A stretch of 64,000 nucleotides of DNA, taken from positions 127,289 through 191,288 of the IMG/VR virus record IMGVR_UViG_3300025319_000005; one strand, given 5' to 3'. The notes beneath the pieces were generated by a model. The model had not been told where the DNA came from. It worked only from the letters and a program-made list of their open reading frames with translations, and made no database searches. Source of the DNA: a virus. Of the stretch, positions 1 through 64,000 are shown in pieces. The stretch's first letter is position 1; each line of letters opens with the position of its first letter. The translations under genes were made by a program, and so were the position numbers.

Positions 1-492
1 GAAATTACTAAAAATAAAGAAAACCATAAAGAAAATTTTAATCCTGCATTAGTTTTTAAAAAAATTGGACAAAATATATTTCGAAAATTTCTTGAAACAG
101 AGAGAGGGTATACATTACTTTATGATTGTGAAGACAACACTTTTGACCAAACATATATAAAAAATGGGAAAATAGAAGTATTTGAATTAAAAACAGATTA
201 CACCCATATGATAAATGATGATAATACTGGAGAAATAGCAGATACAAAAAACATAGTAATCGAATTTAAATCCATTGATAAAATGGCTAAATTTTTTGTT
301 ACATACTTTCCTCAAATAAATGAGTTATGGTTAATTAGAACAGAAAAATTAAAGAAGCTTATTGAAGAAGAGAAATATAATTTTCAAACAATAAAAACAG
401 GTGACAATATAACTTATTTAACAAATAGAATAGAAATTAAATCAGAATTCAGCATAACAAATGTTTGCAAAGAAGAAATTGTAGTAGTGTAA
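1..492 (+). CDS. PD-(D/E)XK-like nuclease, 5' truncated by window edge
   Basis: Frame 1 is open from base 1 to the stop at 492; FD...EVFELKTD...NIVIE motif; next to a methyltransferase. Confidence 0.5.
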   Translation, partial: EITKNKENHKENFNPALVFKKIGQNIFRKFLETERGYTLLYDCEDNTFDQTYIKNGKIEVFELKTDYTHMINDDNTGEIADTKNIVIEFKSIDKMAKFFVTYFPQINELWLIRTEKLKKLIEEEKYNFQTIKTGDNITYLTNRIEIKSEFSITNVCKEEIVVV

Positions 493-1115
493 TGGTAAAA
501 AGCATATCATATAATGAAGAAGAAATTATAAACTGGATATTAAATCTCCATTGCAAGACTTCTATTGAGCTTGATCCAACATACAGTAAAGGAAATTTCT
601 ATAAAGGAAGTATTACTAAACCGAAATATAAATTCGACCTATATCCTCAAATTGATGGAGTAGAACGTGCTAATGCTGAAAAATTGCCATTAGAAGACAT
701 TAGCATTAATACTATAATGTTTGACCCACCATTCTTAGCAACAAAAGGAAAATCTTTAACAATAGACAATGGAAGTAATAAAATAAACAAAAGATTTGGT
801 GTTTATCCTACAGAAAAAGAATTACACACATTTTATATCAATGCTTTAATTGAATTCCATAGAATATTAAAACCTAATGGTGTCCTTATATTTAAATGTC
901 AAGATAAAGTAAGTTCCGGAACACAGTATTTTAGTCACAATTTCATAATTAATGAAGCAAATAAATTAGGGTTTTACACAAAAGACATGTTTATATTATT
1001 AGCAAAACAAAGAATAGTGGCAAACTGGCAGTTAAAAAACCAGAAGAATGCCAGAAAATTTCATTCATACTTTCTCGTATTTGAAAAATCGAATAAAACA
1101 GTCAAATATATTTAA
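492..1115 (+). CDS. DNA amino-methyltransferase (N6A/N4C)
   Basis: DPTYSKG and IMFDPPF motifs, RILKPNG; ATG overlaps the upstream TAA. Confidence 0.8.
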   Translation: MVKSISYNEEEIINWILNLHCKTSIELDPTYSKGNFYKGSITKPKYKFDLYPQIDGVERANAEKLPLEDISINTIMFDPPFLATKGKSLTIDNGSNKINKRFGVYPTEKELHTFYINALIEFHRILKPNGVLIFKCQDKVSSGTQYFSHNFIINEANKLGFYTKDMFILLAKQRIVANWQLKNQKNARKFHSYFLVFEKSNKTVKYI

Positions 1116-1117
1116 CT

Positions 1118-1342
1118 TTGGGACATTACATTGATAATTATTTAAAAGCACTTCCGCCTTTTTTAAAACAAAATCAAAACGATGAAAATGTTCTAACAAG
1201 GATTGTTATTGTTGAAAAATATAATATAAATCCTTGGATTTGCTCAGGCAATTTAATAGAAGATTTAAAAAAAGACATGGATTATTTTCGTGCTAAAATG
1301 TTTAACTGTGTTGGAATTCCCTCAAAATACTTCGAAATATAA
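1118..1342 (+). CDS. Small protein with RIVIVEKY motif and a portal-like C-terminal fragment
   Basis: DMDYFRAKMFNCVGIPSKY resembles a T4-gp20-type portal segment. Confidence 0.5.
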   Translation: MGHYIDNYLKALPPFLKQNQNDENVLTRIVIVEKYNINPWICSGNLIEDLKKDMDYFRAKMFNCVGIPSKYFEI

Positions 1343-1371
1343 TATTTTTTTAGATTATTTAATGATAAATC

Positions 1372-2010
1372 ATGTATTTATCTGAATCATATAAAAATCG
1401 TCTTAAATTGCTATCTGGAGTTATTCTTGAAGATGGTTCTGATGCTGTGAAGCACACTCCTGGTCTTGACGAATTCTTAGAAAAAGTAGTCGAAAGATAT
1501 AAAATTGACAACACATTTGTTGATATAATAAAACAATTTATTTTAAATTCTGATTGTAAAAAAATTTCAATTGAAAATCTTAAAATGGGTGATGCTGTTG
1601 CTATGTCTGATAGATTAATATTAAGTCCAAATGTTTTCAGAAATCATTTAGGTAGATTTTTATTCATATTATTTCATGAAACAGCTCATCAATATCAATT
1701 TAAAAAATATGGTGAGGATAAAATGCTTTCACTTTATACCGGCGACATTTCAATAAAAGAAGCTGCAGAACTTATGAAAAAAATAGAAGTTATCGCTGAT
1801 GACTTTGCTGCAAGAAAAATTAGAGAATTAATTAAATTAAAATTTTTACATCCAAAGCATAGTGAATTCAAAGGATTTTACAAGGATGTTCCTATTGAAA
1901 AACTTTCACAAACCATTATTCAAATAAAGGATATGTTAAAAAAACTAAACATAACCGAACCATCCAAAATTAGTGAAGTATTTTATAATTGGGTAAAGGC
2001 CGACTTATAA
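1372..2010 (+). CDS. Putative head-packaged HExxH metallopeptidase-like protein
   Basis: FHETAHQYQ motif; N-terminus LSESYKNRLKLLSG shared with the next ORF. Confidence 0.55.
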   Translation: MYLSESYKNRLKLLSGVILEDGSDAVKHTPGLDEFLEKVVERYKIDNTFVDIIKQFILNSDCKKISIENLKMGDAVAMSDRLILSPNVFRNHLGRFLFILFHETAHQYQFKKYGEDKMLSLYTGDISIKEAAELMKKIEVIADDFAARKIRELIKLKFLHPKHSEFKGFYKDVPIEKLSQTIIQIKDMLKKLNITEPSKISEVFYNWVKADL

Positions 2011-2050
2011 CTCTAATTATAACTTTTTTCAAGATATTTAATGATAAGTT

Positions 2051-3910
2051 ATGAACTTATCAGAATCGTACAAAAATCGCCTTAAATTATTGTCAGGAAT
2101 TATTTCTGAGAATGTTTCTAATATCCAAGAATTAGATATTGAAGACGTATCTATTCCGGCAAGCTACATAAAAGATTCCTTAAATCCACAAATATGGGAT
2201 GGTGATAAGTTAAAACCAGAAATAAGAGAACATTTACTAAATATAGTTAATGGATACAAAAAGCATCTTGAATTAAAAATAGAACCTAAAGATGTTAAAT
2301 TTTTGGGAAGTATGGCTAATTTCAACTGGACAGATGCAAGTGATATTGATGTCCATTTATTTTATGACATAAAAAACATCTCTGATAATACAGAACTTAC
2401 TAAGCAATTACTTGAAAGTAAAGGTAAAGATTGGAAAGATAATCACGATATAAAAATAAAAGGTTTCAATGTTGAATTATATGCTCAGGATATTAATGAC
2501 CAATATCACTCTGGTGGTGTTTATGATTTACTTAATAACGACTGGATTAGTAAGCCAAAAAAAGAAGATGTTAAAGTTGACAAAGAATTAATAAAAAGAA
2601 AATCTTCTTCCATTGCTACAAGAATAGAACATGTTGAAAAATTGTCTGATAATAATCCAGATAAAGTTTATAAAGAAGCAAAAAAATTAAAAGATAAAAT
2701 CAAAAAAATGAGACAAGCTGGTTTAGATAAAACTGGTGAATTTTCTGCTGAGAATTTAGTTTTTAAATACTTAAGAAACAATGGTTATCTTGATAGGTTA
2801 GGAAAAGTTATCTCAAAATCTTTTGATAAAAATCTATCACTGGATGAAACTAACATTACTGAAGCTAACCACGATATTGATCCAAGACATTTAAGGAAAG
2901 TTATTTTTAAAAGCAAACGCAGGCCAGAAATGATTATTGTCGTTAGTAAGACTTTAGATGGTAGAATTGTTGACATAGAAAATAAATTCAATATAAATTT
3001 CCCATTTAAAGTAGGACAGATTCTAAATAGAAACCATGAAACATGGGCTTGTAATAATCATTATTTTGTAAATGACAAAGATACTTGTCCGGAAGAAAAA
3101 GTATTTGGTATTAGAAAAAGTGATATTCCTCAAGGACATGAATTAAGAATGATGTTTCCGGGTAAATTTAAAAACGAATCAAAAATGGAATTAAATGAAG
3201 AAACCAATAAACTTTCCTCGAAAGAATCACTTGAAATAAAAAGGGTAGCTAAAAAAGGAAATTTAAATATTGGAAGATATGATATCAACGAGCTTATTAT
3301 GGGATTTCAAATTGAAAAAGAACATGGTACAGTTAATCCAATAACAAATGTTACTAATGATGATGAAGTGAAAACCTTAAAAATTGCTTTAGCTCATCTT
3401 AATGAGGTACCGGACTATTATACAAAACTTAAAAAGTATGTAGAAAATGGGATTTCAGAATCAAAAAAAGTAAAAAAAAAATTAATGAATGAATCAACAG
3501 ATTTTGAAGAAAAACAAAAGCATAAATTAATTATAAAAAAATCCGTTGACAATCTTGACGAAAACAAAATTAATCTTATTAAAAAGTTTATAATTTTTTG
3601 TTGTAAAGAATTAAAGATAGATAGTTCGTGCACTGTATTTTTAACAGGAAAAAGGGGTGGTCCAATTACTACTACTGCAAGTTATAATCCAGAAAATGAC
3701 CATATTTGGATTTATACAAAAAACAGGAATATGCTGGCAGATCCAATGAGATCGATGGCGCACGAAATAAGACATTTTAAACAAAAATTAGATGGTGTTT
3801 TAACTGAAAAGTCAGGTGAGGATGGAAGCATTCATGAGAATGAAGCAAATTCTTTTAGTGGATGTATGATTAGAAAGTTTGGTAAAAACAATAGAGAAAT
3901 TTATCAATAA
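2051..3910 (+). CDS. Multidomain protein: Pol-beta-type nucleotidyltransferase, DUF5661-like region, HExxH domain
   Basis: GSMANF..SDIDVH motif; EKEH..IALAHLNEVPDYYTKL; AHEIRH..ENEAN. Confidence 0.65.
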   Translation: MNLSESYKNRLKLLSGIISENVSNIQELDIEDVSIPASYIKDSLNPQIWDGDKLKPEIREHLLNIVNGYKKHLELKIEPKDVKFLGSMANFNWTDASDIDVHLFYDIKNISDNTELTKQLLESKGKDWKDNHDIKIKGFNVELYAQDINDQYHSGGVYDLLNNDWISKPKKEDVKVDKELIKRKSSSIATRIEHVEKLSDNNPDKVYKEAKKLKDKIKKMRQAGLDKTGEFSAENLVFKYLRNNGYLDRLGKVISKSFDKNLSLDETNITEANHDIDPRHLRKVIFKSKRRPEMIIVVSKTLDGRIVDIENKFNINFPFKVGQILNRNHETWACNNHYFVNDKDTCPEEKVFGIRKSDIPQGHELRMMFPGKFKNESKMELNEETNKLSSKESLEIKRVAKKGNLNIGRYDINELIMGFQIEKEHGTVNPITNVTNDDEVKTLKIALAHLNEVPDYYTKLKKYVENGISESKKVKKKLMNESTDFEEKQKHKLIIKKSVDNLDENKINLIKKFIIFCCKELKIDSSCTVFLTGKRGGPITTTASYNPENDHIWIYTKNRNMLADPMRSMAHEIRHFKQKLDGVLTEKSGEDGSIHENEANSFSGCMIRKFGKNNREIYQ

Positions 3911-3911
3911 A

Positions 3912-4264
3912 CAAGCTCGCGACTTGGTTTATTTATCCTTGTAAAATTTGTTTTGCATTTGCTACTGGTCCCGCAACATTTGCTGTATTATTTGATATTT
4001 TTATTTTATTATCAAGCTTGTCACATCTAGAATCTAATTCCCTGTGAAGTTCATTGATGTCTTTTCTAAGTTCTTCATCACCAAAATTAATACTTTGATT
4101 TACAGTATTATCTAATTCATCAATCTTTCTACCTAACCTAAAAATTGCAACCACTACCAATGCGATGACAGTAACTACACATAAAGTTGACAGAATTGTT
4201 AAAAAAATAATTGTTGTTGTTTCCATAATTTGTTTCTCCTTTGTTTTTATAAGTCGCGAGCTTG
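3912..4264. repeat. 14-bp inverted repeat flanking the membrane-protein gene
   Basis: CAAGCTCGCGACTT at 3912-3925 and AAGTCGCGAGCTTG at 4251-4264. Confidence 0.85.
3933..4226 (-). CDS. Small single-pass membrane protein with coiled-coil tail
   Basis: N-terminal hydrophobic helix; start at METTT; AGGAG upstream. Confidence 0.7.
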   Translation of the reverse strand: METTTIIFLTILSTLCVVTVIALVVVAIFRLGRKIDELDNTVNQSINFGDEELRKDINELHRELDSRCDKLDNKIKISNNTANVAGPVANAKQILQG

Positions 4265-4348
4265 AGTAAAACAAATTTAATTAGAAAAACTATTAAAGTC
4301 AATAGGTAGGTTTAAATTTTGAAATAATCAAAAGCCTCTATAGCATTA

Positions 4349-4720
4349 CTATGCAGGAGTGTTGTATTTTCCATCATCAAATATTGTTAATTGTTGTATT
4401 CTTTGAAGAAATATTACCTTCATTTCTGTTTCTTCGCCTATCCACCATGGTTTTTTTGAGTACATATTTGACATTAATGTGAAGAATTCTTTTTCATTAA
4501 GCCCGGTATCTGTCAAATAAACTCCAGAAGCAATTATTCCACTTATGGTTCTATTGTCTGATTTCAAAACTCTGGCATAGCAAAAAAACCTTTCCCCAAT
4601 CCTAATGTCAAATTCCATTCCAGGATTATACGACTTGTAAGCTGGTCTTATTGTAGAAAATGTGTCACATAAAAGTTTGTTATTCCAATTTTTCGAAAAC
4701 TCGATTCTTTCGTATTCCAT
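4349..4720 (-). CDS. ASCH/PUA-like hypothetical protein
   Basis: IEFSKNWNNKL..FSTIR pattern. Confidence 0.45.
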   Translation of the reverse strand: MEYERIEFSKNWNNKLLCDTFSTIRPAYKSYNPGMEFDIRIGERFFCYARVLKSDNRTISGIIASGVYLTDTGLNEKEFFTLMSNMYSKKPWWIGEETEMKVIFLQRIQQLTIFDDGKYNTPA

Positions 4721-4736
4721 TTACAATTATGCTTAT

Positions 4737-4928
4737 TTATTTGTAATTTTCCTTCCAACTATCACCTAATTCTTCTTTAATAATATCATCAATAAATGAA
4801 TCAATTTCATCATCTGAAAGGAATTTTTTACCAGCTTTCTTTTGCCGTTTTAATTCCCTATCCAAACCAAGTGAAATTCTTTCTATTAATTTTGATTTGT
4901 CTTTTATTAATTTATTTATTTCGTTCAT
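4737..4928 (-). CDS. Hypothetical protein
   Basis: ORF in a tight minus-strand operon. Confidence 0.55.
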   Translation of the reverse strand: MNEINKLIKDKSKLIERISLGLDRELKRQKKAGKKFLSDDEIDSFIDDIIKEELGDSWKENYK

Positions 4929-4934
4929 TTCTAT

Positions 4935-6026
4935 TTAATCCTCCAATTTTGACTCCGGTTCTTCTGAATTTCTTTTTTCAATTGCATTTTTAATAGCTTC
5001 TATTTGTTTTTTACCTAATTCTTCTGGATGGTGACAGATATCTATGCATAAATTTGATAAATCTGTATAATCCAATTGTGCAATGTAATTAATAAATGGC
5101 GCAAGGTCATGACTTGTAACATCTGCAGTACTTAATAAAGCTCTCCATAATGTAGGTCCAAAAAAGTAATGCCACTGTTCGTGAGAATATTTATCAGCTT
5201 CAGCATAAACATATTCTAATTCATATGGAGGTAATTGAGGGATTCCAATTGAAGCAAGGTAATCAACTACTCCTTTTGAAAGTTCGTGAATTAACACTGG
5301 AAAATTCATTGCAGATGCTTTTATGTCCTTTTTTTCAATATCAACTTTATTATGACCCTGAACAACAGGACGACCACCCATCTGCATTGCATCAGCCTGA
5401 ATCATTTGCCAGTTCCAATAATTTACAAGTGCAGACAATCTGTTGTATTTTCCTAAAAGCTCCGGATTTATATCATTTAATTTATCAGCAGCAATATAAT
5501 AAGCTGATGTCCATTGATGAATTGCGGCACCATGTACAATAGAATTAAGAATTCTTCTTTTTTCTATTTCAACTTTTAATTCTTCCTTTCTTTCATCACT
5601 AATCATTTCTTCTTCAACGTCACTATCATCAAAATCACCGTCTCCGGCTTCTTCATCTGAATTTTCTAAAAATGCTCTTAAATTAATTGTCTCAGGAACA
5701 TTATACATTTCCCGAACAAGGTCTATTGCAATTTCCGTCAATTCTTCTCTGTGAGGAGCTTCAAGTTGTAATAATTCTTGCATTAACATCATTGCATGCA
5801 TTGGACTTTGTCCTTCAGCACGTTCAATATATATGCGAGTGCAACGATTAAATTCATCCGCTCCAAGAAATGCCGGATTATAAGAAAAAAATCTATTCTC
5901 ATTAAATGGAAAAGTTTTTTCATCAATCATTCTAACTATTCTTGGATTTGGCATATAATTTCCATTTTCCAAATATTCAGCAAACATTAATGTTGCATCT
6001 TGTTCTATTTTTTGTATTTCTGGCAT
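4935..6026 (-). CDS. Hypothetical acidic phage protein
   Basis: 363-aa ORF; FPVLIHELSKG motif. Confidence 0.7.
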   Translation of the reverse strand: MPEIQKIEQDATLMFAEYLENGNYMPNPRIVRMIDEKTFPFNENRFFSYNPAFLGADEFNRCTRIYIERAEGQSPMHAMMLMQELLQLEAPHREELTEIAIDLVREMYNVPETINLRAFLENSDEEAGDGDFDDSDVEEEMISDERKEELKVEIEKRRILNSIVHGAAIHQWTSAYYIAADKLNDINPELLGKYNRLSALVNYWNWQMIQADAMQMGGRPVVQGHNKVDIEKKDIKASAMNFPVLIHELSKGVVDYLASIGIPQLPPYELEYVYAEADKYSHEQWHYFFGPTLWRALLSTADVTSHDLAPFINYIAQLDYTDLSNLCIDICHHPEELGKKQIEAIKNAIEKRNSEEPESKLED

Positions 6027-6063
6027 GTTTTTTTATTTAAAATTTTATATAACTAATTAATTA

Positions 6064-6210
6064 TCAGGCTTTCGGGCTGGGTTTTGTACTTGGAGACGGT
6101 ATAGACCATGGATCATTACCAGGCTTTGTTCCGGGTTTTGTTGTTGGTTCTGTTGTCGGTTTTGTTACCGGCGGAGCTGTTGTTGGCTCTGGTGAAAAAT
6201 TGTTTTTCAT
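6064..6210 (-). CDS. 48-aa Pro/Thr-rich peptide (not in ORF track)
   Basis: MKNNFSPEPTTAPPVTKPTTEPTTKPGTKPGNDPWSIPSPSTKPSPKA* fills the intergenic gap. Confidence 0.6.
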   Translation of the reverse strand: MKNNFSPEPTTAPPVTKPTTEPTTKPGTKPGNDPWSIPSPSTKPSPKA

Positions 6211-6259
6211 ATTGATTGTTTTATTGTTTAAACTGATTTTGTTCGAATAGGTTGCGAAG

Positions 6260-7036
6260 TTAAATAAAATATTTTGGAAACTTGTTAACTAACTTAAGAA
6301 AATTATTATACATATATTTTTCTCTATATTTTTCTTTATCCGGTATCCTTGAATCAATGTAAATTATATGGTCAAAAAGCCAATTTTCATGAGCAATCCT
6401 TATTGTTTCAGTTGTTCTATGGTCATTATCTGTTAATTTAAATTGGTTTACATGTATAAGTAAACTTTCAAAATCACATTTATATTCATTATCTTTTATG
6501 AATTCAAGAGAACTGTTAGGCATTTCAGCGAGAAACATATTTTCAACTCTTTTATTGTGTTGCTCTTTATTATGTTGAAATAATTCAAGCTCATTAACCC
6601 TTCTTACGTCAGTAATAACTATTTTTTTATTGTCTCCAATTTTTAATAATGCTCTGTTTGTCCAATAATGCATACCATTTTTTTCCTTCATTAATTCAGC
6701 AAACCAAATCATATAAGGTCTTAAAATTTCTTTTATCTCTGAGTTTTTTGGATTAAGAAAATTTACATCTTCAATACTAATTTCAATTCCTTTATCAATT
6801 AAATCATTAAATACTTGCGGTCTCATATATTCATCAATATCACCTTTAACAACATCACCAAAAGAAATTCTTTTAAAGCCAAGTTTTTCTACCATTAAAT
6901 TTCCAAAAGTATCTTTCCCCGATTTAGAATATCCACAACATCCAATTATTGTTTTATTTTTTAATAAATCAAAATTTATTTCACCATCTCCAGAAGTAAG
7001 TAATTCCCCCGGAATTTCAATATCAATTTTTTCCAT
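6260..7036 (-). CDS. Deoxynucleoside monophosphate kinase (T4 gp1-like)
   Basis: P-loop GYSKSGKDT, RISFGD and ITDVR motifs. Confidence 0.75.
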   Translation of the reverse strand: MEKIDIEIPGELLTSGDGEINFDLLKNKTIIGCCGYSKSGKDTFGNLMVEKLGFKRISFGDVVKGDIDEYMRPQVFNDLIDKGIEISIEDVNFLNPKNSEIKEILRPYMIWFAELMKEKNGMHYWTNRALLKIGDNKKIVITDVRRVNELELFQHNKEQHNKRVENMFLAEMPNSSLEFIKDNEYKCDFESLLIHVNQFKLTDNDHRTTETIRIAHENWLFDHIIYIDSRIPDKEKYREKYMYNNFLKLVNKFPKYFI

Positions 7037-7065
7037 ATCCAAATTTAAATATAAAAAACCACAAA

Positions 7066-9273
7066 TCAAAAATCAACAACATTATTATTGTCATTATGTG
7101 CAATATTTTGTAATTCCTGAACGTTGAAATTAAAATCCAACATTTCGTTTTCTATATGTTTTGCTTGTTGAATTGTTTCTGGCAATTTCAAATCATAACA
7201 ATTATTATATTCTTTTATTTCAAAGAATTTTTTAATAAAATCTTTTACTGAGTTAATTATTGTTTCGGTAGCTTTAGCATTATGTTTAGCTTTTAACTGA
7301 TTAAAAGTATATATTGTTTTTTTTGAACCATCAGAATCAATATTCGAATATTGTATATTTATACTAAGAGTAGCTCTATCCATAGTTTCTAAATCTTCAA
7401 CAGAATATATTACAAAACTTCCTTTTGCAACATTTGCACAATAAGTTTTAACACAATGACTCATTACTGATGATTCTTCATAAAATTTTTCCGGAGTATC
7501 AATTAAATTAAATTTGATATTATCAAAAATTCCTTCTGTATGTCTGAATTTATCTATGTGAATTTTTAAGTCTTCACTTAATTTTTTATCTGCAATCAAC
7601 CTAAAAGAAAGACTCAAAGAATTATGCATATCAACTAAAGCATCAAAAGTTTTTGATTTTAATATTTCAGTTAATTGAATCTCTACATTTATTAACATAA
7701 ATATAGTGTCCATATACAATTGAAGTATTTTTTCAAAATTAGCATCAGAGGTATGAAAGATTTTTAAAATATGGCAAAAATGTTTGTGGGTTATTTTAAA
7801 ATGTCCTATTCTGTTAATGCTTTGATTATACATATTTTGCACACAAACAATAAAGTCGTAAGCATCTTTTATATTATTATTTAATATTATTTTGTCAACT
7901 GTTTCAATTTCGTCAAAAGCAGAATTGTTATGTAAGAATCCATAAAACACTTGAGCAACTTCATCAAAATTTCTTTCTAAAAATAAGTCTACATAAAATT
8001 TTCTAAATTGTATATTTTTCAATCTCAATTTAATATCTTTATATATTGGAACCCTTGTGTCAACCTGTACTGTCGGATGAGTTGTTATTGAAAATAATAA
8101 ATCTTTTTTTTGGGGATGAGCTTTTAATTTTCTCTTTCTTTTTTTCTCTTCTGTTTTTATGTATTTAATTATTTTTGTATGTTTCGAAAATTCAGAAGTT
8201 ACTTTACTTTTAAACATAGTTTCCAAAATTGTTTTTGGATTGGTTGGATTTTTCTTTTTTAAGTTTGTCAAAGAACACACAAAAGAAGAATTTGTTAATA
8301 AATTAAGAAATTTATCCGGACCATAAGTAAGAATTAATGTCACGATGGGCTGATAAACTGAAAGTGACAACATTATACATAATCTTCTTTTTAAATATTG
8401 TATCCAAATATATCTGCTTGTAGACATATTTCCATTATAGTTACTGAGCGATTCTGGCTTATAATGACAATTATTTAAAAAAGATTCTTCACCACAATTA
8501 GTTGGAGAGCTACTTAAATTTCTAAATAAAGAATTCAAATACATTTCATCACGCTCTTTTTCTAATATTAAATTTATTCTATTAACATCCCTCTGGTCAC
8601 ATTTTGATTCTACTAGTTCACAAAATTTTATTAAAGGTTTTATTACCTGTCTTTCAAAAAGTCCTTGCGAAATTACATTTTCATATAATGCATTTAATGT
8701 CATATTGTTAACTATTGAAGAACAATGTTTAACAAGAAATCTAAACGGCACTGTAATTATTTTTTCCTTAATTTTTATCTTTATGGTATCGCTTTTTTTA
8801 GAAAGGTATAATGAACGATTACTAATATTCCTAAAAATCAATTTTTTTGTTGTAACAGAGACAAACACTATAGTTGCAAAAGAATATAAAGCATAAAAAT
8901 TTTCTTTTTCAACTACACCAAATCTTTTTGATGTAACATTTCCTTCTATTTCTTTAGAGTAAATTAACTTTACACCGGAAAGGGATTTGTACTCTTTACT
9001 GCAACTATTGCAAATTGTTTTTTGACTTGAAATTATTTTACCGTATCCATTTCTACTTATTGCTTCAAAAGGAATTTCAGTCATTTGACCACAAGTACAA
9101 TATAAAGCCCATCTTTTATTGGAATAATTGTTTTGAAAATGGCTGAATTCTTTTTTTACATTTGTTTCTGGTGTGCTTTCCACGTCATCAAAAGACGGAT
9201 TAGAAGAATCGTTATATTGTGGAGTCCTAACTAAATCAAATATAAGAGCAAGATATGGATTTTTTTCTTTCAA
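7066..9273 (-). CDS. Large protein with C-terminal PcfJ-like domain
   Basis: EESSVMSHCVKTY..IYSV..RATL..QLKAKHN. Confidence 0.7.
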   Translation of the reverse strand: MKEKNPYLALIFDLVRTPQYNDSSNPSFDDVESTPETNVKKEFSHFQNNYSNKRWALYCTCGQMTEIPFEAISRNGYGKIISSQKTICNSCSKEYKSLSGVKLIYSKEIEGNVTSKRFGVVEKENFYALYSFATIVFVSVTTKKLIFRNISNRSLYLSKKSDTIKIKIKEKIITVPFRFLVKHCSSIVNNMTLNALYENVISQGLFERQVIKPLIKFCELVESKCDQRDVNRINLILEKERDEMYLNSLFRNLSSSPTNCGEESFLNNCHYKPESLSNYNGNMSTSRYIWIQYLKRRLCIMLSLSVYQPIVTLILTYGPDKFLNLLTNSSFVCSLTNLKKKNPTNPKTILETMFKSKVTSEFSKHTKIIKYIKTEEKKRKRKLKAHPQKKDLLFSITTHPTVQVDTRVPIYKDIKLRLKNIQFRKFYVDLFLERNFDEVAQVFYGFLHNNSAFDEIETVDKIILNNNIKDAYDFIVCVQNMYNQSINRIGHFKITHKHFCHILKIFHTSDANFEKILQLYMDTIFMLINVEIQLTEILKSKTFDALVDMHNSLSLSFRLIADKKLSEDLKIHIDKFRHTEGIFDNIKFNLIDTPEKFYEESSVMSHCVKTYCANVAKGSFVIYSVEDLETMDRATLSINIQYSNIDSDGSKKTIYTFNQLKAKHNAKATETIINSVKDFIKKFFEIKEYNNCYDLKLPETIQQAKHIENEMLDFNFNVQELQNIAHNDNNNVVDF

Positions 9274-9278
9274 AATGA

Positions 9279-10391
9279 CTAATTACTTAATGGAAAATGA
9301 ATTTTTGGATGCGATTTATAATTTTCTAAAGTAATATCTTCTAAGGCATATTCAGAAATGTCATTAACTATTTTATCAGATATTTTAACTATTGGTAACT
9401 CATATGACTCTCTTAACAATTGTTCATTAACTCCATCAATTTGATTTAAATAAATGTGACAATCACCTAAGTTTCCTATTATCTCATATGGAATCATACT
9501 TACTTGTTTGGCAATCATACTTAAAAGAAGAGAATAGCTGCTGATATTATATGGTAAACCAAGTGCCGTATCAATGCTTCTTTGATTCCAACTTAATGAA
9601 ATTGCTCGTTTCGGAATGTTTTGTTGATCTAATTCAAAATCTTTCCAATTATTTTTCCCACCTTTGTCACTGCCACCATAACCCAAATTTTTATCAAACC
9701 ACTTATTTCTTTCTTCTGTGGTTAATTCTCTTGTCCAACATTGGAATCCATAATGACAAGGAGGTAAAACACATTTATCTAAAGTTCCTGGATTCCAAGC
9801 ACTAACCATTAATCTTCTACTATCTGGATTGGCTTTTAAGTCATTTATAAGATTCGATATTTGATCTACGAAACCAATTTTTGCTTGGATGCCTTTTTCT
9901 GTTTTTTCATATTCTGTAAAAGTCCACTTCCTCCATTGTTTACCATAAATTTCGCCTAAATTTCCCCATTTTTCAGAAAATCCTTCTTCGTTTTTTATTT
10001 TATCAATAAATTCTTCTTTTGATTCGTACCTTAATGGAGCTGGATTAAATTCTGGTGAATATTTTTTTGCTTCTTTGGTGGCATAATCATATAACATTTT
10101 CTTTTCTTTTTCAAATGCTTTATATGCGTCCCCATCCCAAATATGACAGTTGTTATCAACTAAATATTTTATGTTTGTATCTCCTTTTAAAAACCAAAGT
10201 AATTCAGTTACTATTGTTTTAAATGCCATTTTTTTGGTAGTAAGTAAAGGAAAACCGGTAGACAATTTATGACGTATTTCTCGACTAAATACACTTAAAG
10301 TTCCAGTTCCTGTTCTATCAGATTTTTTAGTACCATTTTCAAGAATATCTTTAAGTAAATTTTGATAATCTAAATCTAATTTATTTGCCAT
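9279..10391 (-). CDS. thyA: Thymidylate synthase
   Basis: DRTGTGT, FPLLTTKK, IYGKQWR, DSRR, LPPCH, QRS.D..LGLPYN motifs. Confidence 0.97.
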   Translation of the reverse strand: MANKLDLDYQNLLKDILENGTKKSDRTGTGTLSVFSREIRHKLSTGFPLLTTKKMAFKTIVTELLWFLKGDTNIKYLVDNNCHIWDGDAYKAFEKEKKMLYDYATKEAKKYSPEFNPAPLRYESKEEFIDKIKNEEGFSEKWGNLGEIYGKQWRKWTFTEYEKTEKGIQAKIGFVDQISNLINDLKANPDSRRLMVSAWNPGTLDKCVLPPCHYGFQCWTRELTTEERNKWFDKNLGYGGSDKGGKNNWKDFELDQQNIPKRAISLSWNQRSIDTALGLPYNISSYSLLLSMIAKQVSMIPYEIIGNLGDCHIYLNQIDGVNEQLLRESYELPIVKISDKIVNDISEYALEDITLENYKSHPKIHFPLSN

Positions 10392-10463
10392 AATTATTTT
10401 TTATACAAAAGTAGTAAAAATTTCAATACTATTTAATGTAACATACAATATTTTTCAACAAAA

Positions 10464-11861
10464 ATGCCGTCAAAAAATAAAAAACAGTTAAATTTTTTCT
10501 TATTAGTTAAAGCCTATAAAGAATCTGGAGAAAATGGCGTTTTTCGTCAATTAAAACATCTTGAAGGATATAAACCAAGACTTACTCCAACTTATATGAA
10601 CAAGTTGATTAAAACAGCTGAAAGTATTGCTGATTCAGATTTAATAGATATGACTTCTGGAGTAGAAGGAGAAAACCCATTAGGCGATACAAGAAATTTA
10701 AAAGTAGGCTACTGGGCATTATTTACAGGAAAATACAAACCAGCCGGCTCAAAAGATGAAATTCCAAAAGAAGGAGAATTTATAGCCCAAATAAAAAAAG
10801 TAGATAACGCGAAAGGTTTGGTTGAATTTAATCAAAAAGGTTTTAGAAATAAGTATGGAAATACTATTTTCATACCAAGAAGAGCTGTGGTCATCAATCA
10901 AGAATTTCAATATTTGGATTATGCTTTATTTGACAATGTAATACGTACCGGTAAAAACCCTCAAGAACTTGCGAAGCCAAAAGAAAATATGGAAGAGTCA
11001 ATTGAACTTAAAAGCAAATCACATAAGGGCAATAGATTATTTGATATGCTTAAAACTGCAAAGTTTCAACATTATGATTCTCCAAAAGGAGAATTATCTA
11101 CATTAAATCATGGAGAAGAAGATAGAAAAAGAATAGTTTCAAAACTAGGCAAAGCTGATAAAAAAACTTATAGAGAATGGATTAAAACTCCAGAAGGAAA
11201 AGAATCTTTGGAAAGGTTTGAGGATTTTACATCACCCTTATTTAAAAAGAATAAAATTGAAGAATCAGTAAGAAAAATGGTAAGGAAGTTGTTGCGAGAA
11301 AACTTATCAGGAGAAAATTTGATACCAGATGATATAATTGATAGCTTTTACAATAGAATAAAGAAAATATTAGACGCTGGAGCTGATAAAAAACATCCCT
11401 CAGTAGAACGAGAATTAAACAGAATCAAAATGTTGAATGCAGATGTTATACCTGAAAAGATAAAAGCTCTTTTAACAGAAGAAATCGAAAATAATAATAT
11501 TGATTTATCGAATTATAATGGCTGGGAAAAACAATCAGAATGGTTTGGAAATCCTTCATTAGGCTTAGAAAGTTATAAAAAGATATTTCAAAATCCATTT
11601 AACAACAAAATGGTTCCTGTTTTTATATACGGCAAAGAAGGAGAAGGAAAAGATAAACCAATTTTGGGCGGTACTGATGAAAAAGGAAACAGGGTTTTGT
11701 CAGGCGAAAAATTCGATGCTTCAGATTGGCATTTTGTAGTGCATGCCGGAGCTAATAGTCAATATTCTTATTCTGGAGGATTTTATCCAGAAACCCCAAC
11801 TTTAAAACAAGCTATGGATATTGTGGATGAGAAATATAAAAACAAAAAACTTATTCATTAA
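10464..11861 (+). CDS. Putative virion/internal protein
   Basis: CTATTTA upstream; internal EESVRKMVRKLLRE tag. Confidence 0.6.
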   Translation: MPSKNKKQLNFFLLVKAYKESGENGVFRQLKHLEGYKPRLTPTYMNKLIKTAESIADSDLIDMTSGVEGENPLGDTRNLKVGYWALFTGKYKPAGSKDEIPKEGEFIAQIKKVDNAKGLVEFNQKGFRNKYGNTIFIPRRAVVINQEFQYLDYALFDNVIRTGKNPQELAKPKENMEESIELKSKSHKGNRLFDMLKTAKFQHYDSPKGELSTLNHGEEDRKRIVSKLGKADKKTYREWIKTPEGKESLERFEDFTSPLFKKNKIEESVRKMVRKLLRENLSGENLIPDDIIDSFYNRIKKILDAGADKKHPSVERELNRIKMLNADVIPEKIKALLTEEIENNNIDLSNYNGWEKQSEWFGNPSLGLESYKKIFQNPFNNKMVPVFIYGKEGEGKDKPILGGTDEKGNRVLSGEKFDASDWHFVVHAGANSQYSYSGGFYPETPTLKQAMDIVDEKYKNKKLIH

Positions 11862-12008
11862 ATTCTTGTGATATTCAATCACATATTTTAATTTTTTCAA
11901 AATATATCATGAATCTTTTAAAATTTCATTCGTGAATAAAAATATATTACTTTCAGTATGTTTGCCTTAAAAGTTTTTTATTGCATATTTATAGTAAACA
12001 TACTTAAA

Positions 12009-12704
12009 ATGAAAACAGAAACAGAAAAAACAGAAGAGAAACAAAAAATCAAAGAATTGGTTGATAAGGGTTTAAAAAATAAAGAAATTGGGAAAATATT
12101 AGGAATGAAATATCGTACAGTTTGTTTTAAGTTAAGAGAATATAAATTAATTAGATATTCTAAACCGCAAATTTCTCAAGAAAAAATAGATGAAATGATT
12201 AGATTATATAATGAAGGATATAATTGTACCGAAATTTGTGAAAAAATAAATATAAGTAAAATTACAATTTCATTTATACTAAAGGAGAACGGAATCAAAA
12301 TAGTTAAACGAAGTGCTGATAGTAAACCAGAATTAAGATTATTAAGAGGTGAAAAATGTATAATTTGCGATAGAAACCTTGGACCATATGTTACAATATG
12401 TAGCACTTGTGTTTCTCAAGTTAGAAGGTATAAAATAAAGAAAAAAATGTTTGATTTTAAAGGTGGCAAATGTGAAGATTGTGGAGATGATAGTTTATGT
12501 GTGGATATTTATGATTTTCATCATTTAGATCCAGATGAAAAGGATTTTAATTTATCAAAAGTTTTAATAGACGGAAAATCTTGGGATGATATAGAAAAAG
12601 AATTAAAAAAATGCGCCTTACTCTGTTCTAATTGTCACAGAATTAGACATTCTGTTGAAAGAAAAAGTGAAAAATTTTGGAAATATATAAAATTAATTTC
12701 TTAA
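12009..12704 (+). CDS. HNH homing endonuclease with HTH N-terminus
   Basis: CEDCG..DFHHLDP..KCALLCSNCHR. Confidence 0.85.
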   Translation: MKTETEKTEEKQKIKELVDKGLKNKEIGKILGMKYRTVCFKLREYKLIRYSKPQISQEKIDEMIRLYNEGYNCTEICEKINISKITISFILKENGIKIVKRSADSKPELRLLRGEKCIICDRNLGPYVTICSTCVSQVRRYKIKKKMFDFKGGKCEDCGDDSLCVDIYDFHHLDPDEKDFNLSKVLIDGKSWDDIEKELKKCALLCSNCHRIRHSVERKSEKFWKYIKLIS

Positions 12705-12708
12705 AAAG

Positions 12709-12740
12709 AAAAGCTCCAGTAAAACAATTACTGGAGCTTT
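12709..12740. terminator. Bidirectional intrinsic terminator
   Basis: AAAGCTCCAGT..ACTGGAGCTTT hairpin between convergent units. Confidence 0.75.
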
Positions 12741-12745
12741 CACTG

Positions 12746-12862
12746 TGTTGATGGGGGGGATCGAACCAACCCGACTCATTTGCTTTCAGGAAATTGCTCT
12801 CACTTACTCCTTGCGAAGTAAAGGATTTGTCTTGCGAAAAACCACCACTGAGCTACATCAAC
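12746..12862 (-). ncRNA. tRNA-Phe(GAA)-like RNA with a large D-loop insertion
   Basis: Acceptor GTTGATG/CATCAAC; D stem GCTC/GAGC encloses GCAA-loop hairpins; anticodon loop CT-GAA-AG; GTTCGATC T-loop. Confidence 0.7.
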
Positions 12863-12885
12863 ATATTATTAAAGAACTAATTTTG

Positions 12886-12962
12886 TGTCGATTAGAGACT
12901 ACAAGTCCTCTCTTTTCTGGTTGTTCACACCAGCACTTTACGTGTACATAAGTTAAATCGAC
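12886..12962 (-). ncRNA. Non-canonical tRNA-like RNA, GAA in the anticodon position (copy 1)
   Basis: GTCGATT/AATCGAC acceptor; CTGGT-GTGAACA-ACCAG arm; AGAGA/TCTCT T-like arm. Confidence 0.7.
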
Positions 12963-12967
12963 ATATG

Positions 12968-13044
12968 TGTTGGTGAGAGACTACAAATCCGCTCTTATTC
13001 GGCTGTTCACACCGATACTTTATATGTGTATAAGTTACACCAAC
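12968..13044 (-). ncRNA. Non-canonical tRNA-like RNA, GAA in the anticodon position (copy 2)
   Basis: GTTGGTG/CACCAAC acceptor; TCGGT-GTGAACA-GCCGA arm; stems covary with copy 1. Confidence 0.7.
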
Positions 13045-13089
13045 ATATTTTATTTAAAAGAACTAAATCGTTTCAATTATTTAACGATA

Positions 13090-13097
13090 CAAAGATA
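13090..13097 (-). promoter_or_regulatory. Bacteroidota-type -7 promoter element (TATCTTTG)
   Basis: TAnnTTTG consensus about 45 nt upstream of the tRNA-like trio. Confidence 0.6.
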
Positions 13098-13181
13098 ATA
13101 ATATTTAAAACTTAAAACCAAATATTTTATAATAAAAATTTACCTATTTATTAAAAAGTTATTAACAATTCAAATACTACA

Positions 13182-13721
13182 ATGACTACAGAGGAAAAAA
13201 AATTAAGAATAGCTATAAGAAAATCATTAATGGAAATGGAAAACGTTTCTGAAAGCGATATTTTAACAAGAGCTGGAGTTAACTGGCAAGAGATGAAGCC
13301 TAAATTTTTAAAAACAGTTAAATGTCTTGTTTCAAAAATAGATGACGATAAATATAACGATGCAGAAGATTTAATAGGTAAAGCTATTGGTATGCTTAAA
13401 ATTTGGAAAGCAAAAATGAAAAAAGGAATAGGAATGGTTGATAGAACTTCGAATACTGAGACGTTGGATGAAATTGATATTACGGAAACTTTTGGTGGGA
13501 AATATGCTCTAGGAACTGGATATAAAAAAGATGAAATTGGCGATAAAAAATATCAAGGAAAACTTATTGATTATATTCTTTATAATCAAGGAAGAAACAC
13601 AGACCAAAGAGAGCCGACTGATAGAAAAATGTATTGCGGATATGATTTAGAACAATTATCTAATAAGGATTTACAAAAAATAAAGGATAACATGGAACAT
13701 CCAAGAGGAAGATACTGGTAA
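13182..13721 (+). CDS. Putative virion protein
   Basis: KLRIAIRKSLME N-terminal tag; CTATTTA upstream. Confidence 0.6.
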   Translation: MTTEEKKLRIAIRKSLMEMENVSESDILTRAGVNWQEMKPKFLKTVKCLVSKIDDDKYNDAEDLIGKAIGMLKIWKAKMKKGIGMVDRTSNTETLDEIDITETFGGKYALGTGYKKDEIGDKKYQGKLIDYILYNQGRNTDQREPTDRKMYCGYDLEQLSNKDLQKIKDNMEHPRGRYW

Positions 13722-13766
13722 TTAAAGAGTTGCAGTAAAATCCTTCCAATCTTTTTCTGATTTAAT

Positions 13767-14216
13767 CTAATCATAATTACATCCAAAAAAGGTTTCATTC
13801 GTTAATACATTACTTGTAAGTCCTGCTTCGGAAGTTACAACTACAGAGCTTTGTATTTCTCCTTTAACCCACATTTTAAAGATGTTATTATCCTCTTTAT
13901 ATTTATCTCTTTGTGATTTTATATCAAATCCGTAGTCTGCGTGTAGTCCAATAAAAACTCCTTTATTTTGATTGCCGATTTTTTCTACCAGCACTTCTGG
14001 CTTTACTAAATAATATAAACATTCTAAAGCTTCTTCGCTGTGTGCTGTCGAGGATTTCTTGCTAATAAATCTTTCATCAAATTTTCCTAATTTAGAAATT
14101 AGCTCTTCGACTTTTGACCTGTTGTTTTTAATAACTTTCAGTTCTTCTTCTAAATGAATTGTATTAAAACTAATACCAAATAGTGTTGTTGTTTCTTCGA
14201 ATTCTTCAATATCCAT
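13767..14216 (-). CDS. Hypothetical protein
   Basis: 149-aa ORF with TAnnTTTG directly upstream. Confidence 0.65.
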   Translation of the reverse strand: MDIEEFEETTTLFGISFNTIHLEEELKVIKNNRSKVEELISKLGKFDERFISKKSSTAHSEEALECLYYLVKPEVLVEKIGNQNKGVFIGLHADYGFDIKSQRDKYKEDNNIFKMWVKGEIQSSVVVTSEAGLTSNVLTNETFFGCNYD

Positions 14217-14253
14217 ATGACAAATCTAATATAAACAAATCTAAAATAAAGAT

Positions 14254-14523
14254 TTAAGAATATTTACCTCTTCGATTTGCTCTCCTTGGCTTTCTTTCTA
14301 ATTTTACTGGAGCTTCTTCTGTTTCCTCTATTTGTTCCGGTTCTGGTACCGGTTGTTTTGGAAGTGGCGTTTGGTCTTGTTTAATAACTTCTGGATTACC
14401 TATAGAAGGTGATTGCGTTTGTTGAGGAACAGATTCTCCTCCTTGAGAAGATTGTTCATCTTCGTTGATAATTCCTGCCAATTCACGCATTCTTTTTAGC
14501 TCTTCTGTAAGATTTTTTTTCAT
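14254..14523 (-). CDS. Small putative virion protein
   Basis: MKKNLTEELKRMRELAGI tag, near-identical to the neighbouring gene. Confidence 0.65.
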   Translation of the reverse strand: MKKNLTEELKRMRELAGIINEDEQSSQGGESVPQQTQSPSIGNPEVIKQDQTPLPKQPVPEPEQIEETEEAPVKLERKPRRANRRGKYS

Positions 14524-14536
14524 TTTACTTAATTTG

Positions 14537-15022
14537 TTATTTTCCTGGTTTTCCAGATTTTATCCACTCATCTCTAAGTTTCTCATTTTCTATTCTATTC
14601 CAAACTGATTTTTGAATTGCCTGAGATGCTTTTGTTCTAGAATTTGCAGATGCTTCATCTGGATAACGGACACGCCATTGATAAACAAGCTCCTTTGCTA
14701 CTCCTAAACCTCTGTATTTCTTATCAACAACAAGAGTATTGCCAAAATGATAGCTGGCAATTATTTTATCACCATCATATACAACAGCACCATCTTCATT
14801 GAATTTCGCTGAATATTTCCCTTTTAAAAATGGTTCTAATTTATCATCTTTTAATGTGGTAAGTTCACTTGGTTTTAAAAATTTCGCATTAGCGTTTGTT
14901 GTTATTGATGGTTTTCCTAAAAATTGGTCTTTTGTTAAATCATATACAGATGAAAACTTAGCTTCATTAATTCCTGCCAATTCACGCATTCTTTTAATTT
15001 CTTCTGTGAGATTTTTTTTCAT
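14537..15022 (-). CDS. GNAT-like acetyltransferase with virion tag
   Basis: VVDKKYRGLGVAKEL motif A; MKKNLTEEIKRMRELAGI. Confidence 0.6.
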   Translation of the reverse strand: MKKNLTEEIKRMRELAGINEAKFSSVYDLTKDQFLGKPSITTNANAKFLKPSELTTLKDDKLEPFLKGKYSAKFNEDGAVVYDGDKIIASYHFGNTLVVDKKYRGLGVAKELVYQWRVRYPDEASANSRTKASQAIQKSVWNRIENEKLRDEWIKSGKPGK

Positions 15023-15036
15023 ATATCATAAATAGC

Positions 15037-15942
15037 TTACAATATATATCTATTCATTAGATTAGTTAAACTTGGATGGTGTTGCGTTATTATTTCCCAG
15101 TTTTTTTTAGATAAAGATTCGAAATCGCAATGCTTTGAGTATTTATCTGGATTGTGTATTAATAACGTTTCCCATCCCAATGCAGAGATTTTATATTTAT
15201 TTTCTTCTATTAAGTAATCTAAATGTGGAAATAATTGAACAATTTTTATAAGCAAAAAACAATCTCCTATTTGAAAAATGGATAAATCACAATGTTTTAA
15301 GAGTTCTGGTTTAGTAGTTAATATTTCTACCCAATCCAAAGCTTTTAATTTTTTTAAATCTAATTTATGTATATATTTTTCTCCGCTTTTTTTAATTAAA
15401 ACCCTAACAGCATAATGGTCAAGCGTTTCTAAATTCAATTTTTCTATTATTTCCGGAGTTTTATGGAAAGATTCAATTATTTTTCCAATTTCATGTTTAG
15501 AATACGTGTATTTACCCAAATCTATCTTTGGTAAGAAGCTAATGTTTATCTCGAGCATTTTTATAGCATCTATGGCCGACAAATTTTCATAATCCAAATC
15601 AAAGTATTCAATCATGTCCGGATGTACTATAAATATAGGAATAAGGTCTCTAAGAGTAAAATCATGCTTATTTAAATCCAATCGTTCAAGAATATATTTA
15701 TCCCTTACAATTAGTCTGATAAGCTTCATTTTATCTAATTTATCCCATTCGATAATATCTTTTATTCTTTCGTTTTTTAATAATGATTTATCATCTATAA
15801 AGTTGGGATTGATGAATTTCGATAACACTTTAAATATAGGTTCCGGCAAAATCCTGTAATCTATTAACGCAGCATAATGACATATTGCTTTTTTGATAAT
15901 TTCTCGTTTACTTTGTATGTCAGGAATTTTAACTGAACTCAT
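15037..15942 (-). CDS. Helical-repeat hypothetical protein
   Basis: Repeated L..L...W..I...P units. Confidence 0.65.
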   Translation of the reverse strand: MSSVKIPDIQSKREIIKKAICHYAALIDYRILPEPIFKVLSKFINPNFIDDKSLLKNERIKDIIEWDKLDKMKLIRLIVRDKYILERLDLNKHDFTLRDLIPIFIVHPDMIEYFDLDYENLSAIDAIKMLEINISFLPKIDLGKYTYSKHEIGKIIESFHKTPEIIEKLNLETLDHYAVRVLIKKSGEKYIHKLDLKKLKALDWVEILTTKPELLKHCDLSIFQIGDCFLLIKIVQLFPHLDYLIEENKYKISALGWETLLIHNPDKYSKHCDFESLSKKNWEIITQHHPSLTNLMNRYIL

Positions 15943-15977
15943 ATATACAAATATGAATAAAGAATTATATAAAGTAA

Positions 15978-16409
15978 ATGTTTGAAATGGCTGAAGAAAA
16001 ATTTGATACATCAGGAAGACTAATCAAACATATTGAACCGGTTACTGGAATAATATATGAATACGAATATTTAGAAGATAGCTCAAGAATAATTACAATT
16101 ACAAATGAAAGTAATAAATCAAATTTTAAGACTATAAAAAAACAAAAATTCGAAGATGGAAATTATATTGATGTGGAGGCTAATGAATTTGGAGATACAT
16201 ACAATATTTTAAAGAGATTTAATAAAGACAATAAAGAAAATTATTATGAACGGACAAATATAAAAACAGGAAAAATATTTAAGAAAAAAAGCATCTGGAA
16301 AGAAGGAAAAGTATACCTTTGGACAACAGAATATGATGGAGAAACGAAAAAAATAGGTTTCCGAATGACACAAAATATAATTACAGGACTTACAAACAAT
16401 AATGTATAA
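15978..16409 (+). CDS. Hypothetical protein
   Basis: 143-aa ORF. Confidence 0.6.
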   Translation: MFEMAEEKFDTSGRLIKHIEPVTGIIYEYEYLEDSSRIITITNESNKSNFKTIKKQKFEDGNYIDVEANEFGDTYNILKRFNKDNKENYYERTNIKTGKIFKKKSIWKEGKVYLWTTEYDGETKKIGFRMTQNIITGLTNNNV

Positions 16410-16648
16410 TGGAAGAAAACACAATCAAAACAGAAAAAAAAGAAGATTCAGTATTTGAGATAGATTCTTTAGTAGCTGAAACTTATAATGAAATTGTAAA
16501 ATGGCACAATGAAGAACCAACCAAAGAGGGATTAAAGCAATTATCATTAGAAATTGTTGAGAAAATTGCCGGAGCTACTTTAAGCCACGTTGGTTTAAAA
16601 GGGAATCTTTCTATTTTTAAAGGAGAAGAGGCAAAGAAGGCAAAATAA
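16409..16648 (+). CDS. Hypothetical protein
   Basis: TAATG coupling to the upstream ORF. Confidence 0.6.
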   Translation: MEENTIKTEKKEDSVFEIDSLVAETYNEIVKWHNEEPTKEGLKQLSLEIVEKIAGATLSHVGLKGNLSIFKGEEAKKAK

Positions 16649-17440
16649 TTATTTCTTAAACAATCCAACTAACAAATTGTAGGATAGTCCGACGCCAATG
16701 TACGGTCCAAAAGTTAAATTTTGTTTACCATAAACGATTCCATATCCAAGTTGTGCACTGAGTGAAAAATTGTTTTGTTTTTCAGGATTTAAAATGGCTC
16801 CCTCTAATTTTCCCACATGTACATTGGGATTTTTGGGAGTAACAAAAATCTCCTTAAACCCTGTCTTTTTATTTTTAGCAACACCAACGACAAAATCCAT
16901 CCTCAATTCATCTTGTAAAATACTAGTGGTTCCAGGCAAAATATCCAAAGTATATGTTTTGTTATCACCGAATATATTTGCTTTTGCATTAAAAGAGCTT
17001 TTTCCTTTTAGTATTCTGGAGCTATCTGCATTTATAAAATCCCAATTAAGGTCATAATTTCCATTTCCTTTATCAGAAAGTAAATTTTTAGAAGTAATAG
17101 TATCTCCAACATAAATGACTTGAGTTTTAATTATAATCTCCGGCCTTCTATTTTTAAGGTCTTTAATTTCCTTTGCTAAATCTTCGCTGTATTTTTGAAT
17201 ATCTTTTACTTTTCCTTCAAAAGCAACAATAGAAGTTTGATAAAAACCACTTTTATTTTTTTCTATAGTCAATTCATTCTTTGATGCCTCTGCATTTTGA
17301 ATAGCAAGTGCTTTTTGTTCTTTTAAATCACCACAAGATTTAAAATTCAGTAATATTAAAATTACTACCGCTGCAGTTAATATGAATATAAACAAATTTT
17401 TATTTGCAAATAATTTACTAAATAAATCTAATATTTTCAT
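16649..17440 (-). CDS. Envelope protein (TM, coiled coil, C-terminal beta strands), possibly spanin-like
   Basis: N-terminal TM; C-terminal QLGYG..GPYIGVGLSYN. Confidence 0.5.
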   Translation of the reverse strand: MKILDLFSKLFANKNLFIFILTAAVVILILLNFKSCGDLKEQKALAIQNAEASKNELTIEKNKSGFYQTSIVAFEGKVKDIQKYSEDLAKEIKDLKNRRPEIIIKTQVIYVGDTITSKNLLSDKGNGNYDLNWDFINADSSRILKGKSSFNAKANIFGDNKTYTLDILPGTTSILQDELRMDFVVGVAKNKKTGFKEIFVTPKNPNVHVGKLEGAILNPEKQNNFSLSAQLGYGIVYGKQNLTFGPYIGVGLSYNLLVGLFKK

Positions 17441-20022
17441 TGTTTTTTTGTTTTTAATTTATATGCCTCAAGTAGTTTTTTTGATATTATTTTTCTAATA
17501 ACATAACTTTCTTTCATTAAAACTTTTCCAAATTCTTCCCATTTAAATGCTTTAATTTCAAGCCAATCAGTTGTTTTTTTATTACCACCCATAACTTTTA
17601 TTCTTGAATTAGCAATTCCGTTTATGATTTCGGGGTCAACATCCATTATGCTGTATTTATATCCTTTTTGTAATGCAAAATATCTACTGTCATTTTCTTT
17701 AACATCTCTGTCTAAGAATTCAACGAAATCACCAACTTCAATATTATATTTAGAGCTTGAGAATCCACTTATTAATTTTTCATATTCACCAAATCCAATT
17801 CTCGAGATAATTTCATCTCTGTTGATTACAATATCTTCTTTGGATTTTTCTTTAGATGTAAAATCAGTTAAAAAATCATAATATTTTCTATAAACAACTA
17901 AAGAAATATTTGAAGTATTTCCTTTAAAAGATTTTAAAGAAAATACTTCAAATATTTCTTTAGATTCTTCTATTTTTTCTTTGCTCTCACCAGCAATTTC
18001 TAACATTGTAACATAATCTTTCAATACTGTATATAGCATGTCTGGACTATCTGCAGAATAAGATTCTGGCTTATCTACTTTATAAAGTTTGGCGAAAAAA
18101 TTAATAATAATTTTTGCTACTTGAGGGTCTCTTATATCTTCTAAATCAAATTTAATATAAGGTTTATCTGCCTCTTCTTTTCCGTACTTAGTAAGAATTC
18201 CTCTATTAAACATTCTATAGAATTCAAATATCCCAGGAAGATGAACGCCTCTTAAAATATTATATTTAGTAACATGAGACGGGTCATCATAATATCTTAT
18301 AAATCTTTCTTTTTCAGCCTTTAAATTTCTTTGTATTTCTTGAGGATTTGATTCCTTAAATAAAAGTCTTAAAAAATTTATTTCTTTTCTTTCTGAATCT
18401 CCTTCAATTTTTGATTTTATAAATTCTTCATTTTTTTTAAGTAAATCTCTTCTTTCTTTTTGAGGTAATAAAGAAAGTTGGTCACCCAATTCAAATTCAG
18501 CATCAGATTCAGTTCTTGTTCCATCTGGAGCTACTTTTACATCTTTTTTCTGTGCTATGATTTTTCCTTCCGGAGTCTTTCTTAAAAATTTATGTTTATC
18601 AGATTTTGGCATTTCTAAAAAACTCATCATTTTGTTGATACCAACAGTTCCTCCACCAAACGCATCAGACATAACTGGGAAATAATTATCTAATATAGAT
18701 TTAAAAATTTCTTTATATGATTTAGCTTCTTTAGAATTAACATTAGAAAGTTTCTTTAACAATTTTTCAAAATCATCTTTCTTTGTTGTAATATAATTTT
18801 GTAAATTAACATGCTCAAACATTTTTTTAAAATCTTCTGCAGGTAAAAAATCTAATAAAAAATTAACTTTAGAAAGAATTAAATTTGGTTTTCTCTTTGA
18901 TAGTTCGGGTATATGAATAGAGAGCTCTTGAAGTGATTGATTAAATGTTATTGATTTAGAGTAACTATCAATATTTTCAATGAATTTCTCTGGACCAAAT
19001 TTCTTTAATGCTTCCAATGCATCTAAACTTCTGTTTTCGAACCATTCTTTTCCTTCTTTATTCGATATTATATATGGTTTACTATTTTCTACAAAATCTG
19101 GCCTTAACAAATCCAATCTATTAAAAATATCAAATTTTTTATTATCAAATGCCCAAGAAAAAGTATATGAGTCAGTTGTTTTCTCTATTGTTTGTTTTGC
19201 AACTGGAGTCCCTAAAAATTCAACTAATTTTTCAAACAAGTCATCCCATCCATAGAGATTGGTTCCAACCGGTTGATTTCCAACTTGCTTACTTTCAACC
19301 ATAATTTTTGTAGTAGTAACTATAGATAAAGACATTAATGTACTAATTGGAACTTTTGTTCCTTTTTCCGGTCCAAGTAAAGTATAAGTAGTTCTGCTAT
19401 ATTTTCTATGTTCATCATGCATCATACCATTATGCTTGCTTTGGCAGCCAACTCCAAAAGCTTTATTTGCATCGCAGAGTCTGTCAAAAAATTCACCCGC
19501 TCTTTGCGTATCAACTTTTACCCAAACACGACCTGAGCCGTCCGGTATTGTGTAAACTCTTTTAACAAGACCTTCTTCTTCAACTTTTGTTATGGGTGGT
19601 TCTGGAAATTCTTCTGCGGTCTTTTGAGAAATTTCTTTTTTATTTTTTTCTTCTATTTTTTTCTTTGAAAATTCGTAAGCTGTATTTAAGTCCATTTTTG
19701 GTAAATTACCTTCACTTCCGGCAATTTTAAACCAGGACATAACTGTGACCAATTTTTCTATATCTCCTGTTCCAAAATTCTCAATACCTCCCAAAACAGT
19801 AATTTGTTCAATAATCCACTTTACCATTTTTTTATTAATGACAGCTACATTTTGTTCGCCACCAAACGCTCTGAAATATATATGTTCTACAAAATCAAGA
19901 ATTCTTTCATCGGTTTTAGGCAATCCTTTAGCTCCAATTAAAAAATCTTTTTTCCAGTCAGCACTAACTTCTGTAATTAATCCACACTCAATAAGAAATG
20001 GTTTTATGCTTGGTTTTTTCAT
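17437..20022 (-). CDS. Large putative virion protein
   Basis: 861 aa; CTATTTA upstream; C-terminal ESYVIRKIISKKLLE. Confidence 0.65.
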   Translation of the reverse strand: MKKPSIKPFLIECGLITEVSADWKKDFLIGAKGLPKTDERILDFVEHIYFRAFGGEQNVAVINKKMVKWIIEQITVLGGIENFGTGDIEKLVTVMSWFKIAGSEGNLPKMDLNTAYEFSKKKIEEKNKKEISQKTAEEFPEPPITKVEEEGLVKRVYTIPDGSGRVWVKVDTQRAGEFFDRLCDANKAFGVGCQSKHNGMMHDEHRKYSRTTYTLLGPEKGTKVPISTLMSLSIVTTTKIMVESKQVGNQPVGTNLYGWDDLFEKLVEFLGTPVAKQTIEKTTDSYTFSWAFDNKKFDIFNRLDLLRPDFVENSKPYIISNKEGKEWFENRSLDALEALKKFGPEKFIENIDSYSKSITFNQSLQELSIHIPELSKRKPNLILSKVNFLLDFLPAEDFKKMFEHVNLQNYITTKKDDFEKLLKKLSNVNSKEAKSYKEIFKSILDNYFPVMSDAFGGGTVGINKMMSFLEMPKSDKHKFLRKTPEGKIIAQKKDVKVAPDGTRTESDAEFELGDQLSLLPQKERRDLLKKNEEFIKSKIEGDSERKEINFLRLLFKESNPQEIQRNLKAEKERFIRYYDDPSHVTKYNILRGVHLPGIFEFYRMFNRGILTKYGKEEADKPYIKFDLEDIRDPQVAKIIINFFAKLYKVDKPESYSADSPDMLYTVLKDYVTMLEIAGESKEKIEESKEIFEVFSLKSFKGNTSNISLVVYRKYYDFLTDFTSKEKSKEDIVINRDEIISRIGFGEYEKLISGFSSSKYNIEVGDFVEFLDRDVKENDSRYFALQKGYKYSIMDVDPEIINGIANSRIKVMGGNKKTTDWLEIKAFKWEEFGKVLMKESYVIRKIISKKLLEAYKLKTKKQ

Positions 20023-20068
20023 TTAAATAAAATGCTTTTCAGATAAATAGGTAAAAAAAGGATATTAT

Positions 20069-21583
20069 CTATAAAAATCCTTCGGTGGTAGCCCACCTAT
20101 ATTGTTCTGCAGTTAGGAAATTAGGAACTTTTTCTAAACCCTTTTTATTAGCTATCTTTGAAATGTAATAATTTTTCAAATCTTTTGAAAGCAAGTTAAA
20201 AAATCTATTAGGCATAAACGTATAAAAGTTATCTAAATATTTGTTTATGTAAAGTTTCTTTTCTCGTTCGTCAAGTTCGCTGAATTGTTCTGGTTCAATA
20301 AGATGAACTTTGTTTTTCAAGAGTCCTTTACGATAACGTTCTTTTTGTTCTGGCGTAGCCATTTCATATGCCCAAGAAGGTAGTTTTTTGCCAGAATTTG
20401 ACATTTGTTCAATGTAATAGGCCACTAACTTAGGGTCAGAGTCTAAAGCAACTGAATGAGGTAGTTCTCCACCTTTCTTTACTATATCTTTATAGTAGTA
20501 AACCTTTAGTCTGTTTTCTGCATTTTTAAAATAATAAGAAGGTAATGAGGTTGAGCTATATTTAGATAATTTTTTTTCTATAGCTTTTTGACGTTCCTCC
20601 GGTTCCATTAACAATAAATATTTTTCAGCAATAGTCCATCCATTCTCAGCGAATATTTTTATTTGCAATTCTCTTAGTCCGGGTATTGTGTCAATTATTG
20701 TTTCTGGTATTTTTAATCCTTTTCTAATACGTTCTTCAAGTGCCGGCATAAATCTTTGAATAGCTTCTGGATTTCTTTCTGCAATAGCTCCAAGTAATGA
20801 AAGCGCAGTATCACTTAAATCTTGACTTGTGGATAAATATTTTGCAATAGCTTCATTTAATGCATCAGCGATACTTGGATTATTTTTGAAAAATTCTCCG
20901 ACATCTATCTGACTATCATTCATGTTCATGAATTGATTCGACTCAAAATGAAACTGATATCTTCTTGTCGCATCATCTTGATTTAATTTCAATTTGTCTA
21001 TAATGATGTATAATGGACCGTCTTTTGTGTAATGTTCGTAATTATCAGGAAATCTCGTGCACCATTGACTAGTACATGCATAGAATTTCGAAGACTCGTA
21101 AGATTTAGGAACAACAACCATCCATCTTCTGTTTTCGAAAAATAATTCTGCTTGACCGTTATTTATAAAAAATCTATCAGTTAAAAGATATGATTCATCA
21201 TCTTTAACTTGACCGGTTCCTCCAAATCTTGAATTAAGAATAAATAACTCTGGAAGTGAACTTATTTTACCAATATCCTTAGCATTTTCTGGAAGAATAT
21301 TTTGTTTTTTAAGCTCATTATACATAATGAGATATTCCTTTGCTTTATATAAATCTTCTTTTCTTAATTTCCCTTTTTTGTGAAGAGAAAGTAACCACTT
21401 TGAATATTGTCCTAACTTATCTGGAATTCCTTTTTTTATAGGAGTTGTAGGGTCTGCTTTTATAATGTCGTAAAAAAAATCGAGACGAATATCTACATAG
21501 TACTTTTCGTATATGTCAGACACTTTTGACTCAGAGAGAATTCCAGCCAATTCCTGCAGTCTTTTTTTGAGTTTGTCGTCCAT
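20069..21583 (-). CDS. Putative virion protein
   Basis: KKRLQELAGILSE tag; WCT..GPLYII..YQFHFESNQFM motif. Confidence 0.7.
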   Translation of the reverse strand: MDDKLKKRLQELAGILSESKVSDIYEKYYVDIRLDFFYDIIKADPTTPIKKGIPDKLGQYSKWLLSLHKKGKLRKEDLYKAKEYLIMYNELKKQNILPENAKDIGKISSLPELFILNSRFGGTGQVKDDESYLLTDRFFINNGQAELFFENRRWMVVVPKSYESSKFYACTSQWCTRFPDNYEHYTKDGPLYIIIDKLKLNQDDATRRYQFHFESNQFMNMNDSQIDVGEFFKNNPSIADALNEAIAKYLSTSQDLSDTALSLLGAIAERNPEAIQRFMPALEERIRKGLKIPETIIDTIPGLRELQIKIFAENGWTIAEKYLLLMEPEERQKAIEKKLSKYSSTSLPSYYFKNAENRLKVYYYKDIVKKGGELPHSVALDSDPKLVAYYIEQMSNSGKKLPSWAYEMATPEQKERYRKGLLKNKVHLIEPEQFSELDEREKKLYINKYLDNFYTFMPNRFFNLLSKDLKNYYISKIANKKGLEKVPNFLTAEQYRWATTEGFL

Positions 21584-21692
21584 TTCTTTTAAATAGGAAA
21601 TTAAAGAGGAAAGTCAGGAAAAATCCTGACTTTTAACTTGATTTTTGTTGAATATTATCGTGCAACTTTCGAAAAATTCATTTTGTTTATCC

Positions 21693-21962
21693 TTATTTTC
21701 TCAATTTATAACCTTCCATAAAACTATCCCTACTTTTACCTGTATGTCCCCAATGTGATTTATCATTTTTATTGTTAGTAAAAAATTGCCAAGTAACTAT
21801 TTCATCCCCTAATCCATTTGATTCAATTAAATGTTTAACAATCTTAATTGAGTATTTTCGGTTAGGGTTATCATATATACCAATGGGATATTTTTTTGAT
21901 ATAATTTCCAATTCTTTTTTTAGTTTACTATCCATAATATTTTTTGGTTTCCTATACACCAT
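21693..21962 (-). CDS. Hypothetical protein
   Basis: 89-aa ORF. Confidence 0.5.
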   Translation of the reverse strand: MVYRKPKNIMDSKLKKELEIISKKYPIGIYDNPNRKYSIKIVKHLIESNGLGDEIVTWQFFTNNKNDKSHWGHTGKSRDSFMEGYKLRK

Positions 21963-22041
21963 AAGGTTTTAACTTATAATTATAAAATTTACGAATTAAA
22001 ATCCTGTCGAATTTTTTAATACTGCGCTTAGCCGATATACA

Positions 22042-23076
22042 TTATCTAATTTCAACATTAAGACGCTCAATTGAGGTGAATTTTATATTTTCTTGGATTT
22101 CATTTATTTCTGTATTTGTTAAAGTGCGATCATTTGATTGAAAAACTATTCTATAACACTTAGATTGTTTACCTGTTTTTGGGTGAGCAAATTCATCTAT
22201 TAATGAAACATTTTCTATTAAATCGCCTCCATTTTCTCTCACAATTTCACAAAAATTATTATGAGCGAAATTAGTATCTGCCCAAAATGCCAAATCTCTG
22301 GATATTGGTGGATAACTTGAGTATTCCTTAAATTTAACTACATCTCCAGAAATAAATTGATTTATAAATCTTTCATCAGACGACCAAAAGTAACGTATGT
22401 CTGGTATTTCAAATAAGAGGATAGACAATCTTTCCAAACCTAATCCAAAAGCAAATGCAGCTTTATTTTCTAAACCACAATTTTCCATAATTTTAGGTTG
22501 AACAACCCCTGCACCAAGAACCTCTAACCATTTTCCCTGAAACATAACTTCAACTTCAAAAGATGGATGTGTAAAAGGAAAATAATCTTCATTGAAGCGG
22601 TATTCACAATTTGGAAAAAGAACATCAATAAGACCTTTTAATGTTTTTTTAAGTTCTTCTTCTGCGTTTTTTCCATCTTCAATTACACATACACCTTCCA
22701 TTTGGTGAAAAACCGGATAATGAGAGCTGTCAATATCATCTTTCCGATACACATCACCTGTAACTAAAAATTTTGTATGACCAGCAGTTAATAATTCATT
22801 TTGGTGAGCCGATGTATGGGTTCGTAATATATGATTCTCATCAAAATAATAAGTATCACTCAATGAACGTGCAGGATGATCTTTTGGAATAAGTAGTTTA
22901 TCAAAACAATTTTCAGTTGTAACCTTTGGATTTAAATCATCAAATTTTTTATATTCATCTCCAAAGTAATCATAGATTTTTCTTTTAATAATTTCTAAAG
23001 GATGATTTTTTTGATTGTGTAAATTTCTGCCAATTTTAGCTTGGATTCCGGGGGTAATGTTTGATTTAAATTCCAT
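22042..23076 (-). CDS. pheS: Single-chain (mitochondrial-type) phenylalanyl-tRNA synthetase
   Basis: HPAR..DTYY, LRTHTSAHQ, HYPVFHQMEG, FPFTHPSFE, AFGLGLERL, plus C-terminal FDX-ACB domain (YPPISRDLAF..TLTNTEIN). Confidence 0.92.
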   Translation of the reverse strand: MEFKSNITPGIQAKIGRNLHNQKNHPLEIIKRKIYDYFGDEYKKFDDLNPKVTTENCFDKLLIPKDHPARSLSDTYYFDENHILRTHTSAHQNELLTAGHTKFLVTGDVYRKDDIDSSHYPVFHQMEGVCVIEDGKNAEEELKKTLKGLIDVLFPNCEYRFNEDYFPFTHPSFEVEVMFQGKWLEVLGAGVVQPKIMENCGLENKAAFAFGLGLERLSILLFEIPDIRYFWSSDERFINQFISGDVVKFKEYSSYPPISRDLAFWADTNFAHNNFCEIVRENGGDLIENVSLIDEFAHPKTGKQSKCYRIVFQSNDRTLTNTEINEIQENIKFTSIERLNVEIR

Positions 23077-23163
23077 AAAATAATTGTTTAATTGTTTTTT
23101 GTACAAATTTATAAAAATAATATTAATTAACAATATATTAAACGGAAATCTTTTTAGAATGTT

Positions 23164-23832
23164 TTAATCAAATTTCATATTCATTAGTTCTAACAATTCC
23201 TTGTCCATACTGTCAGAATATCCTGAGCTAAAAATGGCAAATTCCGTTATTAATTTTAAATATTTTGGAGACGGTTCTCCATTTGCCTTGCCCTTAGTCT
23301 GAATTGCCATTCCGGTATGAGTATCAATCTCAATTGTTACATGCGACTCATTCTTTTCGTCTCGTAAAGAAACTATTAACGAATTGCCTTGTTTCACTTT
23401 GGTAGTATATGTTCCTACGCAGTTTCTCATTGTTTCGCCTTCTGTTGCTAAATCTTCCACGTCCAAAAGAACAAAATAATGTATTCCATCACGGCATCTA
23501 TATAATATTTTATCATCCTCTTCTTTTTCTTTATTTTTAATAGTTTCATCAAATTTCATGTCGTCATGCCATACTTGTGCCAGTACATAAGCCTCCAAAA
23601 AAGATAAAGATAAGATATTTGGCTTTTCTTTTTTTGCCCAATCTATTATAAATAAAAATCCATCAAGATTATTCAGAAGAGTATCATCTTTCTTTACTTG
23701 ACCTCCAATCCAAATATTAAATTTGTCAGTTCCGGATAAACGTCCGATTTCACTTATTTTTCTAACAAGCTCCTCATCAATTTTGAAGTTATCTAAGAGA
23801 TATTTTTCTTTCTTTGTTAATTGCTCTGCCAT
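23164..23832 (-). CDS. PcfJ-like domain protein
   Basis: EGETMRNCVGTY..SLRD..HVTIE..QTKGKAN. Confidence 0.75.
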   Translation of the reverse strand: MAEQLTKKEKYLLDNFKIDEELVRKISEIGRLSGTDKFNIWIGGQVKKDDTLLNNLDGFLFIIDWAKKEKPNILSLSFLEAYVLAQVWHDDMKFDETIKNKEKEEDDKILYRCRDGIHYFVLLDVEDLATEGETMRNCVGTYTTKVKQGNSLIVSLRDEKNESHVTIEIDTHTGMAIQTKGKANGEPSPKYLKLITEFAIFSSGYSDSMDKELLELMNMKFD

Positions 23833-23835
23833 AAT

Positions 23836-24552
23836 CTATTTCTTAATGTAATTCAAAATTTGCTTAGCACAATCCTCAACATTAAATTTTTGTGTATCAA
23901 CAATAATCTCTGGGTTTAATGGAATTTCATAAGGTGCTGTATCGTGCACTCCTGTAAAATCCTTTATCTCCCCACTCCTCGCCTTTGCATACAACCCTTT
24001 AACGTCTCTTTGTTCACAAATACTCAAAGGTGTATTGACATATATTTCAGTAAAATCCTTACTTATACTCCTTACATAATCTCTTGCTTCAGCATATGGA
24101 GAAATAAGACTTACGACAGGTATTATACCTTGACTTTGTAAATAAACTGCCATTTTTCCAACATCTTGATTGTGTCTTATTCTTGCAGCTTTATCAAAGC
24201 CATAATTTTTAAATATTTCTCTGATTTCATCTCCATCCAAAAGCATGGCGGCATGACCACCTTCTTTCAGACGAGTTAAAACTTCTTTTGCTATCGTTGT
24301 TTTTCCAGAACATGAGAGCCCGGTAAAAAATAACATGCTCGTTCTATATTTTTTCTTTGTAAGTTTATCCCACACAATATCAAACCAATAATATGTAAGT
24401 ATTTTTACAATATTTTCCACAAGGCCAAGCATTATGGAGAGTTTTATGTTTCCAGTAAGAAGAAAAGAAACAACAAATGTTACAACAAAAGAATAAATTC
24501 TGTAAATTACAGATTTTGTCATGTGTTTTATGTTAATTATTTTCCTTAGCAT
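23836..24552 (-). CDS. cysC: Adenylyl-sulfate (APS) kinase with N-terminal DUF2061-like membrane segment
   Basis: FTGLSCSGKTT, LDGDEIR, RDVKGLY..G.IKDFTG..YE.P; start may be 24522. Confidence 0.9.
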   Translation of the reverse strand: MLRKIINIKHMTKSVIYRIYSFVVTFVVSFLLTGNIKLSIMLGLVENIVKILTYYWFDIVWDKLTKKKYRTSMLFFTGLSCSGKTTIAKEVLTRLKEGGHAAMLLDGDEIREIFKNYGFDKAARIRHNQDVGKMAVYLQSQGIIPVVSLISPYAEARDYVRSISKDFTEIYVNTPLSICEQRDVKGLYAKARSGEIKDFTGVHDTAPYEIPLNPEIIVDTQKFNVEDCAKQILNYIKK

Positions 24553-24555
24553 TGT

Positions 24556-24822
24556 TTAAGAGTTCACTGTTATAGTTATTCTGCATTGTTGCTCATCTAT
24601 TTCTTCTACCAAAAAATTTCCGGTAAGTATTTTCTTATCTTCAAATCTTTTACCATTAATCATATAGTTTTTTCTGAAACTAAATGTATTATTATCTTCG
24701 TTCATATGAAACTCGCTCACAGTATAACAATTCATAACAACCCTCAATTTGTGTTGTATTGTAGTTCTTTTCCTTCTTTGAAATTTAGGAAAACTGAATA
24801 AAAATTGTTTTGTAGCTGGCAT
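24556..24822 (-). CDS. Hypothetical protein
   Basis: Coupled ORF in operon. Confidence 0.55.
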   Translation of the reverse strand: MPATKQFLFSFPKFQRRKRTTIQHKLRVVMNCYTVSEFHMNEDNNTFSFRKNYMINGKRFEDKKILTGNFLVEEIDEQQCRITITVNS

Positions 24823-25394
24823 TAATTTGAGTTATTATTTTTTTCTGCTTCTATTTTTCTTTTTTTTCTCATTTGATATTGTTCACGATACTTCTTTTTA
24901 AGTTGTGGTTTTGTTAGTGGCTTTCTACCGGCACCCTTTGGTCGACCTCCTTTATTTGGAGTAGGTTCGATTACTTTAGTGGCATCTGAAACTTCCGGAG
25001 CTTCTTCGATTTTAGAAATGGGTTCAGTAACTATAAATTTAATTGAAGTACCTTCATTTTCAAGTTTGGGCTCTTTATATGGAAAATCATATATTGAGAC
25101 ATCTTCTTTTTGTGGTTTTGAAGTTTGTTCAAATATATCAAGAGCTTGTTCATTGACTGGGACAATAGGATATACTTGATACGAAATCATTCCAAATGGA
25201 ACAGAAAAATTTTCTATGCTTTCAATATTCCCTTTTTTCCTTTGAATAATGATAGATTTTGTTTCTGTTCCAATATCATCAACGAGAATGCAGTTTCCAT
25301 GAAATAATTCTACAGTTATGCTTTGGCTGTCTGTTTTCATAACAGATACATTTACTTTAATCCCCATTGGAGATATGTTTTTTATTAGTTTCAT
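24822..25394 (-). CDS. Hypothetical protein with AT-hook-like basic tail
   Basis: KGGRPKGAGRKP. Confidence 0.6.
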   Translation of the reverse strand: MKLIKNISPMGIKVNVSVMKTDSQSITVELFHGNCILVDDIGTETKSIIIQRKKGNIESIENFSVPFGMISYQVYPIVPVNEQALDIFEQTSKPQKEDVSIYDFPYKEPKLENEGTSIKFIVTEPISKIEEAPEVSDATKVIEPTPNKGGRPKGAGRKPLTKPQLKKKYREQYQMRKKRKIEAEKNNNSN

Positions 25395-25493
25395 TTGTAA
25401 TTGATTTTATTATACAAACATAACTAATTTAAAACAAAAAAGAAAGGCTCGCGATAAAAATTATGCGAACCTTTCTAATACAAAAAAATATTA

Positions 25494-27272
25494 TTATTTA
25501 ATATTCGGATTTGGAACAAAAACCTTTGAATTCAAATCTAAAATGTATTTCTTATTCTCATTCAAAAAGTCTTTTTTATAGAATTTATACTCTAATTCAA
25601 ATAAAGAGCCTGGTTTTTTCACGATTACAGTCTCTTCTGAATTGCTATTTATTTCCTTTACGTGTTCTTTGATAACTTTTATCGGCTCTTTGCATGGTTT
25701 TGAAGGAATAATTGGCTTACTTGTATAATCACATTCATTTAAGAATTCATTAAGTTCTTCGTTCTCAACTATTGATTCATTAAGTTTGAAGCTTGTTAAT
25801 TTTTTCCATCTTTCTTTTAAATATTCATCTGATGTTTTTTCTGTAACTAAGTATCTTTTATTTATTCCTTTTGCTTCATTTTCAGAAGTGGAGAACATTT
25901 TCTTTTTAGTTAAATCCAATCTTGCTTTTGGAGATTCGACAGATTCATTTTTTATACCATGTTTTTTTAAACCTTTTGAGGCAAATTCTAATTCTTCCGG
26001 ACTATTAACTTTGATTCCATCCATTCCAGGTGCTCCAATGATGTGGTTGTGTTTTAAGTTGTCTAAGTTTTTTTGAGGAACTGTTGTCCAAAAATTATCA
26101 CCTTCATTCATAGAAACAATTTTATATCCTTCTGCTATTTTGGGTCTCTTATTTGCTTTTTGTTTACCATATGCAGTTTCTTTTACTGTTTTTTTAAATG
26201 CATTAGGCGTAAGATAAGCGCCAGCTCCTGCACCACTTGGTCCGGAAGCTGTAACTCCTGCTCCAGCGCCACCTTCTTCATTAAGTTCCTCTGCTTTTTC
26301 TGTTTTAGAAACATGAATTTTATCTATATGATTGAAAAGATCTTTTTTCTCAATAGGAGTAAGAGATTTAAAATCAGATGTTCCAAATTTCTTTTTCATT
26401 TGACTCTTCACTAAATCAATATATTCTTCTTTTCCCATTGCGCTATTTTCAGCTCTTTCATTTAATTCTTTTTCATTTTTATCAAATAAAAGAGACTTCC
26501 CTTTTTCAGCTTTTTTATCGATTTTATCATAAGGACTTACTTTTGATAAAGGTTTAGTATTAGCATCTTTTATTGGTTTTATATTTTTTTCTTCTTTTTT
26601 TGATTCATTTATTGAGCCAAATAATTCTTCCGAAGAGGAAAATATGCTTTTAAGTGTTAGTTTTTTCATTGATTGTTTATTTTCATTAACGATAGATGTT
26701 GTGCTTTTGTCAGTTTTATCTTCAACTCCAAGCTTAGTGTTTGATAGATAACCTACTTCTTTTTTTGCAGCTTCTGAAAAAAGTTCTTTCATAGCTTTTT
26801 GTAATTCTGCTTTTTTAGAAGCGTCAGCAGAAATTGATTTAATAAAAGCATAAGCTGTTGTACTTTTACCTGAATATTTATTAGAATCTACTCCTCTAAA
26901 AAATCCAGCTTCTGTAGTTCTGTATTCAACATTAACCGTTTTGCCATTAAATTCGAAATTGATATCAGACTGAACTCTTTTTACACCAAGTATTACTTGC
27001 TTTTCTAAGCTTGATTTAGTTTTACCAGCAATTTTTATACTGAATTTGTTTTGTTCAGTGCCGGTACCATAAGCTTTTCCAGTTCCGTAAAATCCAGCTT
27101 TCTTTTCATTTTTTTCAAATCCCATTTTGGAAAACGCATCTTCTGTTGTAGATTCAAGCAATTCTTTTGCAAGCTCTATAACACTTTCTTTTATTTCGAC
27201 TCCCTGTTGAAAATCGTCAGTTCTTTTAACTTCTGGATTCGTAGAGGGTTCTTTATCTTTTGGATTAGCCAT
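25494..27272 (-). CDS. Putative virion protein
   Basis: 592 aa; many LxE sites; GAYLTPNAF motif; CTATTTA upstream. Confidence 0.65.
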   Translation of the reverse strand: MANPKDKEPSTNPEVKRTDDFQQGVEIKESVIELAKELLESTTEDAFSKMGFEKNEKKAGFYGTGKAYGTGTEQNKFSIKIAGKTKSSLEKQVILGVKRVQSDINFEFNGKTVNVEYRTTEAGFFRGVDSNKYSGKSTTAYAFIKSISADASKKAELQKAMKELFSEAAKKEVGYLSNTKLGVEDKTDKSTTSIVNENKQSMKKLTLKSIFSSSEELFGSINESKKEEKNIKPIKDANTKPLSKVSPYDKIDKKAEKGKSLLFDKNEKELNERAENSAMGKEEYIDLVKSQMKKKFGTSDFKSLTPIEKKDLFNHIDKIHVSKTEKAEELNEEGGAGAGVTASGPSGAGAGAYLTPNAFKKTVKETAYGKQKANKRPKIAEGYKIVSMNEGDNFWTTVPQKNLDNLKHNHIIGAPGMDGIKVNSPEELEFASKGLKKHGIKNESVESPKARLDLTKKKMFSTSENEAKGINKRYLVTEKTSDEYLKERWKKLTSFKLNESIVENEELNEFLNECDYTSKPIIPSKPCKEPIKVIKEHVKEINSNSEETVIVKKPGSLFELEYKFYKKDFLNENKKYILDLNSKVFVPNPNIK

Positions 27273-27365
27273 TTTTAATACTTCTTTGTTAATAAATAGC
27301 AGAAAAATTGGAAAAGCTGTAATGTTCTGAAAACAAAAAATCCAGCAACATTGCTGGATTAATTA

Positions 27366-27629
27366 TTAAATTAAATTTTTGCTTTTCCAAACCTCCCAAA
27401 TATCTCTTTCTATGTCTGGAATACCAGGATTATCAAGATATAACTTACCTTTATAAAGATAACCTTTGAATCTTTTTTTTGTTACAGATGATTCTAAAAT
27501 GCCAAATCTATCTTTTTTATTAAAAGTTACAGTATCAAAAATCTTTTTAGCATTTAACCAAAATTTATAATTCCATATTGCATTTAAAATATAAAATCGC
27601 AGAGTAGAATATTTCCAGTTATTAACCAT
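27366..27629 (-). CDS. Hypothetical protein
   Basis: Operon ORF. Confidence 0.55.
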   Translation of the reverse strand: MVNNWKYSTLRFYILNAIWNYKFWLNAKKIFDTVTFNKKDRFGILESSVTKKRFKGYLYKGKLYLDNPGIPDIERDIWEVWKSKNLI

Positions 27630-27632
27630 ATA

Positions 27633-27872
27633 CTAAAAAGGTAAAATTAAAGATATTGAACTACATATTAATAAAATACAAAATGCAGATAATAAAATCA
27701 TTAAAGAAACAGAACTGAATGCCATTGCTCCAATCATAAATTTTTCAATTAAAGAACCAGATTCAGACTCTTGAGACTTTGTGAATTTTTTATATTCCTT
27801 TATTATAAAATAAGATACATATCCAAACGCTATACTTAATAGCGCTAAGAATATTTTAAGAATTATTATCAT
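27633..27872 (-). CDS. Two-TM membrane protein
   Basis: Two hydrophobic helices. Confidence 0.6.
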   Translation of the reverse strand: MIIILKIFLALLSIAFGYVSYFIIKEYKKFTKSQESESGSLIEKFMIGAMAFSSVSLMILLSAFCILLICSSISLILPF

Positions 27873-28179
27873 GGTTTTCTAAATTATTGTTTTCTTTTAT
27901 TTGAGAAAATTGCTCTTGTAGTGCTGCTGTTATTTCGCCAACTTGTTTAGTAAATTGGTCTGGTTTTTCGTTCCCATTCTTTATAATTGTTAACGTTTCT
28001 ATCGTTGATTCAATTTTAGAAAGTTCAGTAAAAAGATCAACAGCTTGATTAACAATACCGGATACTCCACTATCTGAAATATTTTTATTTAAAACCAAAT
28101 CAAGTTGAGCCAAAACATTATCTCTTTGTGAATAAAGTTTTGACTCCACGGCTTTTAAAATTAAATTTTCTTTTTCCAT
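27856..28179 (-). CDS. Hypothetical coiled-coil protein
   Basis: Operon ORF. Confidence 0.6.
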   Translation of the reverse strand: MEKENLILKAVESKLYSQRDNVLAQLDLVLNKNISDSGVSGIVNQAVDLFTELSKIESTIETLTIIKNGNEKPDQFTKQVGEITAALQEQFSQIKENNNLENHDNNS

Positions 28180-28185
28180 TGTATT

Positions 28186-28755
28186 TTACATATCTTCTAA
28201 TTCAACTTGCTTCTTTCCTTTTTTTACTTTGCCTTCTTTTGCAAGTTTTTTCTCTTCTTTTCTTTCTTCTAAGTTTCTTCTACAGGCCAAATCGACTATC
28301 TCAGATGTACTCATTACTTTATCTGCTCCAAAGAAACGCATATTTGATTTGTATTCTTTTGAGTCCGGTGGGTTTTTACCAACTTTTTGTTTTTCCATAT
28401 CACCCATGTCAATACCACAAAGAGCTTTGTCAAGCATAATTATTTTTTGTTCAGGAGTAATGTCCTTCCACACATCATAAAATACAGTTAAAATGAAGTC
28501 ATAGGTATCATTAATCATTTTGTCCATATCATTTCTTTTGAAAAGATCAAACAATGAATAACTGCTTCCATCTTTTTTGGGTTTATCCGAATATAAGAAT
28601 TTAATCCTATTTGGCTCGATGTACTCGTTGTGTTGTGTAGTTTTTTTGATATGATTAGCTATAAATAGCATCTCATCATCAGCATCTTCAAATTTTTCAA
28701 TACTTTGAAAAACGGGGGTAGCATTTTTCAGCTTTAATTCTAATTCTTTGTCCAT
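28186..28755 (-). CDS. Phage metallopeptidase-like protein with a degenerate active site
   Basis: YDFIL..DVW..Q...LDKALCG (HExxH replaced)..PD. Confidence 0.5.
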   Translation of the reverse strand: MDKELELKLKNATPVFQSIEKFEDADDEMLFIANHIKKTTQHNEYIEPNRIKFLYSDKPKKDGSSYSLFDLFKRNDMDKMINDTYDFILTVFYDVWKDITPEQKIIMLDKALCGIDMGDMEKQKVGKNPPDSKEYKSNMRFFGADKVMSTSEIVDLACRRNLEERKEEKKLAKEGKVKKGKKQVELEDM

Positions 28756-28820
28756 TGGATAATTTTTTATTTGTTTAGGTTACAAATATAATTAGCGCAA
28801 ACGAGAAAATCAAATTTTTT

Positions 28821-31331
28821 TTATCTTTTAATTCTTGTGTTGAGAGGATTCATCAAAGTTTTTGTGTCAACTCCATCCTCAGGGTTTCTTATTTTTTTTT
28901 TGGTTTGATTTGAACTTTCTTGTGATTTTAATTGCTGTCTTACCCAATTTCTTCCAGCATTTCCGCCCCAAAGATTCCATTTTTGAATTAAAGGTGAATT
29001 ATTGATGTTTTTTCCAGCAGCAAGCTCTTGATTAACAGCCTGCTCATTGTTTGTAAAAAAAGCCTCCATTCTCTTTAATTGAGCATGCGTCATAAGCTCT
29101 GCATTAGATAAAGAATTGGCTTTTTGAATGCCGGAGCCTTCATTCGAGGCATCTGATTGAACAAGTTTATTATTTTGAACAGCTTGTAGTGCTTGTTGAG
29201 CCGTTTTAATAACATCACCAGATGGTTTAAATGTAGCTACTGTATTATCATTAGTGTCTGAATAACGAAAATTTCCACCTTCAAATAGGATTTTCCTAAT
29301 AGTTGCTCTTACTTTTTCTTCAAATAAACTTTTCATAGTAACATAATGTGCTAAATTTTCAAATGGAATAAAACCTTCCTTAACTCCTTTTTTTGTAAGT
29401 AATCTAATTTTAAATTTTCTGTTATGTATATTAGTCTCTAAAACTTCTATAAAATCACCATCTGGCATTTTAACAGAATTTCTTTCGCCATTTTTACTTA
29501 TAAATCCTAAATTTCTCAATATACGTCCTGCTTCTTCTGAGTTTTGCACAACTTCTGGAGTTGTTTGAAGTTGTTCCAAATCTTCTTCTAATAACCTCTC
29601 TATTTCTTCTTGCATATAGGATAAATCTTTTGGTTTCGGCCATATATTTTGCCAAGCATCATCTAATCCATATCCATGTGCTCCTGTAATTTTATTTACA
29701 TCAGAATCTTTTAAATCTTCAAAATCTTCAATAACATCATTTGAATTAAAGTTTTTTTCAGCAATGTATCTTAAAAGTTTTGTCCAAGGAAAAGTAATAA
29801 CATCAGTATTAAAATCTATTTTAAATCTTTGTTCTTTCCTTATCATTTTATCCCTTACTTTTGCAAATTCATCTGATTTTTTTTCATAAATTTCAGATAT
29901 ATATATTCTTTTTATATCTTCTGAATTTGGAAGAAATTCATTAATAAAATCCCAAATGCCTTCACCGTTATTACTTTCTTCGTCTATTGGTGTTTTTAAA
30001 AAATTTGATATTGTTTTTAATAATTTTTCATTTTGTTTTCCGAGCATATGGTAAGACATTTGTTTTTCTTCTCTACTTTCCCCTTCTTCTACTGCATAAT
30101 GATTTTCAACATAATAAAATGCACTTTCATCCTCATCTGAAAAACCTGCCCAATCTCTCCAATCATCACCAATATAAAGTTGAATTTCTTTATTATTAGC
30201 TTCAAAATTAGAATACATTTTTTTATCATTAAAATCACTGTATCCAAAAACGCTATGAGGCTCATCATAACCTCTCATTACTGCTATTATTTTCTGCATA
30301 AACATTGGTAATGATTTTATCTCTGCAGATTTTATTTTATAACCATTTGCTAATTTTGCTATAGGAGATAAATTTTTTATTTCTTCATCAGTTAAAGGAA
30401 TTTTGTGTTTTAATTTTAAATCAGGAGACATTTCTTTTATCTCTTCATCAGTTAAAGGAATTTTGAATTTTAATTTAGATTCAACAGGAATAGACATTAA
30501 TTGCTCTTGATTTATGTCGATACCTAATAAATATCTATTTAATGGTAATATTTTTATGTTAAACAATGAAGAAATAAGCTTTTTAAAATCGGGATACATT
30601 TTAATAGTTTGATTAATAGTATTATTGTGACCAAAATCAATATTTAATATTTCGCCCAATTTAGATATTAAATCAGCAGATTTCATTGCTGAATTTTTAT
30701 CTGGAACTTTATTAAAAGCACCTTGAAAATCGATTAATTCTTTTTTTGCTTTATCAAATTGAATAGCAATTTTCACAGAACCATCTTTATTAACAAGCAT
30801 ATAACCACCTTTACTTTTAACAAATTCTTTAGCTCTACCAATTTCAGAAAAACACCAACCCCTTTCTTCTCCCACTTTCATACAAAAGTTTTTATCTTTA
30901 ACAATAATCCATTTAGAACCATCTGGATAATTTATTACTGCTTTTCCTCCAGATATTTCTTTTAAAGTTAGAGGGTCTATATTTTTACTTTCAAACCACT
31001 TAACTGCAGTTTCGTAAACTTTATCAAATGGCATATTTGATGGAAATTTTGGAAAATTAGATTGATTAATCCAATTTATTATAACTTTTAATCTTGCATC
31101 GTTTATAATTTTTTCATTCAATTTTAATTCAGAAGCAAACCAAGGTATGTATTGGTTTTGTTGAATCAAATTTTCATCTTCAGGATTTTTTACTGTTTTT
31201 TTAGAAAACTGAATAACGGTATTAATTATATCTTCAGGAACCCTTTGAGAACGAAGTTTATCTATTCTATTCTCATTAAGTAAACCTGCGAGTGACATTA
31301 ATTTTGCTATATATTTTTCAGATAAATTCAT
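28821..31331 (-). CDS. Large putative virion protein
   Basis: LSEKYIAKLMSLAGLLNE tag; KIPLTDEEIK repeats; C-terminal WNLWGGNAGRNW. Confidence 0.7.
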   Translation of the reverse strand: MNLSEKYIAKLMSLAGLLNENRIDKLRSQRVPEDIINTVIQFSKKTVKNPEDENLIQQNQYIPWFASELKLNEKIINDARLKVIINWINQSNFPKFPSNMPFDKVYETAVKWFESKNIDPLTLKEISGGKAVINYPDGSKWIIVKDKNFCMKVGEERGWCFSEIGRAKEFVKSKGGYMLVNKDGSVKIAIQFDKAKKELIDFQGAFNKVPDKNSAMKSADLISKLGEILNIDFGHNNTINQTIKMYPDFKKLISSLFNIKILPLNRYLLGIDINQEQLMSIPVESKLKFKIPLTDEEIKEMSPDLKLKHKIPLTDEEIKNLSPIAKLANGYKIKSAEIKSLPMFMQKIIAVMRGYDEPHSVFGYSDFNDKKMYSNFEANNKEIQLYIGDDWRDWAGFSDEDESAFYYVENHYAVEEGESREEKQMSYHMLGKQNEKLLKTISNFLKTPIDEESNNGEGIWDFINEFLPNSEDIKRIYISEIYEKKSDEFAKVRDKMIRKEQRFKIDFNTDVITFPWTKLLRYIAEKNFNSNDVIEDFEDLKDSDVNKITGAHGYGLDDAWQNIWPKPKDLSYMQEEIERLLEEDLEQLQTTPEVVQNSEEAGRILRNLGFISKNGERNSVKMPDGDFIEVLETNIHNRKFKIRLLTKKGVKEGFIPFENLAHYVTMKSLFEEKVRATIRKILFEGGNFRYSDTNDNTVATFKPSGDVIKTAQQALQAVQNNKLVQSDASNEGSGIQKANSLSNAELMTHAQLKRMEAFFTNNEQAVNQELAAGKNINNSPLIQKWNLWGGNAGRNWVRQQLKSQESSNQTKKKIRNPEDGVDTKTLMNPLNTRIKR

Positions 31332-31345
31332 AGATAGTTAAATGA

Positions 31346-31804
31346 TTAATCGTTAACCATCTTTTTTAACATTGTTTTTATGTCTAATGGTTGCCTTGAA
31401 TTAAAACCCATATTATTTAAATTCCAATTAATTTCTTCATAAAATCCTAAATTATTAATAGGTGCACCTGAATCAATTGCTCTTTTTATGGCTAAACTTA
31501 AAGCCTCATTAGATTGAAGATAAGTATAATTTGGATTATACATTTTTACATTTTGTTCCGTGGTACTTGGCATGAATGTATTTACAGTCACCCCATTACT
31601 TGCATTATTAAGATTGGTTGCATTTTTTTGAGGATTTGTAATCCACTCATCTATTCTTGCAATCTCCTTAAGTCTGCCTGCTTCTTTTAAAATAGCACTT
31701 TTATCCACCTTATTTTCAGTGGTTTCTTTTAAAATCTCGTTTTTTTCTTCAAAAGACTTAACGAGTTTTTTCATCCTATCTTTTTCGCTTGTATTTTTGT
31801 TCAT
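31346..31804 (-). CDS. Putative virion protein
   Basis: EKDRMKKL / RLKEIARI tags. Confidence 0.6.
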   Translation of the reverse strand: MNKNTSEKDRMKKLVKSFEEKNEILKETTENKVDKSAILKEAGRLKEIARIDEWITNPQKNATNLNNASNGVTVNTFMPSTTEQNVKMYNPNYTYLQSNEALSLAIKRAIDSGAPINNLGFYEEINWNLNNMGFNSRQPLDIKTMLKKMVND

Positions 31805-31822
31805 TTTTTATGATTTTTATAA

Positions 31823-32311
31823 TTACCAACTTACGAATCCACTTATCGCTCCAGTATTAAAATTATCCCATCCTTTTGTTCTTGATTGATAATCTGATGT
31901 CGAATCTTTAGTAGATAACCCTATCATTCTGTCTGAATTTTTTGGCATGTCTTCATCTCCTATCAGCCCATTATATTCATCTACTATTTCTGACATAACT
32001 TTATTTACTGATTGCTGGTGATGTTTTAAAAACCAAACCACAAAACCATATGTTGGATTTTCATCATCTTCTTGGCTTGTTCTTAGCCATTTAAAAAAGT
32101 TAATAGATTTTGTTTTAAATTGTGCATTTCTATTATCTTTTGTAGTGAAATCAATAATTATCACACCCTTCTCTGGTTTAATTTGTACATTAGAAACAGA
32201 ACTAATATTATCAGGTGAAAATTTAGGTATTTCATTTCCTGTATCTTCTGATTCTAAAATTATATTTGAAAGCCAGGATTTAACACTAAGTTTCTTATTA
32301 AGTTTTTTCAT
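31823..32311 (-). CDS. Putative virion protein
   Basis: CTATTTA upstream; ILE site. Confidence 0.6.
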   Translation of the reverse strand: MKKLNKKLSVKSWLSNIILESEDTGNEIPKFSPDNISSVSNVQIKPEKGVIIIDFTTKDNRNAQFKTKSINFFKWLRTSQEDDENPTYGFVVWFLKHHQQSVNKVMSEIVDEYNGLIGDEDMPKNSDRMIGLSTKDSTSDYQSRTKGWDNFNTGAISGFVSW

Positions 32312-32359
32312 TACAAACTACGATTTAAGATTAAATAGTCTGTAATAACTTAAAAATGT

Positions 32360-32854
32360 TTAAAACTTCTTCATATAATATTGAATATTGGGAGCTATTT
32401 TAAGATCAAAAAGAGGAGCATTGGAAATTGTTAATGTTTTTTCAAATTCAGGAATTGATTCTTTAATGTCTTTTTTGATTGTTTTCCATCTTTCTACTAC
32501 GAATTTTCCAAAATCAGATACAGAAATATTGTTTTTTATCAAAGTTATTTGTTTTTCCTTATCTGGCATGTTATACTGAACACATTCATCGGTATTTGAA
32601 TCAAAAACTGTTACAAAACTTTCTCCAGACATAAATTTTTGTTTTAATTTAATTTTTGATTTAAATGTTATAAGTTGTTTAGTGTCTGTTGTTCTATCAA
32701 ATCTTATTAAAGTTTTATCTTTTATTATAAAATAAGAAATTACTTTATCAGCCTTATTAAGTTCTATATAATTGTAAAGTTCGTTTTGCTGATTGTATTT
32801 GAAAATATATTTATTATTATTTTTTGGCATATATTTGGTATTTTTATAAAACAA
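32360..32854 (-). CDS. Hypothetical protein
   Basis: ORF of about 160 aa. Confidence 0.55.
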   Translation of the reverse strand: MFYKNTKYMPKNNNKYIFKYNQQNELYNYIELNKADKVISYFIIKDKTLIRFDRTTDTKQLITFKSKIKLKQKFMSGESFVTVFDSNTDECVQYNMPDKEKQITLIKNNISVSDFGKFVVERWKTIKKDIKESIPEFEKTLTISNAPLFDLKIAPNIQYYMKKF

Positions 32855-33021
32855 ACGAGTTTAGATGAGATTGGAAATAGTTAATAATTATTTGTTCTGC
32901 TTTTCTAAGTTTTTTTAAAAAAATTATAATTGTGAATGCGAATTTAAAGTTCACAAGATGATTCTGATGACACTATAATTGATGTTTTACTTGATAAAAT
33001 ATATTTAGAACATAAGAATAA

Positions 33022-33978
33022 TTATTCCTTAAATATTTTAAAATATAGCTCTTCTATAGTTATGGAACATTTTTTATATTTCGAAGAATTTTTTCTCCAT
33101 GTAATAAATTCAAGATTAGCAATATGCCCTATAACTTCAGGAGGAATATTGTTTCTGAAGCCCTCTGAAATTGAATATTTATGATCTAAATGATAAGCTC
33201 CTTCAGTTCTATAATTTCCTCTTTTCTCATGATGAATAAGTGAACGTATTGGTTGTTTTTCTGTAATTGATTTGACTTTTCTATAATATTTTTGTCTTTC
33301 AGATAATGTTTTTTCATATTCCTCATAATTTAATCCTGTACGTTTAACAAAATCACATTCTGGACATCCTTGTTCGTGTCCTGTGTGTGCAAGTGGAATT
33401 TGAAGGAAGTCACCATGTTCTTTACAGGTTATAAATCCTTTTGTGTGATTATTAATATATATAAAATTTACATATGTATATTTATTTTTATGAATTGCAT
33501 TTGAATCGTTTACAAACTTTTCATGTGTACCTCTTTGAGAGTTGCCTTTTTTTATTATTCCACATTCTGGACATCCTTGTTCTTGATTTAAATGAGCATC
33601 TGGAGTTTGTGAAAAACCTCCATGACTTGGACAAGTTATAATTCCTTTTGTGAAAGCATCAATATATATAAATTTATCGTATATATAAAAAGAATCATGA
33701 ACATCATTTCCTTCTTTAACAAATGTTTCTTTTGTTTTTCTACATCTATCTCCAACTAATTCATTTGCACATTTTTTACATCCATGAATACTCAAATGAT
33801 TTCTTGGTAGTTGAGAAAAATCTCCGTGTTTTTCACAAGTAATTATAATATGCGTATCCCAATTAACAAATATTGATTTAGGGTATGTATACAATTTATT
33901 ATGAATATCATTTGCTCTTTCAATAAATGTTTCTGTTGTTATTTTTTCAATAACCAAACCGTTGTTATTCTTTAACAT
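33022..33978 (-). CDS. Homing endonuclease-like protein (DUF723-type Zn repeats + HNH-like C-terminus)
   Basis: Three ITC..HG.F.Q.P..H...GC..C repeats; HLDHKYS..NL. Confidence 0.8.
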   Translation of the reverse strand: MLKNNNGLVIEKITTETFIERANDIHNKLYTYPKSIFVNWDTHIIITCEKHGDFSQLPRNHLSIHGCKKCANELVGDRCRKTKETFVKEGNDVHDSFYIYDKFIYIDAFTKGIITCPSHGGFSQTPDAHLNQEQGCPECGIIKKGNSQRGTHEKFVNDSNAIHKNKYTYVNFIYINNHTKGFITCKEHGDFLQIPLAHTGHEQGCPECDFVKRTGLNYEEYEKTLSERQKYYRKVKSITEKQPIRSLIHHEKRGNYRTEGAYHLDHKYSISEGFRNNIPPEVIGHIANLEFITWRKNSSKYKKCSITIEELYFKIFKE

Positions 33979-34156
33979 TTTTTATAAATTTTTTTTCAAG
34001 TATTTCACGTATGACTTCTGCTACGCTTATAAAGTTGTTTTTTTCAGAAGACCTTTTTATTGCTTCTCTTTTTAATTCTTCATGAAGCTCTTTTGACATT
34101 CTCATATTTAATTGAAAATTTTTTTTCATTGTTTTACAAGCTTTAGTGTTATACAA
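33965..34156 (-). CDS. Ribbon-helix-helix DNA-binding protein
   Basis: QLNMRMSKELHEELKREA..SVAEVIREIL. Confidence 0.65.
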   Translation of the reverse strand: MYNTKACKTMKKNFQLNMRMSKELHEELKREAIKRSSEKNNFISVAEVIREILEKKFIKNVKE

Positions 34157-34252
34157 ACATAAATAGTATAGAAAAAATGTAAACTCTTATTTAATTGTAA
34201 TTAAGTGTTTATTTTTACTCATTAATTATTTATTTTTAAAAATAAAACAACA

Positions 34253-35170
34253 ATGCGTAAATTCAACATTATCGGAGGCATGCCTAGATGTGGCACAACT
34301 TTAGCTGGACAAATTTTAAATTCTAATCCGAATTTTCATGTGACACCAACTTCTTCAATTTTGGATTCATTAAAGAATATAAGAAGCACATTTAGTCACA
34401 ACCCAACTTGGAAGGCTCAAGATAGATTAAAGCTTATGCCAAATATTAGAGCTTCTATGAAGGGGTTTTTAAATGGATTTTTTGAAAATGAAAATGTTGT
34501 GTTTGACAAAAACAGAGGTTGGTCAAATAATATTTCTTTATTAGATGATGTTCTTGGAAATAATGACACAAAAATAATCTGGTTTTATAGAAATCCTGTT
34601 GAAATTATTTCTTCCATAGAAAGCCAACACAACAAGACAATACTTTTAGAAAACACTGATGAAGCTACTATTCCAGGAATGTTTATGTCGCTCGACCGGC
34701 GCATAGGAACGTATACAAATGAAGATGGATTAGTTGGACACCCAGTTGCCACATTGAAAGACGCGATTGAGATGGGATATCTTTCAAGAATTTTATTTGT
34801 AAAATACTATGATTTAACTAATAACACACAATTTGTTATGAACGCTATTCATCAATTTATAGGAGAAGATTTCTATGAATATGATTTAAAAAATGTTAAA
34901 CAAACAACATATGAATTTGACGGGACTTATAATTATAAATTTCCACACACAATAAAAGAAGGAGAGATAAAATGGAAAAAAGCAGATATGACTCTTCCTA
35001 TGAAATATATACAAGCAATAAATGAAAGATTTTCCACTCTTAATAAATTAATTTTTGAAGGTGATGTATCTGAATTTGCTGGAGAAGAATTTTCTTCACA
35101 TCAATTAAATATTGTTATGCCACCAACACAACAAAATTCGGTTATAGAACAAAATCCTTTTCAAATATAA
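34253..35170 (+). CDS. Sulfotransferase family protein
   Basis: GGMPRCGTTL 5'-PSB motif; FDKNRGW; RNPVEIISS; VKYYDL. Confidence 0.85.
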   Translation: MRKFNIIGGMPRCGTTLAGQILNSNPNFHVTPTSSILDSLKNIRSTFSHNPTWKAQDRLKLMPNIRASMKGFLNGFFENENVVFDKNRGWSNNISLLDDVLGNNDTKIIWFYRNPVEIISSIESQHNKTILLENTDEATIPGMFMSLDRRIGTYTNEDGLVGHPVATLKDAIEMGYLSRILFVKYYDLTNNTQFVMNAIHQFIGEDFYEYDLKNVKQTTYEFDGTYNYKFPHTIKEGEIKWKKADMTLPMKYIQAINERFSTLNKLIFEGDVSEFAGEEFSSHQLNIVMPPTQQNSVIEQNPFQI

Positions 35171-35173
35171 TGT

Positions 35174-37285
35174 TTACAAATTATCATTATTATTTTGTAA
35201 ATTCCTTATGAATTCAATAGGATTAACTCCTCCCAAATCTTCAATACGTTGAATGTTTTGAATGAAATTATCTAAATTTAATTCAGATTCATTTCCTCTC
35301 GAAGTAGAAAGTCTTAAATCTGCAAGCTCTTTATAAGAAATTTCTTTTTCTTGTAAAAATTCCATTATATTAGTTTTAAATCGGTCAGAACCTTGTCTAT
35401 TGCAAGTTGCTTTAACTTGGTCAAATTCTAATTTTCCATATTTATCAGCTTTCAATCCAAGCATAAATTTTTCAGGTTCCCCTCCCTCTCTTTTTTCGTC
35501 AATATCTTCTACTATGCATAACACATATTGAGAATTAGAAACTCTATTTACATATGAGCCGGCACAATTTTTCATGTCCTGCGAAGCCTTAAGGAGTAAT
35601 TCTGGTGTTCTTATCAATCTTACTTTTAAGTTTTTTTCATATTCTTCAAGAATTTTATATTGTGAAACAAAACTTACAAATTCTTTATTTTTAGCATCAT
35701 TAGAAAGTAAATTAAAATGGTCAATTAATTTATTATGATATTCTTCTAATTCCTCTATTTTTTTTATTTTGTGGAATTCTTTATTTGAATCCCAGTTGAG
35801 CGCTCTAATCATTCTAAGACTATCGTCGTAACTCGTCAAATCAAAACTCTTCAATAAAGTATAATCTAAAGGTATTTTTGACAATTCTTCCTCATTTACT
35901 TCTTGAATTTGTTCTGTGTCTTTAATTAAAAATCTTTCTCTGGCATATTTCAATTCAGTATTAGTTTTATTAAAAGAAAATAGTTTTTTTCTTTCTAAAG
36001 AACTTAAGGCCAACGAAATTATTTGATTAATTTTAAGCATATTCATATCTGCTCTAAATTCTAAGCTATACCATAAATTAACTAATAAATTAACATTATT
36101 TTTTTTAACAAGTTCTATAAGTTCATTAAATGAAATGAATTTAGTATATTTTATTAAAATTTTATAATCAGAAAATCTTTCTATTATATTAAAAACATAT
36201 GGGGAAACACTTTTTTCTTTTATGTCTTCACGCAAAAATCTTTCACCATCTTTATTTTTTCCTGTTTGATTTTCATTGTTGTTAAATCTGGAAGCATCAA
36301 ACTTAAACGTTACCTCTCTTCCGCTTTCAGCCTTAAATACATAACCCATTTTTTCAGAATCATAAGCATCTAATTCTTTGCTTATTTCTTCGTTTTTATA
36401 ATTTACAAGATAATTGAAAATTTTAAGAGGAGATGTTGCTCCATTATCTGATAACTCTTGTGGATTAGGAAGTTTGCAATCATTCATCATATCAAAAAGA
36501 AATATAGTTCCTTTTGTTAATGCTATTGTAGATAAGTTTGAATAGCAAATTATTCCAAAAAATATTGAGGCTACTTTTATAATAATGTCCAGTCCTGATT
36601 TACCGACCATTTGACTCATTAATTCATCTATTATATTTATGTTCTGTGAATCGGATACAAAATTAGCCATTCTATTTATAAATAAATGAACATCAAATAA
36701 TCGTTCAGTTGTCTTTACTTCTCCATAAAGAAAAAACTCTAAAACAATTGACATCACCCTATCAAGATTAAATTCAATTTCTTCCTTGCTGAAATCTTTA
36801 AAATAAAGTTTTTTGGCAGTTTTATCAAATTTTATCCAAGATAAACTTTCATTTAATTCTAAAGAAGGTTCATCTTTTGAAATGACGAAAGGCATTGACC
36901 TTTTTTTATCAAAATTTATTTTTGCTATAAATCTTTGTTTTATTAATTTAACATCATTTTCATCTTCATAAAAACAATATGACTCAAAAAATTGTTTTTC
37001 ACATTCTTGAATAATTCCAGCCGTTTCCTTAGTTGAATAATCTGTATCGCATTTTTCGCATTTAAGAGAAAATCTGGCCATACTATTCTCATCGAATAAA
37101 CCTGTAATATCACCTATATCAGCTCCTTCTTTTATACTTACTTTCATTTCTGAGGCTACGACCTTTCTATCTTGTTTGATTAAATGGCCACATTTACAAA
37201 AAAATAAATCTGTATCATTTTTTGCGTCATCATAATGAAAAGTAAACTTATTTAATATTTCTTCTTCTTTGATTAATTCTCTCAT
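35174..37285 (-). CDS. Large PcfJ-like domain protein
   Basis: N-terminal FCKCG..CEKC; C-terminal MKNCAGSY..QVKATCN; paralog of 7066-9273. Confidence 0.7.
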   Translation of the reverse strand: MRELIKEEEILNKFTFHYDDAKNDTDLFFCKCGHLIKQDRKVVASEMKVSIKEGADIGDITGLFDENSMARFSLKCEKCDTDYSTKETAGIIQECEKQFFESYCFYEDENDVKLIKQRFIAKINFDKKRSMPFVISKDEPSLELNESLSWIKFDKTAKKLYFKDFSKEEIEFNLDRVMSIVLEFFLYGEVKTTERLFDVHLFINRMANFVSDSQNINIIDELMSQMVGKSGLDIIIKVASIFFGIICYSNLSTIALTKGTIFLFDMMNDCKLPNPQELSDNGATSPLKIFNYLVNYKNEEISKELDAYDSEKMGYVFKAESGREVTFKFDASRFNNNENQTGKNKDGERFLREDIKEKSVSPYVFNIIERFSDYKILIKYTKFISFNELIELVKKNNVNLLVNLWYSLEFRADMNMLKINQIISLALSSLERKKLFSFNKTNTELKYARERFLIKDTEQIQEVNEEELSKIPLDYTLLKSFDLTSYDDSLRMIRALNWDSNKEFHKIKKIEELEEYHNKLIDHFNLLSNDAKNKEFVSFVSQYKILEEYEKNLKVRLIRTPELLLKASQDMKNCAGSYVNRVSNSQYVLCIVEDIDEKREGGEPEKFMLGLKADKYGKLEFDQVKATCNRQGSDRFKTNIMEFLQEKEISYKELADLRLSTSRGNESELNLDNFIQNIQRIEDLGGVNPIEFIRNLQNNNDNL

Positions 37286-37390
37286 TTTTTGGATTGTTAT
37301 TGTTCGCTTTTCAAATTTAAATCAAATAAAGTTAAAAAACAAAAATCCGGACAGTAATACCATCCGGATTTCTAAATAAAAATTATTTTT

Positions 37391-38188
37391 TTATAAATTT
37401 TTCAACTCTTCGTTTATTTTTTTAAGCTCTTCTTCTAACATAGATTTTTTTGCCATTTTACGAGCTTCTCTTCTGACTGTTTCGATTAATTCTTTTCTGG
37501 TATAGCTTTCTTTAAGTTCTACCTGAAGAGCTTCTTTAGGAGCATCTTTTGGCTCCCCATCTTGATTGCTGTTACCTTGATCGGTTTCTATACCTTTCAT
37601 AATAGGTGCTTCATCTTTTACAACAGGAGCCTTTTCTTTCACAACGGCTTTAGCTTGACCAGCAGTAACACCTTTTCCACCTTTTGCAGCACCTGCCTCA
37701 ACATATGTTTTTGTTTCTTTATCCGTAAGACCATCCATTGTATTCATTTCTTCTTTGTTTTTTTCAACAAATGGTGCAGAAACTTCTTTTTTTGGATTTT
37801 CTTTTTTGGATTCAAAAGTTGCGTTGTGTTGACCAGCAGTAACACCTTTTCCGCCTTTTTCTGTGCCGGCTTTTACACTGACAGCGGTAGCAGCTTTTTG
37901 GTCACTACCTAAATTTTTAGCAGTTGAATTTAGTTTCACATCTGCCGGAGCAACTGATGGAGCTTTCCCTGTTTTAGATTCTGAATTTTTTGTGCTTTTA
38001 AAAACAAGAGCCTTATTAGAGTCTCCAAGACCATCATTTTTATTCATTTTTTGATCGATTGGACTCCCGAGAGATTTAATCTTTGCAGGTTGTTCTTTTT
38101 CTTCTGATAATTGTTTTTGGATATTTTTTGCTTCTGCAAGAACCATTTTTTTAAAATCTTCTGCAGTGATTTTTTTTATATTTGCCAT
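37391..38188 (-). CDS. Low-complexity putative head/scaffold-like protein
   Basis: KGGKGVTAGQ repeat; LKE sites. Confidence 0.6.
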   Translation of the reverse strand: MANIKKITAEDFKKMVLAEAKNIQKQLSEEKEQPAKIKSLGSPIDQKMNKNDGLGDSNKALVFKSTKNSESKTGKAPSVAPADVKLNSTAKNLGSDQKAATAVSVKAGTEKGGKGVTAGQHNATFESKKENPKKEVSAPFVEKNKEEMNTMDGLTDKETKTYVEAGAAKGGKGVTAGQAKAVVKEKAPVVKDEAPIMKGIETDQGNSNQDGEPKDAPKEALQVELKESYTRKELIETVRREARKMAKKSMLEEELKKINEELKNL

Positions 38189-38248
38189 TTTTTCTATTGT
38201 TTTAGAATAAATATAGCGTGAAAAAAGGAAAATCAAGAATTTAAAGTG

Positions 38249-38740
38249 TTATTTAATCCATGGAAAATCTTTTCTGAACAATACTTTTGTTTTTTCATTT
38301 CTGTTTAAATCACTTTCTGTTATTTCTTTAAAATATTCTTCGGCAGTTTTTTTAAGAAGGACTATTTTATGCGTATCTAAATCCTCTTTAATAAAAGCAG
38401 TACTTCTATTTCTTCTAAGTAATTCATATTGTTGATATATTGAATTAACTAAAACAGCCCAATTATTTTTAACTACTAAATCGAAATGCTTTAAAGCATG
38501 GCACGCTTCACACAAAAGAATAAACTCTGCAGTATCATGTTCAGTTCCATTCCACCATTGTAAATGTGCTTGTAATGACTCTTTATCGCCATTAGTGTAT
38601 CCACAACCAAGACATGTATCTGAGCCGTTTTCAAAAACATCTTTTATAATTTCATTATATTTTTCTCTGCCTCCAGGTAGTGATTTTAAAAATTCCTTTT
38701 CAGAAGGAGAAATTGACGGTATTAACTTAAAATGTTTCAT
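38249..38740 (-). CDS. HNH-fold protein
   Basis: CLGCG..LQAH..LCEACHALKH. Confidence 0.6.
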   Translation of the reverse strand: MKHFKLIPSISPSEKEFLKSLPGGREKYNEIIKDVFENGSDTCLGCGYTNGDKESLQAHLQWWNGTEHDTAEFILLCEACHALKHFDLVVKNNWAVLVNSIYQQYELLRRNRSTAFIKEDLDTHKIVLLKKTAEEYFKEITESDLNRNEKTKVLFRKDFPWIK

Positions 38741-38774
38741 ATTTGGATATTAACCAAACAAAGATAGTAAAATA

Positions 38775-39356
38775 TTAGCTTTTAACAAAACCAACCTTAA
38801 TATTATTATTAACAAACATAAAATAACAATTTTTTCCAGAATGTTTTAAACCGGTTGCTCTATAATTGAAAAACTTAGCATCTTTTCCTGAATAATTTTC
38901 AACATAAGAATTAGCTATTTCTTCGTTTTTCATATTAAATTCAAACTCTTGTCTTGATATCGCTTTAATATTATCTTTGTTTTTAAGGCACATAAAATAT
39001 GCGTAATTTTTATCGTCATATGAAGAATATGACCTTACCATAAGAAGCTTTCCTGATATATCTAATTCTTCCGGCCTGAAATAAAATTGCTCAAGATGTT
39101 TTTCACATTTTTCTAAAATACCTACCATCATAGTAAATACCTCTGGAAGCTCTATTTTTCTCTCTTTCCATAAATTTTCAATATTTATAACCATATTATA
39201 CGCTTCGTCGTTCTGACTAATCCCATAAGCAAAATGAGGGTCAAATTTTAGAGATTTTTCAAAAGCATGTATTCTGAAAACGTCAATTCTTTTTTCGTTT
39301 GATACTATAATAGTTCGTATAAGATTTTCTTTCATTTCATTTAAATATGCATCCAT
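38775..39356 (-). CDS. Hypothetical protein
   Basis: 193-aa ORF with TAnnTTTG upstream. Confidence 0.6.
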   Translation of the reverse strand: MDAYLNEMKENLIRTIIVSNEKRIDVFRIHAFEKSLKFDPHFAYGISQNDEAYNMVINIENLWKERKIELPEVFTMMVGILEKCEKHLEQFYFRPEELDISGKLLMVRSYSSYDDKNYAYFMCLKNKDNIKAISRQEFEFNMKNEEIANSYVENYSGKDAKFFNYRATGLKHSGKNCYFMFVNNNIKVGFVKS

Positions 39357-39449
39357 AGTTCAAAATTAACATCAATTTTAAAATAGTGAACGGAAATTTG
39401 TTTTTTCTTAGTATTTATAAGAAAATATCTAAGATAAAATACATAAACA

Positions 39450-39971
39450 ATGGAAAAGAAAATCATAAAAATATCAGCAAAGCAACTTCAAACAATAATT
39501 TCCGAAGAAGCGTCAAGATATAAAAAAGTTTTAGAACTTAAAAGAAAACAAAAATCAATTATATCCCAACTAAATGAAATGTATGAGGCTCAAGAACTTC
39601 AAGAGTTGATGGGTGGAGAAATTAATGTTGATGAGGGATTTAAAGAGATACTTCAAAAAGCTAAAAAAGCTATAGGAATGCAAACTCCAGAGGAAAAAAG
39701 AGAAGCAGCGTTAGCAAAAATAAATTCAAACAAAAATTTAAAGGCTAAATATGCAGAAGCATTATCGATAAGCTCAGAAAGAGGAGAAGCTTATATTAAG
39801 TATTGGGAAAAATGGCCAAATAGCAACGAAGGTGCAGAATGGGATGAAGCTCAAAAAAATTATGTACCATTATCTGATGTTGGACTTTCTAATAGACCTT
39901 TAGCTCAAAGACTTGGAGCAGGAACAAGCTCTATGACTACTGGTGGCGGAGCTGGTGCTGTTAAAAAATAA
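39450..39971 (+). CDS. Putative virion protein
   Basis: KIIKISAKQLQTIISEE tag; TATTTAT upstream. Confidence 0.6.
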   Translation: MEKKIIKISAKQLQTIISEEASRYKKVLELKRKQKSIISQLNEMYEAQELQELMGGEINVDEGFKEILQKAKKAIGMQTPEEKREAALAKINSNKNLKAKYAEALSISSERGEAYIKYWEKWPNSNEGAEWDEAQKNYVPLSDVGLSNRPLAQRLGAGTSSMTTGGGAGAVKK

Positions 39972-39992
39972 ACATATAAATATTTAAACATT

Positions 39993-40018
39993 AGAAAAGA
40001 CTCCTCGGAGTCTTTTCT
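39993..40018. terminator. Bidirectional intrinsic terminator
   Basis: AGAAAAGACTCC-TC-GGAGTCTTTTCT between convergent genes. Confidence 0.75.
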
Positions 40019-40021
40019 GTT

Positions 40022-40450
40022 TTAAGTAAGTGCTAATATTTTTTTATCTATTTCTGTTAATGAAGAAATTCCTTTTTCACTTATTTTATCCAATACAGCA
40101 TCTGAATTGAGATTTTCTCTAATAAATGAAGTTGTCAAGTAATTTAAATAATCTTTTTTCGATTCTCCAGATATTTCTAATGAATTACCAAATAAAACAA
40201 ACTTTGTGATGTCTTCATAGGAAAAATTAATTTCACATCTCAAATATTCGGTAAATAATTTTTCAATTGTCGAATCATCAACAACTGCATACATTGCTTC
40301 AAATCCTTCTTTTGTAGTAAATTCAATACATTCAAAAGAATTATATAACTCACATAATTCCACTACATAAGAATCTTCAAGTTTTCCAACAATTGTTTCC
40401 ATTTGTTTAACTGTGTGTTTTGTTATTACTTTAATGAATTTCATAATCAT
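40022..40450 (-). CDS. Hypothetical protein with DUF6576-like C-terminus
   Basis: DAVLDKISEKGISSLTEIDKKIL. Confidence 0.6.
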   Translation of the reverse strand: MIMKFIKVITKHTVKQMETIVGKLEDSYVVELCELYNSFECIEFTTKEGFEAMYAVVDDSTIEKLFTEYLRCEINFSYEDITKFVLFGNSLEISGESKKDYLNYLTTSFIRENLNSDAVLDKISEKGISSLTEIDKKILALT

Positions 40451-40521
40451 TAGTTTTTAATAAATACTAATCCTTTCCTATTAAAACGAATTTTAGCACA
40501 ATTTGTTGCAAAATTTTAAAT

Positions 40522-40788
40522 TTAAGAGAATATCATTCTCGTATTTGATTGGAAAATACAATAATAATCTCCATCTTCGTATTTTGTATTCCAAATACCA
40601 TTTTTTGTTTTTTCATCCCACTCAGCAACAGCTTCTTGTTTTGATACATTTTTTGTTATATCAATCCATAAATTATCAAATCTGTCATATAGCCTTACAA
40701 TATATTCTTCTTTTTCTTCTAAAGAATCAATAATTCGATGACGTTCTAATATTCTTTGATTCTTTTCATACTTTGTTCTTTTGCTCAT
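40522..40788 (-). CDS. Hypothetical protein
   Basis: YIVRLYDRFDNLWID..DYYCIF. Confidence 0.6.
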   Translation of the reverse strand: MSKRTKYEKNQRILERHRIIDSLEEKEEYIVRLYDRFDNLWIDITKNVSKQEAVAEWDEKTKNGIWNTKYEDGDYYCIFQSNTRMIFS

Positions 40789-40789
40789 A

Positions 40790-41446
40790 TTATTTACAGT
40801 TTTTTAAATAAACACATTCCATATGTTTTTTATTAGTTCCCATCATCTCTTTTAATGATTTAAAATTTAACCATTTATCATTTTGATTACCACAAACTAT
40901 AACCTGTGTATCTAAAGAATTTATTATATTTTTAAGCTTATCATAATCAACTTTCCAATATGTGTATTTGTGAGATTGAACGGAATAAGGTGGGTCTATA
41001 AAATATGTGAAATTTTCATTTACTGGCATGGTCATAGCATCCTTTTGATAAATTTTCCAATGTTTTATTTTATATACTTCGCCTGCAATCCTTTTTCTAT
41101 CTTTTTCCCACGTACTCCTTACGCTCATTATGTTATTTGGTCGCGCCGCTCCCCTATTTCCTTGATAACCTATTAACCACCTTTCTTCATTACTTAAACT
41201 TTTTATGGTTCGTAAATCAAAACCAGGAGGAGCATCTGGTAAATTTAAAATATCATTTGCAGTTGCACCTTGCAAATATTTCCAGATTTTAAAAACTTTA
41301 TCATATGTTTCATAAAGAATTACATTTTTTTCAAAATATTCTAATGAATATCTTGCAAATCCAGCAAATGGCTCTATAATAGTGTCTTTTTCTGGAGCTG
41401 GATAACATCCTTTGACTTTCGATTTGGTACCGTAATAGCTAATCAT
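40790..41446 (-). CDS. DNA adenine methyltransferase-like protein (Dam/D12 class)
   Basis: SYYGTK, IEPFAG and FIDPPY motifs. Confidence 0.8.
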   Translation of the reverse strand: MISYYGTKSKVKGCYPAPEKDTIIEPFAGFARYSLEYFEKNVILYETYDKVFKIWKYLQGATANDILNLPDAPPGFDLRTIKSLSNEERWLIGYQGNRGAARPNNIMSVRSTWEKDRKRIAGEVYKIKHWKIYQKDAMTMPVNENFTYFIDPPYSVQSHKYTYWKVDYDKLKNIINSLDTQVIVCGNQNDKWLNFKSLKEMMGTNKKHMECVYLKNCK

Positions 41447-41534
41447 GTTTTTATGTTTTTAATTGTTTATGCAAAAATACTATTTTTTTATTAACATTGT
41501 TGTTTGCTGGATATTTTTTAATTAAAATTGCACT

Positions 41535-42320
41535 ATGGAAAATAATGTTACAAAAATAGAAAAAGAAGGCGTTTCATATATATGTGCCCCTGATTTAAAA
41601 AAACAACATATTAACAAATTCATAAGCTTCACTCCGTTTGAGATAGAAAGATGCGCTCAATTTTCTATTGATATGATGAACAATAAGAACAAACCCAGAG
41701 GAAAACACGCAAAAGAAAACAGGCAAAGAGATGATGAAGAATATCTTTTCAACTGGTTTATTGGCTCATTGGGAGAAGTTGCAACCTATAACAAAGCATT
41801 AAAATCAACAATAGATTGTTCTCCAGTTGATTTAACAATGATTGAAGGTTTTGATAATCAAGATTTTATATTTTTTGATAAATTTCCGATAAGCGTAAAA
41901 TCGACTAAGCATTATGGAGGAAACATGTTATTAGAAGACGATAAATATGATTTAGACGCACTTTATTTGCATAGTGAAGGTGGTAAAACTACTCCTTTGG
42001 AAGTAACTGCATTTATAGGCGTTGCAGTTGGATTAGATAAATATAGATTTGATGAAGGTCTTAAAAAAGAAGATTACAAAAAATTTCTAATGTCATTAAA
42101 CCCAAAATATCACATTTATGGTTTTTTAGGAAAAAATGATTTAAAAAAAGAAAAGGAAAAAGGGAATCTTTTTTTAAAACACACAATAATAAGCGGAAAA
42201 ACAAAAATGGAAGAAAATAATGTTGTTATACGTTTAGATGCATTAAGACCATTTGAAGGGCTCATAAAATTAAAAGAAAAAATTTTAAAAGAAAAAAATG
42301 AAGAAATTGAAATTAGGTAG
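41535..42320 (+). CDS. Putative restriction endonuclease-like (PD-(D/E)XK) protein
   Basis: GSLGEVA..D..ISVKSTK; overlaps a C5 methyltransferase. Confidence 0.55.
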   Translation: MENNVTKIEKEGVSYICAPDLKKQHINKFISFTPFEIERCAQFSIDMMNNKNKPRGKHAKENRQRDDEEYLFNWFIGSLGEVATYNKALKSTIDCSPVDLTMIEGFDNQDFIFFDKFPISVKSTKHYGGNMLLEDDKYDLDALYLHSEGGKTTPLEVTAFIGVAVGLDKYRFDEGLKKEDYKKFLMSLNPKYHIYGFLGKNDLKKEKEKGNLFLKHTIISGKTKMEENNVVIRLDALRPFEGLIKLKEKILKEKNEEIEIR

Positions 42321-43239
42321 TCTATACTCTGGAGTAGAAGGGATAGGGTTAGGATTTGAACAGGCTGGTTCAGAAACTTTATGGGCAAATGAAATGGATG
42401 CGAACGCATGCAAAACAATAATGGCTAATTTCAACAACAAAGTATATGAATGTAAAGTTGAAGAATTAAAACCAGATTCTTTGGTGCCAGTTGATATTTT
42501 AACTGCAGGTTTTCCATGCCAGAGCTTCAGTATTGCTGGATATCAAAAAGGGTTTGAAGATGAAAGGGGACATCATTTTTTTGAAGTTATTCGATTAGCA
42601 AAAATAATTAAACCAAAAGTAATATTTCTTGAAAATGTTAAAAACCTTAAATCACACGACAAAGGTAAAACATTTCAAATAATGTGCGATACACTTACTA
42701 ATATTGGTTATAATTTTAAATACGATATTTTAAATACATACGAATATGGAAATATTCCACAAAACAGAGAGCGAATTTATATAGTCTGTTTTAGAAATGA
42801 TTTAGATATAACAAAATTTGAATTTCCAAATAAAATACCTTTAACCTTATCTTTTGAAGAGTTATTAGAAAATAATGTAGATGAAAAATTTTATTATAGA
42901 GAAGATAAATACAACTACACACAATTAGCAGAAACAATGACCAAAACAGATACTGTTTATCAATGGAGAAGAGTCTATGCTAGGGAGAACAAAAAAGGAT
43001 TATGTCCAACGTTAACCGCAAACATGGGAACTGGAGGTCACAATGTTCCGCTTATTTTAACAAAAGAAGGAATAAGAAAATTAACTCCAAGAGAATGTTT
43101 TAATTTACAAGGTTTTCCGTTGAATTTTATTTTACCAGATAAAATGTCTAATGCTCAATTGTACAAGCAGGCAGGAAATAGCGTAAGTGTTCCAGTAATC
43201 AAAAGAATAGCTGAAAACATATTAAATGCATTGAATTAA
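42298..43239 (+). CDS. dcm: DNA (cytosine-5) methyltransferase
   Basis: GFPCQSFS, ENVKNL, PQNRERIY, LTPREC, QAGNSV motifs. Confidence 0.95.
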   Translation: MKKLKLGSLYSGVEGIGLGFEQAGSETLWANEMDANACKTIMANFNNKVYECKVEELKPDSLVPVDILTAGFPCQSFSIAGYQKGFEDERGHHFFEVIRLAKIIKPKVIFLENVKNLKSHDKGKTFQIMCDTLTNIGYNFKYDILNTYEYGNIPQNRERIYIVCFRNDLDITKFEFPNKIPLTLSFEELLENNVDEKFYYREDKYNYTQLAETMTKTDTVYQWRRVYARENKKGLCPTLTANMGTGGHNVPLILTKEGIRKLTPRECFNLQGFPLNFILPDKMSNAQLYKQAGNSVSVPVIKRIAENILNALN

Positions 43240-43481
43240 TATTCAATTTCTCCTGATTTATAAACCGTGAATGTTGTTGAAATATACTGTATCGGTTTTG
43301 TGACTTTAACATTAATATACATTACGCCTTTATTTTTTTCTGGATATTTTTCAAATATTACAAATCTGGTGTTTTCATCATGATTAGCGAAATGCATTTC
43401 ATCAATTTTGTAATCACCCGTAGCTAATAGTTCAACAATTTTGCCAACAGAATTTAATGATTCATCATTATTTTTTTTCAT
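43236..43481 (-). CDS. Small protein resembling a tail-sheath C-terminal fragment
   Basis: DENTRFVIFEKY..INVKVTKPIQYISTTFTVYKSG. Confidence 0.5.
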   Translation of the reverse strand: MKKNNDESLNSVGKIVELLATGDYKIDEMHFANHDENTRFVIFEKYPEKNKGVMYINVKVTKPIQYISTTFTVYKSGEIEY

Positions 43482-43729
43482 GATTTCATATTTTTAAACA
43501 TTAAGCTTTCCATTGAGACTTGAAATTCTGTTTCAAATACAGGACTAGCCACTAAATCATAAGAAAATAATGAAATATCTATTTCACTTGTATAAATTCC
43601 AGGACTTACAAACATTTTAGGACTAGCCCACCAAATAGGAACGTTTCCATAACAATCAAATTTGGGAGTATAATAACGTCTACCAAAGTATTTTTCAATT
43701 ATAACAAATCTTGTAAATATGTTTTCCAT
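43478..43729 (-). CDS. Small protein containing a tail-sheath N-terminal motif
   Basis: TRFVIIEKY; FVSPGIYTSEIDIS. Confidence 0.55.
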   Translation of the reverse strand: MENIFTRFVIIEKYFGRRYYTPKFDCYGNVPIWWASPKMFVSPGIYTSEIDISLFSYDLVASPVFETEFQVSMESLMFKNMKS

Positions 43730-43735
43730 TATTTA

Positions 43736-44554
43736 TTACAAATTTCTATTTCTACCATCAAATATCATCATCATCTCTGTAGAACCGCTTCTTACTGGGA
43801 TAAAATAATCATTTTCAAATACTATGCTATTTAAACTAGTTGAGCCTGATACATTATTGTTCCACCGATTAACTTTTGGTTTATATTTTTCAAAAAGAAC
43901 AATTCTTGAATAAACATCTTCTCTTTCAAATGTGTAATCAAAATAATTTAACATTCCAGTAGATGCTGATAATGGTTGAACCGGGACGAGATCAAGAGCT
44001 ATAGTTTGTGCAAAAACTTGCCTTATCATAGGAAATACTATTCCGTCAAAATTTGTTTCTTCCTTTTTTTTCTTGAATATTTTATTCCAGATAGAAACAA
44101 AAAATGATTTTATTTTTAAGAATATCTTTTTCCACTTAGAGTCAAAACTTCTACTACTAACACCAATAATAGAAGATGAAAATTTACGTATTAAATCATT
44201 AGTTTCTTTTGTAGTTAATTTTCCAACCGGAACTGTATATGTTCTTTGTATCGGACTATTAACATCATTTATAAAACAAGATGCTTGATTTTCATATAAT
44301 TGAACAATATTACTTTTTTGATAACCGTGTAAACCATCAAGGAATCCTGAGTTTTTCCAATTTTTATAAATAATCTTTCTTTGATTTTCTAAATCTATGG
44401 ATTTGTTGTGTTTTTCAAAGAGAACTTCTCTGGTTTCAGAACTGCTTTCTTCTTCTACTTTTTTGGTTTCATTTACGAGATTTGTCCAATTACTAATAAC
44501 ATTGAACACAGAATTATCTCTTTCGGTTATTTTTATATCTAAAGGCATGTGCAA
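43736..44554 (-). CDS. Mosaic protein of major-capsid-like and portal-like fragments
   Basis: WKNSGFLDGL..QLYENQA and FPMIRQVFAQTIALDLVPVQPL..TGML.YFD (gp23-like); ENDYFIPVR (gp20-like). Confidence 0.65.
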   Translation of the reverse strand: MHMPLDIKITERDNSVFNVISNWTNLVNETKKVEEESSSETREVLFEKHNKSIDLENQRKIIYKNWKNSGFLDGLHGYQKSNIVQLYENQASCFINDVNSPIQRTYTVPVGKLTTKETNDLIRKFSSSIIGVSSRSFDSKWKKIFLKIKSFFVSIWNKIFKKKKEETNFDGIVFPMIRQVFAQTIALDLVPVQPLSASTGMLNYFDYTFEREDVYSRIVLFEKYKPKVNRWNNNVSGSTSLNSIVFENDYFIPVRSGSTEMMMIFDGRNRNL

Positions 44555-44601
44555 TTTTAACTTATATTTTTGTTAAAATCAATTTTTTAGTTGCCTATTT
44601 T

Positions 44602-45069
44602 TTAGTCACCTTTTGTAGAAATGTTTTTTTCTTGGTTTCTGGTAAGTTCGTTTTCTACACCTATAGATATGCTTCTAAAAGATTCTGGCGATTTTTCAAT
44701 AATTTTTAAAATACTTTCAAAATCAAATCTTTGAGCCGAAAATTGTTTTGGCTTATTTAAACTTCCACCAACGTCAACTTTCCATACATACCATTTTGTA
44801 TCTGGCTCTGTGTATATTACTTTGGATTTTTCCCAATTCTGAATAGCTTCTTCTCCTGTGTTTGAAACTGAATTTGATGGCCAGGAACTTGGGATATTAA
44901 TACTTTTCTTAATTTCGTAAACTTCTGGCTTATTGCTATAATGAACCAAATCAATTAATTTCAACAAAAAATAGTTCATTTCTTCAGTAGAATATTCTCC
45001 TGGTTTTGATGTGTTTTCAAAATATGATTCGAAAAGACACTTTCTTATTATTTTTCTAATTTGTTCCAT
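44602..45069 (-). CDS. Putative virion protein
   Basis: MEQIRKIIRKCLFE tag; CTATTTA upstream. Confidence 0.6.
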   Translation of the reverse strand: MEQIRKIIRKCLFESYFENTSKPGEYSTEEMNYFLLKLIDLVHYSNKPEVYEIKKSINIPSSWPSNSVSNTGEEAIQNWEKSKVIYTEPDTKWYVWKVDVGGSLNKPKQFSAQRFDFESILKIIEKSPESFRSISIGVENELTRNQEKNISTKGD

Positions 45070-45106
45070 TGATGATAAATAGATTTAAAATTCTATTTAT
45101 CTTTGT

Positions 45107-45562
45107 ATGAGAAACATCAGAAAAATGATAAGGAAAATCTTAATAGAGGAATCAAAACCCACGGTTGTTTATTCTGCTGTTGTTATTGAGAAACTTGAAG
45201 GTATTGGGAAGTTGGATTTGATTTTTAGTAAGTACATCGAAAACGGTTGGCAAAAACCGGTTCATTATCATATGACAATCGGACCGGGAAAATTTCCTGA
45301 GAGCTTGTATTTAAAAGGAGATTTAGATAAAGAAGTAACATTAGAAATAACGTCTGTAGGAATTTCAGAAAATGCTATAGCATTGGGAGTTTCAGGATAT
45401 TATTCAAGAAATGACAATCCACACATTACTATTGCTTTCAATAAAGAAAACGGAGGAAATCCGGAAGATAGCAAAGTGATTGAAAATTGGGGACATATTG
45501 ATAATTTTTATGTGACTGGAATAATAAGAGAAGTTGGCGAAAATAATTTAGTTATTAAATAA
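45107..45562 (+). CDS. 2H phosphoesterase (RNA-repair CPDase-like) with virion tag
   Basis: HMT and PHIT motifs; IRKMIRKILIEE N-terminus. Confidence 0.7.
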   Translation: MRNIRKMIRKILIEESKPTVVYSAVVIEKLEGIGKLDLIFSKYIENGWQKPVHYHMTIGPGKFPESLYLKGDLDKEVTLEITSVGISENAIALGVSGYYSRNDNPHITIAFNKENGGNPEDSKVIENWGHIDNFYVTGIIREVGENNLVIK

Positions 45563-45566
45563 TTAG

Positions 45567-45645
45567 TACCTTCAATAGGATTCGAACCTACATTTTCAGC
45601 TCCGTTACACTTATTGAGTCCGTAGCTCAATGTGGCTATAAAGGC
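45567..45645 (-). tRNA. Atypical tRNA-Arg(ACG) lacking a D arm
   Basis: Acceptor GCCTTTA/TGAAGGT; ATTGAG-CTACGGA-CTCAAT; GTAGG-TTCGAAT-CCTAT. Confidence 0.65.
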
Positions 45646-45646
45646 A

Positions 45647-46333
45647 TTATATTAATTCATATCGTTTTGCCCACTTTCTCACCGCAACATCACTAACTCC
45701 AAATTTTCTACCAAGTGCACAATATGAATTATTTTCTATCATTTCTTTTAATTCTTCTTTAGAGGGTCTGTTTTTTACTTTTCTAAAATTTAATCTAGGT
45801 ACATATTTTCTCGTTGTTTTTTTATTTGTTTTATTTTTTTTTGCATTTTTTCTGTCTACGCCAATTTTACCACGGCAATGAGTTTCTAATGTGAAATTGC
45901 AGTTTGGACATAAAAATCTTAAGTTTTCTAATCTATTATCATTATTTATTCCGTTTTCGTGGTCAATAATTAAACTAATTTTTTTACCTCTCCATATTTC
46001 TCCTTGTCCACATTCTTTACATTCATATTCTATCATGTTATTATCTCGTATTCTTTTTTTTAAACAAGCCCTTGCAACAGAACTGTTTTCACAAAAAATT
46101 TCTTCATCACTTTTCCTTAATAATCTGTCTTCATTAAACATTTTTTTAGCAAAATCACTACGGTTTAAAAAATGAGAAGTATCTATTGACCATTTATTTA
46201 AATTTGTTTTAAGTATTTTATAAGATGAAGAAGAATCGCTTCTTCCAGATTTTACTATAACATCTCTAAATGTGATGCTTTCAGATACTAATTTTTGTAA
46301 TTCTTCTTTTGTATATTCTTTATGTTCTTTCAT
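45647..46333 (-). CDS. HNH homing endonuclease
   Basis: CKECG..DHENGINNDNRLENLRFLCPNC. Confidence 0.88.
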   Translation of the reverse strand: MKEHKEYTKEELQKLVSESITFRDVIVKSGRSDSSSSYKILKTNLNKWSIDTSHFLNRSDFAKKMFNEDRLLRKSDEEIFCENSSVARACLKKRIRDNNMIEYECKECGQGEIWRGKKISLIIDHENGINNDNRLENLRFLCPNCNFTLETHCRGKIGVDRKNAKKNKTNKKTTRKYVPRLNFRKVKNRPSKEELKEMIENNSYCALGRKFGVSDVAVRKWAKRYELI

Positions 46334-46390
46334 AATTCTAACTTATTTTAATGTAAATAGGTTAGAATTTTTTAATAAAGTAAATAGTTG

Positions 46391-46466
46391 AGGATAAGAA
46401 GAGAATTAAACTCCTGTTAAATATGTTTTGCAGACATATCCCGATTTCAACATTGGGTACTTATCC
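46391..46466 (-). tRNA. tRNA-Cys(GCA)
   Basis: GGATAAG/CTTATCC; CT-GCA-AA; U discriminator. Confidence 0.85.
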
Positions 46467-46480
46467 TTGTAAAAATTAAA

Positions 46481-46750
46481 AAAGTAAAATCCTAAGTATA
46501 GCCGCGATTTTGTTCTATCTCATCATTTATCTGAAGGTATTGCTACCAACTGGAGACTTTAAACGTCTACCACGCACCTACCCGACTATCAACAACGTAA
46601 AGGTTCCCCGTCTACAGTCTGTTTGGCTTGCATCCTATGTTGCGGAAGTACATACGCTATTTGTTATAGCTTCTTCCTCCTTTTAAAAGATGTCGCGAAC
46701 TTCCTCTCGATTTTAAGAATCGAGCGATGAGTCCTTCAGGATTTTACTTT
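46481..46750 (-). ncRNA. rnpB: RNase P RNA (compact)
   Basis: P1 AAAGTAAAATCCT/AGGATTTTACTTT; CR-I-like GAGAGGAAGTTCGCG; CR-V-like AGAACAAAATCGCGGCTATA. Confidence 0.85.
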
Positions 46751-46755
46751 TCTTG

Positions 46756-46827
46756 AGGCTCCACTGACAATCGATGTCAGGACTCAAATTTACAAGATTC
46801 GTGTTTTGCCACTTAAACTACGGAGCC
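46756..46827 (-). tRNA. tRNA-Thr(TGT)
   Basis: Cloverleaf with CT-TGT-AA. Confidence 0.9.
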
Positions 46828-46843
46828 ATTATTTGTTCTTATG

Positions 46844-46917
46844 TGGAATCTACCGGCATTGAACCGGTCTCTCAGGCGTGCAAGGCAAGTGTTCTAAGCC
46901 AAATGAACTAAGACCCC
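46844..46917 (-). tRNA. tRNA-Ala(TGC)
   Basis: GGGGTCT/AGATTCC with G3:U70; CT-TGC-AC. Confidence 0.88.
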
Positions 46918-46955
46918 AATTTAATTTGTTCAAAGTACAAATTATTAAAAACTTT

Positions 46956-47031
46956 TGGCGAGTATGACCGGTCCTGACCCGGCGACCTCCTCATAGACAG
47001 TGAGGCATTCTTCCAACTGAACTACACACTC
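46956..47031 (-). tRNA. tRNA-Asp(GTC)
   Basis: Cloverleaf with encoded GCCA end. Confidence 0.9.
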
Positions 47032-47043
47032 ATTATTTTTTAA

Positions 47044-47352
47044 AAAAGTAAGACGCCATTTCGCTGATAGCGTTTTTTGTGTTCTGTTTAATGCGCCAAA
47101 GAACATCTGATTATGTTCAGCATTTAGCGTTCATGCTTGGTTATTATAACATACTAACATTCCTAATATTGTCTGATTACCTATTTTGAGTTTGCATAGT
47201 AGGTTGATTTTTATTTCCAGGGTAAAAATCAACAAACAAACCTAACGTCTGATAAACTTTATTTTTCATCCGGTAAACGTTTTGTACATTGTTTAGTTCA
47301 TTAGGCTAAAACAACACGTCTTTTTCACGGACAACATTAGTAACTTACTTTT
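47044..47352 (-). ncRNA. Unassigned structured RNA of about 300 nt
   Basis: Closing stem AAAAGTAAG/CTTACTTTT; long-range CTAATGTTGTC/GACAATATTAG; several hairpins; no ORF of 60 aa or more. Confidence 0.6.
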
Positions 47353-47356
47353 CTTG

Positions 47357-47430
47357 TAGTGCATCTGAGAATTGAACTCAGTACTTCCACGTTATCGGCG
47401 TGGCACTCTGGACCGATGAGTTAATGCACT
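47357..47430 (-). tRNA. tRNA-Ile(GAT)
   Basis: Cloverleaf with CC-GAT-AA loop. Confidence 0.9.
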
Positions 47431-47444
47431 GTTTTTATTTAAAG

Positions 47445-47517
47445 TCTAGGTGGCCTGCTCCGACCAGGCGGTCTCCAGTTCCCAAAACTGGCGGATTTCC
47501 AACTTTCCCACACCTAG
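47445..47517 (-). tRNA. tRNA-Pro(TGG)
   Basis: CTAGGTG/CACCTAG; TT-TGG-GA. Confidence 0.9.
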
Positions 47518-47555
47518 AAATTTTGTTTATCTTTCCAAACTGTCTTTTAATAAGA

Positions 47556-47618
47556 GTTCAAGCTCGGTTATCCACCGATTCGAAGGACTGCATTAGCCTT
47601 CTCTGCAGACACTTGAAC
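47556..47618 (-). ncRNA. Small three-stem RNA with a possible pseudoknot
   Basis: GTTCAAG/CTTGAAC, CTGCA/TGCAG, TCGGT/ACCGA stems; GAAGG/CCTTC. Confidence 0.5.
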
Positions 47619-47620
47619 AT

Positions 47621-47696
47621 TGGAGCGAAAAACCAGGTTCAAACTGGCGACCCCCAGAGTGGAAATCTGGCGCTCTATCAACTGAGCTATTTTCGC
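47621..47696 (-). tRNA. tRNA-Gly(TCC)
   Basis: Cloverleaf with TCCA end. Confidence 0.92.
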
Positions 47697-47785
47697 TTAT
47701 GTATATAATTCTCTCAGACCATATTACCAAGATTTACTTTGGACTCACCGTATTTTAAAAGTGAGCAGAATTGTATTTAATTAAA

Positions 47786-48733
47786 TTATTCTAATAATAA
47801 TTCATCAATTGTTAAAATTGAATTTAAATTATCTATTGTTTTTTTAAATATCATTTTAACATTAATGTTGTTTTGTTCTAATACTAAACTCATTTTTGTT
47901 TTATCTATTATTGAATAATATCCTTTAGTTTCTATGTATAAGTTAAAATTTGGCAAATAAAAATCTGGCACATACGTTTTTTCAACACCTTCTTTAATAT
48001 ATTGAATATATATTTTTCTAATCCACAATATTTTATTGTCATTTAACCATTGCGACATTTTTAATTCATATTTTCCTCTTAAAGAATATTCTTCACCAAT
48101 AATATTTTTTTGTTTATAAAATTTCACATGTTTAAAATTGTTACTTATTTCATTTTCTTCTAACATCTTGGAGTGAGATTTGCTAATTTTCGATTTTTGT
48201 TCAGAAGAAAGTGGCTTTCCTAATTGGTGATGTATTCTCTTACCAGTAGCATACATTTCTTTTTGTTGCTCAGATGCTTTATTTACCCTATTATCAGTTT
48301 CCTTTGTAAGTCCTCTTGACCATCCCATTTTTGATTTAGTCTCTGCATTACTGTATTTTTTATTTTTATATTCAACTCCATCCGGTGTATGCATTTGAAA
48401 TATATGACCACATATACCAAGTTTGTGAAATATTAATTCGCAATGAGGACATTTATATTTATCTACATCAACTTTCCAAGATTCATCTACTGTTATTTGT
48501 TTTTTATTAACTGTATTACATTTATTATAATGCCTTTCAAAATTAGAAACAGAAATATTTTTATTACATTTATCACAACATTTTGTGTTTTTAGGTTTTC
48601 CAAGTAAAGAAATACTTAAATTTTTTAATCTTTCTTTTAACTTTGGATTAGATTCACAATTTACTATATGAGCACCAAATTGTTGTGGGATCTCAAACTC
48701 AAAAGACTCTTTGCAATGCGGACAAGTTTTCAT
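47786..48733 (-). CDS. Homing endonuclease-like protein (Zn fingers, NUMOD3-like, PD-(D/E)XK)
   Basis: GWSRGLTKETD; YVPDFYLP..IETKG. Confidence 0.8.
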   Translation of the reverse strand: MKTCPHCKESFEFEIPQQFGAHIVNCESNPKLKERLKNLSISLLGKPKNTKCCDKCNKNISVSNFERHYNKCNTVNKKQITVDESWKVDVDKYKCPHCELIFHKLGICGHIFQMHTPDGVEYKNKKYSNAETKSKMGWSRGLTKETDNRVNKASEQQKEMYATGKRIHHQLGKPLSSEQKSKISKSHSKMLEENEISNNFKHVKFYKQKNIIGEEYSLRGKYELKMSQWLNDNKILWIRKIYIQYIKEGVEKTYVPDFYLPNFNLYIETKGYYSIIDKTKMSLVLEQNNINVKMIFKKTIDNLNSILTIDELLLE

Positions 48734-48802
48734 ACTTTTTTATTATAAATAGTATAAAAAATTGCAGGTTAGAAAATTGTTAGCACGTTATTGTTTTTTG
48801 AG

Positions 48803-48885
48803 TGGGAGTTGATGGAGACGAGCCACCCGAGTTTTAAAACAACCGATTTACAGTCGGTCCCGCTACCCCTACGGAATAAACTCCC
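48803..48885 (-). tRNA. tRNA-Tyr(GTA)
   Basis: CT-GTA-AA with long variable arm. Confidence 0.88.
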
Positions 48886-48897
48886 ATTTTAATGTTG

Positions 48898-48969
48898 CAC
48901 AGACGGTTATAATCGAAATAACTACGTGTAGTTTTTGGAGAACTCACCGACACCAAGCCTGTCGTCTGT
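48898..48969 (-). tRNA. tRNA-Trp(CCA)
   Basis: ACAGACG/CGTCTGT; CT-CCA-AA; G discriminator. Confidence 0.8.
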
Positions 48970-49008
48970 ATTTTATCTATTTTTTAAGCTGTAAGATAAT
49001 TAGCTAAG

Positions 49009-49080
49009 TAGCGAAAACTGGAATCGAACCAATGTAGACACAGCTTATGAGACTGGTGGGAAACCAACATCCTTTTCGCA
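49009..49080 (-). tRNA. tRNA-Met(CAT), initiator-like
   Basis: CT-CAT-AA; 1:72 mismatch. Confidence 0.75.
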
Positions 49081-49093
49081 ATATATTTTTTTG

Positions 49094-49166
49094 TAGCCCC
49101 TGCCGGTCCTGACCCGACGACTTCATTCATGTAAAAAATGCACTCTACCAACTGAGTTAAGGGGCT
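49094..49166 (-). tRNA. tRNA-Val(TAC)
   Basis: Cloverleaf with TT-TAC-AT. Confidence 0.9.
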
Positions 49167-49171
49167 ATTAG

Positions 49172-49245
49172 TAGCATATATCAGAATCAAACTGATGACC
49201 TTCCTCATATGAAAAGGACGCTCTAATCAACTGAGCTAATATGCT
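49172..49245 (-). tRNA. tRNA with CAT anticodon (Met elongator or Ile2)
   Basis: Cloverleaf with TT-CAT-AT. Confidence 0.88.
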
Positions 49246-49255
49246 ATTTAAAAAG

Positions 49256-49327
49256 AGCGGGTGATGAGGATTAAACTCACGGCCTCATCCTTGGCAAGGA
49301 TGCGCTCTATCGCTGAGCTACACCCGC
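49256..49327 (-). tRNA. tRNA-Gly(GCC)
   Basis: GCGGGTG/CACCCGC; TT-GCC-AA. Confidence 0.92.
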
Positions 49328-49400
49328 TTTTTTGATTATCAATATGTCAAATAACTCTGCAAACTTTTAAGTCATTGCTCGACTTGTAAACTTTTTAAGC

Positions 49401-49433
49401 AACAAAAAACCCGAACCTTTTTTAAGTCCGGGT
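49401..49433 (-). terminator. Attenuator terminator of tRNA operon 1
   Basis: ACCCGGAC..GTTCGGGT followed by TTTTTGTT. Confidence 0.85.
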
Positions 49434-49472
49434 GTGTTATGTTGTTTCCCTTTTAAGTTTTTATATCTTACT

Positions 49473-49601
49473 TCATGAAACAAAATGTTTTAACACACCC
49501 ATATTATCGCGGCTATAATCGCCAGGGGTAATACACGCATACCCGACTGTCGGCATGACTGCCCAAATCGTTGTAATTGTTGTATGTGTTAAATTTTTCA
49601 T
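49473..49601 (-). CDS. Leader peptide of tRNA operon 1 (42 aa)
   Basis: MKNLTHTTITTIWAVMPTVGYACITPGDYSRDNMGVLKHFVS*; contains antiterminator strand GGGTGTGTTA. Confidence 0.8.
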   Translation of the reverse strand: MKNLTHTTITTIWAVMPTVGYACITPGDYSRDNMGVLKHFVS

Positions 49602-49624
49602 TGAAGATGTTTTCTTTTTAATTA

Positions 49625-49740
49625 AACTTAAATAGTATAAAAAATTATTTTCTCAAATATTTCTTTCGACCAATTATAACGCAAAGATATAATTAAAGTT
49701 TAATAAAAAGCAAATTTATTTTCATTTATTTTTTATTTAA
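49625..49740 (-). promoter_or_regulatory. Promoter block of tRNA operon 1 (TTTG..TATCTTTG plus CTATTTA)
   Basis: Near-duplicate at about 57995-58110. Confidence 0.75.
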
Positions 49741-49913
49741 CTTGTAAAATCCTGATATTCAGCTAAATAATTTTTTGTAAAATCCTAAACATAATCGTAA
49801 AATCCTGTCATTGATAATATTAAACAAAAAATCCACAATTTTTTTAAGCAAGGGAGCCAACGAATTTATTCGTTGGAGTATGTCAGTCAATAATATTTCC
49901 TTGCAATTTGTTT

Positions 49914-50117
49914 TTACCAACCTTCTTTAGCAACTCCGGATGCAACTGCAGCTTCTGCGTTAGCAGAGCTCATTATAGCACACATTTTATGTCCTTCTTT
50001 AGTTTCTCCTTTACATACGTATCCACCTTTTGCGTTTTTAGATATGATAGGATTAACGAAAGTTTGTTTGCTTTTTAATTTCATACAATATCCTTCTAAT
50101 ACGATTAATGTGCTCAT
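49914..50117 (-). CDS. DUF5679-like small protein
   Basis: GYCMKLKSK..G.HKM; paralog of 51512-51712. Confidence 0.65.
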   Translation of the reverse strand: MSTLIVLEGYCMKLKSKQTFVNPIISKNAKGGYVCKGETKEGHKMCAIMSSANAEAAVASGVAKEGW

Positions 50118-50221
50118 GATTTTTAGTTTTAAGTTTTTTATAAATATGAAATATTTTATAAAACAAGTTTTAATATATGTTTATGTTCTAAATTAGCTTA
50201 TATTTATATAAAAACAAGCTC

Positions 50222-50975
50222 ATGAAAAATTTAAAAAAAATAATAGAAGAAACAGTAAGTAAAGTTCTGGGTGAAGGCGATTTTTTAACACATCAAATAA
50301 AAAATTCAATAAGCGTGTTAAATAATGTTTTCAAAGACAACTTAGTTGCAAAGATAAACGAAACAAATGATAAAGATAAACGAAACAAATGATAGTGTTA
50401 TTGATGTTTATATTAAGAAATACAATATAAATGCATTAACAAAAATAGATAAAACGATAGAAAATTTAGGATATTTTATTTCTATTTTTAGTATAAATGG
50501 ATTTCAAAAGAAATTTAACAAAGATTCATTTTTTAAAAAAATAAAAGACTTAAAAGAATTAACTCCAATATACCTAAAGCTGGAGAAAAAAATGGACTCA
50601 AATGAAGATATAGATACAATTATCCCATCTATGTTATATCACATTACACATGAAAGACATCTCGCAAAAATCAAGAAAATAGGTTTAGTTCCAAAATCTA
50701 AATCTAAAAAATCAGCTCATCCTGAAAGAATATATTTAGCGTGGAATGAAGAATCTGCTATAAAATTAGTAAAAGAATTTTCAGATTTAGAATACGAATT
50801 TGAACATAATTATGTTTTATTAAAAATTGACACAAGTAAAATTTCTGAGTTTAGACGTGATAAAAATTTCAAATTACATAATGACCCAAACTTTACAGAT
50901 GGTTATTTTACATATGATAATATACCTCCTGCTGCAATAAATTTTGAAAATATGAAATTAATAAACCTTGAATAA
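50222..50975 (+). pseudogene. ART/Tpt1-fold protein interrupted by a 22-bp tandem duplication
   Basis: LYHIT..IKKIGLVPK..RIYLA..IPP motifs; AAGATAAACGAAACAAATGATA x2 at 50351-50394. Confidence 0.6.
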
Positions 50976-51507
50976 TATGAGTTTGTTAGAAAAAATTAAA
51001 ATAGAAAGATTTATTTCGGAAGATATTGACGAAGTTAAACAGTTAATTAAAAACATACATTCAAAAATCTGTTTTAATGAAACAAATATTCACATTTATA
51101 ATAATTTAATGTATAAACTTTTTTTTAACGGTTATAGTTTTCTTTTGGATTTTTCATTAAAAGTAACATATAGAAAAAAAATAATAGGAGTTATGTTATT
51201 ATCTGACTTTTCGTTTTATTGGCTATTAGAAACATATAAAGAAGATGACAAAAACATAAGCAAAAAAATAAAAAAATATAAGAACAAAGAAGGTTTAAGG
51301 AGTGTTTTTTTTGGAATTGATAGGAAATATCAAAAAAAAGGATTAGGCTCTAAAATGATTGAATATATACAAAAAAACTATAAGCAGTTTGATTATTTGT
51401 GGGGAATTCAACATAAAGAGATTTCAAATATGGAATTTTTCTTAAAAAGAAGAAAAGTTGTTGCAGAAATAGGAAATTCCGTATATACTGTGCAGGATTT
51501 GAAATAA
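50968..51507 (+). CDS. GNAT acetyltransferase
   Basis: IDRKYQKKGLGSKMI. Confidence 0.75.
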   Translation: MNNMSLLEKIKIERFISEDIDEVKQLIKNIHSKICFNETNIHIYNNLMYKLFFNGYSFLLDFSLKVTYRKKIIGVMLLSDFSFYWLLETYKEDDKNISKKIKKYKNKEGLRSVFFGIDRKYQKKGLGSKMIEYIQKNYKQFDYLWGIQHKEISNMEFFLKRRKVVAEIGNSVYTVQDLK

Positions 51508-51511
51508 AAGC

Positions 51512-51712
51512 TTAAAACCCTTCTTTAGTAACTCCAGATGCTACGGCAGCTTCTGCGTTGGCTTTACTCATTAATAGACTCATCTTATGTCCATCTTTAC
51601 TTTCGCCCTTTGCAATGTACCCACCCTTTTTAGTTAAGCTAATAACAGCATTAACCATTACTCCCTTTGATTTTGTCTTAAGACAATAAGCCTCTAATAC
51701 TACTTTTTCCAT
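51512..51712 (-). CDS. DUF5679-like small protein
   Basis: EAYCLKTKSK; paralog of 49914-50117. Confidence 0.65.
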   Translation of the reverse strand: MEKVVLEAYCLKTKSKGVMVNAVISLTKKGGYIAKGESKDGHKMSLLMSKANAEAAVASGVTKEGF

Positions 51713-51750
51713 TTTTTTTGGTTTTATAGTAAATATTAAAAATTTTTATT

Positions 51751-52098
51751 TTAAGTCGGTGATGTTATTAATTGAAATTTAGTAGGATGCGACAATCTAT
51801 AATCAACTTGTCTTTCATCAACATATTCTCGATAATTAACATAACCTTTAACATATGGAGTTACGCGAGCATCGAAAAAAATAACATCTCCGTTATTTAA
51901 CGCTCCTAATTTCTCAAATCCTTTTGTTTTGTTAAACCACAAATGGTCAGTAACAATTTTATCAGACTTATCCTTAATATCTTTTAAGAGTATTGTTTCT
52001 ACAGGATATCCATGATAATTCTTCTTTGTTCCAAATTTCTCAAATATTCCACTAAATCTGTCCCGTATATTTTCTATTTTTTCTAAATCTTTTCTCAT
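51751..52098 (-). CDS. Hypothetical protein
   Basis: TDHLWF..FDARVTPYVKGY..LSHPT. Confidence 0.65.
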   Translation of the reverse strand: MRKDLEKIENIRDRFSGIFEKFGTKKNYHGYPVETILLKDIKDKSDKIVTDHLWFNKTKGFEKLGALNNGDVIFFDARVTPYVKGYVNYREYVDERQVDYRLSHPTKFQLITSPT

Positions 52099-52667
52099 TG
52101 ATAAAACCCTTTTCTTTTTATATAATTAGCAACTTGCGGTGCTAAAAAATCTTTCACATCTCTATTTTCCTTTATCTCGTTTCGGATAAATGTGGAAGAC
52201 ATTTCAATTAAATTAACATCAAACATTTTTACTTTTGGATGTAAAATTAGATTACCGCCATCGCTGGAGCTACGTGAATATACATAAATTTGATATTCTT
52301 CAAGTATTTTTTGATAATCTTTCCACTTGTGTAAGTTTTCTAAATTATCAGTTCCCATTATTATAACAAATTCATTTTCTTTAAATGTTTCTTTTAATAA
52401 ATTGAGCGTATCTATAGTATACGAAGGTTTTGATAAATTAAATTCAATATCACTGGCTCTCATATGTTCATTATCAATTAATGCCATATTAACCATTTTT
52501 AACCTTTCTTTTTCTGATAGTAGAGAATTTTTATCCTTGAGAGGATTGTGAGGAGATATTATAAACCACACACATTCCAATTCGGTATGTTCAAGCATGT
52601 AAGACGCCAATATTGTGTGACCGTTGTGGATTGGATTAAAACTACCGAAGAATAAACCTATTTTCAT
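52095..52667 (-). CDS. nadD: Nicotinate-nucleotide adenylyltransferase
   Basis: GSFNPIHNGH, SYTIDTL, GTDN..L.KW, SSTFIR motifs. Confidence 0.95.
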   Translation of the reverse strand: MKIGLFFGSFNPIHNGHTILASYMLEHTELECVWFIISPHNPLKDKNSLLSEKERLKMVNMALIDNEHMRASDIEFNLSKPSYTIDTLNLLKETFKENEFVIIMGTDNLENLHKWKDYQKILEEYQIYVYSRSSSDGGNLILHPKVKMFDVNLIEMSSTFIRNEIKENRDVKDFLAPQVANYIKRKGFYQ

Positions 52668-52749
52668 ATGTGATATTATTAAACGAAGATAATCATTATA
52701 ATGTTGCAACTAACTTTTTTAAACTATTTATTGAAAAAAGAAATATAAA

Positions 52750-54123
52750 ATGAATAATAAAGAACTAAGAAAATCGATAAGAAGGATTTTAAAGGAAAAT
52801 CTTGAAAATTCTGATTGGGTGAATGCCAGTGATGCTCAAAAAGCTGCAATGCAAGATATAGACTCAGAAGATGAATTTGAACACTTAGGAACTAATAGGT
52901 TTGAAAAAGATTTTGATGTTGAAGATTTTCTATATGATTTAGAAGCTCAAAAAAATATGTCTGAGCCATCTGTAAAAAGATTAGAAAAACAAATTGGGCA
53001 ATTAAAAAGATTTGGAAAGGGTTCTTTGAATGAATTATCGCCAGAAATAAGACAATCCGCACTTAAAAAAGCTGTTGATTATATTGAACAACCTGGAGAT
53101 ACCTATCATAAAGACCCGCTCCAATATATTAAGAAAAAAAACCAAGCAAATTCATTTATTTCTCATGTTAATCCTGAGTTAAAAAAAGAAGCTATGGAAA
53201 TAGCAAAAATGATAGATGTAAATTGTGAAAGTCGTATAGAAAAAGAAGCGGTAGGAAGTACACTTGAACCAAATGTTGTATTATATTTTGGTCAAAACAT
53301 TGCAGATTTAAGTAATCAAATACTTAAAATTGCCATTAAAAAAGATAATCATACATGGGAAACCAAAAAATTTATTCCTGAAAATATTCAAAGAAGATTG
53401 GCTAATTTTATAAAAAAGATTCAAACAAAAGAAATATCTAGTCCAGTTAAACAATTGAATGAGAGATTTCTTGGTGGATGGCATTATTTCGCAACTCCAG
53501 AAGGTAAAGAAGAATATATTAAAGACCTCGAGTCTAAAAAGATTAATGCAAAAGGAGAAGAATTAGAGCAAATTGAAAAAGAACTTAAAAAGTTAAAATC
53601 AATAAAACCAAAATCCTTAAAAGAAGAAACATCAAAACTTGACAAGCCAAAAGATTCTGCAGGAAATTCAATATCATCCGGAGTGAGAGTTGAAGATTTA
53701 GAGTCGGGTAGTGCTGGACGAGTTGAGAGATTTGGTATTGACGACAAAGGACAATTAACAGTTCATGTTGCTTGGATAACAAAATATGGACAGATAGCTC
53801 CAAAGTCCATTGTTTATCCCAAAAATATAATTGTTAAAGATTCTGCAAAAAAGATAACAGACGAAGGAATTAAAGATACTTTAAAAAATATTTATAAAGA
53901 ATTGAATCCTATTGAAAAATGGAAACAAATGAAAGAAAATCGTAAAAAGCTCGAAAAAGAAGTTAGTGATTTACGAAGAGAAGTTTCTGAAAAGGAAAAA
54001 GAATTAGAAAAAATAGTGAATAGTAATCATATTAAAGCTGATGTAAGTAATGATGTTGACGAAGGAATTGGAGCTGGATTATCACTTCCAATAAAAAAAG
54101 GAGCCGGAAGCAGATTTAAATAA
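52750..54123 (+). CDS. Putative virion protein
   Basis: ELRKSIRRILKE tag; CTATTTA upstream. Confidence 0.65.
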   Translation: MNNKELRKSIRRILKENLENSDWVNASDAQKAAMQDIDSEDEFEHLGTNRFEKDFDVEDFLYDLEAQKNMSEPSVKRLEKQIGQLKRFGKGSLNELSPEIRQSALKKAVDYIEQPGDTYHKDPLQYIKKKNQANSFISHVNPELKKEAMEIAKMIDVNCESRIEKEAVGSTLEPNVVLYFGQNIADLSNQILKIAIKKDNHTWETKKFIPENIQRRLANFIKKIQTKEISSPVKQLNERFLGGWHYFATPEGKEEYIKDLESKKINAKGEELEQIEKELKKLKSIKPKSLKEETSKLDKPKDSAGNSISSGVRVEDLESGSAGRVERFGIDDKGQLTVHVAWITKYGQIAPKSIVYPKNIIVKDSAKKITDEGIKDTLKNIYKELNPIEKWKQMKENRKKLEKEVSDLRREVSEKEKELEKIVNSNHIKADVSNDVDEGIGAGLSLPIKKGAGSRFK

Positions 54124-54130
54124 AACTATT

Positions 54131-55144
54131 TTGGAAAATAAGTTAAGAAAATATATTCAAAAAATCCTTCAAGAATCTTTAAATACAGAAGACATTCCTG
54201 AAGACATCCCCATTAAAAAAGATTTAAAATTCACTGAGACCTCAAGAGGTTCGCATCATGGCCAGCAGGATTTAACAGCTTATGCCACAATAGAGGGAAT
54301 AGTAGTTGGCTATGTTGAATATTCTATATTTCAGAACGAAATCCACATAGAAATGATTGAAGTTGTTGAAGAACAAAAAAGACAAGGAATAGCAACAAAA
54401 TTATTTCATTTTATAAGACTTAAAAATTCTGGTATGAAAATTATTCCAGGATATTCAACCGAAGAAGGAAGTAAATTTTATAATGCTTATAAAAGCAAAA
54501 AACTAAAAGAAGATATAAATGTTCCTATAAATGTTGGAGATACCGTTCTTGGTGGCCGTTTTAAAAATAAAAAAATTATTATTAAAGATATAGGAAAGTC
54601 AGATAAGGGCGACATTACAATTAATGACAAGCCTCTTTTAAAAGTTAGGATTCCAAAGAAAATAAATGAAGAAAAATTGACATGTTTATATATTCATGGT
54701 TTAGGAGCTGAAATATCTGATGATATTAAAAATTCTCTTTCCAAATACAATCTCATATATCCCAAAATAAACTACGACAAAACAACAAAACCATATTATC
54801 AATGTTTAGAAATATTAAATAAAGATAAGGTGGATTTTATAATAGGTCATTCTATAGGTGGAGTTATGGGTTATTATTTAGCTAAAGAAACAAATATTCC
54901 AGCTTTATTATTATGTCCGGCATTTGGAGATGAATATAAAGTTCTCACAAGTAAGTTAGTTAAAGATAATAACCCAAAAATAGTTGTTATCATAGGAAAA
55001 AAAGATGATGAAGTTGATAATAAAAAAGTTAAATCCACTTTAGAAAATCAACCCAATTGTGTTATTAAAGAATTAAATATCGGACATGATATTACAGAAA
55101 AAAATCTGATTTTATTTGCTGATGGTTTTGTTGAAAATTTATAA
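54131..55144 (+). CDS. GNAT + alpha/beta-hydrolase fusion with virion tag
   Basis: KRQGIATKL; YIHG..GHSIGG..D..GH. Confidence 0.7.
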   Translation: MENKLRKYIQKILQESLNTEDIPEDIPIKKDLKFTETSRGSHHGQQDLTAYATIEGIVVGYVEYSIFQNEIHIEMIEVVEEQKRQGIATKLFHFIRLKNSGMKIIPGYSTEEGSKFYNAYKSKKLKEDINVPINVGDTVLGGRFKNKKIIIKDIGKSDKGDITINDKPLLKVRIPKKINEEKLTCLYIHGLGAEISDDIKNSLSKYNLIYPKINYDKTTKPYYQCLEILNKDKVDFIIGHSIGGVMGYYLAKETNIPALLLCPAFGDEYKVLTSKLVKDNNPKIVVIIGKKDDEVDNKKVKSTLENQPNCVIKELNIGHDITEKNLILFADGFVENL

Positions 55145-55171
55145 TTGAAATTATTATTTTTTAATATAAAG

Positions 55172-55244
55172 TGCTTCCAGTTGGACTTGAACCAACGACC
55201 CGAAAATTAAGAATTTCCTACTCTACCATCTGAGCTATGAAAGC
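55172..55244 (-). tRNA. tRNA-Lys(CTT)
   Basis: Cloverleaf with TT-CTT-AA. Confidence 0.9.
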
Positions 55245-55332
55245 AATAATTTATAATGTATTATAGATATATGTTGAGTAAAATCCACAGAATGTTCTAT
55301 TTTATGGATTGTGCTCAACAAATATGTAATTG

Positions 55333-55406
55333 TGTGTCCGACAAGATTTGAACTTGTGACCTCCGCATTAAAAGTGCGGTATTCTAACCAGCTGAATTAC
55401 GAACAC
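55333..55406 (-). tRNA. tRNA-Lys(TTT)
   Basis: Cloverleaf with CT-TTT-AA. Confidence 0.92.
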
Positions 55407-55410
55407 ATAG

Positions 55411-55497
55411 TGTACCCAGAAAGATTCGAACTTTCAACGGCCTTTCGGCTCCCCACAGGGTAAAAACCTGTTGCTCTACCAATTGAGCCATGGGTAC
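55411..55497 (-). tRNA. tRNA with TTT anticodon and long variable arm
   Basis: ACAGG-TTTTTAC-CCTGT; variable arm with GCC-GAAA-GGC hairpin. Confidence 0.85.
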
Positions 55498-55501
55498 AAA
55501 T

Positions 55502-55538
55502 AAAAAAGCCTGAATCTACACAGAGACTCAGGCTTTTT
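55502..55538 (-). terminator. Attenuator terminator upstream of the Lys tRNAs
   Basis: AAGCCTGAGTCT..AGATTCAGGCTTTTTT. Confidence 0.85.
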
Positions 55539-55553
55539 GGACTTATAAAAAAG

Positions 55554-55619
55554 TCAATGAGCTATCGTCCCCGGAGACCAGGGTTTCTTAGATTTTTTTA
55601 TTTTGATTATTGTTAACAT
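55554..55619 (-). CDS. Lys-rich leader peptide (21 aa)
   Basis: MLTIIKIKKSKKPWSPGTIAH*. Confidence 0.7.
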   Translation of the reverse strand: MLTIIKIKKSKKPWSPGTIAH

Positions 55620-55730
55620 TTTGTTTATTTTTTTAAATTAAAAAGAGCCCACACTCAACTGGTGGCTAATTTTTATGAACGAGTATTACCCAAGTTCTGT
55701 CATCCACTATGACAAATTTCTATTGTTATT

Positions 55731-56083
55731 TTAACCTTGAATATCTTGACATTCCGTGATGTTATAGGTCTTTATAAAATCCTTACCATCAGTTATTATT
55801 AAATCCAAGTTACTTGAATAGTACCCGTTATTAGAACCGTGTCCAGCTATTTTTACAGAATGTCCTTGTATTGGAATTAATTCAATTCCGTAATCAGGAA
55901 TTCTTTTGAAGAAATCATCATTTGTTAAATCAAATTCTAATCCTTCAAATCAGCGATTGTTAAATCATCTAATGTTAATGAATGTGATTCACAACAATCT
56001 GATTCATGATTTGAATATAACTTTACTTCATTTTCAAATTCAATTGCATCTGAGTCAACTTTTACTACTTTTAATTTGTTCAT
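55731..56083 (-). pseudogene. Phage protein with an apparent 1-nt frameshift
   Basis: SDCCESH half continues in another frame as LEFDL..HGSNNGYYS; one T appears missing near 55947. Confidence 0.6.
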
Positions 56084-56099
56084 TTTATTTATGTTTTTG

Positions 56100-56173
56100 G
56101 GTGCTATATCGGCTACGACCCGATTACCTTCTGTACCACAAACAGACACTCTACCAATTGAGCTAATAACACC
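56100..56173 (-). tRNA. tRNA-His(GTG)
   Basis: G-1:C73; TT-GTG-GT. Confidence 0.9.
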
Positions 56174-56186
56174 ATATTAAATTTGT

Positions 56187-56957
56187 TTAAAATACAAATT
56201 TTAAGACTTTAATATTATTTACTTTTTCACTATATCCAAAATTTCTAATTTCATCATGTATTTCTATGTGACAATTTGCACAAACCATAATACATTTATC
56301 AACTTCTACTTTTAATCTTTCAAAACCATAAGATTTGCCACCAATAGTAAAATCTTTTTCACTTGGATTTGTATGATGAAATTGTAAAACTGATGTTGAT
56401 TTATTATATCCACAACATTCACATTTCCATCCTTTATATTCAATTAATCTAATTTTACTTCTTTTTCTCCAATCTATAACAGCCTGACTTTTGGTTTTAG
56501 TTTTTTGTCTTTTTTTATTTGTTTTAATCAAATCATCAGAAATGTAATTTCTAATTGTTGTCCTATCTACCTTAAAATAAGCGGCTGTTTTTCTTAAAGA
56601 CTTACTTTCTATATAAAAATTAACAACTTCTATTTCAATAAGTTCTTTTTTCTTAAATGTACCACTTGATTTATTTAATCCATACAAATTACATATTTTA
56701 ATTAACTTATCTTCTCCAATGTCCAAAATTGACCTTATTTCGTCATAGCTTTTCAATTCTCTTCTGTAAGCAATTATTTTGTTTATAACTTCATCAGTTA
56801 TTCCAATTAAAAAACTGTTTCTTACTCCGCCAAGTCCAACATTATTTATGTGATAAGACACAGTGCTTTTTGAACACTTTAATTGTTCAACTATTTCTTT
56901 TATAGTTGAGCCTTTTTCTCTTAAAGAGATAATTTTATTTTTCAAACCTTTATCCAT
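56187..56957 (-). CDS. HNH homing endonuclease with HTH
   Basis: CECCGY..LQFHH..KCIMVCANCH; paralog of 12009-12704. Confidence 0.85.
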   Translation of the reverse strand: MDKGLKNKIISLREKGSTIKEIVEQLKCSKSTVSYHINNVGLGGVRNSFLIGITDEVINKIIAYRRELKSYDEIRSILDIGEDKLIKICNLYGLNKSSGTFKKKELIEIEVVNFYIESKSLRKTAAYFKVDRTTIRNYISDDLIKTNKKRQKTKTKSQAVIDWRKRSKIRLIEYKGWKCECCGYNKSTSVLQFHHTNPSEKDFTIGGKSYGFERLKVEVDKCIMVCANCHIEIHDEIRNFGYSEKVNNIKVLKFVF

Positions 56958-57028
56958 ATTATTAACTTTATTTGTTAATAAATATGGGATAAAATTCAAA
57001 AAAACAAAATTTATTTCAAAGAACGTTG

Positions 57029-57100
57029 CGGACCCGCCTGGACTTGAACCAGAAAACGCAGATTAACAATCTGAAGTGATACCAATTTCACCACAGGTCC
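57029..57100 (-). tRNA. tRNA-Asn(GTT)
   Basis: TT-GTT-AA; G discriminator. Confidence 0.85.
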
Positions 57101-57106
57101 CAATAT

Positions 57107-57427
57107 TTATTTTTTAATTTCTTCTTTAGTAATAGAATCACCAACCTCTATTACTTTGCCAAAAACTTTTTTTGTCCAACCATTTATTCCTCCTTTATTA
57201 TTTCCTATTAAACAACCTTTTTGTGCATTAATTGCTTTTACTAAATGTGTGTAGAAATTGCCGTGCACTTTCGCATAGACTATATCTCCTACTTTAACTT
57301 CATCTATTGTAATTGGGGCAATTTTATGTTCTTGTCCCGACTTAATTAAAGGAACCATTGAGTTTCCTTTTTCACTGGTGACGAAAGTCTCACCGTTTTG
57401 TAATCTTTCTAATTTATAATTTCTCAT
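57107..57427 (-). CDS. S24/S26 peptidase-like protein
   Basis: KGNSMVPLIKSG..VGDIV..HLV. Confidence 0.7.
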   Translation of the reverse strand: MRNYKLERLQNGETFVTSEKGNSMVPLIKSGQEHKIAPITIDEVKVGDIVYAKVHGNFYTHLVKAINAQKGCLIGNNKGGINGWTKKVFGKVIEVGDSITKEEIKK

Positions 57428-57443
57428 TTTTTATTATTTGTTT

Positions 57444-57532
57444 TGGCGGAAAACGGGCAAATCGAATACCATTCAAATTAACGAACCTCTCGCTTAGCAG
57501 GCGGAGACAACTCCCTGGTTGTTTCGTTTTCC
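57444..57532 (-). tRNA. tRNA-Ser(GCT)
   Basis: CT-GCT-AA, long variable arm, GCCA end. Confidence 0.85.
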
Positions 57533-57559
57533 ATTTATTATTTCAAAGAACATTTTTTG

Positions 57560-57645
57560 CAGAGGCTAAGAGAGTTCAACTCTTACAACCTTTTCAAGTC
57601 CTAGCTATTTTCAAGATAGTGTACCTCCGTCAACTGGGAGCCTCT
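57560..57645 (-). tRNA. tRNA-Ser(TGA)
   Basis: CT-TGA-AA, long variable arm, G73. Confidence 0.8.
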
Positions 57646-57724
57646 ATGTTTGCCTATTAACTCTATCACTCACCTAAACGGTGGATTACAGAACTTCGGC
57701 AGGATTTTATTCCTGTTCAGTTAG

Positions 57725-57801
57725 TGGAGATTGCCAGAATTGAACTGGCGTTAATTTCACGGTTCTTCAAACCGCAGCTAGACCGTCTCAGCTAAATCTC
57801 C
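57725..57801 (-). tRNA. tRNA-Phe(GAA)
   Basis: GGAGATT/AATCTCC; TT-GAA-GA. Confidence 0.88.
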
Positions 57802-57822
57802 ATTATTTTCAAAAAACGTTAT

Positions 57823-57858
57823 AAAACAAAAAACCCGAACTCTTTTGTAAGTCCGGGT
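57823..57858 (-). terminator. Attenuator terminator of tRNA operon 2
   Basis: ACCCGGAC..GTTCGGGT followed by TTTTTGTTTT; homologous to 49401-49433. Confidence 0.85.
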
Positions 57859-57886
57859 GTGTTTATGTTGTTTTAATTTTAATCTT

Positions 57887-57976
57887 TTACGATTCAAAAG
57901 GACAATACACACCCGCTCGGCTTTTATTACTAAAACTCGATTTGTTAAAATGCTTATGTGTATTATTTGTTGTCAT
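57887..57976 (-). CDS. Leader peptide of tRNA operon 2 (29 aa)
   Basis: MTTNNTHKHFNKSSFSNKSRAGVYCPFES*; contains antiterminator strand CGGGTGTGT. Confidence 0.8.
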   Translation of the reverse strand: MTTNNTHKHFNKSSFSNKSRAGVYCPFES

Positions 57977-57994
57977 TTTGTATTCTTAATATTC

Positions 57995-58110
57995 TTTAAA
58001 TAGTATAAAAAATTATTTTTCTAAAAATTCTTATTATCAATTATAACGCAAAGATATAATTAAAGTTTCAAAAAAGCAAATTTATTTTGATTTATTTTTT
58101 ATTTCATTAA
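57995..58110 (-). promoter_or_regulatory. Promoter block of tRNA operon 2
   Basis: TATCTTTG at 58049-58056 and CTATTTA; duplicate of 49625-49740. Confidence 0.75.
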
Positions 58111-58118
58111 AAAAGGTA

Positions 58119-58398
58119 TCTCGGGTTTTCTGATAATTTGCCGTTGTCATACTGATTAGAGTCGAACTAATCGTGTTGCGTTTCTACATTTCTACAATTT
58201 ACATTTTTACAAAGTCGGCCTTTTTGATTCTATTGCCTTTTCCATAAGGATGTCTTGTGAGACTTGTTTTTTGTATTTATCTCCTTTCGAAGTTAATTAC
58301 TATGAACGTTTTTTAGAAACTTTCTTGAAACTATCTGGTGTATCGTCACCTGAACCTATCCGGTAAATGTTGCCGGAACCATCCATACTGGCCCGAGA
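58119..58398 (-). ncRNA. Candidate structured RNA of about 280 nt
   Basis: Closing stem TCTCGGG/CCCGAGA; T-arm-like GATTAG-TTCGACT-CTAATC; TGTA repeats. Confidence 0.5.
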
Positions 58399-58404
58399 AT
58401 GTTT

Positions 58405-58941
58405 TTATTCAGAACTCATAAGAGATTCTAAATCTACATGAGAAAAAGAAAGCTCTATTGTTTTTTGATTTAATATTTCAATTTCATTTTGAGTGGTTCT
58501 GTACTTTGTTTTGAAGTGTGAAATTTTACTTTTCACTTCCGTAGAAGTAACAGCCGGAATATATTCAACTTTTATTGATTTTCTTGTTCCGTTTCCAAGG
58601 TTCTCAAATTTTGTTGTTTTTGTTGGTTTAGTGCGAGCTAATGCATTTTCATAAATTGATAATAGCAATTTGTTATTATGCATAGAGCGAACTTTATTGT
58701 CTACTTGATTTTCTTTGTTAAAAGAAGAAATCTTTGAATTTATTTCTTCAGAAAATCCAAGGGCTTTTTCCAAACGAGAAACAGCTTCTCCAAATTTTTT
58801 AATATCTGCCTCATCAGTAATGACCTGGTCATCTTCTTTAGTTGAACCAAGTGGAGCTCTAAAAGTTTCACTTTGAATAGATTGAACTGATTTAGAAATT
58901 TCATTTTTAAGTCTTAGTGCTTCTGATACAGTAATGTTCAT
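58405..58941 (-). CDS. DIP1984/DUF6847-like coiled-coil protein
   Basis: ITVSEALRLKNEI..Q.EI..LN..TIE. Confidence 0.55.
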   Translation of the reverse strand: MNITVSEALRLKNEISKSVQSIQSETFRAPLGSTKEDDQVITDEADIKKFGEAVSRLEKALGFSEEINSKISSFNKENQVDNKVRSMHNNKLLLSIYENALARTKPTKTTKFENLGNGTRKSIKVEYIPAVTSTEVKSKISHFKTKYRTTQNEIEILNQKTIELSFSHVDLESLMSSE

Positions 58942-59007
58942 GATGATATATTTTAATTATTTATTGTTTGGGATACAAATGTAATAATAAATTTAATACA
59001 AACAAAT

Positions 59008-59157
59008 TTATTTACATTTTTCTTCTTTAGATAACTCTTCTATAATAACAGAAAGTTGTCCACATGCGGCACCGTTGTTAATTTCTGATTGAGTTGCCAC
59101 TGCTACGGCATATTCAAAACCGCTTTCTTCTAATTGTTTTTTTATTTCTTCGTTCAT
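59008..59157 (-). CDS. Stand-alone C-terminal fragment of an RlmN/Cfr-like radical SAM enzyme (49 aa, not in ORF track)
   Basis: MNEEIKKQLEESGFEYAVAVATQSEINNGAACGQLSVII.. Confidence 0.75.
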   Translation of the reverse strand: MNEEIKKQLEESGFEYAVAVATQSEINNGAACGQLSVIIEELSKEEKCK

Positions 59158-59169
59158 TTTTTTGTTTTT

Positions 59170-60057
59170 TTAAATTAAAGTTAAACCGTTAAATCCAAAT
59201 TTTAAATTCTTACCATTAAATACAACTAAATTAGAAGGATGTTCTGGCTTTAAAACGCATCTTGAGTATGCTTTTACAACCTCTATATCTAATTTTTCTG
59301 GTATATATAAATAGTTATTACATTTACAACTATCAAAATAATTCCATTGTTTTGATAATAACATTCTTTTCGTTTTAAAATCAAAACTCGAAAAGTCTAT
59401 AAAATTTTCTTTACAAAAGTCATTAATTTTCATCAAAGAAACAAATCCAACATCATATATTTTTAAAAAATTTGCAAATTCTAAAAATTCGTATATTTCT
59501 TTCTCAGAATCAATATTGTTTTTAATTAGATTACAACTTAAATGTAGTAAGTTTTTGTTAATTAATTTTTCTTGAGCTCTTTTTAACTCTACGGTAGATA
59601 ATGCCTTAAAACCTAAAATTTCATTATTCTTAACATCTTCATAGTGATGTCTACTAATAGAAATGCTATCAAAATTATTTATTTCGCCATTCTCGAATAA
59701 ATTTAATAATTGAAATCCATTTGTGTTCATTACAAGAAATGTTTCCGGAAAGTAAAATCGAATTAAATCAATTATTTTATAAAGTTTTTTTAGTTCTAAA
59801 GTTGGTTCACCTCCAGTGATTGATATTTTTTTAACTTCAATTTCTTCTTTTAATGAAATTAAAGTTTGTTCAAATTTTTCAAAATCAAAAGCGTTTGCTA
59901 CATTTTTAAACTCACAAAAAGAACAATTTGCGTTACATCCATTTAATTGAACATATAAATTAATATACGGTTCCGTTATTGGAACCATTTCACAGCCATT
60001 TAATGAACAGTTATGAGATTTTAAATCTATAGTTTTCCCAAAAATAGTTGTTTGCAT
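59170..60057 (-). CDS. Radical SAM protein
   Basis: CNANCSFC, ITGGEP and NTNG motifs. Confidence 0.9.
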   Translation of the reverse strand: MQTTIFGKTIDLKSHNCSLNGCEMVPITEPYINLYVQLNGCNANCSFCEFKNVANAFDFEKFEQTLISLKEEIEVKKISITGGEPTLELKKLYKIIDLIRFYFPETFLVMNTNGFQLLNLFENGEINNFDSISISRHHYEDVKNNEILGFKALSTVELKRAQEKLINKNLLHLSCNLIKNNIDSEKEIYEFLEFANFLKIYDVGFVSLMKINDFCKENFIDFSSFDFKTKRMLLSKQWNYFDSCKCNNYLYIPEKLDIEVVKAYSRCVLKPEHPSNLVVFNGKNLKFGFNGLTLI

Positions 60058-60059
60058 TT

Positions 60060-60371
60060 TTAACAGTGGCTAAAATTACTTGTTTTACCTCCTCTACCAC
60101 ACGGATCTACATCAGAAGAATTAGAAGAAGATTTTCTCTTTAAGTCTTCAATTTCTTTTTTTAATTTTTCCAACTCTAAACATTTTTTATCTAATTCAAT
60201 TTGTGTTTTACACTTTAATTTGAATTCTTTCAAAACTGCTTCTGAAATTTGCCCAGTATCAACAAGTGTTTTTTCTGCTGCTTCAACAAAAGTTTCCATA
60301 TCGTTTGGGTGAGTTTTAGAAAAAAATTTATAATATTCTTCCAAAAATGCTATTTCGTCTTTTTTTGCCAT
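60060..60371 (-). CDS. Hypothetical protein ending DPCGRGGKTSNFSHC
   Basis: Operon ORF between two radical SAM genes. Confidence 0.65.
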   Translation of the reverse strand: MAKKDEIAFLEEYYKFFSKTHPNDMETFVEAAEKTLVDTGQISEAVLKEFKLKCKTQIELDKKCLELEKLKKEIEDLKRKSSSNSSDVDPCGRGGKTSNFSHC

Positions 60372-60378
60372 GTTGTTT

Positions 60379-61164
60379 TTATTTTAAATTTACACCTTCA
60401 ATAACTCCTTCTCCAAGATGGTTATTATTAGAAACTTCATTTGGATTTATAGGACTTAATTTAATGAAAAAATTGTCCTTATCAAAATTTTCTTTTAATT
60501 TATCAATATTAAAATCACTTTCATCAACTAAAGTCATGTTTAAAGTAGTTTTTAAGTTGCTGAAAGTTTTTATTTTTCCAAGTTCTGAAATTGTCATTTT
60601 CTTTTTGTATGGAATTAGCCAATTTCTTTTTTCATCTTCCAGTGAATGCAAAGATACTTGAAGAGTGATATTATCTTTTATCCAACTAAAATCAGCATCT
60701 TTAATTCCAATTGTAGAAACATAATGATGGGTATTTGAATACAAACTTGTAATTCTACGAATTGCTTCTTTAACATTTTCAACATTAAGTCCGAAATCAC
60801 CCATTCTGGTATAATTAATTTTAAACTCCTGGCTTTTAGATGGATCAATATCTTTATTTTTTTCAATGACAAACATTACTTGTTCAACTATTTCCTGAGC
60901 TGTTAAATTTCTCCATTTTTTCATTTGTCCAGTTGCACAAAATTTACAACGAATAGGACATCCTGACATTACGCTTACACCAATCATATAGCGCTCTTTT
61001 CGACTTCCTAAATTTTCATCTTTTAAAAAATTTTGGTGTTTACCTATTGCGTTTTTTGTGTAAAATGGAAGAAATGTATCAGTGGTTTCTATCAACATTC
61101 CATCTTTTAACTTTAAACAATACACGGCTCCATTTGAGAATTCTTTTTTACCGGCGATTTCCAT
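60379..61164 (-). CDS. RlmN/Cfr-like radical SAM protein, N-terminal part
   Basis: VSVMSGCPIRCKFCATG..RNLTAQEIVEQV..MGD..VSTIG..LQVSLHS; lacks the C-terminal ACGQL. Confidence 0.8.
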   Translation of the reverse strand: MEIAGKKEFSNGAVYCLKLKDGMLIETTDTFLPFYTKNAIGKHQNFLKDENLGSRKERYMIGVSVMSGCPIRCKFCATGQMKKWRNLTAQEIVEQVMFVIEKNKDIDPSKSQEFKINYTRMGDFGLNVENVKEAIRRITSLYSNTHHYVSTIGIKDADFSWIKDNITLQVSLHSLEDEKRNWLIPYKKKMTISELGKIKTFSNLKTTLNMTLVDESDFNIDKLKENFDKDNFFIKLSPINPNEVSNNNHLGEGVIEGVNLK

Positions 61165-61165
61165 A

Positions 61166-61414
61166 TTATTCTAATTCTTTCTTAATTTTTAATTTAGCTT
61201 GTTGCCTGGTTCTGTGTTTTTCAACCTTTTTTTCAGTTTTAATATCTGCTCTTTCTCTTTTAGCATCTCCTATATTATCATAATTTTCATAAGAAGTATT
61301 ATGGTCTATAAAAGCCGGAGTATTACGTTTATCTCCGGTTAAACAATAAGGTTTCATTTTCCTTTGTTTTATCCAGTTTTTTATTTTTTTGTTTATTTTT
61401 TTAGTTCTGCTCAT
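61166..61414 (-). CDS. Small basic hypothetical protein
   Basis: KKVEKHRTRQQAK C-terminus. Confidence 0.55.
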   Translation of the reverse strand: MSRTKKINKKIKNWIKQRKMKPYCLTGDKRNTPAFIDHNTSYENYDNIGDAKRERADIKTEKKVEKHRTRQQAKLKIKKELE

Positions 61415-61438
61415 ATTTAAAAAGTTGCAAATTATTCT

Positions 61439-62344
61439 TTAATGTCTTTGTGGGTCTATTTTTTTATGACAATTAACACAACAAGTTATTCCATCAATAT
61501 TTTCATGTTCTTTTATTACTAATATAATTAAATTTTCAAATTCCTCATTATTTAATTCTGCTATTTTCCTTCCACTTAATATACCTAAAACTATATCATT
61601 AAATGATTTACTTTTATGATGCACTTCCAATTCTCTATTTTTAACAAAACAAAATTGACATGTAAAATCATCTCTTATCAATATTGGTTTTACCCATACT
61701 GGATATAATCTTGTTCGTATAACTTGATTTCTTTCTCTATTTCCTTTCCAAAACCAATGTTTTTCTCCGGTTACTTTCTTTATTCTTCCAGACGTATAGC
61801 CTTCAATTAGTGATTTTGAAACTTTTTCTTTTGTTTCTTCATTTTTCATTGGATTTTTATTACCCTTCATTCTGTCTGAATTTAATTTTGATACTTGTTT
61901 TTTAGTTAATCTTTTCTTTTTAACAGTTCTTCCATATTTTTTTATAGATGGATTATTGTCAGATTTCATTAAATCCACTATTTTCTTTTTATTTTTTTTC
62001 TTACATTTTTCACATTTTTTTCCTAATATTATTCTGGATTTTGTTTTTGTTGCATTTCTTTTTACAGTAGCATAAATTTTGTTACACTGTGGACATTTTA
62101 TTTTTTTTTCTACAGTTTTATAATTGTTATGTTTGGTACCTTTACATTTCTCACACAAAACTTGATGTTTTGTTCCTGTAAATTTGTTTAAACAATACTT
62201 ACACTCTTTATCTTCATGTCTTTGCTTGTAGTTTTCTGATGCTATCTTATTAGAAAGTATTCTTCTACATTCCTTAGAACAAATTTGCTGAACTTTTGTT
62301 CCTACAAATTTAGCATTACATATTACACAATTTTTATCTTCCAT
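61439..62344 (-). CDS. HNH homing endonuclease (Zn fingers, NUMOD3-like)
   Basis: RDDFTCQFC..LEVHH..GITCCVNCH. Confidence 0.85.
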   Translation of the reverse strand: MEDKNCVICNAKFVGTKVQQICSKECRRILSNKIASENYKQRHEDKECKYCLNKFTGTKHQVLCEKCKGTKHNNYKTVEKKIKCPQCNKIYATVKRNATKTKSRIILGKKCEKCKKKNKKKIVDLMKSDNNPSIKKYGRTVKKKRLTKKQVSKLNSDRMKGNKNPMKNEETKEKVSKSLIEGYTSGRIKKVTGEKHWFWKGNRERNQVIRTRLYPVWVKPILIRDDFTCQFCFVKNRELEVHHKSKSFNDIVLGILSGRKIAELNNEEFENLIILVIKEHENIDGITCCVNCHKKIDPQRH

Positions 62345-62433
62345 ATTATTTACACCAACTTAACATACGTGTCAATTGTAAATATATGTGAATTTTATTT
62401 CAAAACAAATTATTAATAAAATGTTGTGAATTT

Positions 62434-63168
62434 TTACTGAAAAGCTGGCAATAAATCAGAAACTTCTGATTCGTGAAGTATTATTCCATTTTGGGCACAG
62501 AATTTTATAATTGACAAACAACTGTCTTTTTGGGCAGGATGGTTTCCATATGCCTTTAATTGATTGAAATATAACTGATGTTTCTCAGACTCTTGTCTTC
62601 TAACACATCCCAATGTAAGTCTTTCATTTGTTTTGTCATTAAAAACACGAAAACCTATATAATGTTTTTCAATTACATAATTATAATATGAAGCAATGCA
62701 ATGATTCATTGTTGAGCCTTCATGATTTAATTCGTCAATAGTTGCAATCAACTCTATTCTAATATCTCCATATGCACCTGATAATTTAACGAATGGAGCT
62801 ACTGCTTTTTTAAACTCTTCAGCGAGTTTTTTATCTAAACTTCCATCGGTTTTAAACTCGGATACAAGTTTATTATGAAGAATTTCAACAGAATATTTAT
62901 TGAGATTTAAAATTTCATTTTCGTCTCTACCATAAATCTTTAACATGCGAACTGTGTCTACATATATCGTCAAATAATCTTTACCAGACACAGAAGGTTC
63001 ATTCATACCTTGAGTGAAAAATGATTGTATTTGTTCAAAAGATAAAATTTCACCATCACCAAAATTACAATTTAATCTCAGGAAGAATTTTTCAATATCT
63101 TCTTCAGTGGAAAATTGTTTTAATATTTCTATTTGGTCCGGTGTTATTTTTTTGAGAGTTTCGGTCAT
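62434..63168 (-). CDS. PcfJ-like domain protein
   Basis: EGSTMNHCIASY..RLTL..NQLKAYGN. Confidence 0.75.
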   Translation of the reverse strand: MTETLKKITPDQIEILKQFSTEEDIEKFFLRLNCNFGDGEILSFEQIQSFFTQGMNEPSVSGKDYLTIYVDTVRMLKIYGRDENEILNLNKYSVEILHNKLVSEFKTDGSLDKKLAEEFKKAVAPFVKLSGAYGDIRIELIATIDELNHEGSTMNHCIASYYNYVIEKHYIGFRVFNDKTNERLTLGCVRRQESEKHQLYFNQLKAYGNHPAQKDSCLSIIKFCAQNGIILHESEVSDLLPAFQ

Positions 63169-63216
63169 GAATATTTTTTACTTAATTAAACGATAAAGTT
63201 AATAAAATGTTTCCAA

Positions 63217-64000
63217 TTAACTTTTTTTATTTAAAAATATCTTTATCAAATCTTTAAATACGGTACTTTCTACTTTATTTGATTGCGTAAACGTTTCTTC
63301 ACCATCTAAAACTTTGGAAATAACTTTTTCTTTTTCTTTCAATAAATTCATTATATCTTCATCAATAGTTTCGCAGCAGTATAGTGTGATAATTTGTACA
63401 TTGCCAATTGTTGTTGCTCTATGAATTCTGTCATGAGCTTGCGTATTAATGCTTGGACTGAATGACTGAGAAATCACAATAGCAGTATTTGCTATAGTGA
63501 GTGTTATCCCAACCGAGGCGGCGCCTAAACTTCCAAGAAACACCATAACTTCACTATCTTTATCCATGAATTTTTGAACTGCTTCATTCTTTTCATCCAT
63601 TGATTTCTTACCGGTAAAAACCACCGATTTATTACCAAAGTATTGATGTAATTCGTCAATGTTTTTTAAAAATTCTGCAAATACAACAATTTTTTCACCA
63701 TTTTCAATATAATTTTCAATTATCTCAATGGCTTGTTTTGTCTTTATGGAGCAAGTTATTTGTTTTAGTTTTTGGGCTTTAGCTAAGTATCCCAATTCGG
63801 TTTCTACTTCTGTAATTTCATCAACAACACCTTTTTCAGCTTTTTTATATTCTCGCCACTGTTCCAAAGAAAGTTCAATAGGAATGTCGGTAAAAGTTTT
63901 TGGAGGTAAATGCTTAAGGATGTCTTCTTTTTTTCTTCTTATAAAATATGGAGATATTCTTTCGCTTAATTCTTCTAAATTAGAATTTCCACTAAAATCC
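63217..64000 (-). CDS. SNF2-family helicase, C-terminal part (5' end outside window)
   Basis: IRRKKEDILKHLPPK; KIVVFAEF; SVGITLT..QAHDRIHR. Confidence 0.9.
   Translation of the reverse strand, partial: DFSGNSNLEELSERISPYFIRRKKEDILKHLPPKTFTDIPIELSLEQWREYKKAEKGVVDEITEVETELGYLAKAQKLKQITCSIKTKQAIEIIENYIENGEKIVVFAEFLKNIDELHQYFGNKSVVFTGKKSMDEKNEAVQKFMDKDSEVMVFLGSLGAASVGITLTIANTAIVISQSFSPSINTQAHDRIHRATTIGNVQIITLYCCETIDEDIMNLLKEKEKVISKVLDGEETFTQSNKVESTVFKDLIKIFLNKKS

Follow-up and report, generated by a model that had tools for sequence, protein, structure and literature searches.

The window, by which we mean the whole 64,000-nt stretch of DNA analysed, is part of G000, a linear virus record of 212,632 bp with 29% G+C that is about 81% complete. 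The record contains a match to the T4-like Gp23 capsid protein; at its ~81% completeness no match to a phage RNA polymerase beta subunit was found. The tRNA genes of G000 lie in two blocks on the minus strand, operon 1 and operon 2, and the leaders and switch elements described below are on the same strand. No cultured relative was found: in blastn searches of named phage records, operon 2 gave four uncultured records with matches in its downstream parts and not in the leader, and operon 1 gave tRNA matches only. Strict tRNA searches made no call for Leu, Glu, Gln or Arg(TCT) in G000. The complete 518,809-bp phage G001 keeps these tRNAs in a separate gated block, and such a block may lie within the missing part of G000.

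In operon 2, both ARAGORN and Rfam call tRNA-Phe(GAA) at 57724..57801, tRNA-Asn(GTT) at 57028..57100, tRNA-His(GTG) at 56099..56172 behind an HNH endonuclease gene (56187-56999), and two tRNA-Lys(TTT) plus one tRNA-Lys(CTT) at 55171..55497; the Lys(TTT) gene at 55410-55497 has a long variable arm, unusual for Lys. tRNA-Ser(GCT) at 57444..57532 is called by relaxed ARAGORN only and folds as a cloverleaf. A probable tRNA-Ser(TGA) at 57560..57645 was drawn by hand: it has no Rfam match at E<=1 and no ARAGORN call even at -ps80, and its minimum free energy fold has the acceptor, variable and T arms and lacks the anticodon arm. Ser(TGA) is called in the Ser-containing operons of two relatives (L079 and G003). 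Between tRNA-Phe and Ser(TGA) lies a structured 78-nt spacer (57646-57723, minus strand; z -2.64) without an Rfam match, and further unexplained structured-looking spacers were seen near 47520-47620, 47040-47350 and 55630-55720.

Operon 1 carries Gly(GCC), Met, Val, Met/Ile2(CAT), Trp, Tyr, Gly(TCC), Pro, Ile, Asp, Ala, Thr and Cys tRNAs (46390..49327), preceded by a 42-aa leader ORF (49473..49601) in which 25 of 29 core codons match the tRNAs of the operon. Its promoter is at 49714-49682, its segment 2 (see below) at 49500-49493, and its segment 3 with the terminator at 49404..49437. An RNase P class A-like RNA lies within the operon at 46483-46744 on the minus strand (Rfam E 6.6e-10, 39 bits vs a gathering score of 100); it would be gated together with tRNAs that it could process. 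An atypical tRNA at 45567-45645 (minus strand; Rfam 34.6 bits) has an ACG loop by eye and is perhaps Arg(ACG), while relaxed ARAGORN reads it as His; a single CGC codon is present in the operon-1 leader. Endonuclease genes, of the HNH or another type, are inserted in both operons (45647-46333, 47786-48733 and the HNH gene of operon 2).

Leader, promoter and predicted RNA switch of operon 2

Both tRNA blocks begin at a TTTG-N20/21-TATCTTTG site found by pattern scan, which is the consensus of the Bacteroidota housekeeping promoter in the accessible portion of PMC6847099. The predicted promoter of operon 2, with TTTG, a 20-nt spacer and TATCTTTG, is at 58049..58080. The leader start downstream of it has an A at -3 in an A-rich context and no Shine-Dalgarno sequence, features described for Bacteroidota starts in the same portion of that paper. 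Because promoter consensus and leader start context both fit this phylum, the host of G000 is probably a Bacteroidota bacterium.

The leader ORF of operon 2 encodes 29 aa, MTTNNTHKHFNKSSFSNKSRAGVYCPFES, from the ATG at 57976 to the TAA at 57887 (57887..57976), and equally long homologues exist in G001 and L079. Within it the sensor run HKHFNKSSFSNKS occupies 57920..57958. Its 13 consecutive H/K/F/N/S codons and its use of both Ser codon boxes (TCG, AGT, AGT and AGC) were confirmed as originally predicted. This run is the longest of the eight H/K/F/N/S runs of at least 10 residues among the 425,260 six-frame codons of G000, the other seven being 10-12 residues long, and base shuffles of the leader never reached a 13-codon run (0/200,000).

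Folding predicts three mutually exclusive helices, 1:2, 2:3 and 3:4, with energies of -13.6, -17.6 and -14.8 kcal/mol. Segment 1, the predicted protector strand pairing with segment 2, is at 57956..57964. Segment 2, the antiterminator strand CGGGTGTGT at 57907..57915, falls within the ORF on the Gly-Val codons, and in the leaders of both operons this Gly-Val is followed by six codons and the stop. It is complementary to segment 3 (57854..57862), which is common to the antiterminator and the terminator; the pairing positions first proposed for the antiterminator are thus correct. The 3:4 helix is an intrinsic terminator hairpin with a T6 run at 57828..57858, located between the promoter, only ~190 nt upstream, and the tRNA genes. 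A ribosome-free transcript is predicted to fold into 1:2 plus 3:4 (z -2.98).

A ribosome was then moved along the leader in a folding model with an assumed footprint of -15/+13 and a transcript ending after segment 3. The predicted probability of 2:3 is 0.98-0.99 with A-site codons 2-17 of the operon-2 leader and at most 0.05 at codons 18-27; for operon 1 it is 1.0 at codons 2-30 and about 0 at 32-41. In both operons the modelled boundary of permissive stalls falls close to where the matched codons end. For a ribosome at the stop codon of the operon-2 leader the two models disagree, P(2:3) being 0.99 in the transcript-cut model and 0 in the cross-leader model. Since 2:3 is stronger than 1:2, and segment 2 is freed at equilibrium in the transcript-cut model once the ribosome reaches the stop codon, shut-off would require timing, or kinetic trapping by prior formation of 1:2. 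The stall and helix logic is otherwise that of the pheL scheme, as far as PMC3082878 was available. Transcription-translation coupling in Bacteroidota found no confirmation in the accessible parts of the literature searched.

The earlier proposal that the run matches the downstream tRNAs holds for Phe, Ser(TGA) (by the hand reading), Ser(GCT), Asn and His. It overlooked that the three Lys genes stand behind a leader and terminator of their own (55619-55502). This nested Lys-rich ORF, MLTIIKIKKSKKPWSPGTIAH, was called by the leader rule described below at 55554..55619, and its terminator (-16.9 kcal/mol) is at 55502..55535 with a weak antiterminator (p 0.075). ORF and terminator lie directly before the Lys genes and are conserved in G001 and L079, where the homologous leaders have K5 runs. 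As there is no TAnnTTTG site between the first gate and the Lys gate, the two probably act in series, and this arrangement would account for the presence of Lys codons in the first leader. Nesting was also seen in G001, for Gln, and in LR745206.1, for Ser, Gln and Gly/Ala; some of these inner gates carry their own promoter-like sites.

Mosaic structure of operon 2

The promoter and terminator of operon 2 had been described as akin to those of operon 1, and the alignment bears this out, with 90% identity over a promoter block of 111 nt (E 3.6e-36) and 85% over a terminator block of 78 nt; these blocks occur in only two copies in the 212,632-bp record. The 120 nt upstream of the operon-2 leader are 74% identical to its own operon 1 vs 52-55% to the relatives, and the terminator is 89% identical to operon 1 vs 63-77% to the relatives. 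The leader shows the opposite relationship: it shares 80-82% identity with the leaders that two relatives have before operon 2, and 47% with the leader of operon 1. A derivation of the operon-2 leader from the operon-1 leader was rejected on these identities. By this comparison operon 2 is a mosaic, in which a recent copy of an operon-1-type promoter and terminator likely surrounds an older leader.

This changes how the locus can be read. It was thought to be the operon-1 switch with reprogrammed codons, and the combination of a conserved switch with divergent codons was taken as strong evidence of selection. A matched-codon attenuator is strongly supported, mostly by comparison across genomes; the reprogramming is not, given the identities above. 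As the likeness within the genome probably reflects the recent promoter and terminator copy, it is weaker evidence of selection than claimed. We conclude that the leader and switch of operon 2 are a real feature under selection.

Codon match in related leaders

Pattern scans and tRNA searches across whole records recovered the same leader-switch-tRNA design in G001, in LR745206.1, LR756501.1 and LR756500.1, in a number of contigs, and within the tRNA arrays of two Bacteroidia MAGs (G005 and G006). For example, four Gln tRNAs follow a Q7 run, Glu and Tyr follow YESYYEE, Pro and Asp follow PQPQDQDP, five Leu tRNAs follow an LL-rich leader, and Trp and Cys follow WCCW in a contig of 60% G+C. With duplicates included, tRNAs were found at most 1.5 kb downstream of 14 of the 25 viral pattern loci, and among the matches listed of 13 of 115 metagenome and 4 of 120 genome loci. 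In one pattern scan the true homologues were 2 of 23 loci, and L194/L270 appear to be chance matches. No leader was found before the L211, L389 and L225-Gly clusters or before the ordinary Thr-Tyr-Gly-Thr-Trp clusters of L396 and L397, and L395 has an ORF without codon match. One leader type (L144:6370, L145 and L051) seemingly starts at an in-frame TTG upstream of the first ATG. Two CTA-anticodon, amber suppressor-like tRNAs were seen in a 735-kb phage (L388, LR756501.1 690585-690737). In the two MAGs the attenuator-led arrays (L392 and L393) lie amid ordinary bacterial genes, with an RtcB-like piece at L392 and a TROVE/Ro60 gene at L393, both linked to RNA repair.

The statistics were computed on 31 of roughly 400 sources, the window and 30 loci with tRNAs, after duplicates and loci without a downstream array had been dropped. 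Leaders were called by a fixed rule that is blind to codon content, with thresholds tuned after examples had been seen, and the core was defined as the leader minus its first 4 and last 9 residues. The rule yielded 43 leaders and none for 11 tRNA clusters or singletons, two of which have matching leaders by eye. In all 43 leaders 474 of 739 core codons match the tRNAs of their own operon, compared to a null of 27.6% (0/20,000 permutations). When one leader per similarity cluster was kept and 7 short contigs were dropped, 22 representatives from phages and the two Bacteroidia MAGs remained, with 246 of 366 codons matched (67% vs 27% null), a level that 0/100,000 permutations reached. Permutation within genomes (29 leaders) gave 306/446 vs 29%, again with 0/100,000, and the true pairing of leaders and operons ranks 1/5040 in LR745206.1 and 1/120 in G001. 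The match also follows changes in the tRNA set: in G001 and L079 the core contains ACT and the operon a Thr(GGT) gene, while in the window the codon is AGT and an anticodon arm of Thr(GGT) is absent, and Trp is added to both leader and tRNA set in LR745206.1 and LR756501.1. Read from these sequences, the codon match of the leaders tracks tRNA gain and loss. In leaders with a permissive window, 398 of 554 positions at which a modelled stall is permissive carry matched codons, vs 106 of 344 other positions.

A rival reading is that AT-rich DNA yields K/N/F/S codons by chance and that the terminator merely ends an upstream transcript. The seven other runs in G000 fit this idea, as does the lack of tRNAs behind most pattern loci (102/115 metagenome and 116/120 genome loci among the matches listed). 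The shuffles and permutations disfavour it, codon sets richer in GC (Pro, Ala, Gly, Arg, Trp, Gln) show an equally good match at other loci, and the terminator stands close behind its own promoter. Chance composition was rejected and we give this explanation a negligible probability.

The antiterminators are less uniform than the codons. Our first test, with a 15-nt probe, gave p<=0.05 in only 10 of the 22 representatives, and the probe was lengthened to the whole arm after that result. With the longer probe the 16 pattern-found leaders all pass, as expected by construction, and 12 of the 20 others pass, mostly with different sequences. A significant antiterminator is missing in the remaining 8 of 20, including all three Lys leaders (p 0.075, 0.45 and 0.51). 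Several leaders without a clear antiterminator would be compatible with a leaky or protein-antiterminated terminator that sets a fixed or timed tRNA level, the translated leader sensing only a general slowdown of translation, for instance from antibiotics or ribosome shortage. Equilibrium folding, which prefers 2:3 whenever segment 2 is free, points the same way, and inducible tRNA L-arrays respond to general translation stress according to the available text of PMC8421152. A general sensor needs no operon-specific codons, yet these match far above permutation within single genomes, and we regard such a mechanism as improbable.

The codon changes bear on whether a ribosome reads the leader at all. 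Among operon-2-type leaders, single-base codon differences are synonymous in 4 cases and non-synonymous in 17, and on visual inspection the substitutions in the core do not leave the amino-acid set of the respective operon. The few synonymous changes, together with the codon-level match, would suit a ribosome-free RNA switch that binds tRNAs via codon-anticodon pairs like a multi-specifier T-box. Against this, aligned leader homologues keep the reading frame, third-position changes dominate in the operon-1 homologues (31/56), and each of the 43 called leaders runs from an ATG in an open frame to a stop that lies 18-40 nt ahead of the hairpin, an ORF that the rule itself demanded. A T-box was rejected, as Rfam gave no T-box match at E<=1 and no other meaningful leader, the best being the L10 leader over the Lys gate at E 0.09, below its cut-off. 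We consider ribosome-free tRNA binding very improbable, and translation of the leader is retained as the preferred reading.

Proposed attenuation of tRNA genes and known systems

Based on the sequence comparisons and folding models, we consider it highly probable that a ribosome-mediated transcription attenuator with a codon-matched leader controls the Phe, Ser, Asn and His tRNA genes, and the Lys genes via the second gate. We infer that the host RNA polymerase would start near 58044 and be followed by a host ribosome. With ample charged tRNA, the ribosome would cover segment 2, or pass it and let 1:2 form, and 3:4 would terminate transcription ~25 nt before tRNA-Phe. A stall in codons 7-17 would block 1:2 and leave segment 2 free, 2:3 would form, and the tRNAs would be transcribed. 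A shortage of Lys would open both gates in series because of the Lys codons in the first leader. The output would be the sensed molecule, which would place tRNA supply under negative feedback; this would help most when infection leaves host tRNAs cleaved or scarce.

If attenuation is real, its trigger could instead be amino-acid starvation of the host. A stalled ribosome cannot distinguish an uncharged from a missing tRNA (PMC3082878, accessible part), and the Thr, Arg and Ser isoacceptor tables, three of the four, gave no significant association. A similar switch core with an Arg-codon leader also stands before argF/argG/argH-like genes in a Balneolia MAG (L263:2564-2700); this one example hints at a host origin of the attenuator. 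An extra tRNA would supply no amino acid, and a match exists at the anticodon level, both for Ile, where ATA codons accompany Ile(TAT) and ATY codons accompany Ile(GAT) (7/2 vs 0/5, p 0.02), and overall, as the anticodons of the operon itself can read 60 of 81 codons, against 45.9 predicted from the codon usage of G000 (z 3.4). We hold starvation to be a possible but rather unlikely trigger.

In a broader form, huge Bacteroidota phages and some Bacteroidia arrays would carry a modular tRNA thermostat of up to seven codon-programmed attenuators, some of them serial, each reading the supply of its own anticodons and replacing exactly the tRNAs depleted by host defence nucleases or infection; the case for and against this model is evenly balanced. 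If it is true, the leaders would be a readable record of the tRNA shortages met by each phage. The presence of tRNA genes in phages has lacked a clear explanation for more than 50 years (PMC10264068, in the part available), and a switch for tRNA genes that responds to slow decoding would argue for on-demand rescue and not constant codon compensation. Such a switch would bring tRNA genes and phages within the reach of classical attenuation, unite multi-input with serial gate logic in a single RNA, and might provide portable sensors of tRNA supply for Bacteroidota.

We found no description of an attenuator of tRNA genes in the accessible parts of the literature, mainly open-licence papers, and the term 'attenuat' is absent from the main text, as available, of the huge-phage paper PMC7162821. 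The Anabaena trn operon, one of the inducible tRNA L-arrays (PMC8421152), is alike in being a supernumerary tRNA operon with homing endonucleases that is turned on when translation is impaired. It differs in that codon-matched sensing is not described, 'attenuat' and 'leader' being absent from the available main text. T-box riboswitches likewise key the choice between terminator and antiterminator to the state of tRNA, and differ by binding the tRNA directly without a ribosome. The Bacteroid-trp RNA motif RF01692, presumably an attenuator positioned before trp genes, has no match in the operon-1 or operon-2 leader at E<=1. This motif is listed as a Bacteroidetes candidate leader RNA in the accessible part of PMC2864571.

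In the attenuators of amino-acid biosynthesis and synthetase genes (trp, his, phe, thr, ilv, pheST) the genes under control either synthesize the sensed amino acid or attach it, whereas the downstream genes of operon 2 besides the tRNAs are an S24-like ORF and the HNH gene. The E. coli pheST operon with its leader pheM is a case in which a translation component is attenuated by the supply of charged cognate tRNA; unlike the phage operon, it controls a synthetase, for one amino acid, and is chromosomal. Multivalent attenuator leaders are known from thrL and from ilvL of ilvGMEDA, and the phage leader would work alike. With the classical leader-peptide attenuators such as E. coli pheL (PMC3082878, as far as available) the phage leaders share a short ORF with regulatory codons, the predicted 1:2, 2:3 and 3:4 helices and a U-tailed terminator, and would share read-through upon stalling. 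They differ from these in that they front tRNA genes and not biosynthetic enzymes, that one leader covers 5 to 11 amino acids, that several gates per genome, some in series, share out the tRNA set, and that the output would be the sensed molecule itself.
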